A DNA stretch of 64,000 nucleotides from Mobula hypostoma (lineage: Eukaryota), in NCBI RefSeq assembly GCF_963921235.1, contig NC_086108.1:54252001-54316000 (forward strand). Direction: 5' to 3'. The first letter of the stretch is position 1, and each line of letters opens with the position of its first letter. Under the pieces are notes generated by a model. It had not been told where the DNA came from, ran no database searches, and was given only the letters and a program-made list of their open reading frames with translations. Positions 1 through 64,000 of the stretch are shown here, one piece after another. The position numbers were made by a program, and so were the translations under genes.

Positions 1-3000
1 TAAATCGCGAAAAGATATTATACCTTTGGTTTTCCAATCAAAGTAAGCTTGATCCATTGTGGAAGATTGAAAAAGAAAATTTGATATAATGGGACTTGCT
101 AGAATAAATTGATTAAACCCAAAAAATCTTCGGAATTGAAACCATGTACGTAAAGTATGCTTAACTATTGGGTTATTCATTTGTTTATATAATTTAAAAG
201 AAGTAAAAGGAAGTGAAGTTCCTAAAACCGAACCCAAGGAAAACCCTTGTAATGAATTAGATTCAAGATTTACCCAATGAGGGTTTAAAGATACGTCCAA
301 ATCTCGTAACCAAAATTTTAAATATCGAATATTAATTGCCCGGTAATAAAATCTAAAATTCGGGAGGGCGAGCCCCCCCTCCTTTTTAGATTTCTGTAGA
401 TACTTTTTACCTAACCTAGGATTTTTATTCTGCCAAATATGTGAGGAAATTTTTGAATCTACGTTATCAAAAAAAGATTTGGGGATGAAAATTGGAACCG
501 ATTGGAATATATACAAAAATTTGGGCAAAATGATCATCTTAATAGCATTAATCCGACCAATCAAAGACAAAGAGATTGGCGACCATTTGGTAAATAAAAG
601 TTTAATCTGATCAATTAAAGGTAAAAAGTTAGCTTTAAATAAATCTTTATATTTTTTCGTAATTGTTATCCCTAAATATATAAATGAATCAGTAACCAAT
701 TTAAATGGTAAACGTCCATAAGTAGGTACATCCTTATTTAAAGGGAATAATTCACTCTTATTAAGATTCAATTTGTAACCAGAGAAGTTACTAAATTGAG
801 CTAACAGATCTAAGATGGCAGGAATTGACTTCTCCGGGTTAGAGATGTATAACAACAAATCATCTGCATATAATGATAATTTATGTATTTCGTTCCCACG
901 GGTAATACCAACAATATTTGGCGAGTCACGAATAGCAATTGCTAAAGGTTCAAGAGCAATATTGAATAGTAAAGGACCAAGAGGGCAACCTTGCCTAGTG
1001 CCACGAAAAAGACGAAAAAAAGGAGATCTATAATTATTTGTACAAACCGAGGCTACCGGGGAGTAATATAACAATTTAATCCAAGATATAAATGTCAAAT
1101 TAAAATTAAATTTCTCAAGAACATTAAATAAATAAGGCCATTCAACTCTGTCAAAGGCTTTCTCAGCATCTAATGAGATAATACATTCCGGGGTAGTAAA
1201 TGAGGGAGTATAAACAATATTCATTAACCTCCTAATATTAAAGGATGAATAGTGATTTTTAATAAATCCGGTTTGATCCATAGAAATAATTTGAGGTAAC
1301 ACCTTCTCCAATCTAGTTGCTAGAATTTTCGAAAAAATTTTAGTGTCTACATTCAGAAGAGATATCGGTCTGTATGATGCACAATCAGTAGGATCTTTAT
1401 TCTTTTTAAGAATTAAGGAAATAGAGGCTTCATAAAACGATTGTGGTAATTTACCTAAACTGATTGCTTCCTTGAATATTCTAGACAATTTAGAAGAAAG
1501 AATGGAGGAAAAAAATTTTAAAAATTCCACTGTAAACCCATCCGGACCGGGTGCTTTACCAGAATTCAATGATGAGATTGCAGTTATTACTTCTTCCTCT
1601 GAAATGGAAGTTTCTAATGATAGGGACTCTTCAGGTGATAATTTCGGAAAACTCCATTTACTTAAAAAATCATGCATGAAATTAGAATCATGAGGAAAAT
1701 CAGAGTGATATAAAGAGGTATAAAATTCTTGAAAGGTTTGGTTTATCCCAGCATGATCAACTGTGAAAGTATCATCCTGTTTACGAATCTTAGTAATTTG
1801 ACGTTTAACCGAATCAAATTTCAATTGGTTAGCCAGTAATTTACCCGATTTATCGCTATGAATATAAAAATCACTTCTAGTTCTCATTAATTGATTTTCG
1901 ATCGAGGATGTTAATAATAAGCTATGTTCCAATTGGAGTTCAACTCTGTGTTTGTACAGCTCCTTACTGGGAGAAATAGCATATTTTTTTATCGACTTCT
2001 TTAATTTTATCAACCAACAAAAGTATTTCATTGTTAACACGTCTTTTCAAACCAGCCGAATAGGAAATAATCTGACCACGGATATAAGCTTTAAAGGCGT
2101 CCCAAACAGTTCCATTGGAAACTTCTTCCGTAGTATTAGTTGAAAAGAAGAAATCAATCTGCTCCTTTATAAATTTGACAAAGTCCTGATCTTGAAGCAA
2201 AATAGGGTTAAATTGCCATTGTCTGCTAGTGCAAGAGGTGTCCATTAACTTGATGGAAAGTTTCATTGGAGCATGATCTGAAATAACAATAATGTCATAA
2301 TTACAATCAACTACATATGGAATCAAACGAGAGTCAATCAAGAAATAATCAATTCGGGAAAAAGAACGATGAACATGTGAAAAAGAGGAGAATTCCTTAT
2401 CATTTGGATGTAGAAATCTCCAAATTTCTGAAATCCCAGAATCCAACATGAAAGAGTTAATAATAGTAGCGGAGTTATTCGGTAAAGCCGGACTAGCTAT
2501 GAATCTGTCCAACATGGGATTCAAACATAAATTAAAATCACCGCCCGTTATCAACATATATTCATTTAAGTTAGGAAAGGAAGTGAATAAGTGTTTAAAA
2601 AATTCAGGATAATCCACATTCGGAGCATAAACATTAACCATAGCGACCTTTTTATTAAAAAGTACCCCAGTAATTAACAGAAATCTGCCATTAGGATCTG
2701 AAATAATGTCTTGATGAATAAATGTAATTGAAGGATCAATAAAAATTGAAACGCCTTTAATTTTGGCTTGAGCATTTGAGTGGTATTGTTGTTTTTTCCA
2801 AAACTTAAAGAAGCGTTGATTGTCCTCTTTCCTTACATGAGTCTCTTGTGCAAAAATAATATGAGCATTCTGTCTTTGGAACACTTTGAAAACTTTTTTC
2901 CGTTTTATTGGATGGTTTAAACCATTTGTATTCCAAGAGACAAAATTAATAGTATGAGCCATAATTAAGAATTAACCCTTTGGTGAGTAAGGGGTTAACC

Positions 3001-4841
3001 ATAATGTGAGCTCATGAAATCGGAAGAGGAATACATGATTAGAGAGGAACCGGAAATCTCGACACTGCGGACATCTTTGTAGTTCTGAATCAGCCCAATA
3101 GAAAAAATTAGAAAAGAAAAAGACTATCCCATCTCCCAACCCCAAGAACCCTGAACGAAGCCAAAGAAGGCTGAAGAAAGCTCTAACTAAAACCAACTCT
3201 AACCCCATTTCTGCAGGGGGCAACTCCAAAAATATATGTTAAATAGGTGACCTCCCAGAGACTAATATATGTAAAAAATAACCAGTATAATAATTAGTCT
3301 ACATAGTAAAAATTACTAAATATATGAAATTAAAAAAAACTTAGTCAATACGTATAATTAGTTATAGACGAGTAAATAAAAAATCACTTCCAAAAGGAAA
3401 AAAAGGATTATGGGAAGAAGAAGCGTAAGAACGTGGCGTCCTGAAAAAAAACAAAGGAGGTTATACAAAAAGAAAGACCAGTCGCCATTTTAATTATGCG
3501 AAAACCAAAAATAGGAAACATATAACTAAAACTGATCGTCAGATCAGATCATTAATGATAACGAAAAAGGAAAAGTTAAAACAAGAGGTTAACGAAAGAA
3601 AAATGATGTTATTCACAGGAGATAAGTATTCTATATAAGGTATAGAATAACAGCTATAGTAATAAACAAAGAACAAAAATCTTGGACTTACATAAAAAAA
3701 AACCTTCATCACACGGTAGTAAAAGGTTTATTTTAAAAAAACACCAGAAAGAAAAAAAAATTGGTGCTGGAAGCACCCGACGCAGATTAAGAGAGGGTGT
3801 CTGTATCAGATGGGAAATTATCATCCAAGAAGCTTCGAGCGGCAGTGGTAGAGTGGAAGACACGACGATTTCCATCGGGAAGAGAGATTCTGAGACGTGC
3901 AGGATACAATAGTGCCGGTTTGAGATTTTTTTGATAGCATTCCGACATTCGAGGTTTAAAAGTCAGTCGTTCCTTCATCACTTCAGGACTATAATCTTGA
4001 ACTATCCTGAAGGAATGCTAGCGATACTTGATCATCCCTTGTCGACGAGCAGTCTGGAGAAGTTGTTCTTTAACATTGACATAATGGAAACGAAGAATAA
4101 CTGGTCTGGGTTTAGAAATAGCCGCTGCCGACTTTATCCACAGTACACGATGGGCGCGGTCGAGTAATGGAGGATCGTTGGGAAAAACTGAACCGAACGA
4201 ATCCTTTAAAAGTTGAGCAAAGAATATTGCAGGGTCTCCAACCTCAACATCCTCGGGTAAGCCAATTAAACGTAAGTTTTGTCTTCTCGATCGATTCTCA
4301 AGATCAATAACTTTGGATTTAAGTTGTTGGAGTTGTTTAGTAGTCGAAGCTAGATTCTTCTCTAAGATCTCAACTTTTGTATCCGTCTTCTGAGATTTAG
4401 TATCCAGTTCAGAAATTTTTGCATCGTGTTTTTGAACATCAGAATCCAGGGATTTCAAAGAGTCCGTGATTGATTTTAAATCTTCATTGAGGCTTTGGCG
4501 ATGTTGTTCAAATTGAGCAGTTAAACTTTCAGATAATTTTATCCGATGCTGCTCAAACATTTCCTCTATAACTTCGTAAGTTAATTCCGTTTATTTGGAA
4601 TCACCTTTCTTCTTTCCTCCGTTCCCATCAGCGTCTTTCCCATCTTTAGTTCTAGATCTCGTACTCATTTCTCTAAGCTCGAGAGTTACAGTTGACAAAA
4701 GGAAATCAATTAATCAGTAAATCAAGAAGATCAAGTAAATCTTCTGGTGTACGTAAAGTTGATTAGATCAAGGAGATCATAGGTTAAAAAAAGGGTAACG
4801 GGAATGGAGCGAAGCCAAAGAAACGACCTCACTCCATGAGC
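1..4841 (-). mobile_element. L1/Tx1-clade LINE, 5'-intact, running off the left window edge; disrupted
   Basis: ORF1 4668->3787 has the L1 ORF1 motif DLENRSRRQNLRLIGLPE and in-frame stops at 4591-4593 and 4018-4020. ORF2 starts at 2962 with an APE endonuclease (SWNTNGL, QETH, GGDFN, SRIDYF, SDH), frameshifts near the T-run at ~1985, then carries RT motifs ([15 protein letters not shown]) toward position 1. Confidence 0.92.
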
Positions 4842-4849
4842 ACTCCCTG

Positions 4850-6265
4850 CAGAATCCGTGAATGAGATTTGTAGTGGGGTTTGGACCTGCATGTTAGTGT
4901 AAAGGAACTGCAGGTAAAAACAGCTATGTGAGAGGTCCTTGTCAGAAATGGGGTGTTTGTGCAGCAAACTGAGTAGAGATGGGAAAGTTGTTGGAAGGTA
5001 TTCTGAGGGTCCGGATATATGTGTGTTTGGATAGACATGGACTAATTAAAGATAGTCTGCATGGCTTTGTGCATGGTAGGTTATGTCTAACCAATCTTGT
5101 AGAGTTTTTTTGAGGAAGTTACCAGGGGAGTGGATAAAGACAAGGCAGTGGATGTTATCTATGTGGACTTCAGGAAAGCATTTGACAAGGTCCCATGTGG
5201 GAGGCTGGTCAAGAAGGTTCAGTCACTGGGCATTCAGGATGAGATAGTAAATTGGATTGGACATTGGCATTGTGGGAGAAGCCAGAGTGGTAGTAGAGGG
5301 TTGCCTCTCTGACTGGAGGCCTGTGACTAGTGGTGTGCCACAGGGATTAGGTGCTGGGTCCTTTGTAGTTTGTCATCTATATCAATGATCTGGATGATAA
5401 TGTGGTTAACTGGATCTGCAAATTTGTGGATGACACCAAGATTGGGGGTGTAGTGGACAGGGAGGAAAGCTATCATGGCTTGCTGGAAAAATGGACTGAA
5501 AAATGGCAGATAGAATTTAATGCAGACAAGTACGAGGTGTTGCACTTCGGTAGGTCTTGCACAGTGAGGTGTGTAGTAGAACAAAGTGATCTGGGAATAC
5601 AGGTACATAATTCATTGACAGTGACAGGTAGATAGGATCATAAAGAAAGCTTTTGGCACATTGGCCTTCGTAAATAATGAATCAATGAGTACAGAAGATG
5701 GGATGTTATATGGAAATTGTGTAAGACATTGGTGAGGCCTAATTTGGAATATTGTGTACACTTTTGCTCACCAACCTACAGGAATGTAAACAAGGTTGAA
5801 AGGGTGTAGTGAAAATTTACAAGGATGTTGCTGGGTCTGCAGGACCTGAGTTGTAAGGAAAGATTGAAGAGGTTAGGACTGTATTTGTTTAGAATGTAAA
5901 AGACAGAGGAGATTTGATAGAAGTATTCAAAATTATCAAGGGTAAATTCAAGCACACTTTTTCCACTGAGGTTGTGTGGGACTACAACTAGAGGTCATGA
6001 GTTAAGGGTGAAAGGTAAGAAGTTTGAGAAACATGAGGGGAAACCACTTCACTCAAGAGGGTTGTGAGAGTGTGGAATGAGCTGCCAGCAGCAGTGGTGC
6101 ATGTGAGTTTGACGTTTAAGAGGAGTTTGGATAAGTACATGGATAGTAGTGGTATGGAGGGCAATGGTCCTGGTGCAGGTTGATGGGAGTAGGCAGTTTC
6201 AATGGTTTTGGCATGGACTAGATGGGCCAAGGGGCCTGTTTCTGTGCTGTACTTCTATGTCTATA
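4850..6265 (+). mobile_element. CR1 LINE 3' fragment, degraded
   Basis: RT pieces (DFRKAFDKVP, KFVDDTKIGG) and a CR1-type 3' tail ending tctgtgctgtacttctatgtct. Confidence 0.85.
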
Positions 6266-6611
6266 ATGGGTTTGGATGACAGAACTGCTGTATGATTGGA
6301 AGATTATTATGGGAGGTGGGTGATGTTTGAAAAGCAGTGGTAGTTGTTAGAACTGGCTGAGATGGAGGTTATTTGGCAGATTAATAAGGGGGTAAGGGGA
6401 ACTTAAGTGGAATTGTGGGTTGTGAAGGAGCTTCAGAATAAGTCATCATGACAGTTAAGTAAAAGACTTGGTCTTTGTCATGATGGAGGGTGTAGACTCC
6501 ATAGCCTGAAGCTGCTTGATCGTGTCTTTTTAAAATAACAAAGTTAACTTCACAAACAGCTCCACAGATGCATGATCCACGAAGGATATCCAGGGGTACA
6601 TTTATTTAATC

Positions 6612-6740
6612 ACAAACAAGAGAAAATCTGCGGATGATGGAAATGCTAATAACACACACAAAATGCTGGAGGGACTCAGCAGGCCAGGCAGTATCTATGG
6701 AAAAGAGTACAGTTGACATTTCAGGGCGAGCTCCTTCAGC
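6612..6740 (-). mobile_element. Old Penelope-like terminal repeat fragment
   Basis: Similar to the younger Penelope termini in this window (acacaaaatgctggagggactcagcaggccaggcag); hammerhead core decayed. Confidence 0.65.
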
Positions 6741-7914
6741 ATTTAACTTTCCTTTGTGGGTTAGCAAGTCAAATGATTGAAGAAACTAAAAGAAAAATTA
6801 CATACTTGATGGAACTTCCTTGAAGTCCACTTTTTTCCCTGTTTTTTTTTGAAATTATGTTGTACAGTACAGAGTGATATACTGCATGATCCACTTTCTT
6901 GGCTATTAACTTCTCTTAAGATGGAAGTATAATACGATCACTAAGTTCGCAAAACGTATTTCCCTTTGGTAATAAAATTAAGAGATTGCTGACTTATGAC
7001 GGAAGAGTTGAGATTTTTGAGGGTTGAAACTTCGGAGTTTTCATTATCGGTGTGTTGGGAGCAGAGTTTTTGAATCGTTTTTGAGTAAGTTTTTGTTTAG
7101 AAAGTTAGTGAAAGGTTACTGGAGTTTAATAATATAAAACTGAGGTTGTATCACAATAATCTTATTGAATGGCAGAGCAGACATGAAAGGCCAAATAGTG
7201 TATGTTTGTATTTGCATGATCTTATAATTGGAAGAAGTGCAGAATTTCATTTTCAAGTCAGGATCTCAATATTTTGAACATTCTCTCCACCTATTAGTAG
7301 AGAAGTAGATTCTTCATTTGCAATGAAACATCATACAACAATGCAGTAATACTGTTGGTATACTTTAAACTGCATTCCTTATGAAAGAACTTTTACCTGC
7401 CCCACATACCCCCATCCCCACCACCAGTTACATTTCCCATTATGCTTGTGTTTTCCATATAAATCTAGCGCATGTGACTGAAGTGTTGTTTTGAACTTGA
7501 CTGGTCAGCAATTTCTTTTGGACAATACTGCCTTATTTCTGAATTCTATCTTTATCAGAGTGCATGCGTGCTGATCTTTTGTGGTTTCTGTTTACACTAG
7601 GCAGTGCTGTGTAAGCTAAAAGCCCCAAATGGTGCAGCATTGCAAAGCATAAAAGGTGAGGTCAAACAATAAACAGTCTAGAATGTTGGGGCTCCTGTAA
7701 CCTTAATAACAAGTACAAAGGCTTGAATTTTCAGGTTTTAAAAAAAAACACTTTATTTTCAACATACTTTCAGATATCCATTTAAATTGTATGTAATTTG
7801 AACAAATCTATTTAAATTGTGAAGCTCTTTAAAGTTTTATATGCACTTATTTGATGGGACACTTGTAATTATTAATCTAGGGTATGTTGAATTTCATGTG
7901 ATGATTAGTTATTA

Positions 7915-8355
7915 ACCAATTCAAAGTAAATTCATTATCAGAGTATGTATATGTCACCGTATACAACCCTGAAATTAGTTTTCTTGCAGGCATTCAGGGT
8001 AGAACAACGAAATACAATAGAATCAATAAAAATTACACACAAACATACTGGCAAACAACCAATGTGCAAAAGAAGACAAACTGCAAATACGAAAAACCCC
8101 CAATGATAATACATAAATAATACTGAAAACATGAGTTGTAAAGTCCTTCAAAGTGAGCCCATACGTTATGAAATCAGTTCACGGTTGAGGTGAGTAAAGT
8201 TATCCATGCTGGTGTAGGAGCCTGATGGTTGAAAGGTAATAACAGTACCTGATCCTGGTTGTGTGAGATCTAAGTCTCTGTACCTCCTCCATGATGGCAG
8301 CAGCGAAAAAAGAGCATGATGGATGCTGCTTTCTTGTGGCAATGCTCCTTGTAGA
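7915..8355 (-). mobile_element. Rex-Babar-like LINE 3' fragment
   Basis: Shares its 3' UTR with the Rex-Babar copy at 39595-40552 (atcaccacatacaaccctga ... gatggcagcag). Confidence 0.65.
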
Positions 8356-10686
8356 TGTTACATGACCATGGGTTTCATTTACTGTGGGTGTCACTTTGAG
8401 CGCCTGGACGAGGCGGGTGGATGATGGCAGTATAACAAAATGCGGACAGACTGCTGGGACACTCCGAGAGGGGGAGGGAGGGGGAGAGAGAGAGAGAGTG
8501 TTAAGACTTTGGACTGCGAGCTGGCGCTTGCAACAGTAATGGGTGAAGTTTGATGTTTTCCCATGCCCAAAGGATTGGGTGAATGAGTGGCACACAGTGC
8601 ATATTGGGTATGTGACTGCCACTTCTTATGATCCATACGTGGATTTTTGGAGTATTCTGTGGCGACCACTTTCGTTAACCCTTACATGGATTCGAGTGTG
8701 TTATGTGGTGTCCACTTGTGCTAAGGAATATCCCGTGACTGTCACCTTGTAATATCTCTACGTGGATTTTGGAATACAACTCGATGGCTGAGATCTTCTG
8801 TGACTGTTACTTCGTTTTCCCAGCATGGAACATGTAGAATTCTTCGTGATCGCCTCCTCATTGCATTTTAATATGGGTTTACAAGTTTCTCCCCTCAGCT
8901 GTTCCGTGGATAGCTGAAGCTTGAAGACTTTAAGAACTGTTCTTAAGCTTGAAGGTTTGGGAGCCACAAATGCATAACACTGTTAACTTCTGTTTAGAAG
9001 AGTAGTTTGTTTAATTTTCTATATTTTGAGTAGATACTAATAAATACAGGTGTCCCCCGCTTTTCGAATGTTTGCTTTATGACACCTTGCTGTTATGAAA
9101 GACCTACATTAGTTACCTGGTTTCGCTAACAGAAGGTGTTTACACTGTTACGAAAAAAGGCAGCGTGCGATAAAAGGCTGCATGCGCCCCGAGCAGCTGC
9201 TCTTCCCCCAGAACTGCATTCCAGCCGGCATTGCTTAAACACGTGCCTGTGAGCAGCCGTTAGCAAGATGAGTTCTAAGGTATCGGAAAAGCCTAAGGGT
9301 GTTACACTTAGCGAAAACTAGATATAATTAAGCGTTTTGATCGTGGTGAACAAAGAAAGGAAAAAGTGAGTTTGGCTTGTGGAAGTTGATGAAGATGATG
9401 TTGAAGAGGTTTTGGCATCCCATGACCAAGAACTGATAGATGAAGAGCTGATGCAATTGGAAGAGGAAAGGATAACAATCGAAACCGAATGCAGTAGCGA
9501 ACGGACCGAAAGTGAAGTCGTTCAGGAACTGAACGTGAAACAACTGCGTGAGATTTTCGCTGCGATGATTGCAGAAAAGTATGTCTTTAATTTTGAAAGG
9601 GTACGTAGGTTTAGGGCATATTTGCAGGATGGTCTGAGTGCTTACAAAGAACTGTATGATAGAAAAATGTGCGAGGCTAAGCAGTCAAGCATACTGTCGT
9701 TTTTCAAGCCTTCTACATCAGCCACAGCAGACAACAAACCTAGACCTTCTACATTGAAGCAGGCAGACGAAGATGATCTGCCTGCCCAGATGGAAACAGA
9801 TGACAATGAAATGACACCTCAGTGTTCCACCACCCCAGTGGTCCCAACCTCCGGGCTGCAGACCGATACATTGCTGCGAAGCATGCAATGGTGCAGCGGT
9901 AGCCAGGACGCACCCAGCACATCTTTAAGAAAAAAAAGCCAAAATAAACAAGCTAATTAATTACGTGCTGGGTGGCACCTAATTAATTAGCTTGTTTATT
10001 TCGGCTTTTTTCTTAAAGATATGCTGGGTGCGTCCCGGCTACCGCTGCACCACTGAATGCTTCGCGGATCGGTATCGGACGGCGGCCCGGAGGTTGGGGA
10101 CCTCTGCACCATCCCAACCTCCGACGACTCAGCATAACAAACCATCATCAGTGTGCTCGGCGCTGTCTTCCCGATTCCAGTAAGTGATACTACACTGTAA
10201 TACATTATTTCTACTTTATATAGGCCATGTATTTTTATGTGTTATTTGGTATGATTTGGCAGCTTCATAGCTTAAAGGTTACTGGAGAGAGTGTTTCAGC
10301 CGAGAGCGCTTGCACCGTGTTTCTGCAGAGAGCACTCACGTGGGATTTTTGCTATGGTGGACAGTGCGGCAATGATTGTAGAAAAGTATTTCTACTTTAT
10401 ATAGGCTGTGTATTTATCATATTATTCCTGCTTTTACTATATGTTACTGTTATTTTAAGTTTTATGTGTTATTTGGCACGATTTGGTAGGTTATTTTTTG
10501 GGTCTGCGAACGCTCACAAATTTTTCCCATATAAATAAATGGTAATTGCTTCTTCACTTTACGACATTCCAGCTTACAAACAGTTTCATAGGAATGTTCT
10601 ACCTTCAGATGGTGGGGGAAACCTGTATAGTGGTTTAACATTAAACTCTGACTCAGTTTGTGGTCTTTTGCTGCTGGTACATAACA
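8356..10686 (+). mobile_element. Probable solo LTR (~750 bp) interrupted by a Tigger-like element
   Basis: Begins TGTTAC and ends GGTACATAACA (imperfect inverted termini). AATAAA lies ~60 bp before the end once the TA-inserted transposon is removed. Internal short direct repeats are present. Flanks taga/tgga give only an imperfect TSD. Confidence 0.5.
9047..10625 (+). mobile_element. Non-autonomous Tigger/pogo-like DNA transposon, copy 1
   Basis: TA TSDs; TIRs caggtgtcccccgc.../...gtgggggaaacctg; N-terminal HTH remnant (MSSKVSEKP...IIKRFDRGE) joined to the acidic C-terminal tail (ORF 9379-9960); no DDE core; internal palindrome. Confidence 0.88.
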
Positions 10687-11342
10687 TGGATTATAATAAC
10701 TTATTCATAGAGCACTTTTCTTATAAATGATGTCGATCAAACTGAAATAACCTGCAAACATGAAAAATAAAGATGTTAGTTAAAAGCAAAGTTAAATAAA
10801 TAGGTTTTGAGCTGGCATTTAAGTGTCAAATGAGTCTGCATCTCTTATAGTATTAGCTATTGAGTTCTGCAGTTTAAATGGTTTTGTTTATTATCAGAGT
10901 ATGTATACAGTATAGAACCTGAAATACTTGTCTTTGCAGACATCCACAAAAAAACAGAAAAACCCCAAAGAATGAACGACAGAAAAACATTAGAATCCCA
11001 AAACCCCCTCTGCCCCCTCCCCTGCACAAGCAGCAGAAAGCATCAACCTCCCCCTCCCCCTTCCACCCATTTCAGCAAAAAGCATCAGTGCCCACCACCC
11101 ACCAAGCAACAGCAAAGCACCCAAAGAGATGCCATGATCTGCAGTCAACAACAGCTTTTGTTTACTTGATGTCAGTAATCTTTTGAGGGGGATTGTTTAA
11201 ATTTAAGAGACTGGTGAAAGAAGACCCAAGAGTTCGAGCAGAATTATAAAAGAGAAAGCAATTTTTGTGGTGTACTCTAGTCTCAGACCAGTGAAAAGAA
11301 AGAAGATGTGTTTAAAGTACTAAAAGGACAGGTTGCACTTGA

Positions 11343-14300
11343 ATCCCAGGGGAGCAGGGAGGTTTGCTGAGGCTACTGGGGCGAGTTTAAACTAGAATTG
11401 TTGGGGTGGGAACCAAACTGAAGAGACTGGGGAAGAGGAGGTTGGCTCACAAATAGAGAAAGCTTGTAGACAGTGCGAGAGGGAGATAGGCAGGTGATAG
11501 AGAAGGGACGCGCTCAGACCGAAGGTTTGAGATGCGTCTATTTTAACGCAAGGAGTGTTGTGAACAAAGCGGATGAGCTTAGAGCATGGATCAGTACTTG
11601 GAGCTATGAATGTGTGGCTATTACAGAGACTTGGATGGCTCAGGGACAGGAATGGTTACTTCAAGTGCTGGGCTTTAGATGTTTCAGAAAGGACAGGGAG
11701 GGAGGCAAAAGAGGTGGGGGCGTGGCACTGTTGATCAGAGATAGTGTCACGGCTGCAGAAAAGGTGGGTGCAATGGAGGGATTGTCTACCGAGTCTCTGT
11801 GGGTGGAGGTTAGGAACAGGAAGGGGTCAATGACTTTACTGGGTGCTTTTTATAGGCCACCCAATAGTAACAGGGATATCAAGGAGAAGATAGGGAAACA
11901 GATCCTGGAAAGGTGTAATAATAACAGAGTTGTCATGATGGGAGATTTTAATTTCCCGAATATCGATTGGCATCTCCCTAGAGCAAGGGGTTTAGATGGT
12001 ATGGAGCTTGTTAGGTGTGTTCAGGAAGGTTTCCTGGCACAATATTAGATAAGCCTACAAGAGGAGAGGCTGTACTTGATTTGGTATTGGGAAATGAACC
12101 TGGTCAGGTGTCAGATCTCTCAGTGGGAGAGAATTTTGGAGATAGTGATCATAATTCTATCTCCTTTACAATAGCATTGGAGAAAGATAGGAAGAAACAA
12201 GTGAGAAAAGTGTTTAATTGGAGTCAGGGGAATTAATGAGGCTATCAGGCAGGAAATTGGAAGCTTAAATTGGAAACGTTCTCAGGGAAAAATACGGAAG
12301 AAATGTGGGAAATGTTCAGGGGATATTTGTGTGGAGTTCTGCATAGGTATGTTCCAACAAGACAGGGAAGTTATGGTAGGGTACAGGAACCGTGGTGTAC
12401 AAAGGCTGTAATAAATCTAGTTAAGAAAAGAAAAGCTCACACAAGGTTCAGAGAGCTAGGTAATGTTAGAGATCTAGAAGATTATAAAGCCAATAGGAAG
12501 GAGCTTAAGAAGGAAATTAGGAGAGCCAGAAGGGGCCATGAGTAGCCTTGGCGGGCAGGATTAAAGACAACCCCAAGGCATTCTACAAGTATGTGAAGAG
12601 CAAGATGATAAGACATGAAAGAATAGGACCTATCAAGTGTGACAGTGGGAAAGTATGTATGGAACCGGAGGAAATAGCAGAGGTACTTAATGAATACTTT
12701 TGCTTCAGTATTCACTACGGAAAAGGATCTTGGTGATTGTAGTAATGACTTGCAGCAGACGGAAAAGCTTGAGCATGTAGATATTAAGAAAGAGGATGTG
12801 CTGAAGCTTTTGGAAAGCATCAAGTTGGGTAAGTCGCTGAGACTGGAAGGGATGTACCCCAGGCTACTGTGGGAGGTGAGGAAGGAGATTGCTGAGCCTC
12901 TGGCGATGATCTTTGCATCATCAATGAGGACGGGAGTGGTTCCGGAGGATTGGAGGGTTGCAGATGTTGTTGCTTTATTTAAGATAGGGAGTAGAGATAG
13001 CCCAGAAAATTATAGACCAGTGAGTCTTACCGCAGTGGTTGGTAAATGGATGGAAAAGATCCTGAGAGGCAGGATTTATGAATATTTGGAGAGGTATAAT
13101 ATGATTAGGAATAGTCAGCATGGCTTTGTCAAAGGCAGGTCGTGTCTTACGAGCTTGATTGAATTTTTTTGAGGATGTGACTAAACACATTGATGAAGGA
13201 AGAGCAGTAGATGTAGTGTATAGGGATCTCAGTAGAACATTTGATAAGGTACCCTATGCAAGGCTTATTGAGAAAGTAAGGAGGCATGGGATCCAAGGGG
13301 ACGTTGCTTTGTGGATCCAGAAATGGCTTGCCGACAGAAGGCAAAGAGTGGTTGTAAACGGGTCATATTTTGCATGGAGGTTGGTCACCAGTGGAGTGCC
13401 TCAGGGATCTGGTCTCGGACCCTTACTCTTTGTGTTTTTTATAAATGACCTGGATGAGGAAGTGGAGGGATGGGTTAGAAAATATGATGATGACACAAAG
13501 GTTGGGCATGTTGTAGATAGTGTGGACGGCTCGCAGAGGTTAGAGCGGGACATTGATAGGATGCAAAACTGGGCCGAGAAGTGGCAGATGGAGTTCAACC
13601 CGGACAAGTGTGAAGTGGTTCATTTTGGTAGGTCAAATATGATGGCAGAATATAGTATTAATGGTAAGACTCTTGGCAGTGGGGAGGTTCAGAGAGATCT
13701 TGGGGTCGAAGTCCATAGGACGCTCAAAGCAGCTGCGCAGGTTGACTCTGTGGTTATGAAGGCGTACGGTGTATTGGCCTTCGTCAATCGTAGAATTGAA
13801 TTTAGGAGCTGAGAGGTAATGTTGCAGCTGTATAGGACCCTGGTCAGACCCCACTTGGAGTACTGTGCTCAGTTCTGGTTGCCTCACTACAGGAAGGATG
13901 TGGAAACCATAGAAAGAGTGCAGAGCAGAAGTATGTTGCCTGGATTGGGAAGCATGCCTTGTGAGAATAGGTTGAGTGAACTCGGGCTTTTCTCCTTGGA
14001 TGGATGAAGGATGAGAGGTGACCTGATAGAGGTGTATTAGATGATGAGAGGCATTGATCGTGTGGATAGTCAGAGGTTTTTTCCCAGGGCTGAAATGGTT
14101 GCCACAAGTGGACACAGGTTTAAGGTGCCGGAGAGTAGGTACAGTGGAGATGTCAGGGGTAAGTTTTTTACTCAGAGAGTGGTGAGTGTTTGGAATAGGC
14201 TGCCAGCAATGGTGGTGAAGGTGGATATGATAGGGTCTTTTAAGAGACTTTTGGATAGGTACATGGAGCTTAGAAAAAAAGAGGGCTATAGGTAAGCCTA

Positions 14301-14386
14301 GTAATTTCTAAGGTAGGGACATGTTTGGCACAACTTTGTGGGCCGAAGGGCCTGTATTGTGCTGTAGGTTTTCTATGTTTCTATGT
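11343..14386 (+). mobile_element. CR1 LINE with near-complete but frameshifted ORF2 (APE + RT)
   Basis: YFNARS, ITETW, MGDFN, GVPQGS, KYDDDTK, RPHLEYC motifs; tail (ttctatgt)n. Confidence 0.93.
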
Positions 14387-14389
14387 TAT

Positions 14390-15060
14390 GATGGGGAGAG
14401 CTTTTTCTGTGATGGACTAGGCTGTATCCACCACTTTTTGTAGACTTTTCCATTCTTGGGCATTGGTGTTTCCATACTAGACCATCATGCAGCCCATCAG
14501 GATACTCTCCACTATGCATCTATAGAAGTATGTCAATGTTTTAGATGACATGTTGAATCTGCACAAATTTATGGGAAAGCAGAGGCTCTGCCATGCTTTC
14601 TTTGTAATGGCAGTTTTGTGCTGCACCCAGAACAGATCCTCTGAAATTATATCACCATGGAATTTAAAGTTACTGACCCTCTCCACCTCTGATCTTGACT
14701 CATGGATCTCTTGCTTCTCCTCCTGTAGTAAATAGTCAGCTATTTGGGTTAATAATCAAGTCTTTGATGTTGAGTGAGAATGTGGCACCATTCAACTAGA
14801 TTTTTATTCTCCTACTGTATGCTGATTCTTCACCATCTTTGAATCAGTCAAAAAAGGTGATATCAGTAGATTTAAATATGGTATTTGAGGTATGCTTAGC
14901 CTCACAGTCATAAGTATGAAGTGAGTAGAGCAGGGGTCTAAACCTTGTGGTGCACCTATGCTGATAGTGATTGTGGAGGAGATGTTGTTGCTAATCCAAA
15001 CTGACTGGGGTTTGCAGGTGAAACAGAGGATCCAGTTGCACAGGGGAGAATAGAGACTTA
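14390..15060 (-). mobile_element. Rex-Babar-like LINE fragment
   Basis: ERVSNFKF...FYRCIVESIL C-terminal RT-associated motif (ORF 14477-14686). Confidence 0.75.
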
Positions 15061-16138
15061 GGTCAGTTGTTTAACTACTTACCAAGATGCTATTTGAAAG
15101 CATCATTCAATGAATTTTATTTAATTTTAGAAAGCCCATTAAATCAGCATGAAAATAAATATTAAGTATATTAAATTTCAAGAAACAAACAATATACTAG
15201 AGGAACTCTACGGGTCACGCAGCATCTGTGGAAGGAAAGGATGGTTAACATTTCAGGTTGAAACCCTTCAAGTCCTATTGGAATGTGTCGATCTGAAACC
15301 TAGACAGTTTCTTTTCTTCCGTAGATACTGTGTAACCTACTGAGTTCCTATTGCACGTTGTTTGTTGCTCCACATTCCAACATCAGCAGTCTCTTGTGTC
15401 TTTATATGATGTTTAAACTTGTTAGACTGGTGGGACAAAGCAGTCAGTTTTAACTGTGTGAAGCTAACAAAATAACCAATAGAAGCTAATATCTAGTTTC
15501 CATTGCAGAAATTGTGGGAGGTATCTTTCATTCAACTTTCACTTTTGCTGGTTGTAATATATGCTAGTCAATTTATGACTCACTGAAGACTTGGGAGTTA
15601 CTATTTTATTAAACTAAATCTTGTTCATCAAAGACAACAGACTTCTTTTATCTAAAGTTGGCATGTAAGTAAATAATTAAGTAGTTAGGAATAACAGTTG
15701 GAGAACAAATTAGTTTTTGATCTGAGTAAAGAAAAGTTAATAGAACCTGATACTGGCTAAACAACTGGTTATGTTTGCAGACATTCATTGTTGAGTTTGT
15801 TCATAAATCAAAACATTCACACAATTCTCGTTATGAAAACCACAGCTGCATGGTATTGTAATAAATGCCATCAAGAGGACGTAAGATGGATGTGGGGGAG
15901 AAAAAACAATTACTAAGCGTAGAGAAAGAGGAAACTAGCTCTGCCTTCCATAAGAACAAAATTATGCATGGGTATCAGCTTTTTGAATTTTAATAATATG
16001 GAACTTGTTCGTATGTAGAGTTGTCCGTAATTTGTACTTTTGTATCCCGGAGATAGTCTGTACCATTGATGAAAAAACACAGGTTTAAAAAAAACACTAT
16101 TTCTTTACTTCCTGATTTACTGGGATTCTCTTTTTCAG

Positions 16139-16608
16139 CTTTTGTTACTTTGCTGAATGGAGAGCAAGCACAAGATGCCATTCGCAAATTTCATAAGTCC
16201 AATTTCCAGGGAAGAGAGATATCTGTTCAGCTACAACCAACAGATAGCTTGCTTTGCATTACTCAGCTGCCGCATTCTTATACAGAACAACAGTTTGAGG
16301 AGTTGGTCCACCGCTATGGAAATATGGAGCGATGCTTCCTTGTTTATAGTGAGACTACTGGGCATTCTAAAGGCTATGGTTTTGTGGAATACATGAAGAA
16401 GGACTCTGCTGCTCGAGCTAAATCTGAACTTATGGGTAAAAAACTGGGATCTTGCATCCTGTATGTGCACTGGACAGATGTTGATCATCTGTCACCTGAT
16501 TTCCTTCATTCAAAGTGTCTTTGCATTGGTAAAATTCCCTGTGAGTACAAAGATGCAGAGGAACTAACACAACTCTTCTCTCAGATGTTTAAACCAGTTT
16601 TCTGTCAG
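16139..16608 (+). CDS. RAVER2: RAVER2 internal exon, 470 nt (end of RRM1, RRM2, start of RRM3)
   Basis: ttttcag| acceptor and CAG|gtatgt donor. Translation [12 protein letters not shown]...[15 protein letters not shown]...[11 protein letters not shown]...KPVFCQ matches RAVER RRMs, with a RAVER2-type C-terminal part. Confidence 0.93.
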
Positions 16609-17779
16609 GTATGTGGAATATGCTCAAGCAGCTTTTTCATGACAAGAATAGCAGTTTCTTGGTTCTCATTGGCTGTACCCTGAAATTTGCCTAATTTTCA
16701 TGTTTCCTGCTCTTTTTGACCAAATTATTTTTACTGTAGGGGTTTTTTGCCTTTAAGTACTATAAGTTATGTATTTTGTTAAATATTACCTATTTGCCTT
16801 TTTAGTGTTGTATTTTCAATGTAGTTCCCAGTTTTTCCGAATGCTTCCTGAGTTTCGCTCTTTCTTGACCATTACAATTATACTGGATTCCACTCTAAAT
16901 GCAGTGCTTTCTATTCTTGTAGAAATTTGGATCAAGCCTTTGAAGTTCTCCCAGAAAGATATCTGAAAGAAGTGTTCACAAATCTTTCATTTGTATTCAC
17001 TCAAAATATTCTTTCCATACTTTTTTGACTACCTCCTGCCACTTCACCCCTCTCCACAACTCATTGCTAAAATTGGAGAATATGAAGAATATTTAAATAA
17101 AAAGTAACCTAGATTAATGCAGTTAGGATAAAATGATTTTTCAAAATCTGTCTTTCATTACTGATACATTTATGCTGAAGATTCTTTGAGTGGCAGTAGC
17201 TTTTCATTGTATTTGATAGTATTGTGATTCACAATAAAGCTATTTAGATTTTGTTAAAACATAGTGCAACCCCACCTAATTCCAGCATGGATCACTAAAT
17301 ATTGACTTGAACATGATTTTTGTCTTATCTAGAATTTGGAATTTAATCAGCCATCTTTCTCGTCTGGACAGCTTAGTATTTTTAAATGGATTATTTGTGT
17401 TATCTGGAGTGACTGAGCCCTCTTGGCTGCTTGTGTGATGCATAATCAACACACAAAATGCTGTAGGAACTCAGCAGGTCAGGCAGCGTCTGTGGAGGGA
17501 AATGAAAAGGCAACATTTTAGGCAGAGATACTTGATCAGGACTGGAAAGAAGGTAGAAGCTAGAAAAAGATAGGGGGAAGGGGAGGAGGACAAGCTTGCA
17601 GGTAATACTATAGGTGAGTCCAGATGAGAGTGGAATGGTGGGTGGGAGAGGAAGGATGAAAGGGGATGATGTAAGACACTTGGAGGTGATAGCTGGATGA
17701 CCTGTGGCTCATAGGGAGAATGAGAGGGTGACAGTTAAGAGCCATGTGGAGGGGGGAGGGTGGGGGTGGGGGTTAGGCA

Positions 17780-18588
17780 TTCCTAAGTTGCGAAGGCAGG
17801 TCTCTGGGTGACTGGGCAGAAGAGGAGTTCTAAAGGGGGGGGGGGTGAGCTGTCAGAAGTCACAGTACGTATCGGTACCAACAACATAAGTAGGAAAAGG
17901 GATGAGATCCTGAAGAGATTACATAGGAAGCTAGATGGGAACCTGAAAAGCAGAACCTCAAGGGTAGTAACTCCTGGACTGCTGTCTGTGCCATGCACTA
18001 GTGGGAGAAGAATAAGGTGACTTGGCAGATGAATGTGCGATTGAGGAACTGGTATGGGGGCAGGATTTCAGATTTGTATTATTTGGATCTCTTTTGGTGA
18101 AGGTATGACCTGTAAAAAAAGGGCGTTTTGCATTTGAACAAGAGGGAGACCAATATCCTTGCGGGCAGATTTGATAGAGCTGTTAGGGAGGATTTAAACT
18201 GAATTGGAAACTGAATTGGCAGGGAGTTAACCAGAGTGATAGGGTGGTGAATGGGACAGTTGGGGTACAGGTACAGTACTGTGCAAAAGTCTTCGGCACA
18301 TATGTATAACTAGGGTGCCCAAGACTTTTGCACAGTAATGTAGTAATTTTTATGTATTGCACTGAGAGCTGGCACAAAAAAAACAATATTATGACATGTA
18401 AGTGATGTTAAACCTGATTCTGATATTGATCTCTTGTGTGGACTGAGTAGCAAGAGGGCAAGGAGAGGGGAATTATTGTTGAGAATAGAGGAAGGGAGAG
18501 GGAAGCACCCGAGAGGCATTCTGTAATGATCAATAAACCAATTGTTTTGAATCAAATGATCTTGCCTGGTGGCTCAAGGCTGGGTTGT

Positions 18589-18628
<40 letters not shown>

Positions 18629-19865
18629 CCTCCTCCCCGGCACCTGTCTCACACCCCTCAGTGCTCCACCTTTGTCATTACCAGCATCCTTTGCTCCAGC
18701 CAGATTTATAAACTTGCTCTCCGCTCCATGGTAACAAGTACAATACTGTGCAACAGTCTTAGGCACCTCAGTTGTATATAGGTGCCGAAGACTTTTGCTC
18801 AATACTGTAGATGCAAGGCTTAGAGAGACTGTGAGAAAGGACAGGCAGTTGATGAGGCAAAATTTAGCTAGGCATTTGATAAGGTTCCTCATGGTAGGCT
18901 CACCCAGAAAGTCAGGAGATATGAAATCTAGGAAAACTTGACTGTAGATTCAGAATTGGCTTGCTCTGAGAAGGCAAAGGGTGGTCATAGATGGAGTGTA
19001 TTCTACCTGGAGGTCAGTGACCAGTGGTGTTCTGCAGAGATCTGCTCTGGGATTACTTCGAAGAGGAAGTGGAAGGCTGGGTTATTAAGTTTGATGATGG
19101 CATGAAGGTTGGTGGAGTTGTGAATGGTATAAAAGGTTGTCACGAGTTACAATGGGACATTGACAGGATGCAGAGTTGGGCTAAGAAGTGGCAGATGGAG
19201 TTCAATCTAGAAAAGTGTGAAGTGATTCACTTTGGAAGGTCAAATTTGAAGGCAGAATGTAGGGTTAATGGCATGTTTCTTAGCAGTGTGGAGGAACAGA
19301 GGGATCTTGGAACTATGTCCATAGATCCCTCGGAGGTTCCGGGCAAGTTGATAGGGTAGTTAAGAAGGCATATGGTTTTTTTCCCAGCATTAGTTGGGGG
19401 ATTGAGTTCAGGAGCTGCGAAGTAATATTACAGCTCTTATAGAATCCTGGGTAGACAACACTTGGAATATTGTGGTCAGCTTTGGTCACCTCATTATAGG
19501 AAGGACATGGAAGCTTTGAAGAGGGTGCAGAGGAGATTTACCAGGATGCTGTCCGATTAGAGAGTGTGTCTTAAAAGGGTAGGGCTTTTCTATTTAGAGC
19601 AAAGAAAGAAGGGGCATAATTTTAAAGTGACTGGAGGAAAACATGGGGGGGGGGCGCTATCAGTGGTAAGTTATTTTATACAGAGTGCTGCGTGCAAGAA
19701 ATGTGCTGCCGGGGTGGTGGTGGAGGCAGACACATTAGGAACATTTAAGAACTCTCAGATAAATATGGATGACAGAAAAAGTGAAGGGCTATGTAATTGG
19801 GTTGATCTGAGAGTAGGTTAAAAAGTCAGCACATCATCGTGGGCTGAAGAATATGTAACATGCTG
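17780..19865 (+). mobile_element. CR1 LINE, degraded and internally deleted (ORF1 SGNH-esterase remnant plus RT C-terminus)
   Basis: RIGTNNI... ORF1 motif, KFDDGMKVGG RT remnant, CR1-type tail. Confidence 0.8.
18274..18807. mobile_element. Tc1/mariner-type MITE with palindromic ends
   Basis: TA TSDs; terminal motif cagtactgtgcaaaagtctt(c/a)ggcac occurs four times in alternating orientation; (CA)n at ~18590-18626. Confidence 0.8.
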
Positions 19866-21374
19866 TAATGTTATAATGTTTTATCTTCTAATGACCTGCT
19901 TCTGGCTCCATCATGGCATTAAGGAGAATGCATCATTGCGGGAATGGGAGGTGAAATTGAAGTAGCTGAGCTTTGGGAGATCCTGGCTCTTGACGCAGAT
20001 GGAGCAATTTGTTTGACGAAGCTATCTCCTTATCTGCGTCAGGTATCACCAATGTAGAGGAGGCCACATAGGTAGCACCAGATTAAATAAGTTACACTGA
20101 CAGGCTTGCTGGTGAAGCGCCATTTCACCTGGAAGGACTGTTCCTCCTACTCTTTCTTCTCTCTCATGGACTCTCCTATTCCCTGCAGGCTTATGCTTCT
20201 CCCACTTTTTATTCTATCTTTTGCCTTTTTCTTTTCCAGGTCTGATCAAGGGTCTTGGCTCAAAGCATAGATTGCTCATTTCCCTCCATAGTTGCTGCCT
20301 GACTTGTTGAATTCCTCTAGCATTTTGAGTGTGTTGCTCAAAATTAACTGCATTTGCAGAATCTCTTGTCTCTGTGTGATGTATAAGATTAAAATGGTAG
20401 TATTTTTATGAAGCTATCTTTTAAATATTTTGCCAAGTCTTTAGAAAGCACTTTTGTTTCATACTCCTGGTAATTTTACTTTGGAAAATCTGCTTGTTTT
20501 AGGTATCTCACAAACTGAGTTTTTGTTTTAATGCTTTAGTGTTACACTGTATATTGAGTAAATCAGTTCAAAGTTGTCAATGGCCATTTCATTGGATTTT
20601 CAATAAGTGGATTCCATTTAATTGGGACATACTGGGACCAGTGCATTTTAGCCCAATCAAGCATCTGCCCCAATTAGCCAAAGTTTCATGGAAATGGTAA
20701 AAATGGTATATTTAAAAAAAAGACTAACTGCTATTTAATTGAGTAACAAATTATGTATTTAAGTAAAATACAGAACAAATTAGAACTCTACCAATACTAC
20801 TGCAGTACTATAAAATTGTGTATTAGTTTGTAATAATTATCAACAGAGGAATTAATCCAGCATATACTGCCATGTTCTTTTGACTGTAAATGAACAAAAT
20901 CAGCGCAGCCACCTAGTGTAAATAATGGACTGTCTTCATACAATGCTTTCAATATTTACATCTTCCAAATCTTTATTTTCATTGTAATATTCAAGATAAC
21001 TGTTGATCCCTTCAAATTCTTCATAGTTTCTAACCTGAAGTAGAGAAATAGTTTCATTTTCATTAGCAGCCATTCTAGTCTTGAATGCTTGAAACTTCAG
21101 TGAGCAAAACAGTTCTGAATTGTCTTGCTGCTTATTTCTCGGAAACTATCAGTGACAAAAATCACTGCCTTTTGAACACAATTAGTTGCATCTGATGCTA
21201 TTTAAAAACTGTTTTCTGCATACTGTCTAATGGCCATGCAAGTACACATGACTGACACGAGTTAGAAACATTTCAGCAACAGTCTCCTATCCCAGTTGAG
21301 CAGTATAGTGTCCCAAATAGGCAAAGGGAATCCCGGCTAATTTCTCAATTAGTTTTTCTTATTTAAGAGTTGTT

Positions 21375-24280
21375 GAGGCACGACTACGCAGGCAGTGGAT
21401 GTTAGCGAGTTAGACTGGTGGAAAGAAAAAAAGAAGACAGCTTTATAGATTCTGGAACAGTGCAGTAATAACAGGGTTGTTGTGACGGGAGATTTTAATT
21501 TCCTCAATATTGATTGGTATCTCCCCTAGAGCAAGGGGTTTAGGTGGGATGGAGTTTGTTAGGTGTGTTCATGAAGGTTTCCTGACACAGTATGTAGATA
21601 AGCCTACAAGAAGAGAGGCTGTACTTGATCTGGTATTGGGAAATGAACCTGGTCAGGTGTCAGGTCTCTCAGTGGCAGAGCATTTTGGAGATAGTGATCA
21701 CAATTCTATCTCCTTTACCTTAGCATTTGAGAGGGATACGAACGGACAAGTTAGGAAAGTGTTTAATTGGAGTAAGGGGAAATATGAAGCTATCAGGCAG
21801 GAATTTGGAAACACAAATTGGGAACAGATGTTCTCAGGGAAATGCACGGCAGAAATGTGGCAAATGTTCAGGGGATATTTGTGTGGTGTTCTGCATGGGT
21901 ACATTCCAATGAGACAGGGAAGGCATGGTAGGGTACAAGAACCATGGTGTACAAAGGAATTAAAAATCTAGTCAAGAAGAAAAGAAAAGCTTACAAAAGG
22001 TTCAAAAAGCTAGGTAATAATAGAGATCTAGAAAATTATAAGGCTAGTAGGAAGAAGCTTAAGAATGAAATTAGGAGAGCCAGAAGGTGCAATGAGAAGG
22101 CCTTGGCGAGCAGGATTAAGGAAAACTCCAAGGCATTCTGCAAGTATGTGAAGAGCAAGAGGGTAAGACACAAGAGAATAGGATCAATCAAGTGTGACAG
22201 TGAAAAAGTGCGTATGGAACCAGAGGAGGTAGCAGAGGTACTTAATGAATACTTTGCTTCAGTATTCACTATGGAAAAGGACCTTGGCGATTGTAGGGGT
22301 GACTTACAGAGGACTGAAAAGCTTGAGCATCTAAACATTAAGAAAGAAGATGTGCTGGAGCTTTTGGAAAGCATCAAGTTGATAAGTCACTGGGACCAGA
22401 TGAAATGTACCCCAGGCTACTGTGGGAAGTGAGGGAGGAGATTGCTGAGCCTCTGGAAATGATCTTTGCATCATCAATGGGGATGGGAGAGGTTATGGAG
22501 AATTGGAGGGTTGCGGATGTTCTTTCTTTATTCAAGAAAGGAAATAGAGATATCCCACGAAATTATAGACCAGCGAATCTTACTTCAGTGGTTGGTAAAT
22601 TGATGGAGAAGATCCTGAGAGGCAGGATTTATGAACATTTGCAGAGGCATAATATAGTTAGGAATAGTCAGTATGGCTTTGTCAAAGGCAGGTCATGCCT
22701 TACGAGCCTGATGGAATTTTTTGAGGGTGTGACTAAACACATTGATGAAGGAAGAGCAGTAGATGTAGTGTCTATGGATTTCAGCAAGGCATTTGATAAG
22801 GTACCCCATGCAAGCCTTATTGAGAAAGTAAGGAGGCATGGGATCCAAGGGGACCTTGCTTTGTGGATCCAAAACTGGCTTGCCCACAGAACGCAAAGAG
22901 TGGTTGTAGAAGGGTCATATTCTTTATGGTGATCGGTGACCAGTGGTGTGCCTCAGAGATCTGTTCTGGGACCCCTTTTCTTTGTGAATTTTATAAATGA
23001 CCTGGATGAGGAAGTGGAGGGATGGGTTTGTAAATTTGCTGACACAAATGTCAGGGGGATTTGTGGATCGTGTGGAGGGCTGTCAGTGGTTACAGTGGGA
23101 CATTGATAGGATGCAAAACTGGGCTAAGAAGTGGCAGATGGAGATCAACCCAGATAAGTGTGAGGTGGTTGCATTTTGGTCGGTCAAATATGATAGTAGA
23201 ATATAGTATTAATGGTAAGATTCTTGGCAGTGTGGAGGATCAGAGGGATCTTGGGGTCTGAGTCCATAGGACACTCAAAGCTGCTGTGCAGGTTGACTCT
23301 GTGGTTAAGAAGGCCTACGGTACATCGGCCTTCATCAACCGTGGGATTGAGTTCAAGAGCCAAGAGGTAATGTTACAGCTATATAGGACCCTGGTCAGAC
23401 CCCACTTGGAGTACTGTGCTCAGTTCTGGTCACCCCACTATAGGAAGGATGTGGAAACTATAGAAAGGGTGCAGAGGTGATTTACAAGGATGTTGCCTGG
23501 ATTGGGGAGCATGCCTTATGAGAATAGGTTGAGTGAACTCGGCCTTTTCTCCTTGGAGCAACGGAGGATGAGAGGTGACCTGTTAGAGGTGTATAAGATG
23601 ATGAGTGGCATTGATCGTGTGGATAGTCAGAAGCTTTTTCCCAGATAATGTTAGGTCAGGGCCTTACCTTGCTACTGGTACCACGTAGCCCAGTACTACC
23701 TGTCTCGGGTCGGGTTGTCGGCGACTCAACCGGCACACCCCTTGGTGCTCTTCGGTTAACCAGGGAGGAGGGTGTGTGGCACCCAGCAGGACTAAAAACA
23801 AAACCTGTCAGAGGGCGGATGAACTCTTTGTCAGTCAACGGCCACCTACTGTTTGTGTGAGGAGTGGCGCGTAACACAGTCTTTTGTTTCACGCCTTGTA
23901 AGGCATAATTGCCTGTAGCTGGCCCCGTAGGCCTGAGTCGACGTAGTAGTAGCAGCAGTAGTAGTTGTTGTTTTCCCAGGCCTGAAATGGCTAATTCAAG
24001 AGGGCACAGTTTTAAGGTGCTTGGAAGTAGGTACAGGGGAGATGTCGGATAAGTTTTTTACACAGAGTGTGGTGAATGCATGGAATGGGCTGCTGGCGAC
24101 GGTGGTGGAGGCGGATACAATAGGGTCTTTTAAGAAACTTCTGGATAGGTACATGGAGCTTTGAAAAATAGAGGGCTATGGGTAACCTGAGGTAATTTCT
24201 AAAGTAAGTACATGTTTGGCACTGTTTTGTGGGCCAAAGGACCTGTATTGTGCTGTAGGTTTTCTATGTTTCTATGTTTT
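21375..24280 (+). mobile_element. CR1 LINE, same family as 11343-14386
   Basis: Colinear with the 11343 copy; RT motifs DFSKAFDKVPH and RPHLEYC; (ttctatgt)n tail. Confidence 0.92.
23645..23970 (+). mobile_element. Unclassified short retroposon with (TAG)n tail
   Basis: Absent from the sibling CR1 copies; flanked by 9-bp TSD ttttcccag (23636-23644, 23971-23979). Confidence 0.8.
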
Positions 24281-24566
24281 TGTCCCAAATAAGCAGTTGT
24301 CCTGATTAACTGATGGCCCTATTAACCAGAATCCACTATACTTTGTTAAATTGCTCCTTTTATTGTATTTTTTCTTGTTCCTTCAAAAAGCCATTTCTTC
24401 TCCAGCCCTTTTGTCTAACTTGACCAAATTCAGTTTAGAAAGGTTGAGAAAGCAATGCTCCCAGTGAAACTCCTTCAACTATCCACCACTTATTACATGA
24501 GTGGCTAGCTAGTGGTGTTCAAGTGTTTTTTTTAATATGCTTGTTTTTCTTCCATTTATTTGTCAG

Positions 24567-24755
24567 CTTGCCCGGGGCTCAGGTAGCCAACCGTCCTTTG
24601 CAGTCGTAGAGTACCAGACTGCTGATCAAACTGAATTAGTTCAACGATCCACTAATGGAATGCTTATTGGGGGTAGCCATGTCAATGTTTCATTTTGTGC
24701 TCCAGGGCTTCCGGGACGCAGTATGCTAGCAGCACTTATTGCTGCCCAAAGGCTG
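24567..24755 (+). CDS. RAVER2: RAVER2 internal exon, 189 nt (RRM3 C-terminal half)
   Basis: tgtcag| acceptor and CTG|gtaagt donor; LARG...FAVVEYQTA...VSFCAPGLPGRSMLAALIAAQRL; phase 0/0. Confidence 0.93.
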
Positions 24756-25508
24756 GTAAGTAATAATCTTTAAACCTCTTGCAAAAGAAGAATTGTATTT
24801 AATAGATTGTGGCCCTCATTTTATTTTTAGTTCAGTGATGAGCAACATTACTGATAATGAGGCTTGAGACTTGAATTGGTTTTCAGCATTATATAAAGAC
24901 ATTGAGAGTTGCAAGCCCATTTTTCTTTTGACTATACATGGCTCTACTTGGGAGCAATAGAATTATGTTTCGTATTTTAAAGGACAGCAAAGGAATTGTA
25001 TAATCAAAACTTGAATACTTTAATAGCCTGCCAGAGTCCCTTACTTTCCCACCGCACCACTTCTTTTATGATCAAAATAGTTTAAGTGTGAAAAGCCATC
25101 AGGCAATTTGTGAGGGTAGGCCTTGGGTTCAGTCCTTGAGGTGTATTCAGTTCTCATGGATCACTCAATGAGCAAACATGCAGAAAGTTCTCCTATGAAA
25201 CTGGATTCACAGAGCCATAAAAAGTACATTTGGATCTGGGAAAAATGCAGGTGGCAGTCTCAACTGAATGTAAGTGTCTCAATAATTCCATGAATAAAAA
25301 TTATTTTGAATCAAATCATGAATGTTTCGCTTCACTGCAAACATTTTCATTCTCATTAAATTTTCATGGTTTATAAATTATTTTTTCATGGTTTTTAAAT
25401 TATTTTTGTAAATGATTTTCCTTTATGATGCATTTGCTGTTATATAAATTCCTACATATATGGTTTTGCAGTAGTTGGATGTCTAACTGAATTAAATTTC
25501 CTTTTAAG

Positions 25509-25632
25509 TTGTTAAACAGCAGTAAAGGTCTCCTTCCTGCACCCAACCCTTTGCAGTTCATAAACGCCCTGGGTAATCCTGTATTGCAGTTGCTCCTGAG
25601 ACCTTACTTCAATGGGCACGCTGGCAAAAAAA
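25509..25632 (+). CDS. RAVER2: RAVER2 internal exon, 124 nt
   Basis: ttttaag| acceptor and |gtgagt donor; LLNSSKGLLPAPNPLQ...LQLLLRPY; phase 0/1. Confidence 0.88.
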
Positions 25633-27166
25633 GTGAGTTACTTTGCAGCTCTTTCCAAAGAAATATATGTAACACTTTTAGATTTGTCTTTATCAAGCGT
25701 GTATGGGTATCTAGCAGGTAATGGTTCAGGAGTCTTCAGATGTTTCCTTATTGTATTTGTTCCAGGGATTTTCTGCTTGTATAGATGTGAACAAAGATTG
25801 TTGGAAGAGTGGGCAATCTAACTATCACAACATGGTACAATAGACCATTCCAATGAGAAGAGTAAAAAAGAAACGTAATAATGTTAAGAGAAAGTATAAT
25901 GATTGATATATTTCTCTTTAGGTCTAACTTAATGGTAAAGCCTGTGTTGCTTTTGTAGAAGCTGAGATTGAGGACTTTTCCGAGGAACTGGTGAAGAGCT
26001 TATAATGACAAAAGGAAGAGGATACAGTTTTTATACAGTAGTTCAGGGAGAAACTAATCCAATGGATATCCAAAAGATTGAGATTCTTCAGAGAATTACA
26101 ATTCTTACTGGAGCCATTTGTAAACGGATACAGGGTAGAGGAGATCAGTGTTAACTGCATGGTTCAGAGTACCACAGAAGGAAGGAATTTCACTTCCAAT
26201 TTCAGTCCCATGGTATGCTGGCAGGACCAATCCTTTTGGGATGGATTCTGCTTAAACTGGACCAGATGAATGTCTAGATGGGTTAGATGGCTTGAAGGCT
26301 TTAAACTACTAGTGTGAGAGGCAGTGGATGGAATTCAAACCACCTTCCTTAGCATTACCTAAACCTTTTTTTTTAAGATTACCAGTCCAATATTGGAGCC
26401 GAGATGTGTGCAAATCTTGTAACTACTTTGGTATTAAAATAGAAAATGCCAAAAATAATTTTTTAGGTGATGCAAAACTGAGGAAAAAGAATTGCAACAC
26501 ATGGAAGTTTCTACAACTGTATACACTTAGATAATGTTTAGATAGCTAAGCTTGAATTGTTGAATGTCAGTGAAGCCATGAATTCTGTTGCAACTTCTAT
26601 AATGTTTGGGTTGCTTTTACCAGTTAGTGTATGAGGAGGGGCTAATGGGCAGTGGGTGGGTAAGGGTTCTAAACAGTCTTCCTACCTGCAAGGCAAGTTC
26701 AAAAATGGGATCAACAAGAAGCACAATAACTTTTGGCAGCTTTTTGTTTGAACTTTTGATCTATATTTAGCTGATGCTGAAGTTTCAAGCCAGAAGCTTA
26801 GGGCATCCTGGGGTCAATATTCTCTTGATTATTCTCATTTATTGCTATAGAGTCTTTTGTGTATACTCGGAGGGAGATTGAGTGTTGGTGTAATAAAGAT
26901 TAATATTACTCAGCATTTAAAGTTTGTGTAAAGCTGAATCATATGCTCAGGTTAGTTAATTAGTGCTGTGCAGCATTCTAATCTAAAGATGATGTTAAAA
27001 ATTATGCCTGTAGGTTTTTGCAAATAAAATGAAGCAAGATGTTTTATGTTTAATCAAACCCTGATTTTTCTCTTGGACACTTCTCGGCATTGGATAAATA
27101 GTGAATTAGATGTGACACTCAGCATGAGCAAAATATGTCACATACAAAAAAATATATGGAGCAGTT

Positions 27167-27376
27167 AAAAACGCAAACACGAGGAAATCTGCAGACGCTG
27201 GAAATTCAAGCCACACACATCAAAGTTGCTGGTGAACGCAGCAGGCCAGGCAGCATCTCTAGGAAGAGGTACAGGCGACGTTTCAGGCCGAGACCCTTCA
27301 TCAGTCCCGTCGACTGTACCTCTTCCTAGAGATGCTGCCTGGCCTGCTGCGTTCACCAGCAACTTTGATGTGTGTG
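27167..27376. mobile_element. Palindromic Penelope-derived mini-insertion with hammerhead core
   Basis: 13-bp TSD atatggagcagtt (27154-27166, 27377-27389); 69-bp inverted arms. Confidence 0.9.
27277..27304 (-). ncRNA. Minimal type I hammerhead ribozyme core
   Basis: Minus strand reads CTGATGA-AGGGTCTCGGCCT-GAAA-CGTC. Confidence 0.7.
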
Positions 27377-27520
27377 ATATGGAGCAGTTCCAATGTTTGT
27401 GTGACTAATTTTGAGTAATTTTCCTTGTTATTACCTTGATTTTTTTTTAGAAAATCAAAATGAACATTTGTGGAAGAAAAATGTTTGTTCACGTTCTCAA
27501 ATTTGGTTTGTTCCCTTAAG

Positions 27521-27606
27521 GTATGCTGGGGACTACCTGTGGCCTACCAGTTTTGCCAAATCCTATACTGACTGCAGCCCTGCTTCAAATAAGTCAAGCA
27601 CAACAG
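27521..27606 (+). CDS. RAVER2: RAVER2 internal exon, 86 nt
   Basis: ttcccttaag| acceptor and CAG|gtagct donor; (S)MLGTTCGLPVLPNPILTAALLQISQAQQ; phase 1/0 fits the neighbouring exons. Confidence 0.82.
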
Positions 27607-27689
27607 GTAGCTGTTTTGAAATCATTCTTTCTCAAGCACATTCCAATAAATAAATAAAAAGCTATCTGTGCTTCATATACCACTATAAG

Positions 27690-28200
27690 ATCATCTCTCA
27701 TTCCTGCACTCCGAGGAAAAAGTTCCAATCTGCTAAAGCTCTCTATATAACTCAGTCGATCAAGTCTTAGCAATATCTTTGTACTCTCCTCTCCTCTGCA
27801 CTCTTTCTAGCTTAATGTCATCTTTCCTACAGTAGAATGACAAAACCTAAACACAACATAGTATCCCAAATGTAGTTTGACCAACATTTTTTACATCATC
27901 CCACTCTATACTGAAGGCCAGCATGCCAAAAGACACCTTCACCACCCTGTCTATTTGCAATGCCAATTCCTCGGTGCCTCTTATAAAACACACATAATGG
28001 CACTACAGTTATCATGGATGTCCTACCCTCATTTATGTTCCCAAAATGTAACAACTCACACTTACCTGAATTCATTTTCCATTCCTTGGCCCACTTGCTG
28101 AACTGAACAAGATCCCTCTGTTGTAATCATCTTCACTGTTGATAACACCACTTGTTTTAGTGTTATCTGCAAACTTACTGATTTTTACCTTGTATATTTT
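27690..28200 (-). mobile_element. CR1 fragment, degraded
   Basis: KISKFADNTKTSGV on the minus strand. Confidence 0.7.
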
Positions 28201-28621
28201 CATCCAAATCAGAATCACATTTCTTATTATTACTGGCATGTGACATGAAATGTGATCACCTAGCAGCAGCAGTACAATGCAATACATAATATAGAAGAAA
28301 AAAACAAAATATAATAATAGAATAAATCATTAACAGTATACATAAATTGAATAGATTAAAAATTGTACAAAAAAACAGAAATACTATATACTAAAAAAAA
28401 ATGAGGCAGTGTCCCAGTGGCCACACATTTTAATTCCACGTCCCATTCCCATTCTGATATGTCAATCCATGGCCTCCTCTACGGTCAAGATGAAGCCACA
28501 CTTAGGTTGGAGGAACAACACCTTATATTCCGTCTGGGTAGCCTCCAACCTGATGGCATGAACATTGATTTCTCTAATTTCTGTTAATGCCCCTCCTCCC
28601 CTTCTTACCCCATCTCTTATT

Positions 28622-30308
28622 TAAAAACGCAAACATGAGGAAATCTTCAGATGCTGGAAATTCAAGCAGCACACATCAAAGTTGCTGGTGAACATAGCAG
28701 GCCAGGCAGCACCTCTAGGAAGAGATACAGTCGATGTTTCGGGCCGAGACCCTTCGTCAGGAGTAACTGAAAGAAGAGCTAGTAAGAGATTTGAGAGGGG
28801 GAGGGGGAGATCCGAAATGGTAGGAGAAGACAGGAGGGGGAGGGATGGAGCCAAGAGCTAGACAGTTGATTGGCAAAAGGGATATGAGAAGATCATGGGA
28901 CTGGAGGTCTAGGGAGAAAGAAAAGGGGAGGGGGGGGAAAACCCAGAGGATGGGCAAGGGGTATAGTGAGAGGGACAGAGGGAGAAAAAGGAGAGAGAGA
29001 AAAAGAATATGTGTATATAAATAAATAATGGATGGGGTATGAGGGGAAGGTGGGGCATTAGCGGAAGTTTGAGAAGTCAATGTTCATGCCATCAGGTTGA
29101 AGGCTACCCAGATGGTTTATAAGGTGTTGTTCCTTCAACCTGAGTGCGACTTCATCTTTACAGTAGAGGAGGCCGTGGATAGACATATCAGAATGGGAAT
29201 GGGACGACATATCAGAATGGGAATGGGATGGACATATCAGAATGGGAATGGGGCTCTCACTCCATCCTCCCGCCACCCCTCTAGGAATAGGGTTCCCCTT
29301 GTCCTCACCTACCACCCCACCAGCCTCCGGGTCGAATTCTCCATAACTTCCGCCACCTCCAACGGGTTCCCACCACTAAGCACATCTTTCCCTCCCCCCC
29401 CCCCACTTTCCGCAGGGATCACTCCCTACGCGACTCCCTTGTTCATTCGTGCCCCCCCCCCGTCCCCCCATCCCTCCCCAGTGATCTCTCTCCTGGCACT
29501 TATCCTTGTAAGCGGAACAAGTGCTACAAATGCCCTTACACTTCCTCCCTTACCACCCATTCAGGGCCCCAGACAGTCCTTCCAGGTGAGGCGTCACTTC
29601 ACCTGTGAGTCGGCTGGGGTGATATACTGTGTCTGGTGCTCCTGATGTGGCCTTCTATCTATTGGCGAGAACCGACGCAGGCTGGGAGATCGTTTCGCTG
29701 AACACCTATGCTCTGTCTGCCAGAGAAAGCAGGATCTCCTAGTGGCCACACACTTTAATTCCACATCCCATTCCCATTCTGATATGTCTATCCACGGCCT
29801 CCTCTACTGTAAAGATGAAGCCACACTCAGGTTGGAGGAACAACACCTTATATTCCGCCTGGGTAGCCTCCAACCTGATGGCATGAACATTGACTTCTCA
29901 AACTTCTGCTAACGCCCCACCTCCCCCTCGTACCCCATCCATTATTTATTTATATACACACATTCTTTTTCTCTCTCTCCTTTTTCTCCCTCTGTCCCTC
30001 TCACTATACCCCTTGCCCATTCTGAGGTTTCCCCCCCCTCCCCCTTTCTTTCTCCCTAGGCCTCCAGTCCCATGATCCTCTCATATCCCTTTTGCCAATC
30101 AACTGTCCAGCTCTTAGTTCCATCCCTCCCTCTCCTGTCTTCTCCTATCACTTTGGATCTCCCCCTCCCCCTCCCACTTTCAAATCTCTTACTAGCTCTT
30201 CTCTCAGTTAGTCCTGACGAAGGGTCTCGGCCTGAAACGTCGACTGTGCCTCTTCCTAGAGCTGCTGCCTGGCCTGGTGTGTTCAGCAACTTTGATGTGT
30301 GTTGCTTC
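28622..30308. mobile_element. Younger Penelope-like (Neptune-type) insertion with inverted halves
   Basis: Minus half 28622-29252 and plus half 29253-30308 with CKRNKCYKC linker and VIYC...YIGE GIY-YIG; imperfect TSD at(c/t)cttatt-like. Confidence 0.85.
30209..30246 (+). ncRNA. Minimal type I hammerhead ribozyme motif, core intact, sense to RAVER2 pre-mRNA
   Basis: TAGTC-CTGACGA-AGGGTCTCGGCCT-GAAA-CGTC-GACTG; stem I TAGTC/GACTG; palindromic ACGT stem III. Confidence 0.75.
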
Positions 30309-31283
30309 TATCCCTTATTTACTTATTTATTTATTATTTTCTCCTTTTTTTCTCCCCCTCTTTTTTTTCCTCTCTCTGTCCCTCTCACAATAAATCCTTG
30401 CCCGCTCTCCATCTTCCTCTGATGCTCCTCTCCCCCTTTCTTTCTCCCTAGGCCTCCCGTCCCATGATCCTCTCCCTTCTCCAGCCTTGTATCCCATTTG
30501 CCAATCAACTTTCCAGCTTGAAGCTTCATCCCTCCCTCCTGTCTTCTCCTATCACTTTGGATCTCCCCCCCCCCCCACTTTCAAAGGTCTTACTATCTCT
30601 TCTTTCAGTTAGTCCTGACGAAGGGTCTCGTCCCAAAACGTCGACTATACTTCTTCCAAAAGATGCTGCCTGGTCTGCTGTGTTCCACAAGCATTTTGTG
30701 TGTGTTCCAAGGGTTTAATGTCCATTTAGGAATCGGATGGCAGAGGGGAAGAAGCTGCTCCTGAACCTCTGAGTGTGTGCCTTCAGGCTTCTGTACCTCC
30801 TACCCGATGGCAACAGCGAAAAAAGGGCATGCCCTGGGTGCTGGAGGTCCTTAATAATGGATGCTGCCTTTCTGAGTCACTGCTCCCTAAAGGTGTCCTG
30901 GGTACTTTGTAGGCTAGCACCCAAGTTGGAGCTGACTAAATTTATAACCCTCTGCAGCTTCTTTCGGTCCTGTGCAGTAGCGCCCCCCCCCCCATACCAG
31001 ACAGTGATGCAGCCTGTAAGAATGCTCTCCACAGTACATCTATAGAAGTTTTTGAGTGTATTTGTTGACATGCTAATTCTCTTCAAACTCTTCATGAAGT
31101 ATAACTGCTGTTTTATATCATTGATATAAATGACAAATAGTAATGGACTTATCACCAACGTTTAGAGAACACCACTAGTCATGGGTCCCTAGTCTGAAAA
31201 AACAACCTCATTATCCTCTGCTTCTTACTATCAAGCCACTTGTGTTATCAGTTAGCTGGCTTTTCCTGGATTCCACAGCAGCC

Positions 31284-31740
31284 TATAGTCATAGTCATAG
31301 TCATACTTTATCGATCCCGGGGGAAATTGGTTTTCGCTACAGTTGCACCATAAATAATAAATAGTAATATTACTATTAGTAAATAGTAATAGTCATAGAA
31401 GTAATAAATAGTAATAGAATAGTAATAGAAAATAGTAATAAATAGTTAAATAGTAAATTGTAAATTATGCCAGTGAATTATGAAGTAAGTCCAGGACCAG
31501 CCTATCGGCTCAGGGTGTCTGACCTTCCAAGGGAGGAGTTGTAAAGTTTGATGGCCACAGGCAGGAATGACTTCCTATGACGCTCTGTGCTGCATCTCGG
31601 AGGAATGAGTCTCTGGCTGAATGTACTCCTGTGCCCACCCAGTACATTATGTTGTGGATGGGAGACATTGACCAAGATGGCATGCAACTTAGACAGCATT
31701 CTCTTTTCAGACACCACCGTGAGAGAGTCCAGTTCCATCC
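31284..31740 (-). mobile_element. 5'-truncated Rex-Babar-like LINE
   Basis: STFSQRLIPPRCSTERHRKSFLPVAIKLYN C-terminus; (gactat)n tail; possible TSD ccacagca (31273, 31741). Confidence 0.8.
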
Positions 31741-31793
31741 CCACAGCATCACTATGCCATGTAGAACCCTATCAATGACCTTGATGAAGTCTA

Positions 31794-33414
31794 TAGTGCC
31801 TTGAAAAAGTATTTAGCCCCTACAGATACTTTGGCAGTTTACTGTCTGTTTTTCTAAATGTAAAATATATTGAAGTAGGATTTTTGATCATGGTGCATGA
31901 TATTTCAATCAAAGTAACAATTTCAAAACCTGTGAATAATCTACTAAACAATAAAAACCACAATTGTGAGGCTGAATGTGTCTTCAACCCCTTTGAAATT
32001 ACTATGCTAACTTTCCTCAGGTGCAATGTACTCTATTACCTTAGCGACTCACCCAATTTGTTGATGTACTGTAAAAAATTGGAGGATCATCTGCTTTCAA
32101 TGAATTTGCAAGGATATATAACCCCTCCCTCTGTAATGTCTACCAATATGGTAGATTTTTCACAGACCAAATCAACCTGAAGTCAAAAGAGCATTCAGGA
32201 CAAGTCAGGAAAATGATTACAGAGAAGTACAAATCTGGGGAATGGTACAAGACGGTCTTGAAGGCACTGGATATATCTCGGAGTTTAGTATCGTCCATTT
32301 TGAAAAATTGGCAACAATATGAAACTACAGCCACACTGTGTAGGTCAGACCGTCCCTCTAATCTTAGTTGCCTGCAAAGAATGGTACTACTGGTAAGAGA
32401 GGCCACTGTGATGCCAACAGTCACCCTGAGTGAGTTGTAGAAGTCAGTGGCTGCAACTGGAGATGAAGTTTGTGTCTCCACAACTTCCAAGACCTTGTAC
32501 AAAAAGGGTATTTATGGAAGAGTAACAAGGAAGAAGCCCCGGCTTTAAAAATGACATACACTTGCCTGTAAAGACTTTGCAAAGTGTCACTTAAAAGATA
32601 TTGTAAAGATGTGGAAGAATGTCTTGTGGTCAGATGAGACTAAAGTGAAACTTTTTGGCCTCAACATTAAATGGTACGTGTGGTGTAAATCTAATAATGA
32701 TCATCAGCCAGGTAACACCATCCCTACTGTAAAGTGTGGTGGAGGTAGCATCATGCTGTGGGGATGCTTTTCAGCAGGAGGGACTGCCAATCGGGTCAGG
32801 ATTGATGGGAAGGTGAATGTTGTGAAATACAGAGAGATTCTGGATTAAAACCTGCTCACCTCTGCCAGAAGCTTAAACTGGGGGAGGAAGTTTGTCTTTC
32901 AGCAGGACAATGACCCAAAGTAAACTGCCAGAGCACCCATGGAGTGGCTTCAAATGAAGAAAATTGATGTCCTTAAGTGGCCCAGTCAGAGTCTTGACCT
33001 TAACCTGATTGAACATTTCTGGCGAGACCTCGAGATTTCTGTCCACCGCCATTCCCCAACTAACCTGGCACAGCTTGAGCAATTTTGTAAGGAGGAATGG
33101 GCAAATCTTGTTCCATCACATTGAATGACTTATAGAGACTTATTCAAAAAGGCTGCTGGCTATAATCACTGTGAGAGGTGATTTAAGTATTGAGCAAAGG
33201 GGAAATGAATATTTTTGACCTGCTGACATTTCAGGTTTTGAATTTTTAGTTTATCATGTTTTACAATTTTCCATTTTTTAGGGGCTGTACTGTGTAAAAA
33301 AGGAGCATGAGAGTCGCAAATAAAATTTTTCAGTTAAATTGATTAAAATCCCTTATTGTAATACTCATTTATGTGAACAAAGGGTTGGGAAATGAATACC
33401 TTTACAAGGCACTG
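31794..33414 (+). mobile_element. Tc1-family DNA transposon with transposase pseudogene (~32175-33190)
   Basis: TIRs (c/t)agtgccttg.../...caaggcactg; WSDETK, QQDNDPK and DLNLIE catalytic motifs; several stops. Confidence 0.92.
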
Positions 33415-34244
33415 TGTATATACTACCTTTACTACCCTACTCCCATCAACTTTCTTGGTTACTTCTTCAAACAAAAACTCAAAATTGTGGGACTAATCTC
33501 CCATCCACAAAGCTGTGCTGTCTATCCCAAATCAACCACCATCTTCACAAATACATGTATATCTTGTTCCACAGAAACCCCTTTAGTAACCTATATACCA
33601 CAGATGTCAGCTTATTTGGTGTATCAGTCCCAGATTCTTTTCAACCTTTTTCATATAAATGCACATTAGTCACCTTCCAGCCTTCTGGCACTTCACCCAT
33701 CATTAATAGTAATGCATGTATCTCAGCCAGGGCTCCCATGGTTTCTTCTCTAGTTTCTTGGATATACCCAATCAGCCTCTGAAGCTCTCATATATGTTAG
33801 GACATTCAGTACCACCTCCACTGCAAACAAACTATACCAAGACATCCCATTAGCCATCTTAAGTTCTAAAGTCATGATCTCCTGCTTCACAGTAAAAGCA
33901 GAGAAGTATTCATTGAGGACCTCACTTACCTGCCATAGCTCCATACAGCTTTCCATTTTGTTGTCTGAGGGGCCCTGTTCTCCCTATACTTACACTGCCC
34001 TCTCATTTCTCTATTAGTTGGTTTTGCTTTACTGAAGGACATGTGAAACTTGTATTAAACATTTATGAAAATCAAAGAATTGTTTCATTTATCAAAGGAA
34101 TCCAATAGCCTATACTCTTCCCAATTCTAAAGGTACTTGATTATGCAATGTTGTCTCTTCAAAACTAAAATTTCTTCCCTGAATGGAATGTTACAATGTT
34201 GGCTCTTGCTTTAGACTGTTCCATAGGCTTCACTGACAGAAAGC

Positions 34245-34560
34245 GGGCACCACAGTAGCATAGCGGTTAGTACAAAGCTATTACAGCTCAGAGCGTTCTG
34301 GAGTTCGGAGTTCAATTCCGGTGCCATTCTGTGAAGTGTCTCTGTACATCCTTCCAGTGGTATGCGTGAGTTCTCTCCGAGTCCTCCAGTTTCCTCCCGC
34401 AGTCCAGAGACCCACTGGGTAGGTTAATTGGTCATTATAAATTGTCCCATGTTTAGGTTTGGACTAACCAGTTTGTTGGGGTCGCTGGGCAGTGTGGTTC
34501 AAAGTGCTGGAAAAGCCTACTCCAAACTGTATCACTAAATGAAAAACTAAATAAATAAAA
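34245..34560 (+). mobile_element. tRNA-derived SINE (V-SINE/HE1-like)
   Basis: A box tagcatagcgg, B box gagttcaattcc, central tccagtttcctccc..agtcca..gac core, A-rich tail. Confidence 0.8.
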
Positions 34561-34795
34561 AGAGCAGTGTTGTTTTGAGAGATCTATTGATTGAACAATT
34601 TTGGCTTTCAACTAGTGCTGTTCAAACCTACAAATCTGGTTATCTGTGAAAGTAATTGTATCTACTCCTCTTGATATGTGGCAAAAAATAAAATATTCTT
34701 TTAATGCTTCGCAACTTGGGAAGATAATTTTTGTGTCAGTAATTGATCAACTTGCTTATACAACCTACATTTTAACAAATTAATTTCCTACCTAG

Positions 34796-34894
34796 AATGC
34801 TGCTTTGGGGAATGGATTGTTTCAGAATCTACTTCAATTGCACCTGGCACAGCAACGACTACTTGTGAACAAAGAAAATACAGCAATCAACAAT
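34796..34894 (+). CDS. RAVER2: RAVER2 internal exon, 99 nt
   Basis: cctacctag| acceptor and AAT|gtgagt donor; NAALGNGLFQNLLQLHLAQQRLLVNKENTAINN resembles the RAVER2 segment that precedes KPGLLGEPP; phase 0/0. Confidence 0.8.
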
Positions 34895-35555
34895 GTGAGT
34901 TTGTAACTGCCTCATTTTTATCTAGATTTGTGTTGTCCTGTTTTTCTTTTAAATGATGATCTGACGTGTAAACAGTTGCATGCTGGCATCCCTCAGCAGA
35001 TCAGGCATTGTCAGTGGAAAGAGTCAAATTTAATTTGCAGAGATATTCTGGAAGGAATGACCAGAGGTAGGTTTAGAGCTGCATTATTAATAGACTTACT
35101 GTAATTAAGGCAGTTAATGAGACTGAAAACAAAAGAACATTTAAAACTGTGCAAGCTAAACTGTTACTGAAACCACAAGGAAGTGCTGGAAATACTCAAT
35201 GGATCAGACCTTGCCTGTGGAGGGAGGGAAAATGAGCTAACCAATATTGACTGTTTCAATATCTCCACTTCCCTTAGTTACTTTAACCTACCTGCTTTCC
35301 AACAAACACTCCAGTCAGTGAAGAATAAATCTGCTATTTTTATCAAACCCATGGAAAGACTAGATCGCAGTCTCCGAGACTGTCATTGACCTGATCTCCT
35401 GATGAGATCTTTTATCCACAGTTTCTATCTTATGATTGTGGTTGTATATGTTGTCCATTGCTTCCTGAAAATGACTGCACAATTTGAGAGGGTAGTAAAA
35501 AAAGACATGTAGTAGATCTACCTCTTATTATTAAAGGTATTCAGTTCAGGAATTA

Positions 35556-36387
35556 ACGCAAACAACAGGAATTCTTCAGCTGCTGGAAGTTCAAACAACA
35601 CACATCAAAGTTCCTGGTGAATGCAGCAGGCCAGGCAGCATCTCTAGGAAGAGGTACAGTCGACGTTTCAGGCCGAGACCCTTTGTCAGGACTAACTGAA
35701 GGAAGAGCTAGTAGAGATTTGAAAGTGGGAGGGGGAGGGGGAGATCCAAAATGATAGGAGAAGACAGGAGGGGGAGGGATGGAGCCAAGAGCTGGACAAG
35801 TGATTGGCAAAGGGGATATGAGAGGATCATGGGACAGGAGGTCCGGGGAGAAAGACAAGGAGGGGGAGGGGACCCAGAGGATGGGCAAGAGGTATAGTCA
35901 GAGGGACAGAGGGAGAAAAAGGAGAGTGAGAGAAAGAATGTGTGTATAAAAATAAATAACGGATGGGGTACGAGGGGGAGGTGGGGCATTAGCGGAAGTT
36001 AGAGAAGTCGATGTTCATGCCATCAGGTTGGAGGCTACCCAGACGGAATATAAGGTGTTGTTCCTCCAACCTGAGTGTGGCTTCATCTTTACAGTAGAGG
36101 AGGCCGTGGATAGACATGTCAGAATGGGAATGGGATGTGGAATTAAAATGTGTGGCCACTGGGAGATCCTGCTTTCTCTGGCGGACAGAGCATAGGCGTT
36201 CAGCAAAGCGGTCTCCCAGTCTGCGTCGGGTCTCGCCAATATATAGAAGGCCACATCGGGAGCACCGGACGCAGTATATCACCCCAGCCGACTCTAACGA
36301 AGGGTCTTGGCCTGAAACATCGACTGTACCTCTTCCTAGAGGTGCTGCCTGGCTTGCTGCGTTTACCAGCAACTTTGATGTGTGTTG
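35556..36387. mobile_element. Penelope-like insertion: minus-strand GIY-YIG plus terminus, followed by an inverted short terminus
   Basis: 14-bp TSD cagttcaggaatta (35542-35555, 36388-36401); VIYCVRCSRCGLLYIGETRRRLGDRF. Confidence 0.9.
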
Positions 36388-36489
36388 CAGTTCAGGAATT
36401 AGAAAGGTTGTGTTGGCAGCTTTATAAAACTCTGGTTAGGCAGCATTTGGAACATTGTATTCAATTCTGGTTGCATCATTAGTGTAGTA

Positions 36490-37180
36490 GAGTTATAGAA
36501 TGCCACATCACAGAAACAGGCCCTTTGGTCCATCTAGTCCATGCCGAACTGTTAATCTGCCTAGTATTATTGACCTGTACCTGGACCATAACCCTCTGTA
36601 CACCCCTCATCCATGTGCCTGTCCACATTTCTCTAAAATGTTGAAATTGAACCCACATCCTGCATGTTCTGCATTTTCACTACCCTTTGAGTGAGGAAAT
36701 TCCTCCTATTTTCCCCTTAAACATTTCACCTTTCACTTTCACCCTTAATCCATGATCTAGATTCTACCAAATTCAGTGGAAAAAGCCTGCTTGCATTTAC
36801 TGTTATCTATATCCCTCATAATTTTGTATATCTCTTTCAATTCTCCCCTCATTCTCCTGCACTCTAGGGAATACAGTCCTAACCTATTCAACCCTTCCCT
36901 ATAAACTCAAATCCTGGCACTATCCATGTAAATTTTCTCTGCGCTCTTTCAACCTTATTTACATCTTTCTAGTAGGTTGGCGACCAAAGCTGCACGCGAT
37001 ACTCCAAATGAGGTTTACCAACAACTTGTACAACTTCAACATAACATCTCAGTACTTTGATTTATGAATGCCAGTGTGTCAAAAGCTTTCTTTATGACCC
37101 TATCTATCTGTGATGCCACTTTGAAGAATTATGGATCTGTATTCCCTGATCCCTCTGCTCCACCATATTACTCAATGCCT
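36490..37180 (-). mobile_element. CR1 3' fragment
   Basis: Reverse complement of a CR1 tail and ORF2 C-terminus. Confidence 0.7.
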
Positions 37181-37184
37181 TACC

Positions 37185-37666
37185 GCTCACTGGGAATTTT
37201 CTTGTATCCATCTTCTGACTTGTGCTTTTCAATAACCTTTTTACGGAGCTGCTTGAAGTGTTCTTTTGTCTTCAGGGTGTAGCTTTTGCTAGGATATTTA
37301 CTCAGCAGAAGTTAGACCTTCCAGATACAGGTGTATTTTTACTATAGTCTTTTGAAACACCTTGACTGCTCGCAGGTTTCCAAAAACAGATCTCCTTTTT
37401 ACCAATTATGTGACTTCTGAAACCAATTGACTGCATATTAAAGGGGGTGAATAGTTATGCATTCAATTATTTTGTGTTGTATATTTGTAATTAATTTAGA
37501 TCACTTTGTAAGATCTGTTTTCACTTTGACAGGAAAGATGCTTTTTCTGTTGATCATTGTCAAAAAAGCCAAATTAAATCCACTGTGACTCAATGTTGTA
37601 AAACAGTAAAACAAGATAGCTTCTGGGGTGGTGGTGGGGGCGGGGGGATACTTTTTATTGGCACTG
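37185..37666. mobile_element. Tc1-like terminal fragment
   Basis: Ends ...tactttttattggcactg followed by TA. Confidence 0.6.
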
Positions 37667-37669
37667 TAT

Positions 37670-39320
37670 GTAGTGCAAAAAATAGGAAATTAAAAAAAAG
37701 TAGTGAGGTAGTGTTCAAGGGTTTAATATCCAGTCAGAAATTGGATGGCAAAGGGGAAGAAGCTGTCCTAAATAATTGAATGTGTGCCTTCAGGCTTCTG
37801 CAACTCCTTCCTGATGGTAGCAGTGAGAAGAGGGCATGTCTTGAGTGGTGGAGGTCCCTAATGATGGACGCTGCCGTTCAGGGGACTGCTCTTTGAAGAT
37901 GATCTGGCTACTACGGTGGCTAGTGCCCATGATGGAGCTGGCTAATTTTACAGCTCTCTGCAGCTTATTTCAATTCTGTGCAGTTCTTCTCCCCCCCCCC
38001 CCCGCCCCATATCAGATGGTGATGCAGCCAGTTGGAATATTCTCCATGTTACATCCATAGAAATATGCGAGTGTTTTGGTGACATACCAACTCTCTTCAA
38101 ATTCCTAATTAAAGATAACTGCTATCTTGCCTTCTTTATAACTGCATCAATATGTTAGGTCCAGGTAAGGTTTTGACTGATATTGACACTCAGGAACTTG
38201 AAATTGCTCACTTTCTCTACTTCTGATCCTTCCATGACGACTGGTTTGTGTTGCCTCATTTTACCCTTCCTGAAGTCCACAACCAGTTCTTTGGTCTTAC
38301 TGATGTTGAATGTAAGGTTGTTACTCAACTAGCTGGTATATCTCACTTCTGTACGCCCTCTCATTTCCATCTGAGATTCTGCCAATAGTGGTTGTATCAT
38401 TAGCAAATTTATAGATGGCATATGAGCTGTGCCTTGCCACACACTGATGGGTATGGACAGTGTAGAGCAGTGGGCTAAGCATATATCCCTGAAGTGTGTC
38501 AGTGTTGATTGTCAGTGAGGTGGAAATGTTGTTTCCAATCCGCACCGATTATGGTCTTCCAGTTAGGAAATTGAGGATCCAGTTGCAGGAGGAGGTACAG
38601 AGGCACAGGTTCTGGAGCTATTCAATCAGGATTGTATGAATGATAGTTTGTATGAATGCTAAGCAGTAGTTAATAGCAGCATTCTGACAGGGGTATCTGT
38701 GTTGTCCAGGTGATCCAAGGCTGTGTGGAGAGCCAAAGAGTTTGCGGTCACCGTAGACCTATTGCATAGGCAAATTTCTGTGGGTCTAGGTCCTTGCTGA
38801 GGCAGGAGTTGATTCTAGCCATAACCAACCTGTCAAAGCACTTCATCATGGTAGATGTGATTGCTACTGGACGATAGTTGCTAAGGCAGCTCACCTTGCT
38901 CTTCTTGGGCACTGGTATAATTGTTGCCCTTTTGAAGCAGTTGGGAACTTCTGACTGCAGCAAAGAGTGATTGAAAATGTTTTTGAACACCCCCGTCAGT
39001 TGGTTGGCACAGGTTTTCAGGTTTACCTACCAGGTATTTCATCAGGGCTTGTTGCCTTGCGAGAATTCATCCTCTTGAAAGACATTCTGATGTTGGTCTC
39101 AGAGACAGAGACCATAGGGTCACTAGGTGCTGCAAGGATCCTCATAGCTGTAGTTTTATTCTCCCTTTGAAAGTAAGCATAAAAGTGTTTAGTCCGTCTG
39201 GGAGTGAAGCATCACTGCCGTTCATGATGTTGGGTTTTGCTTTGTAGCAAGTAATGGTCTGCCAAACCTGCCAGAGTTGATGGGCATCTGATGTCTCATT
39301 CAACCTCACTCTGAATTGTT
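37670..39320 (-). mobile_element. Rex-Babar-like LINE, degraded RT
   Basis: NYRPVAITS, QGYMLSPLLY and YKFANDTT motifs. Confidence 0.85.
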
Positions 39321-39594
39321 TCAGGGCTTTTAGGATTTTATAGGAGGTGGTCCATGTTTCAGCTCCATACTATAATGTAGGAAGGACCTCGAGGTTGCGG
39401 TCTTCAAAGACTCTTTTCCTTAACTTTGCATAGGCACTCCTAGCACTACTCAGGCAGTGGTTAATTTCTGAGTCAATGTTTGCTTTTGAGGTGAGAATGT
39501 TGCCAATGTAAAGAAAGTGGTCTACGTTTTCAAGGGCATTATCATCAACTATTATGGAAGGCCACATAAATGGCTGGTTGGGCGATGACTGATC

Positions 39595-40552
39595 AAAGTT
39601 AAAAGTAAAATTTATGATCAGAATACATACATATCACCACATACAACCCTGAGATTCTTTTTCCTGCTGGCATTCTTAGCAAATCTGTAGAACAGTAACT
39701 GTAAATAGAATCAATAAACAACAAACTGTGCAAATGCAAATACAGATAAATAGCAATAAATAACGAGAGCATAAAGCAATAAGGTAAAGAGTCCTTAAAG
39801 TGAGACTGTTGAATGTGGGAACACCGGAATTAGAATGAGTATAGTTATCTTCTTTTGTTCAAGAGCCTGATGGTTGAAGGCTAGTAACTGTTCTTGAACC
39901 TGGTGGTGTGAGTACTGTGGCACTTGTACCTTCTGCCTGATGGCAGCAGTGAGAAAAGAGCATGGCCTGAGTGATGAGGATCTTTGATGGATGCTGCTTT
40001 TTTACAGCAACGTTTCATGCATGTGCTCAATGGTTGGGAGGGCTCTACCTGTGATATACTGGGGTAAATCCACTATGTGTTGTAGTATTTTCTGCTCAAA
40101 GGCATTAATGTTCCCATACCAACCTCTAATGCAGCCAGTCAATACACTTTCCATCACACATCCATAGACGTTTGTCAAGGTTTTTGATGACATGCTGAAT
40201 CTCTGCAAACTCCTAAGGAAGTAGAGGTGCTGTCGTGCTTTCCTTGCAATTACATTTATATGATGTGTCCAGGACGGATCCTCCAAGATTGTGACACCAA
40301 GGAATTTAAAGTTATTGACCATCTCCACCTCTGATCCTCTGATGAGTGCTGGCTCATGGACCTCTCGTTTCCCTCTCCTGAAGTTTACAATCAGTTCCTT
40401 GGTCTTGCTGACATTGTTGTTATTACACCACTCAGCCAAATTTTCATTCTCCCTCCTGGATGCTGATTCATCATCACCTTTGATACGGCCCACAACAGTG
40501 GTGTCATCAGCGGACCTGTATATGGTGTTGAAGTTGTACTTGGCCGCACAGT
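39595..40552 (-). mobile_element. Rex-Babar-like LINE, 5'-truncated
   Basis: ADDTTVVG, VSKTKELIV, FKFLGV motifs (within ORF 40002-40718) plus 3' UTR. Confidence 0.85.
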
Positions 40553-43500
40553 CACAGGACTGATAATTCTGACATAGGAGCAGAATTAGTCCATCTGGCC
40601 CATTGAGTCTGCTCTGCCATTCAATCATTATAACAGAAAATAGAAAAGGTGAGTGGGATGAGTGCAGGTTGGTGGGACTAGGTGAGAATAAGAGTTTGGC
40701 ACGGACTAGAAGGGCCAAGATGGCCTGTTTCCGTGCTGTAATTGTTATATGGCTAAAAGGGCAATGTTATGATAGTCATGGGAGATTTGAACATGCAGAT
40801 CAATTGGGGAAAATCAGGTTTGCACTGGATCTCGAGAGTGAGTTTATTGAATGCCTAAGAGATAGCTTTTTAGAGCAATTTGTCGTTGAGCCTACTAGGG
40901 GATCAACTATACTGGATTGGGTGTTATGTAATGAACCGAGGCGATTAGGGAGCTTAAGGTAAAAGAACCCTGAGGGACCAGTGATCACAATATGATTGAG
41001 TTCAACTTGAAATTTGATAGGGAGAAAGTAAAGTCTGATGTAGCACTATTTCAGTGGAGTAAGGAAAATTACAGTGGTATGAAAGAGGAGTTGGCCGGGG
41101 GGGACTTCCGGGTCATCAAGGGAATGGCGGCGTAAGGAAAAGGTCTCTCGACAAAAAAGAAGGTAAACTGCCCCAAAATCGAATTTAGACAAATACTTAA
41201 TATTGCATAACTATATTAATAAAAGGGGCAAGGATAATGTCTAAGAACAAGATTAAAAAGTCCGCTCCGAAGGCTGATAAACATAAAGAGACGCAGCAAA
41301 GCGACGGGCCTAGCTCCCCCACGGCAAGCCAGGACGGAGATAATGAGGGGGAATCAGTGACTCTGTCTTTGATTCTCGGAGAGATTCGTGAGTTCCGACA
41401 AGATAACAGCACACAACTGGAAGATATTAAAGGAGAAATAGTAAAAACTAACTTGCGGATAGATGAAGCCGAAGCGAGGATTGTTGGAATTGAAGAGAAG
41501 CTACAAAACGCCGAGGAAGTGATAGCAGAAATGCTGAAGCTACAAGACCAGCTCCAGTGGAAACTAATAGATCAAGAAGGCCGCTCGAGAAGGGAAAATG
41601 TGAGGATCTACGGAGTTCCCGAAGGAACTGAAGGTAAACCCGGATTGATGATTCCCTTCGTGGAGAAGCTACTTAGAGAGAACCTTGATATACCGGCCGC
41701 AAAAGACCTACAGATAGAAAGGGCTCACTGCGCGTTGGCGCCACAGCCTCCGGCAGGCGCCCAGCCCAGATCGATTCTGGTCAGATTTCTCAGTTACAGA
41801 ACGAAGGAAGAGGTGCTTAAAAGGGCATGGCAAAAGAAAGGTTTCATGTGGAACAAATGTAAAATCAGTTTAGACCACGACTACGCACCGGGGATTCTTG
41901 CCAGACGGAAGGAATATACGGAAACACGGAGAGTCCTGAAGGAAAACAACATCAGATTCCAGACCCTGTATCCAGCTTGGCTGAGAGTCTTTTACGACGA
42001 AGGGACAAAAACTTACGCTACGGTGGAGGAGGCAACGTCGGACCTGGCGGACCGGAGACTACCTATTAAAGTTATCACCCAACCGGAGTTGCTACTGGAG
42101 AGGATTCGGCAGAAGTCGTGGCAGTTAGTGGGGCGAGGACGCTCCACATGAGCCAGAGTGTCAAACTACAAAGAAAAGCTGCAAATATTCAGACGCGAAT
42201 GTACAGAGAACACAGATTAATTAAGAGAAATGACTGAAAAGAGTAAATCGGACTTAAAGGTAAAATGAAAACTGGTAACTGAAAATAAACTAGGCGGAAT
42301 AACTTGAATGATAGCAATTTGGTCGAGACATAAATAGGAGAAAATTCTCTATGATTATTCAAACTGCTGAGGGCCCTCTAACACGGGGTGAAGATGGAGG
42401 TTATCCCTCTGAACTGAGGCGGGTCAGTGCTCAGGCCTCACTGTGGGAAGTCGGGAGAAATTTTCAAATGTTACACGTTCAAAAATGTCTAGGGTGTGGT
42501 TATATGTCTTGGTTTACTGTTGAGAAAGGGATTGCTTACTGTTTGGTTAGAAAAGGAGTGTTTTTTTTCTACTAGAGAAAAATGCAAACTGAATTGGTAA
42601 AAATAATTTCCTGTAATGTTAATGGGGTTTTGAATCCAATTAAAAGAAATAAGATTATGTCTAAATTGAAAAAAGAGAGGGCACAAATAGCTTTCCTCCA
42701 GGAAACACATATGAGCCAATCTGAACATGGAAAATTAAAAAGAATGGGCTTTAAGCATGTATTTTATTCATCATGTAAATTGAGTCACGAAAGACGGGTA
42801 GCTACTTTAATATCAAGTACTCTTAATTATGAACATATTTCAGAGACTAGAGACAAAGAAGGACGGTTTGTAAAAATCACAGGAAGAATAGAAGGTACAG
42901 AAATAATATTGCTGAATGTTTATGCTCCTCCAGGTTGTGAATGGTCATTTTATAGACACATTTTTGACCTAATGGTCAGTTCTCAAGGGGTAGTAATTTG
43001 TGGAGGGGATTTTAATATTAGATTAAATCCTATATTAGATTCTTCAAGAATAGTTACTCAGAATAAACCTCTGTCTCGGAAAGTGAATTCATTGATGGAG
43101 GAGTTGGGAATTATAGATGTCTGGAGGGAATTACATCCTACTAGTAAAGATTATACATATTACTCTTTCCCTCTAGAGGCACTAGACAGGGATGCCCAAT
43201 TTCTCCTCTCCTTTTTGTGCTATATATTGAACCGCTTGCCCAACTAATAAGACAGAACGAAATCGTAAAAGGTATCAAGGTGGCAGGGATTGAATAGAAA
43301 GTGGCGTTATTCGCAGATGATGTTTTGGTCTATCTGAGTGAACCAGAAAAATCATTTATAGGATTGTTTACACTGTTGGATGACTTTGGGAAAATATCAG
43401 GTTATAAAATAAATGTAAAGAAAATGCAGGTTATGTCCCTAAATTACACACCATCCAAAAAATTGCAGGATACATACGATCTTAAGTGGGAAGCTAAATC

Positions 43501-45472
43501 ATTAAAATAATTAGGAATAACCCTGCCGAAGGATCTTTCAACACTGTCACAGGTAAATTATGGGCCATTAAACTCAGAGATAAAAGCAGATATGCATAGA
43601 TGGAATCTTATCCCCTTTTTAAGTTTAAATTCAAGGATAAATACTATAAAAATGAATATTCTTCCTCAGTTATTGTATCTTTTCCGTACTTTACCGGTGG
43701 AGGTGGATGATGATCAATTCAGGGAATGGGACAAATGGATTTCCCGCTTCATTTGGCAAGGAAAGAAACCTAGAATTCGATATAACACCTTACAGTTAGG
43801 GAAGGAAGGAGGAGGTATGGTTCTTCCTTGCCTGAGAAATTATTTTTATGCCTCACAGATAACCCCTCTGTTATATTGGTGTAATAGGGAATATAAGGCT
43901 AGATGGAAGGAAATAGAATTTGGATTAGTTGACAGTTTTCCTCTACAGGCCTCAATAGCTGACAAAGGATTGATGGCCCAGTTGGAAAAATTTAAAAACG
44001 GTTGGATAAATCTTACATTAAAAGTATGGCAGAAGGTGGTTAATTCATGTGGAATTAATAACATGTTAAAACTCTTTAGATGGTGTGCATATGATACCGA
44101 ATTCCTTCCCAACAGAGGAGATAAAAGATTTGAGCTATGGATAAAGAAAGGTCTTACAACCTACCTCTCATTTATAGATAAAAGAGTATTACAAAGTTTC
44201 CAAATCCTGCGGGACAAACATGGCCTAGAACATAATGACTTTTTTAGGTACCTTCAAGTACGAAACTATGTTAACCAGAGTTGTAGATATACAGACCTAT
44301 CAACAGTAGAATTAGAATGTTTCAAGATTCTGAAGTCGGCTTGCAGTTCAATACCTAGTAGATCAGTTTCTCGATTATATAATGCACTCTCCCATGCTAA
44401 AAATGTAAATACACTGTATATTAAAGAGAAGTGGGAGAAAGAAGCGGGGTTGGTACGTTCAGAGGAGGCTTGGGGGAAAATCTGCAGCTTTCAATGGTCC
44501 TCGACTAATTCTTTGACTTGGAGAGAACATTGTTGGAAAAACATTATAAGATACTTCAAGACCCCATATCAGGAAAAATATAAAGATACAAATGTGATGT
44601 GTTGGAGAAGGTGCGGCTCCAAGGAGGCAAATCATTTTCATATTTTCTGGGATTGCCCTAAATTAAGTCTATATTGGGAAGGTATTCATAGAACATCAGT
44701 AAAGGTACTTAGGTCCCAGATACCTCTGAACTTTGAGACGCTCTATTTGGGGCATGTATTGTTTCTTGAATAGAAGGAAGATATAAAGTTGCTGCAGGCC
44801 CTCTTAGCGGCAAGTAAGAAATCAATCACTAGAAAATGGCTAAATCCAATACCACCTACATTCGAAGATTGGCACAAAATTATCTTGGAAATATTTAAAA
44901 TGGAAAAGTTGACTTACTCCCTGAGAATTCAGAAAGAAAAATTTTATCAAATCTGGAATAAATGGATTGAATATATAACCCCAATGCGAGCAGACTTTAG
45001 ATGACTCTCCTAATGATTTATACTGCTCTTCCCATCAACACAGTAATATTGCTAACGTAAGCACCCCTAGTCTAAATGTCTTTTTTTTTGTTTTCTTTTG
45101 GAAAATAGAGAATTAACACAAGTAAAGGGAAAGATTTGGGAAAGGGATAAAAAAAAATGAAAAAATTAAGTAAATAAGTACATAGGGATTGGATAATTAT
45201 GTCTGCGGGCAGGAGCAAGCATGAACAAATTTGGATATAAACACCTACAATGGTTGTTACATAGGCTTATATACAACATTTTGGACCAGTGGAAATGGTC
45301 CAGAAGGGTTATATGGAAACTATTATTACCATTTTTCTTAACAACTAATACTATTACTTAGCCTAATAGGTTAGATTTATCAGAGTACATAATTATCTAT
45401 TTAAGTGTTTATTTTCCTTTTATATCATCTCAATGTGTACTTAAGAATGTATAAATAATTGTAGTTTTATAC

Positions 45473-48400
45473 TGTTACGTACCCCGTAACTGGGTTGCCA
45501 AACCAGCAGAAATGGATCACTCAGTTGGAGTCTGGAGTACTAGAACTAAGAAAGTTTTATTAAAGAAACAAGCAACACAGTAATCGAAAGGATAATAAAT
45601 GCAACAGTTCAGTGATGATAAACACACATGTGCACAGAATTAAGATAACAGCATCAATCAAGCTCTATCGTTGTCTAGGGGTAAATGACCAATTTCAAAA
45701 TGACTCAAAGTTCAGTCCAGTTTAGTAGTTCAGTTCGCAGTAATCGTTGCCATGGCGGTGGACAACGTGGGGGAAGAGAGAGATAGAATAGGAACAACTC
45801 ATCATTCAGAACGGCTTCACTCACAGACCAGCAAGATGGCTCACAGACAGCATTTGGGCGGGTCCTTGGTGATGTCACCTGAGGTCACCGACTGTGACCC
45901 CTCCTCCAGATGCGGTCGATCCTCTGCAGTGAACCCGGCACCCAGGCAAGGGCGGACACACACCGGGTTCCCGCTGATCGTACCTTTCCACCCTTGTCGT
46001 TGTCTGGGACTTCTCACCCACTCGTGAGAAGCGCACCGCTTCCAGGGTCTCGTTACCTCGGGTGGCGTGTGTCTGTCTTAGCGAACCTGTCCCTTTTTAT
46101 CCCCCTGCTGGGGTATCGCCTGTCCATCACTTCAAACAGTTCAGGGTTCAAAGGGGGGAGCCGCTCCAGACAGCTCTTCCTCCCACATCCCTTCATTACA
46201 CATCTCCAGACGCTGCTCCATTGTTCCTTATCTCTCCTTCCCCTGAGGGCAGGTGGCAGACCAACTGCTGATGCCACTGATGCTAGCCCAGGCCAGCAAA
46301 CATCTTAATTTTATGTGTATTCTCGTAACACTTCCCCCCTTTAAGGATTTTTACCGGGAGGTAAAAATTACAAACATGACTACATTATCTGATACATACA
46401 CAATATACATCTTTAACAGTTATTTAGCTAATACAGAGAATTTGAAGCTGTCAACACCTTGACAGACAGTCATCACATTTTCTGTTCCTTTTACACGTGT
46501 TATTTATAATCCCTTAGACCAGGCTCCAACTCAGCAAACTTCATAGTGGCCAAAAACACTGATGAATTGCGACCAATGTAACCTCTCATTTGGTTTTGTC
46601 CCGGACCACAACAACAAGGGTCGTCCCATTCCGACTCAATTTTCTCTCGCAAGGGCTTAGTAGGAGGGGGACGGGTATTGACCGCAGAGTTATTGCAAAA
46701 CTTCCTGCAGTACCCCACCATCTCCAAAAGCCTTCTGAGGGCCCTCTTGTCTGTCGGGGTTGGGAGGTCAGCGATAGCCTGCACTGTAGCTTGCATCACT
46801 GCCAGCTGCCCCTGTGTCACCACAATTCCCAGGTAAGTGACATTCTTGTGGCCGAATTCATTTTTTCCAAGGTTCACTATCAAGCTGGCTTCAGACAGCC
46901 GTGTTAAATTGCCAATACACACCTCTGTGTTCATCAGCCCTTTAGTCACTGAATTACTCAAAAAATATGGGTGTTGTTTACTTGGCTGCCCTATTGTAAC
47001 AGACATAACCCAACGTCCCAGTTCTTTGCATTTCCTCGGGACAATCAAACACATAGGTGCGAGTCGTTTAATTACTCCTTCTAAAGATTCGCTTTGTTCG
47101 GGGATTAAGGGAGAGACCTTATCAGTAGACCTGGCCAAAACAATAGCCTTCTCCCATCTGACCGATCCCATCCTAATCTTTTCAAAATGGTTCTTTCCTC
47201 TTATCAAGGGGCCCCTAGCTTCATTGATTTCCACGCTAACACCGACTAGGTTTGTTAGCATATCAAAAGCCGGTGACCGTCTCAGTTCGCGTCGGTCATG
47301 ATCAATAACATTCTTCCCCCTGGGCAGCCGGTAAATCTCTTTCATGATTCCACCAACTGTTTCCTCCAGCACCGCAAAATGTCCACCGGGGGGTACCTCG
47401 TGGGCCATGTTAAAAACCTCATCCCCGTAACTCTTTTGCACCACCCCCCACTCCTCATCTGCGGATGCTGTACTTGATTTCCCTTTCTTCCTTAGCACTT
47501 CCTCATCCGCACAATAGCCTACTAGTTCCCTTGTCAAGGCTGTGTCAGAGAGAGCTGTCTCGGCCAAAACCATCAGCCCCTCGTCTCGCTCCTGCGTCTG
47601 CACAAATTCTTTCCTGGCTACTGCTACGTCCGTCCCAGCTCCCTCACTACCTCTTATCTCACTACACCCTGTCTCATACAAGGTTGGCAGAAATGTTTCA
47701 GCCAAATTCACCATCGCGGGCGGGGCCTCCATGCTGGCAGGCTGACCCGTCAATCTCACGACTGGGAACACGATTCCTCCGGCGATGTCATTACCGAGCA
47801 AGACTTCCACGTCTTTCATCGGTAATTCGGACCTCACCCCGATCGTGACTAGTCCAGAGACCAGGTTGCTCTGTAAATGTATCTGGTGCAAAGGGACTGA
47901 CTCTGTCCCTTCCCCAACACCTTTGACCTCTACCTCCCCAGTCTGGGTCTCTGAGCTAAACTCGAATACACTCTTCAGTATTAGTGACTGACACGCTCCC
48001 GTGTCTCTCCAGATCCGCACTGGAACTGGTTTTAACCTCTCCTTCACTGACACCAGTCCGGCCGAGATAAACCTCTCGCGCCCTTCCTGGACTTTTTCAG
48101 ACCTGTCCTTCCCTAGCGGTTCGCTTAACAGCTCAATACAGCCATTCAAAATTTCCACTTTTCCTTTCCCCGTCTCCTTCCTTGGGGCAAAGCACCTGGA
48201 CGCAAAGTGTCCGACTTTCCCACAATTATAACAGACGACCCCAGGAGACTTCCTACCAGACTGCTCCCGGTCTACCTTATCCTTTTCACTAGTCCCCGGC
48301 TTACTTTCTGACTTTTCCGGTGGACTCTCCCCGCCGTCCTGACTACCCTTCTGGTAGCCTTTACTCGGGGCAACCTTCATTTTATGCGTCAACGCATACT

Positions 48401-50383
48401 CATCCGCTAACTTAGCAGTTGCGGCTAACGTGGCTGCCTCTTTCTCATCGAGGTAGGGTCTCATACCCTCAGGGACACAACCTTTAAACTGCTCAATCAG
48501 AATCAGCTGCAGCAGTCTGTCATAATCCCCCTCTACCCCCTTCGAGGCGCACCAACGCTCACAATATGTTTGCATCTCACGAGCAAACTCCAAATACGTG
48601 CGGTCCCACCGCTTCCTCGCATTCCGGAACCTCTGCCGGTATGCCTCCGGGACCAACTCATAAATCCTGAGGATGGCCTCCTTCACCACCTCATACTTCT
48701 GGGCATCTTCCGCGGATAAAGCTGAGTAAGCTTGTTGGGCTTTCCCTTTCAGTACACTCTGAAGTAAGACAACCCACTTATCCCTCGGCCAGTCCTGACT
48801 TATAGCTACTTTTTCGAAGTGGAGAAAGTACTGATCCACATCGGTATCGTCAAATGGGGGAACCAGCCTAACCTCCTGGGTCGCCCGGAACCCTCCACCT
48901 TGGTTCGGCACGAGCCCCTGCTCGGCCCTTATCTTTAACTTCTCCAGCTCAAATTCCCTTTCCCTCTGTTTCTCCTCTCTCTCCAACTGCCTGTCCCTCT
49001 CTCTCTCTTCTCTCTCCAACTGTCTTTCTCTCTCTTGCCTTTCTACCTCTTTCTCTCTCTCCCGCCTTTCTAACTCTCTCTCTTTCTCCTGCCTTTCTAA
49101 CTCTCTCTCTTTCTCCTGCCTTTCTAACTCTCTCTCTTTGTGTTCTAACTGCCGTACCCGGAACTCGTGCTCGAGTCTCAGTTTTTCAAGCTGTACCTGT
49201 ACCGCGTCTCCAGCAGGTTTTTCAATAGACACCTCCCCCAGCTCACCTTGGGGAAACACACCTTTAGATACATAGTGCTCTACAATAGCTCTGTGTATCT
49301 CCTCTCTCCTCATTGTCGACTTCACCTTAGCAAGATTCACCCGTTTGGCCACAGCTATCAATTCCGATTTCCTGGCATCCTCTAATGCCTCCAAGGTCGG
49401 CGCCTTTATAAATTCCTCAACCTCCATTTCTGCTGTTTGTCTTTTCTTTCTTTCGGGAATTTTAACCCAATCAATTTACTCCGTCCCAAATTTAGCGTTC
49501 AAAATCCCGGACGAGCCCCCACTTATGTTACGTACCCCGTAACTGGGTTGCCAAACCAGCAGAAATGGATCACTCAGTTGGAGTCTGGAGTACTAGAACT
49601 AAGAAAGTTTTATTAAAGAAACAAGCAACACAGTAATCGAAAGGATAATAAATGCAACAGTTCAGTGATGATAAACACACATGTGCACAGAATTAAGATA
49701 ACAGCATCAATCAAGCTCTATCGTTGTCTAGGGGTAAATGACCAATTTCAAAATGACTCAAAGTTCAGTCCAGTTTAGTAGTTCAGTTCGCAGTAATCGT
49801 TGCCATGGCGGTGGACAACGTGGGGGAAGAGAGAGATAGAATAGGAACAACTCATCATTCAGAACGGCTTCACTCACAGACCAGCAAGATGGCTCACAGA
49901 CAGCATTTGGGCGGGTCCTTGGTGATGTCACCTGAGGTCACCGACTGTGACCCCTCCTCCAGATGCGGTCGATCCTCTGCAGTGAACCCGGCACCCAGGC
50001 AAGGGCGGACACACACCGGGTTCCCGCTGATCGTACCTTTCCACCCTTGTCGTTGTCTGGGACTTCTCACCCACTCGTGAGAAGCGCACCGCTTCCAGGG
50101 TCTCGTTACCTCGGGTGGCGTGTGTCTGTCTTAGCGAACCTGTCCCTTTTTATCCCCCTGCTGGGGTATCGCCTGTCCATCACTTCAAACAGTTCAGGCT
50201 TCAAAGGGGGGAGCCGCTCCAGACAGCTCTTCCTCCCACATCCCTTCATTACACATCTCCAGACGCTGCTCCATTGTTCCTTATCTCTCCTTCCCCTGAG
50301 GGCAGGTGGCAGACCAACTGCTGATGCCACTGATGCTAGCCCAGGCCAGCAAACATCTTAATTTTATGTGTATTCTCGTAACA
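45473..50383 (-). mobile_element. Gypsy (Gmr1-like) LTR retrotransposon, non-autonomous, very young
   Basis: 858-bp TG...CA LTRs (45473-46330, 49526-50383); 4-bp TSD atac; tRNA-Pro PBS TGGGGGCTCGTCCGGGATT (49521-49503); PPT at 46331-46342. Confidence 0.96.
46500..49427 (-). CDS. Gag (E/R-rich coil, SCAN-like capsid, CCHC knuckle) plus aspartic protease plus vestigial IN/RT, 975 aa
   Basis: CYNCGKVGHFASRC, WRDTGA, AHEVPPGGHF, VTYLGIVV and PTPTDKRALRRLLEMVGYCRKF motifs. Confidence 0.9.
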   Translation of the reverse strand: MEVEEFIKAPTLEALEDARKSELIAVAKRVNLAKVKSTMRREEIHRAIVEHYVSKGVFPQGELGEVSIEKPAGDAVQVQLEKLRLEHEFRVRQLEHKERELERQEKERELERQEKERELERREREKEVERQERERQLEREERERDRQLEREEKQREREFELEKLKIRAEQGLVPNQGGGFRATQEVRLVPPFDDTDVDQYFLHFEKVAISQDWPRDKWVVLLQSVLKGKAQQAYSALSAEDAQKYEVVKEAILRIYELVPEAYRQRFRNARKRWDRTYLEFAREMQTYCERWCASKGVEGDYDRLLQLILIEQFKGCVPEGMRPYLDEKEAATLAATAKLADEYALTHKMKVAPSKGYQKGSQDGGESPPEKSESKPGTSEKDKVDREQSGRKSPGVVCYNCGKVGHFASRCFAPRKETGKGKVEILNGCIELLSEPLGKDRSEKVQEGRERFISAGLVSVKERLKPVPVRIWRDTGACQSLILKSVFEFSSETQTGEVEVKGVGEGTESVPLHQIHLQSNLVSGLVTIGVRSELPMKDVEVLLGNDIAGGIVFPVVRLTGQPASMEAPPAMVNLAETFLPTLYETGCSEIRGSEGAGTDVAVARKEFVQTQERDEGLMVLAETALSDTALTRELVGYCADEEVLRKKGKSSTASADEEWGVVQKSYGDEVFNMAHEVPPGGHFAVLEETVGGIMKEIYRLPRGKNVIDHDRRELRRSPAFDMLTNLVGVSVEINEARGPLIRGKNHFEKIRMGSVRWEKAIVLARSTDKVSPLIPEQSESLEGVIKRLAPMCLIVPRKCKELGRWVMSVTIGQPSKQHPYFLSNSVTKGLMNTEVCIGNLTRLSEASLIVNLGKNEFGHKNVTYLGIVVTQGQLAVMQATVQAIADLPTPTDKRALRRLLEMVGYCRKFCNNSAVNTRPPPTKPLREKIESEWDDPCCCGPGQNQMRGYIGRNSSVFLATMKFAELEPGLRDYK

Positions 50384-52918
50384 ATACATATAAAAAAATG
50401 GAAAAGGTTATATGTGTGGAAAAAGTACGATATTTGTGAATTCCTTATCCAAATAAAAATAAAATTTAAAAAAAAAGAGGAGTTGGCCAAAGTAATTTGG
50501 AAGGAGCTGCTGCAGGGATGTCAGCAGAACAGCAATGGCATGTGTTTCTGGAAAAAATGAGGAAGGTGCAGGACATGCGTATTCCAAACATGAAGAAATA
50601 CTCAAATGGTAAAATAGTACAACCATGGCTGACAAGGGAAGTCAAAGCTATTGTAAATGCAAAAGAAAGGGTGTACAACAAAGCAAAAATTAGTGGGAAG
50701 ATAGAGGATTGGGAAGTTCTTAAAAACCTACAGAGAGCAACTAAAAAAACCATTAGAAGGGAATAGATGAAATATGAAAGCAAACTAGCAAATAATATCG
50801 AAGTGGATATTAGAAGTTTTTTTTTCAAATATGTTTAAAAATAAAAGAGAAATGAGAGTGGATACAGGACCGCTAGAAAATGAGGCAGGACAAGGAGATG
50901 GCTGATGAACTAAATAAGTATTTTGCATCAGTCTTCGCTGTGGAAGACACTAGCAGTATACCTGATGTTTAGTGTGTGAAGGAAGAGAAGTGGGTGCAGT
51001 TAGTATTATAAGAGAGAAGGTGCTCAAAAAGCTGAAAGACCTAAAGGTACATAAGACACCCGGACCAGATGAACTGCACCCTAGGGTTCTGAAAGAGGTA
51101 GTGTTAGAGATTTTGGTGGCATTAGAAATGATCTTTCAAAAATTATTGGACTCTGACATGGTGCCTGAGGACAGGAAAATTACAAATGTCACTCCACTCT
51201 TTAAAAAGGGAGGAAGGCAGCAGAAAGGAAATTATAGACCAGTTAGCCTGACCACGGTGGTTGGGAAGATGTTAGAGTCAATTGTTAAGGACGAGGTGAT
51301 GGAGTACTTGGTGACACAGGACAAAATAGTACAAAGTCAGCATGGTTTCCTTCAGGGAATATCCTGCCTGACGAACCTGTTGGAATTCTTTGAGGAGATT
51401 ACAAGTAGGATAGATAAAGGGGATGCAGTGGATGTTGTATATTTGGATTTTCAGAAGACCTTTGACAAGTTGCCACACATGAGGCTACTTACCAAGTTAA
51501 GAGCCCATGGTATTACAGGAAAGTTATTAACATGGTTAGAGCATTGGCTGATTGGTAGGAGGCAGTGAGTGGGAATAAAAGGATCCTTTTCTGGTTGGCT
51601 GCCGGTGACTAGTGGTGTTCCGCAGGGGTTGGTGTTGGGACCACTTCTTTTTATGCTGTATATAAATGTTTTAGATGATGGAATAGATGGCTTTGTTGCC
51701 GAGTTTGCAGATGATCATGAAGATTGGTGGAGTGGCAGGTAGTGTTGAAGAAACAGGATGCAGAAGGACTTAGATTAGGAGAATGGCAAGAAAGTGGCGA
51801 ATGAAATAAAATGTTGGAAAATGTATGGTCATACGCTTTGGTCATAGAAATAAATGTGCAGACTATTTTCTAAACAGGGAGAAAATCCAAAAATCTGAGA
51901 TGCAAAGGGACTTGGGAGTCCTTGTGCAGAACACTCTGAAGGTTAAATTGCAGATTGAGTCAGTGGTGAAGAAGGCAAATGCCTTGTTAGCTTTCATTTC
52001 AAAAGGTCTAGATTACAAGAGCAAGGATGTGATACTGAGGCTTTATAAGGCACCAGTGAGGCCCCACCTTGAGTATTGTGAACAGTTTTGGGTCCCTCAT
52101 CTTAGAAAAGATGTGCTGGCATTGGAGAGGGTCCAGAGGAGGTTCACAAGCATGATTCTAGGAATGAAAGGGTTATCATACGAGAAACTTTTGATGGCTC
52201 TGGGTCTGTACTCGCTGGAATTCAGAAAGATAGGGGGGATCTCATTGAAACCTTTTGAATGTTGAAAGGCCTAGAAAGAGTAGATGTGGAAAGGATGTTT
52301 CCCATGGTGGGAAAGTCTAGGACATGAGGGCACAGCCTCAGAATAGAGGGGCGCCCTTTCAAAACAGATGCAGAGAAATTTCTTTTGCTAAAGGGTGGTG
52401 AATTTGTGGAATTTGTTGCCACATGCAGTTGTGAAGCACAGGTCGTTGGGTGTATTTAAAGCAGAGATTGATAGGTTCTTGATTGGACATGGCATCAAAG
52501 GTTACAGGGAGAAGGCCTGGATCTAGGTTAAGGAGGAGGAAAAAAAAGGATCAGCCACAGGACCTGTGGCTTTTTAATACTCAAAACAAGACTCAGGGCT
52601 ATATACGCATTGTCAAAGGCATTCAAGATACTTCTTCAGAGTGTGCTGCAATAGTATTGTCATCTGCATACTAAAGTTCCATGGTGGTGGTGGTGCTGAA
52701 CTTATTCTCGGCCTTGAACCAGTCAAGATTAAAAATCCTATTGTCCATTCTGTATATGATTGGGATTCCCTGTGTCAGAACATTTGTGTCTTGATAATAT
52801 AAGCCAGAGAGTTTTGCAGTCTCCTGTATCAAATACCTTTGTCAAGTCTATGAAAGTCAAGTACAAGGATTGCCATTGAACATGACGTTTTCCTATAATT
52901 GAGGTATTATGAAGATTA

Positions 52919-54489
52919 CAGGTGTCCCCCGCTTTTTGAACGTTCGCTTTACGAAACCTCACTGTTACGAAAAAAGCAGCGTGCGAAAAAAAAAAAATCA
53001 GCTCACGATAAAAGGCAGCGTGTGCCCCGAGCAGCTGCTCCTCCCCCGGATTCAGAACAGCATTCTCGCCGGCATTGCTTAAACACATGTCTGTGAGTAG
53101 CCGTTTGCAAGATGAGTTCTAAGGTGTCGGAAAAGCCTGAAAGAGCTCGTAAGGGTGTTACGCTTAGCATAAAACTAGACATAATTAAGCGTTTCGATCG
53201 TGGTGAACAAAGTAAGGACAAAGTGAGTTTGGTTTGTGGAAGGTGACGAAGATGATGTTGAAGAGGTTTTGGCATCCCATGACCAAGAACTGATAGATGA
53301 AGAGCTGATGCAATTGGAAGAAGAAAGGATAACAATCGAAACCGAATGCAGTAGCAAACTGAACGTGAAGCAACTGCGTGAGATTTTTACTGCAATGATA
53401 AAGTACGACTTTAATTTTGAAAGGGTACGTAGGTTTAGGAGATATTTGCAAGATAGTTTGAGTCCTTACAAAGAACTGTATGATAGAAAAATGTGCGAGA
53501 CTCAGCAGTCAAGCAAGCCTTTCACATCAGCCACAGCAGACGACTGACCTTGACCTTCAACATCGAGGCAGGTAGTCATAGGAGAAGATGAGCTGCCTGC
53601 TCTAATGGAAACAGACGATGAGATGACACCCCAACATTCAGGCTGCGGACAGATAATTGATTCGCGGAGAATGCAGTGGTAGCCGGGAGGAGCACAGCAC
53701 ATCTTTAAGAAAAAAGCCAAAATAAACATGCTACTTAATTAGGTGCCGCCTGACATGTAATTGTCGGCCCGGATCAGAGACAACGCAATCGGAAATCGGC
53801 TCTGATCTGGGCCGACAATTACGTGCCGGGCGGCACCTAATTAATTAGCATGTTTATTTTGGCTTTTTTCTTAAAGATGTGCTGTGTGCCTCCCGGCTAC
53901 CGCTGTACCCCTGCATGCTTCGCAGCAATGTATCGCTCGGTGGCCTGGAGGGTGGGAGCCACAGCACCACCCCAACCTGCGATGACTCAGCCTAACACAT
54001 CATCATCAGTGTGCTCGACGCTGAACCAATTCTGGTAAGTGATACTACACTGTACATACATTATTTCTACTTTATATAGGCTGTGTAATTTTATGTGTTA
54101 TTTGGTATGATTTGGCAGCTCCATAGCTTAAAGGTTACTGGAGAGAGCTTGCGCCGTGTTTTTGCCAACAGCGCTTGCGTGAGATTTTCTGCCGACGGCA
54201 CTTGCGTGAGATTTTCGCTACGGAGAACAGTGCAGTAATGATTGTGGAAAAGTATTTCTACTTTATATAGGCTGTGTATTTATCATATCATTCCTGGTTT
54301 TACTATATGTTACTGTTATTTTAGGTTTTATGTGTTATTTGGCACGATTTGGTAGGTTATTTTTGGGTCTGCGAACGCTCACAAAATTTTCCCACATAAA
54401 TAAATGGTAATTGCTTCTTCGCTTTATGACATTTTGGCTTACGAACCATTTCATAGGAACGCACTACCTTCGGATGGTGGGGGAACCTG
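52919..54489 (+). mobile_element. Non-autonomous Tigger/pogo-like transposon, copy 2
   Basis: Same TIRs, TA TSD, deletion junction and internal palindrome as 9047-10625. Confidence 0.9.
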
Positions 54490-54574
54490 TACTGCTATTG
54501 TACCTCTAGCGGGTGGAAACCACACTGTGATTCTGGGAGTACTTCTTCAGACAGAGGAAGGAGTTTGTTGTCCA

Positions 54575-57415
54575 GGTGAACAGCCAGAGGTCATGGATCA
54601 TATTGGTACCAACGACATAGGTAGGGAAAGGGAGGAGGTGCTGAAAACAGACTACAGGGAGTTAGGAAGGAAGTTGAGAAGCAGGACCTCAAAGGTAGTA
54701 ATCTTGGGATTACTGCCTGTGCCATATGACAGTGAGTATAGGAATAGAGTGAGGTGGTGGATAAATGTGTGGCTGAGGGATTGGAGCAGAGGGCAGGGAT
54801 TCAGATTTCTGGATATCTGGGACTCTTTTGGGGCAGGCACGACCTTTACAAAAAGGATGGGTTGCACTTGAATCCGAGGGGGACCAATATCCTGGTGGGA
54901 AGGTTTGCTGAGGCTGTTGGGGATAGTTTAAACTGGAACTGAAGAGACGGAGGAAGGGGCGGTTGGCTCACAAATAGAGAAAGCTTGGAGACAGTGCAAG
55001 AGGGAAGATAGGCAGGTGATAGAGAAGGGATACGCTCAGACCGCTAGTTTGAGATGTGTCTTTTTTAATGCAAGAAGCATCATGAACAAAGCAGCTGAGC
55101 TTAGAGCGTGGATCAGTACTTGGAGCTATGATATTATGGCCATTACAGAGACTTGGATGGCTCAGGGGCAGGAATGGTTACTTAGAGTGCCAGGCTTTAA
55201 ATGTTTCAGAAAGGACAGGGAGGGAGGCAAAAGAGGTGGGAGCATGGCACTGCTGATCAGATGGTGTCATGGCTGCAGAAAAGGAGGAAGTCATGGAGGG
55301 ATTGTCTACTGAGTCTGTGGGTGGGAGTTAGAAACAGGAAGAGGGTCAATAACTCTACTGGGTGTTTTTTATAGACCACTCAATGGTAACAGGGGCACCG
55401 AGGAGAAGATACAGAGACAGATTCTGGAAAGGAGTAATAATAACAGGGTTGTTGTGGTAGGAGATTTTAATTTCTCAAATATTGAGTGGAATCCCCCTAG
55501 AGGGAGGGGTTCAGATGAGGTGGAGTTTGTTAGGTGTGTTCAGGAAGGTTTCCTGACACAATATGCAGATAAGCCTACAAGAGGAGAGGCTGTACTTGAT
55601 CTGGTATTGGGAATTTATAAGAATAGCAGGAAGGAGCTTAAGAATGAAATTAGGAAAGCCAGGAGGGGCCATGAGAAGGCCTTAGTGAGCAAGATTAAAG
55701 AGAACCCCAAAGCATTCAACAAGTATGTGAAGAGCAAGAGGATATGATGTGAGAAAATAGGACCAATCAAATGTGACAGTGGAAAAATGTGTATGGAATC
55801 GGAGGAGATAGCAGACGTACTTAATGAGTACTTTGCTTCATTATTCACTACGGAAAAGGATCTTGGCGATTGTAGGGATGATTTACAGAGGATGTAAAGC
55901 TTGAGCATATTGACATTAAGAAAGGGGATGTGCTGGAGCTTTTGGAAAGCATCTAGTTGGTTAAGTCTCTGGGACCGGATGAGATGTACCCCAGGCTACT
56001 GTGGGAGGCGAGGGAGGAGATTGCTGAGCCTCTGGCAATGATCTTTGCATCATCAATGGGGATGGGAGAGGTTCCAGAGTATCCCTTATTCAAGAAAGAA
56101 AATAGAGATAGCCCAGGAAATTATAGACCAGTGAGACTTACTTCAGTGGTTGGTAAGTTGATGGAAAAGATCCCGAGAGGCAGGGTTTATGAACATTTGG
56201 AGAGGCATAATATGATTAGGAATGGTCAGTATGGCTTTATCAAAGGCAGGTCGTGCCTTACGAGCCTGATTGAATTTTGAGGATGTGGCTAAATACGTTG
56301 ATGAAGGAAGAGCAGTGGATGTAGTGTCTGTGGATTTCAGCAAGGCATTTGATAAGGTACCCCATGCAAGGCTTATTGCGAAAGTAAGAAGGCACGGGAT
56401 CCAAGGGGACTTTGATTTGTGGATCCAGAACTGGCTTGCCCATTGAAGGCAAAGAGTGGTTGTAGACGGGTCATATTCTTTATGGAGGTTGGTGACCAGT
56501 GGAGTGCCTCAGGGATCTGTTCTGGGACCCCTTCTCTTTGTAATTTTTATAAATGGCCTGGATGAGGAAATGGAGGGATGGGTTTGTAAATTTGCTGATG
56601 ACACAAAAGTTGGGGGTGTTGTGGATACTGTGGAGGGCTGTCAAAGATTACAGTGGGACATTGATAGGATGCAGAACTGGGCTGAGAAGTAGCAGATGGA
56701 GTTAAACCCAGATAAGTGTGAGGTGGTTCATTTTGGTAGGTCAAATATGATGGTAGAATATAGTATTAATGATAAGACTCTTGGCAGTGTGGAGGATCAG
56801 AGGAATCTTGGGGTCTGAGTCCATAGGACACTCAAAGCTGTTGCGCAGGTTGACTGTGTGGTTAAGAAGGTATACGGTGCATTGTCCTTCATCAACCATG
56901 AGATTGAGTTTAAGAGCCGAGAGGTAATGTTACAGCTAGATAGGACCCTGGTCAGACCCCACTTGGAGTACTGTGCTCAGTTCTGGTCACCTCACTACAG
57001 GAAGGATGTGGACGCCATAGAAAGGGTGCAGAGGAGATTTACAAGGATGTTGCCTGGATTGGGGAGCATGCCTTATGAGAATAGATTGAGTGAACTCAGC
57101 CTTTTCTCCTTGGAGCGGCGGAGGATGAGAGGTTGTCTGATGAGAGGGATTGATCATGTGGATAGTCAGAGACTTTTTCCTAGGGCTGAAGTGGCTAACA
57201 CGAGAGGGCACAGTTTTAATGCTTGGAAGTTGGTATAAAGGAGGTGTCAGGGGGCAAGTTTTTTATGCAGAGAGTGGTGAGTGTGTGGAATGGGTTGCCG
57301 GCGACGGTGGTGGAGGCAGATACAGTAGGGTCTTTTAAGAGACTCTTGGATAGGTACATGGAGCTTAGAAAAATTGAGAGCGATGGGTAACCTGAGGTAA
57401 TTTCTAAAGTAAGTA
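54575..57415 (+). mobile_element. CR1 LINE (ORF1 esterase remnant plus ORF2 with a deletion at ~55612)
   Basis: HIGTNDIG, FFNARS, KFADDTK motifs; colinear with the 11343 copy; tail cut at a TA. Confidence 0.92.
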
Positions 57416-58157
57416 CAGGTTTCCCCGGCTATCCGAATGTAGAGCGCTCCTATGAAACTGTTCGTAAGCCAAAATGGCGTAAAGCGAAGAAGCAATTACC
57501 ATTGATTTATATGGGAAAAATTTTTGGGTGTTCCCAGACCCAAAAAATAACCTACCAAATAACACTAAAACTTAAAATAACGGTAACATATAATAAAAGC
57601 AGGAATGATATAATAAGTACACAGCCTATATAAAGTAGAAATAAAGTATGTACAGTGTAATTTCACTTAACAGAATCAGGGAGTTTGAGCCAAAATCAAT
57701 TTGTTGAAAAAAAATCGGTGTTTACATGCATGTGCACGTCACGCATTTGCATGTACACGCACGTCATGCATGCACACGTACACGCATTCGCATGTCACAC
57801 GTGCACACACCTACCCCCGCAAGGCTTCATGGTCATGGTAGTCTTTCTCGGGGTAAACACAAGTTTAAAGTGAGTGCAAACAACAGGAATTCTGCAGATG
57901 CTGGAAATTCAAGCAACACACATCAAAGTTGCTGGTGAACGCAGCAGGCCAGGCAGCATCTCTAGGAAGAGGTATAGTCGACGTTTTGGGCCGAGACCCT
58001 TCGTCAGGACTGATTTAAAGGTGCCTGGTTTAAAGTGAGTGTCTTTTTTCGTAAAAGTGAAAATCCTCTTTTGGTTAACAAAAGCAGGTACTAATGTAGG
58101 TCTTTCGTAAAAGCGAAATGTCGTAAAGAGAACGTTCTGAAAGCAGGGGACACCCTG
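57416..58157 (-). mobile_element. Short Tigger-like MITE of the same TIR family
   Basis: caggtttcccc... and ...ggggacaccctg termini; no coding remnant. Confidence 0.82.
57877..58027 (-). mobile_element. Penelope terminal fragment with mutated hammerhead
   Basis: 14-bp TSD gtttaaagtgagtg (57863-57876, 58028-58041). Confidence 0.85.
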
Positions 58158-61100
58158 CTAATTAAAATGGCTTCTTTGTTATGTTAACTGCTGAGAAAAT
58201 TCTCTCTCTAGCAGCTTGTTTGGGTTATAGAGTGAGTTGTATTCTGTTGCTAACCAATTGGGATAGATGTTATTTTTTGTGTGTCTGTAAGCTATTGTAT
58301 GCGCGGGTTTTTGGGCAGAAGGCACGATGGGGAGAGAGAGAGTGGACGCGATGCTGTGAGCTGGCTGATGGGACGGACCCCAAGCCGCAGTCCGAGGTTC
58401 AGGGTCTTCAGCGAGGAGAGGAGACGAAGACAGACTCGTGGAGTGTCTGGTTGATCACCGTGGTTGGTCCCAGGCGGCGGGTCGAGGTGGTCGGAGGGGA
58501 TCGAATGGTGAAAAGAGGACCGTTACTAGAGCTCCAACTGGTGTGCACGAAGAGATTGAACTTTGATAAGTTTGGCACCTTTTCCTTTTATATTTTATCT
58601 CTATTAATTATATAGTTCCAGTAATATCTATGAATTGTAATCATTTAATCGTATATGGTGTATTGTCTGTTATTTGGTGGGGTGGGGTACATCACACAGC
58701 ATCCACACAAACTTGATTACCCAGTTTGGTGGGGCCGAAGGCTGCTCCCCCTAGATGACAGTGAGTTGAGCGAGCCTGAGGCTTACCAGGGGGAGCTACA
58801 TTTGGGGGCTTAGTCTGAGATTGGATTCAGTGGTGTGCTGCCTGAGTGCCCTGTTTAAATCAGTAATGTGTGTCTCTGTGGGATTGCTGGTTATTACTGC
58901 ATGCGTGTTGAGTGGAGTCTTTGAGTTCAGATTAGTGCTGACGAGTTGGTGGTGGGACCAGGGGCTGTCCATACTGTTAGGAGAGAGAGGAAAGAGTGGT
59001 CTGATTCAGAGATGGTGTCTGCGAATAAATGTTCCAGCTATGGCGGTGTCCGCCTGGCTTTTGGGATATTGTCCACCCCTAAAGGGGCAGAGGCATAAGA
59101 GATGTGGGCGGAGCGGATCTCTCAGTTGTTAGATGAGTGGCAGTGCCTCAGTTGAGGGAGAGTGACAGGGATTGGTTGAAAGTTTGAGTAGGCAGGCTGT
59201 TGACGGTGTTAGAACTGTCAGGTTCAATTACCCTGCAGTGACAGCTGCCAGTTATCTGAAAGAGGGGGAAAAGTTTTCGGTGTATCTTCTGTGGCTAGGA
59301 GGGTAGCTAAATTTCTTGCAGTGCCGGGGGATCATTTCAAGGGATCAGCCCCTCCCTCAGTTGTTCAGTTGAGCAGAGGGGTGTCGGGAAACTTAGTGGA
59401 GGCCCTGTGGGGGAACGGCTTGGGGTCTCTGGGGGAGCACGTTTCCAGCAATGTATCAGGGAACTTCCGAAAGGAAAAGACCCTATTCCTGAAGGCTTAG
59501 AGGGACCACGCCCCTGTGTGTCGTTACGGATAGATGGAAGCTATGCTAAAGCCATCCTCGACACCGGGGCGCAGGTCAAGTTGTTGTACAGTTCATTTTA
59601 CAACCAATGTCTGAAGCATTTACCCTTGACAATATTAAGTGCACTGGTGTTCATGGGGGCATTGTCTGTGCACCCAGCGTTTCAAGCTGCTTGTGAGGAC
59701 GTGTGTAGCAGCCTTGGGCTGGTACCAAATTTAAACGAGAGCCGATTGTGGTACGGCCTGGGGGAAGTATCTGAGGGTGAGACCCTCTTAGTAGAGCTCC
59801 GAAATACCATGAGGGAGGGGAGTTGACCGCTGAAGACACCTCGGTGAGAGAGAGGTCGCGGTGACTGGACCCTGTAGCCATGGAAGACGTAGGCGGTGTA
59901 GGTGTGAATTGTAGGACTCTGAACAGGCTCACTGTCATTGACCAGAATACGGTCCTGAGGGCCGAAGACGCTATGGTCTGTTTGTATGGTGCGACGTGGT
60001 TTAATGTGCTGGATCTGAGGAGTGGATATTGCCAGATCCCGATGAGTGAGGCCAACAAGGAGAAGACAGCCGTTATAGGTTCCCTAGGATTCTTTCGATC
60101 TGAGAAGGTGCCCCAGGGCATATCCGGAGCCCCTGCAATCTTTCCGCGGGGCATGAGGAAGTCCATGGGGGATGTAGAGGTGTTTGGAGTTTTGGCGTAT
60201 GTGGATGAACACCTAGGGTTTGGATTCGCCTTGGGGGACAATGATGTGAGGCAAGGGCTGGAGCCTGGGACAACGTTCACGCTTGTCAAAGTGGAGATGG
60301 AAAAACGGAATTCCGAGCTGAAACTGTGGTCATGTACTGTTGAATTAATCCAGAGAGACGAAACAATGACCAACCTTCAAAAGGATCAGCAGGCATTGAT
60401 CAAGGCATCGATCCAGAACAGATTGGAAGAAGCTGGTGGTGTAACTGCATCCCAGATGGAGATGGACATGAAGAATGGGTCAGAATTGCTGAGACTGGGG
60501 CGAGAGTTGGAGGAGTCAGAGAAGAAGCTGACGTCTCGACTGCAAGAGGCTGCAGAGGATCTTCGAAGGATGATGTGCTGGATATGTGGTACATGCTGCC
60601 TTTCGCTAACTTCCCCTTGATTGAGGAAGAAACTTTTGGTCCTTCCCCCACTGAGTCAGGTGTAGTGAGGAGGGCTAGCTGTGGGCAGCCTGGGTTACAG
60701 CAGGACCCGGAAGGAAAAGAAATGGGGCCCCGGACACGGAGCAGAGGGCTCCGAGTTGCAGTGGGGGCATGAGTGAGAGATTGAGAGAGGAGTTGGCAAA
60801 CAGACTCGAGGTATCCCTGGTAGTGTCTGAGCCTCAAGGGTTTAGGTGAGGGGGTACGGAGGTCTCAGAGAATTAGGAAACTCCCAGATAGGTTGGCCTA
60901 TGTAGTGCCCGTGGGATCGGGCGTAAGGTCCACTGTTTGGGGAGCAATGTCACTGTTTGTACCTGGTTTGGGTTTTTCTGTCTGCAGGAATGGTTGGCGA
61001 GTTATTTAGAAGTCATGAGGACATGACTTTATTTGGTGGGGGGAGAGAGGAAGGGGTTTCTTCTTTTATGTTACTGCTGTAGGCTAATTAAAGTGGCTTC

Positions 61101-61695
61101 TTTGTTATGTTAACTGCTGGGAAAGTTCTCTCACTAGCAGCTTGTTTGGTTTATAGAGTGAGTTGTATTCCGTTGCTAACCAATTTGGATAGATGTTATT
61201 TTTTGTGTGTCTGTAAGCTATTGTATGCGCGGGTTTTTGGGCAGAAGGCGCGATGGGGAGAAAGAGAGAGAGAGTGGACGCGATGCTGTGAGCTGGCCGA
61301 TGGGATGGACTCCAAGCCAGAGTCTGAAGTCCTGGGTCTTCGGTGAGAAGAGGAGACGAAGACAGACTCATGTGGAGCGGCTGGTCGACCACTGTGGTTG
61401 GTCCCAGGCGGCGGGTCGAAGTGGTCGGAGGGGATCGAATGGTGAAAAGAGGACTGTTACTAGAGCTCCAACTGGTGTGCACGAAGAGGTTGAACTTTGA
61501 TAAGTTTGGTGCCTTTTACTTTCCTCTTATATTTTAATCATTTAATCGTATATGGTGTACTGTCTGTTTTTTGGCGGGGTGAGGTACATCACACAGCATC
61601 CACACAAACTTGATTACCCAGTTTGACAGGGCTGAAGGCTGCTCCCCCTAGACGACAGCGAGTTGAGCGACCCTGAGGCTTACAGGGGGGCTACA
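58158..61695 (+). mobile_element. Gypsy LTR retrotransposon, internally deleted, carrying a myosin-rod-like insert
   Basis: LTRs at 58158-58800 (5'-clipped) and ~61048-61695, both ending gctaca; degenerate tRNA-Pro PBS at 58801-58822; protease [17 protein letters not shown]...PQG...YVDE; pol-end motif RRSQRIRKLPDRL; PPT at ~61035-61047. Confidence 0.9.
60279..60557 (+). pseudogene. Captured sarcomeric myosin heavy-chain rod fragments inside the Gypsy pol ORF
   Basis: TLVKVEMEK...[14 protein letters not shown] / [15 protein letters not shown]...RELEE / [18 protein letters not shown] align without gaps to three separate segments of the myosin II rod as recalled. Confidence 0.8.
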
Positions 61696-62849
61696 GAAGT
61701 AACTTGGACCATAGACTGCCATACTGGTACTAAAGAAGCCTCTCGTGTCACTGGAGTCTGCCAGTCTCTGGATTTCCAGGGCTTTGGGATAACGCTTGAA
61801 GAACAAAAACTAATCGAAAAAATAGTTGTGAGTCTGTTGGTTTATTTGGGACACTATGCCACTTAAATGGGGGATAGTGTCCCAAAAATTCCCCCAAAGT
61901 CCACCAAAAATTCTTTAGCCCCTTCTCCCTGTGCTGGACATTTGCCTTGGCTTCTCTTCTGGCCTTGCTGCTACTACCATTCTGCCAGGCACAGGAAGCT
62001 TTCCTTTACTTGAAGATAAATTATTCTGTCTCCCTAACATTATCATTCAACCAATCCTGATGTTTTCTGGACCTATACCCAAGGATTCTGTAGCAGTTAC
62101 TTGAAAACAAACCAAAACCGTTCGGAGACTAAGCATGGGGGGTTGACACTGTGACGCGCTCTCCACAATAGCGAAGTTCAAAATCAAAGAAAGTACGTTT
62201 GTTTCTTTAGTAAGTCATCAAAGACGAACAGTCTTGTAATGATTAAAAAAAACTAATGAGACTGAAAGTAGCGATATAATGAAATAAGTGGTAACATTAG
62301 CAATTTAACATATTTAAGAGTATTTAAACATTAATAAGTGATCATAACATACTTAAGCATTCTTAAGTGTTCTTAAGAGATCAACAAAAAAAATAATTCT
62401 GGCTGCTTCTCTGGTTCTACCTAGACTGAACTGACCTAAGACAAAGCATCAATGCATAACTGTACTCTTCGTTTCTACAACGTCCCAACCCACGTGACAA
62501 ATTACCTACAATAAACGTGCAACAAAATACAATTCAGACATACATAAAATAGATACGTGACTCCTATAGATGCTTTTGCAGGTATTGAGGATGGTGAATT
62601 TAAGGAAACACCAGCATTATTTAATATCCCCAGGATATTCCTGAGGTTAAGTCAGGAATATCACTCTAAACATTGTGTAGTGGACACACAAGTGTATGTT
62701 CGAAACTGTTCAACAACAATCTCCTATCCCAATTAAGTGGCGTAGTGTCCCAAATACACTAATGGAATCACAGCTATTTTTTTCAATTAGTTTTTAGAGT
62801 TATCCCACATATGCAGCTGCCCTGATTAACTGGAATCCACTGTAATTAT

Positions 62850-63635
62850 ATATCTGGTCCCTTAGAATATTGTCCAATAACTTGCATACTACTGATGTCA
62901 GGCCCACTGGCTTATAATTTCCTGGCTTATTCTTGGAGCCTTTCTTAAACAAGGAACAACATTAACTATCCTCCAATCCTCTAGCATCTCACTGGTGGCT
63001 AAGGATGTTTTAAATATCTCTGCACTAGCCTCCCACAGGATATGAGGGAACACCTTGTCTGGCTTTGGGGATTTATCCACCCTCATTTTCCTCAAGACAG
63101 CAAGCTATGTAATCTATATACAGTCCATGACCTCACTGTTGCTTTGTCTCATTTATATTGGCTCTGTTGCAAAAATTCCATCTCTATTAAGTTCTCCCCA
63201 TCTCTTTCGGCTCCAAGCATAGATGACCGCTCTGATCTTCCAGAGGACCAATTTTGTCCCTTGCTATCATTTTGCTCTAAATATCTGTCGAAGCCCTTGG
63301 GATTTTCCTTCACCTTGCTGCATGAGCAACCTTATGCCTTCTTTTAGCCCTCCTGATTTCTTTCCTAAGTGTACCCTTGAATTTCTTGTACTACTCAAGA
63401 ACTTCATTTGCTGCTTCCTGCAAATACCTGCTACACAGCTCCCTTTTCTTAACCGGGCTCAATATCTCTCAACAACGAAGATTCACTAAACCTGCTTGCT
63501 ACCCATGCCTATTATTCTGACAGGAGCATACAAACGCTGTACTCTCAAAATTTCACTTTTGCAGGCCTCCCATTTTCCAAGTGCATATTTGCTGGAAAAC
63601 AACCTGTCCCAATCCACACTTGCCAAATCTTTTCT
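62850..63635 (-). mobile_element. CR1 fragment
   Basis: VDKSPKPD...EDWRIVNVVP motif. Confidence 0.75.
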
Positions 63636-63639
63636 CGCT

Positions 63640-64000
63640 TTCAATCTTTTTTATTGATTTAAAAGAATAAGGATAAATACAAACCAGAGGAGAAGTTATC
63701 TCAAATACATATTTCAATAATAGTACAAAGAAAGGAATATACACTGTCAAAATCATATATAGTATTAAGCTTATATAAAGAAAAAAAAACACTTCTCCTC
63801 TTAACAGTTCATAGAAAAGAAAGACTCAAAATTTCTGTTATTGAGAGAAAAAAAAGCCCACTAAACTAACCTAAACAAAAAAAAAGGGGGACTGGGCAGT
63901 CCATTTTGAGGATACAGTTTTACAGAAAGGAAAAATCCTCTGGTCAAATCTAAAACTTCGCGGAGAAAAAAGAATTAACTGAAAAAGTAAAAAGAATTAG
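63640..64000 (-). mobile_element. Probable L1 3' UTR, running off the right edge
   Basis: Minus-strand AATAAA and A-rich end abutting the CR1; T-rich UTR on the minus strand. Confidence 0.5.

What the first reader, a model, noticed from the sequence alone, without database searches (positions are those of the whole stretch)
59880..60620. Gypsy retrotransposon with myosin heavy-chain rod segments fused in frame to its reverse transcriptase
Seen: inside a two-LTR element, ORF 59880-60620 runs from RT motifs (LDLRSGY, PQG, YVDE) without a stop into a 93-aa coiled-coil block (60279-60557). Gypsy pol-end sequence resumes after it. No RNase H or integrase core is visible. From recalled human MYH7 sequence, the block matches three non-adjacent rod segments in native order and without gaps. 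[43 protein letters not shown] matches [43 protein letters not shown] (18/43 by hand). [36 protein letters not shown] matches [36 protein letters not shown] (18/36). [18 protein letters not shown] matches ELEEAKKKLAQRLQEAEE (13/18). Segments 2 and 3 are joined through a shared LEE, as expected for homology-driven template jumps. Inference: retrovirus-style transduction of a host muscle-myosin mRNA (SELLRL.RELEE looks MYH16-like), then compacted by frame-preserving deletions and possibly amplified as a family. I know of no description of this.
Basis: partly seen in the sequence, partly recalled or inferred. Interest (0 to 1): 0.88.

Follow-up and report, generated by a model that had tools for sequence, protein, structure and literature searches.

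The report
Ray retrotransposon family carrying myosin fragment
A crippled jumping gene in this manta/stingray-type genome long ago swallowed an intron-free piece of a muscle myosin gene and has since copied it to hundreds or thousands of places, a known kind of event seen here on an unusually large scale.

Summary
ORF 59865-60620 lies inside a two-LTR element. It runs from a Ty3/Gypsy-type RT remnant (Pfam RVT_1 E=1.9e-8; best solved relative Ty3 RT) into a block that matches only myosin heavy-chain rods, in three collinear pieces.

The window block alone is marginal against the PDB (E 0.024-0.085). It beats 200 of 200 shuffles against host muscle-myosin exons. Longer family members settle the origin: P0004 matches a 1943-aa myosin at E=6.2e-5 in 1.84 billion proteins, and 1e-17 pairwise, over rod residues 876-1191 and 1386-1434.

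Host intron sites inside the captured stretch are absent, so the source was spliced mRNA. The window copy is a deletion derivative. One loss is a family-wide 276-nt in-frame deletion between two 7-nt repeats. Two further deletions are absent from copy L002, and one of these shifts the frame.

The family has at least hundreds of copies here and occurs in Mobula, Hypanus and Hemitrygon. No RNase H or integrase was found, so it is non-autonomous. Substitutions show no amino-acid constraint. However, shared indels preserve the frame and some copies keep 812-836-codon open frames.

The mechanism matches LTR-mediated retroposition (Tan et al. 2016). The donor paralogue (MYH16?) is unresolved.

The parts
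58157..58800 (+). 5' LTR. It ends ...GCTACA. Its first ~30 nt are degraded or deleted compared with the 3' LTR; the true start is perhaps near 58142.
   Evidence: Direct repeats. blastn 58157-58800 versus 61083-61695: 86.0% over 652 columns, 47 gap columns. Ends read.
59100..59291 (+). Gag-like (PNMA-type) remnant, broken by stops in this copy. The 5' limit is approximate.
   Evidence: tblastn of the L050 ORF aa 140-188 onto the window copy (L001), 69% identity with 1 stop. PNMA Pfam 28.2 bits (cut-off 25) in the equivalent part of L051 and 21.1 bits in L050.
59311..59826 (+). 171-aa open frame with an aspartic-protease remnant (LDTGAQ).
   Evidence: Pfam RVP 19.9 bits, E=9.6e-4, just under the 20.7 cut-off.
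59865..60269 (+). Ty3/Gypsy-type reverse-transcriptase remnant, covering only Pfam RVT_1 profile positions 62-156 of 205. The catalytic motif reads YVDE here (60198-60209).
   Evidence: Pfam RVT_1 E=1.9e-8. Ty3 RT 4ol8 E=1.1e-10.
60270..60430 (+). Myosin rod piece 1 (about residues 965-1010 of myosin P0019). It crosses a host intron site at about 985 with no intron present. This copy has a 15-nt in-frame deletion near 60274 that copy L002 lacks.
60424..60430 (+). TGGAAGA: the joint left by a subfamily-wide 276-nt (92-codon) in-frame deletion between two copies of this 7-mer.
   Evidence: Compared with L050, which holds both copies and the 276 nt between them. Deletion seen in 7 of 8 W-type copies.
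60431..60518 (+). Myosin rod piece 2 (EAGG...ELEES, about residues 1163-1191).
   Evidence: tblastn against host MYH exon L032:5331-5438, 55.6% of 36 aa, E=1.8e-8. blastn 73% of 97 nt, E=2.7e-11..
60507..60558 (+). Myosin rod piece 3 (about residues 1392-1408). It is joined to piece 2 through a shared LEE(S/A). It is cut short at 60558 by a deletion that copy L002 lacks.
60558..60620 (+). Breakpoint: 85 nt present in copy L002 are replaced by 3 nt here (net -82 nt, frameshift). An out-of-frame read-through then runs to the stop at 60618-60620.
   Evidence: Pairwise blastn against L002.
60562..60772 (+). Family 'tail' ([14 protein letters not shown]...), which follows the myosin part in frame in other copies. 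Here it is in another frame. Its origin is unknown.
   Evidence: No Pfam family. Only family members found.
61035..61047 (+). Polypurine tract GGTGGGGGGAGAG.
   Evidence: The same tract abuts the 3' LTR in L050 and L051.
61048..61695 (+). 3' LTR. The start is inferred from L050/L051. The part matching the 5' LTR is 61083-61695.

Best explanation
This is one decayed copy of a large, non-autonomous Ty3/Gypsy-derived LTR retrotransposon family of myliobatiform rays.

In the family's ancestor, the 3' part of pol (RT thumb, RNase H, integrase) was replaced by reverse-transcribed, spliced mRNA of a sarcomeric myosin heavy chain. The captured pieces cover rod residues about 876-1120, 1160-1191 and 1386-1434. 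They are joined in frame to the RT remnant and followed by a short tail of unknown origin.

Inferred steps:
- The capture arose by RT template switching onto a co-packaged myosin mRNA, as in LTR-mediated retroposition.
- The chimera kept LTRs, a polypurine tract and presumably PBS and packaging signals, so an autonomous Gypsy element copied it in trans.

Shown: subfamilies then arose by further internal deletions at short repeats. The window copy belongs to a short ('W') subfamily and carries two further deletions that copy L002 lacks, one of them frame-shifting.

The myosin piece is most likely a passenger. It shows no detectable amino-acid constraint.
For: Myosin origin:
- phmmer of the long member P0004 against 1.84e9 proteins gave 16 hits at E<=1e-3. 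Fourteen are short family members. Two are myosins: P0019 (1943 aa, E=6.2e-5, query 46-200 to 923-1080) and the fragment P0017 (E=2e-5).
- BLASTP of P0004 against P0019: 72.8 bits, E=1e-17, over 876-1191, plus 1386-1434.
- Window block against a host MYH exon: 55.6% aa and 73% nt identity. Shuffle control 0 of 200.

Spliced source:
- Host exon borders lie at about 903/904, 985, 1044 and 1092-1097 in three host paralogues.
- The element runs through these sites without introns. L050 has an 836-aa uninterrupted frame. Window aa 1-46 bridges host intron L032:4135-4251.

LTR element:
- LTR pairs in the window, L050 and L051.
- L051 has TG..CA ends, a 4-bp target duplication CTTG and a polypurine tract.
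- Ty3-like RT and PNMA-like gag.

Non-autonomous:
- No RNase H or integrase was seen in the window's internal ORFs, and L050 and L051 (8 kb each) hold no other element ORF of 150 aa or more.
- The longest open frame among the 143 + 150 scored copies is 836 aa.

Family:
- 806, 1588 and 1304 first-look candidates, with 40/40, 143/143 and 150/150 scored matches.
- 7 of 7 other W-type loci align continuously across the RT-myosin joint.
- Members occur in Mobula hypostoma, M. birostris, Hypanus sabinus and Hemitrygon akajei.

Deletion derivative.

Passenger:
- Nucleotide-aligned dN/dS in frame is 0.55-0.70 for the myosin part between subfamilies, versus 0.46-1.04 out of frame.
- There is no third-position excess, for example W versus P7 0.142/0.216/0.165.
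- About 80 of 150 copies have no stop in the 247-aa stretch (hand count). A neutral simulation gives 0.5-0.6.
Against: - Shared (master-lineage) indels keep the frame: 6 of 7 distinct events are multiples of 3, versus 33 of 107 private ones. Fisher p=0.006, or 0.04 against private indels longer than 1 nt.
- L050 has 0 stops in 836 codons, while its other two forward frames have 50 and 55.
- 3 of 150 scored copies keep open frames of 812 aa or more.
- The single L050-L051 pair shows a third-position excess in the myosin part (0.072 versus 0.024 and 0.032).
- Together these hint at some selection for an open frame in source copies.
- No autonomous partner was identified (weak evidence).
- The original RT-myosin and myosin-tail fusion points cannot be tested for microsimilarity, because the parent element is unknown.
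- Pfam Myosin_tail_1 is not significant.
- A target-site duplication is unclear for the window copy.
Confidence: 0.85

Rival explanations
1. The RT-remnant/myosin coiled-coil fusion is a working protein of the element, or of the host. Source copies are selected to keep it open because the helical myosin piece serves some role, for example multimerisation or riding along in particles of the helper element.
For: - Frame-preserving shared indels: 6 of 7 versus 33 of 107 private, p=0.006.
- 836-, 832- and 812-codon open frames, with 0 stops versus 50 and 55 in the other forward frames of L050.
- L050-L051 third-position excess in the myosin part.
- AF2 predicts two long helices for the block, aa 153-184 and 189-235, with pLDDT up to 94.
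Against: - There is no codon-position or dN/dS signal between subfamilies in any region.
- Subfamilies have lost large and different parts of the myosin piece.
- L050 has no Met in its first 323 codons.
- In-frame deletions may follow simply from microhomology between like codons in a periodic coiled-coil sequence.
- Stop-free fractions fit neutral decay.
- No RNA or protein evidence was obtained.
Confidence: 0.1
2. The coiled-coil block is an ordinary part of pol or gag in an autonomous relative, and the element did not lose its enzymes through the capture.
For: The block lies in frame with RT. Some retroelements carry extra coiled-coil ORFs (general knowledge).
Against: - None of the 293 scored myosin-bearing copies has an open frame above 836 aa.
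- 3 of 3 elements inspected lack RNase H and integrase.
- No longer protein relatives were found (weak evidence).
- The block is homologous and collinear to host myosin, with host exon joins.
Confidence: 0.03
3. The myosin likeness is coiled-coil composition only, that is, a chance resemblance.
For: Pfam Myosin_tail_1 is not significant. The window block alone scores E 0.024-0.085 against the PDB.
Against: - 0 of 200 shuffles reach the observed score.
- 73% nucleotide identity over 97 nt to a host MYH exon.
- E=6.2e-5 in a library of 1.84e9 proteins, and E=1e-17 pairwise with composition adjustment.
- The pieces are collinear in native order.
Confidence: 0.01

Closest known systems
LTR-mediated retroposition chimeras of animals (Tan et al. 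2016, Genome Res 26:1663, PMC5131818; abstract and searched passages read)
   Same: A spliced host mRNA piece replaces part of the internal ORF of an LTR retrotransposon and is flanked on both sides by element sequence. In-frame products are possible. The chimera can behave as a non-autonomous element and be retroposed again. Short similarities lie at joints.
   Different: Those cases are young and have one or a few copies. This one is an old family with at least hundreds, and probably more than a thousand, copies. It is spread over several ray genera and has diversified into deletion subfamilies. The original fusion points could not be tested for microsimilarity here.
Maize Bs1 LTR retrotransposon with transduced host gene pieces (known to me only through its description in PMC5131818 and the listing)
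   Same: An LTR element carrying intron-free fragments of cellular genes. [quoted passage not shown]
   Different: According to that paper's text, Bs1 has 1-5 copies and pieces of three genes. Here there is one donor gene, non-adjacent pieces of it, and massive amplification in a vertebrate.
Oncogene transduction by acutely transforming retroviruses (recalled textbook knowledge; retroviral capture of host mRNA is cited in PMC5131818)
   Same: Host mRNA sequence replaces viral coding sequence, often fused in frame to a viral ORF. The result is replication-defective and depends on a helper.
   Different: No env and no infectious virus. There is no sign that the captured piece confers a cellular phenotype. 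Spread is in the germ line as a repeat family.
Non-autonomous LTR elements mobilised in trans (for example MaLR by MERVL, as stated in the introduction of PMC5131818)
   Same: LTRs and cis signals are kept, the enzymes are lost, and copy number is high.
   Different: Those elements carry no recognisable host coding insert. Here a helper element has not been identified.

Membership tests
Ty3/Gypsy (Metaviridae) LTR retrotransposon | Two long terminal repeats with TG..CA ends and a short target-site duplication | tested here: met
   LTR pairs in the window, L050 and L051. L051 has TG..CA ends and a 4-bp duplication CTTG. For the window copy itself the 5' end is degraded and the duplication is unclear.
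Ty3/Gypsy (Metaviridae) LTR retrotransposon | Reverse transcriptase of the Ty3/Gypsy type | tested here: met
   RVT_1 E=1.9e-8. The best solved relatives are Ty3 RT and Ty3 Gag-Pol, E=1.1e-10 and 7.3e-10, while retroviral RTs score E>0.5. Only a remnant is present (profile positions 62-156 of 205).
Ty3/Gypsy (Metaviridae) LTR retrotransposon | RNase H and integrase downstream of RT (needed for autonomy) | tested here: not met
   None in the window's internal ORFs and none in L050 or L051. It is therefore a non-autonomous derivative, not a complete member.
Ty3/Gypsy (Metaviridae) LTR retrotransposon | Gag and aspartic protease upstream of RT | tested here: inconclusive
   The PNMA (Gypsy-gag-derived) model scores 28.2 bits in L051 (cut-off 25) and 21.1 bits in L050. 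RVP scores 19.9 bits in the window (cut-off 20.7). These are remnants only.
LTR-mediated retrocopy chimera (Tan et al. 2016) | Internal host-derived sequence lacks the donor's introns | tested here: met
   Host intron sites at about 903/904, 985, 1044 and 1092-1097 are crossed without introns.
LTR-mediated retrocopy chimera (Tan et al. 2016) | Host piece replaces part of the element's ORF and is flanked by element sequence and both LTRs | tested here: met
   Order in the window: LTR, gag/PR remnants, RT remnant, myosin, tail, polypurine tract, LTR.
LTR-mediated retrocopy chimera (Tan et al. 2016) | Microsimilarity at the element-mRNA switch points | not testable with these tools
   The parent autonomous element and the exact donor mRNA are unknown. 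Only internal myosin-myosin joints could be read: a shared LEE(S/A), and a 7-nt TGGAAGA at the later deletion.
Myosin II heavy-chain rod (Pfam PF01576 Myosin_tail_1) | Reaches the curated Pfam score | tested here: not met
   The block gave no hit. P0007 scored 7.8 bits against a cut-off of 38.1. It is a diverged, deleted derivative of a myosin rod, not a myosin.
Myosin II heavy-chain rod (Pfam PF01576 Myosin_tail_1) | Significant, collinear sequence homology to sarcomeric myosin rods | tested here: met
   Host paralogues on C40, C68 and C2 give near-equal summed scores, for example P0003 74.7, 75.9 and 65.9 bits. The C40 exon shares the LRLRR motif and has the best aa identity (62.5% of 32) but the lowest nt identity (66%). 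NCBI names two members 'MYH16', which is an automatic label. No MYH16 reference sequence was in hand.

The most novel reading that the evidence does not exclude
Source copies of this family are under selection to keep one long open frame that fuses gag/protease/RT remnants to a myosin-derived double helix. The encoded coiled-coil protein would help the parasite-of-a-parasite to be packaged or copied by its helper element, which would explain why this chimera, unlike other LTR-mediated retrocopies, reached more than a thousand copies across ray genera.
Probability: 0.1. Interest if true: 0.75.

Novelty: new member of a known kind. Interest (0 to 1): 0.42.

Why it matters
- It shows that LTR-mediated capture of host mRNA, known in animals from young and mostly low-copy cases, can found a long-lived, high-copy repeat family in cartilaginous fish.
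- It has a practical cost. Public gene models in Mobula and Hypanus that derive from this repeat are named 'myosin heavy chain-like', 'MYH16' or even an SDHAF3 isoform. Myosin gene counts and family expansions in ray genomes can therefore be inflated.
- The family scatters ready-made helical coding modules through the genome, which is raw material for exonisation.
- The contrast between frame-preserving shared indels and neutral-looking substitutions is a small open puzzle about how non-autonomous LTR elements evolve.

Tried and rejected
- Pfam on the block and on long members: no significant Myosin_tail_1 hit.
- I first fetched non-muscle-type host MYH genes (C45, C36, C68:25.4 Mb). They do not match the block; the best E was 0.54.
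- A search for longer relatives of the gag-PR-RT part scored 8000 candidates and found none at E<=1e-5. The same search for the tail found only 3 family members. The helper element and the tail's origin therefore stay unknown.
- tblastn-based dN/dS gave 0.5-0.6 for the myosin part. I set this aside as biased by amino-acid-guided alignment. The nucleotide-aligned version with out-of-frame controls removed the signal.
- Donor paralogue: 8 cluster exons plus C2 and C40 were compared and none was clearly closest. Four of the 15 hits proved to be element copies.
- RNA evidence: no RNA holder was listed. The four runs laid were contigs of uncertain kind and say nothing on expression. Loose ends at 60276, 60424 and 60562 show only that other variants continue differently at the three deletion points.
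- Earlier-findings look-ups by place and by sequence gave nothing.
The selection tests therefore rest on 21 copies.
- AF2 on the window ORF gave mean pLDDT 53. The RT part is unreliable and only the helices are confident. No fold search was made.
- Literature: six searches found no paper on a myosin-carrying retrotransposon in rays. Supplements were not opened.
Full report
**What is in the window**

The stop-to-stop frame 59865-60620 (+) has 251 codons.
- Its first part is a reverse-transcriptase remnant. Pfam RVT_1 scores 34.7 bits, E=1.9e-8, but covers only profile positions 62-156 of 205.
- The best solved relatives are the Ty3 RT (4ol8, E=1.1e-10) and Ty3 Gag-Pol (7q5b, E=7.3e-10). Retroviral RTs score E>0.5.
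- The catalytic motif reads YVDE in this copy.
- Upstream lie a 171-aa frame with a weak protease match (RVP 19.9 bits, cut-off 20.7) and a stop-ridden gag-like stretch.
- The whole is bounded by direct repeats 58157-58800 and 61083-61695, which are 86.0% identical over 652 columns, 47 of them gaps.
- A polypurine tract at 61035-61047 abuts the 3' LTR in L050 and L051 as well.
- The internal region is about 2.2 kb, and none of the five frames scanned shows RNase H or integrase.

**Is the block myosin?**

The 93-aa block alone gives no Pfam family. Its only PDB matches are seven myosin heavy chains at a marginal E of 0.024-0.085. Three further lines make the case.
1. Controls. Against host sarcomeric MYH loci the block scores 42.0 bits, while 200 shuffles give mean 17.7 and maximum 23.9. 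Against a full-length myosin (P0019, named myosin-7-like of a lungfish) it scores 35.8 bits versus a shuffle maximum of 23.5. The three best pieces are collinear: 970-1070, 1163-1191 and 1384-1408.
2. Host DNA. Block aa 45-80 match exon L032:5331-5438 at 55.6% amino-acid identity and 73% nucleotide identity (E=1.8e-8 and 2.7e-11 in that small database).
3. Longer relatives. Six NCBI proteins of Mobula hypostoma and M. birostris share the block, and some hold much more myosin.
   - P0004 searched against 1.84 billion representatives gave 16 hits at E<=1e-3. Fourteen are short family members and two are myosins: P0019 at E=6.2e-5 and a 209-aa myosin fragment, P0017, at E=2e-5.
   - Pairwise, P0004 aligns to P0019 residues 876-1191 (72.8 bits, E=1e-17, composition-adjusted) and again to 1386-1434.

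Homology to a sarcomeric myosin rod is therefore secure, although the Pfam rod model never reaches its cut-off.

**Spliced source**

tblastn of P0019 on three host sarcomeric paralogues places exon borders at about 903/904, 985, 1044, 1092-1097, 1123 and 1400.
- The element's myosin stretch runs through the first three or four of these with no intron. In L050 it lies inside an uninterrupted 836-codon frame.
- The window's own piece 1 bridges host intron L032:4135-4251.
- The donor was thus mRNA.

- Long variants read ...SIQNRLE-DLQ...(92 codons)...VRVE-EAGG. The window's subfamily has lost these 276 nt between two copies of TGGAAGA (the deletion is in 7 of 8 W-type copies). 'IQNRLE' therefore belongs to piece 1, and its likeness to the myosin motif before EAGG is partly coincidence.
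- The piece 2/3 joint through LEE(S/A) is shared by all variants seen. It is therefore old.
- Compared with copy L002, the window copy has a 15-nt in-frame loss near 60274 and a 3-nt gain. It also has 85 nt replaced by 3 nt at 60558-60562. That change removes the last myosin stretch and shifts the frame, which is why the ORF stops at 60620.
- The sequence after the block is the family's tail, now in another frame. I found no origin for it, so 'Gypsy pol-end resumes' is unproven.

**The family**

- The block's DNA has 806 first-look candidates in this 3.48-Gb genome. All 40 scored match at 89-100%.
- Long-variant protein queries gave 1588 candidates (143 of 143 scored at E<=3.5e-44) and 1304 candidates (150 scored; the 150 listed rows all at E<=3.6e-110).
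- These sets may overlap and are lower bounds.
- 7 of 7 other short-type loci align continuously across the RT-myosin joint.
- L051 shows a textbook insertion: TG..CA LTRs, a 4-bp duplication CTTG and a polypurine tract.
- LTR pairs differ by roughly 5-7% at aligned sites (my arithmetic), so the insertions are old.
- Members occur in Mobula, Hypanus and Hemitrygon, all in the order Myliobatiformes (for two of them).
- One named Mobula hypostoma protein matches this genome at 99-100%.

**Autonomy**

- L050 and L051 (8 kb each) hold no element ORF of 150 aa or more other than the gag/PR/RT-remnant/myosin/tail frame.
- The longest open frame among the 293 scored copies is 836 aa.
- No longer protein relative was found (weak evidence).
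- The family is non-autonomous, and its helper is unidentified.

**Selection**

I compared 21 copies in three subfamilies: W (8 copies), P7 (11) and L50 (2).
- On nucleotide alignments, in-frame dN/dS between subfamilies is 0.55-0.70 for the myosin part and 0.70-0.80 for gag/PR. This is no different from the same sites read out of frame (0.46-1.04 and 0.70-0.79).
- Distances by codon position show no third-position excess.
- About 80 of the 150 listed copies have no stop in the 247-aa stretch (my hand count). This is in line with a neutral simulation, which gives 0.5-0.6 at the implied per-copy divergence.

Three results point the other way.
- 6 of 7 distinct indels shared by five or more copies are multiples of three, versus 33 of 107 private ones (Fisher p=0.006; p=0.04 against private indels longer than 1 nt).
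- L050 has 0 stops in 836 codons, versus 50 and 55 in its other two forward frames.
- The single L050-L051 pair shows a third-position excess in the myosin part.

Microhomology between like codons in a periodic rod sequence could bias deletions to be in frame without any selection. I leave this open. I put the passenger reading at 0.85 and a working protein at 0.1.

**Donor**

- The fast-type cluster on C68 (8 exons), C2 and C40 score about equally against long variants.
- The C40 exon shares the LRLRR motif (62.5% aa identity) but has the lowest nucleotide identity (66%).
- The MYH16 guess is therefore neither confirmed nor excluded. The NCBI 'MYH16' names are automatic labels.

**Structure**

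AF2 on the window ORF with 13 family proteins gives mean pLDDT 53. The RT part is unreliable. The block forms two helices, aa 153-184 and 189-235, broken at EAGG, with pLDDT up to 94.

**Comparison with what is known**

- Tan et al. 2016 (PMC5131818; abstract and passages read) describe exactly this architecture in fly, mosquito, zebrafish, chicken and mammals. Spliced mRNA replaces part of an LTR element's ORF, there is microsimilarity at the switch points, and the chimera occasionally retroposes again.
- The same text cites maize Bs1 and retroviral capture of host mRNA.
- The present case differs in scale and age: hundreds to thousands of copies, several genera and multiple deletion subfamilies.
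- Six literature searches found no description of it.
This is not independent evidence.

**Verdict**

It is a new member of a known kind, of moderate interest.

Noticed in passing
window 54932-57238 (+) and 62800-63104 (-): Frames with LINE-type reverse-transcriptase sequence (for example ...FADDTKVGG...) lie directly upstream of the element and again downstream. Calling them CR1/L2-like is from recall only.
   Followed up: no
L050 1833-4343 (G000:C55:24685132-24687642): This 836-codon frame has no stop, but it also has no Met in its first 323 codons, and it starts inside the 5' LTR. The other two forward frames hold 50 and 55 stops.
   Followed up: partly
P0010 (Hypanus sabinus, named SDHAF3 isoform X1): This gene model joins the LYR domain of SDHAF3 to the element's myosin piece 2/3 and tail. 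It is either an exonised copy or a chimeric model.
   Followed up: no
G000:C55:80570951-80571403 and 80607732-80608088: The NCBI model P0007 ('myosin heavy chain, striated muscle-like') is an element-derived exon joined to a second exon 37 kb away.
   Followed up: no
G000:C18:48745523-48746731, C50:30689110-30689772, C184:304888-305403, C157:172388-172903: Long uninterrupted matches to the myosin-tail profile (up to 407 positions) with several in-frame stops. They look like processed myosin pseudogenes unrelated to this family.
   Followed up: no
G000:C68:15.31-15.89 Mb: A tandem cluster of at least 8 sarcomeric myosin heavy-chain genes, roughly 65-117 kb apart, plus a degenerate exon at 16.025 Mb.
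   Followed up: partly
Capture may be recurrent here.
   Followed up: no
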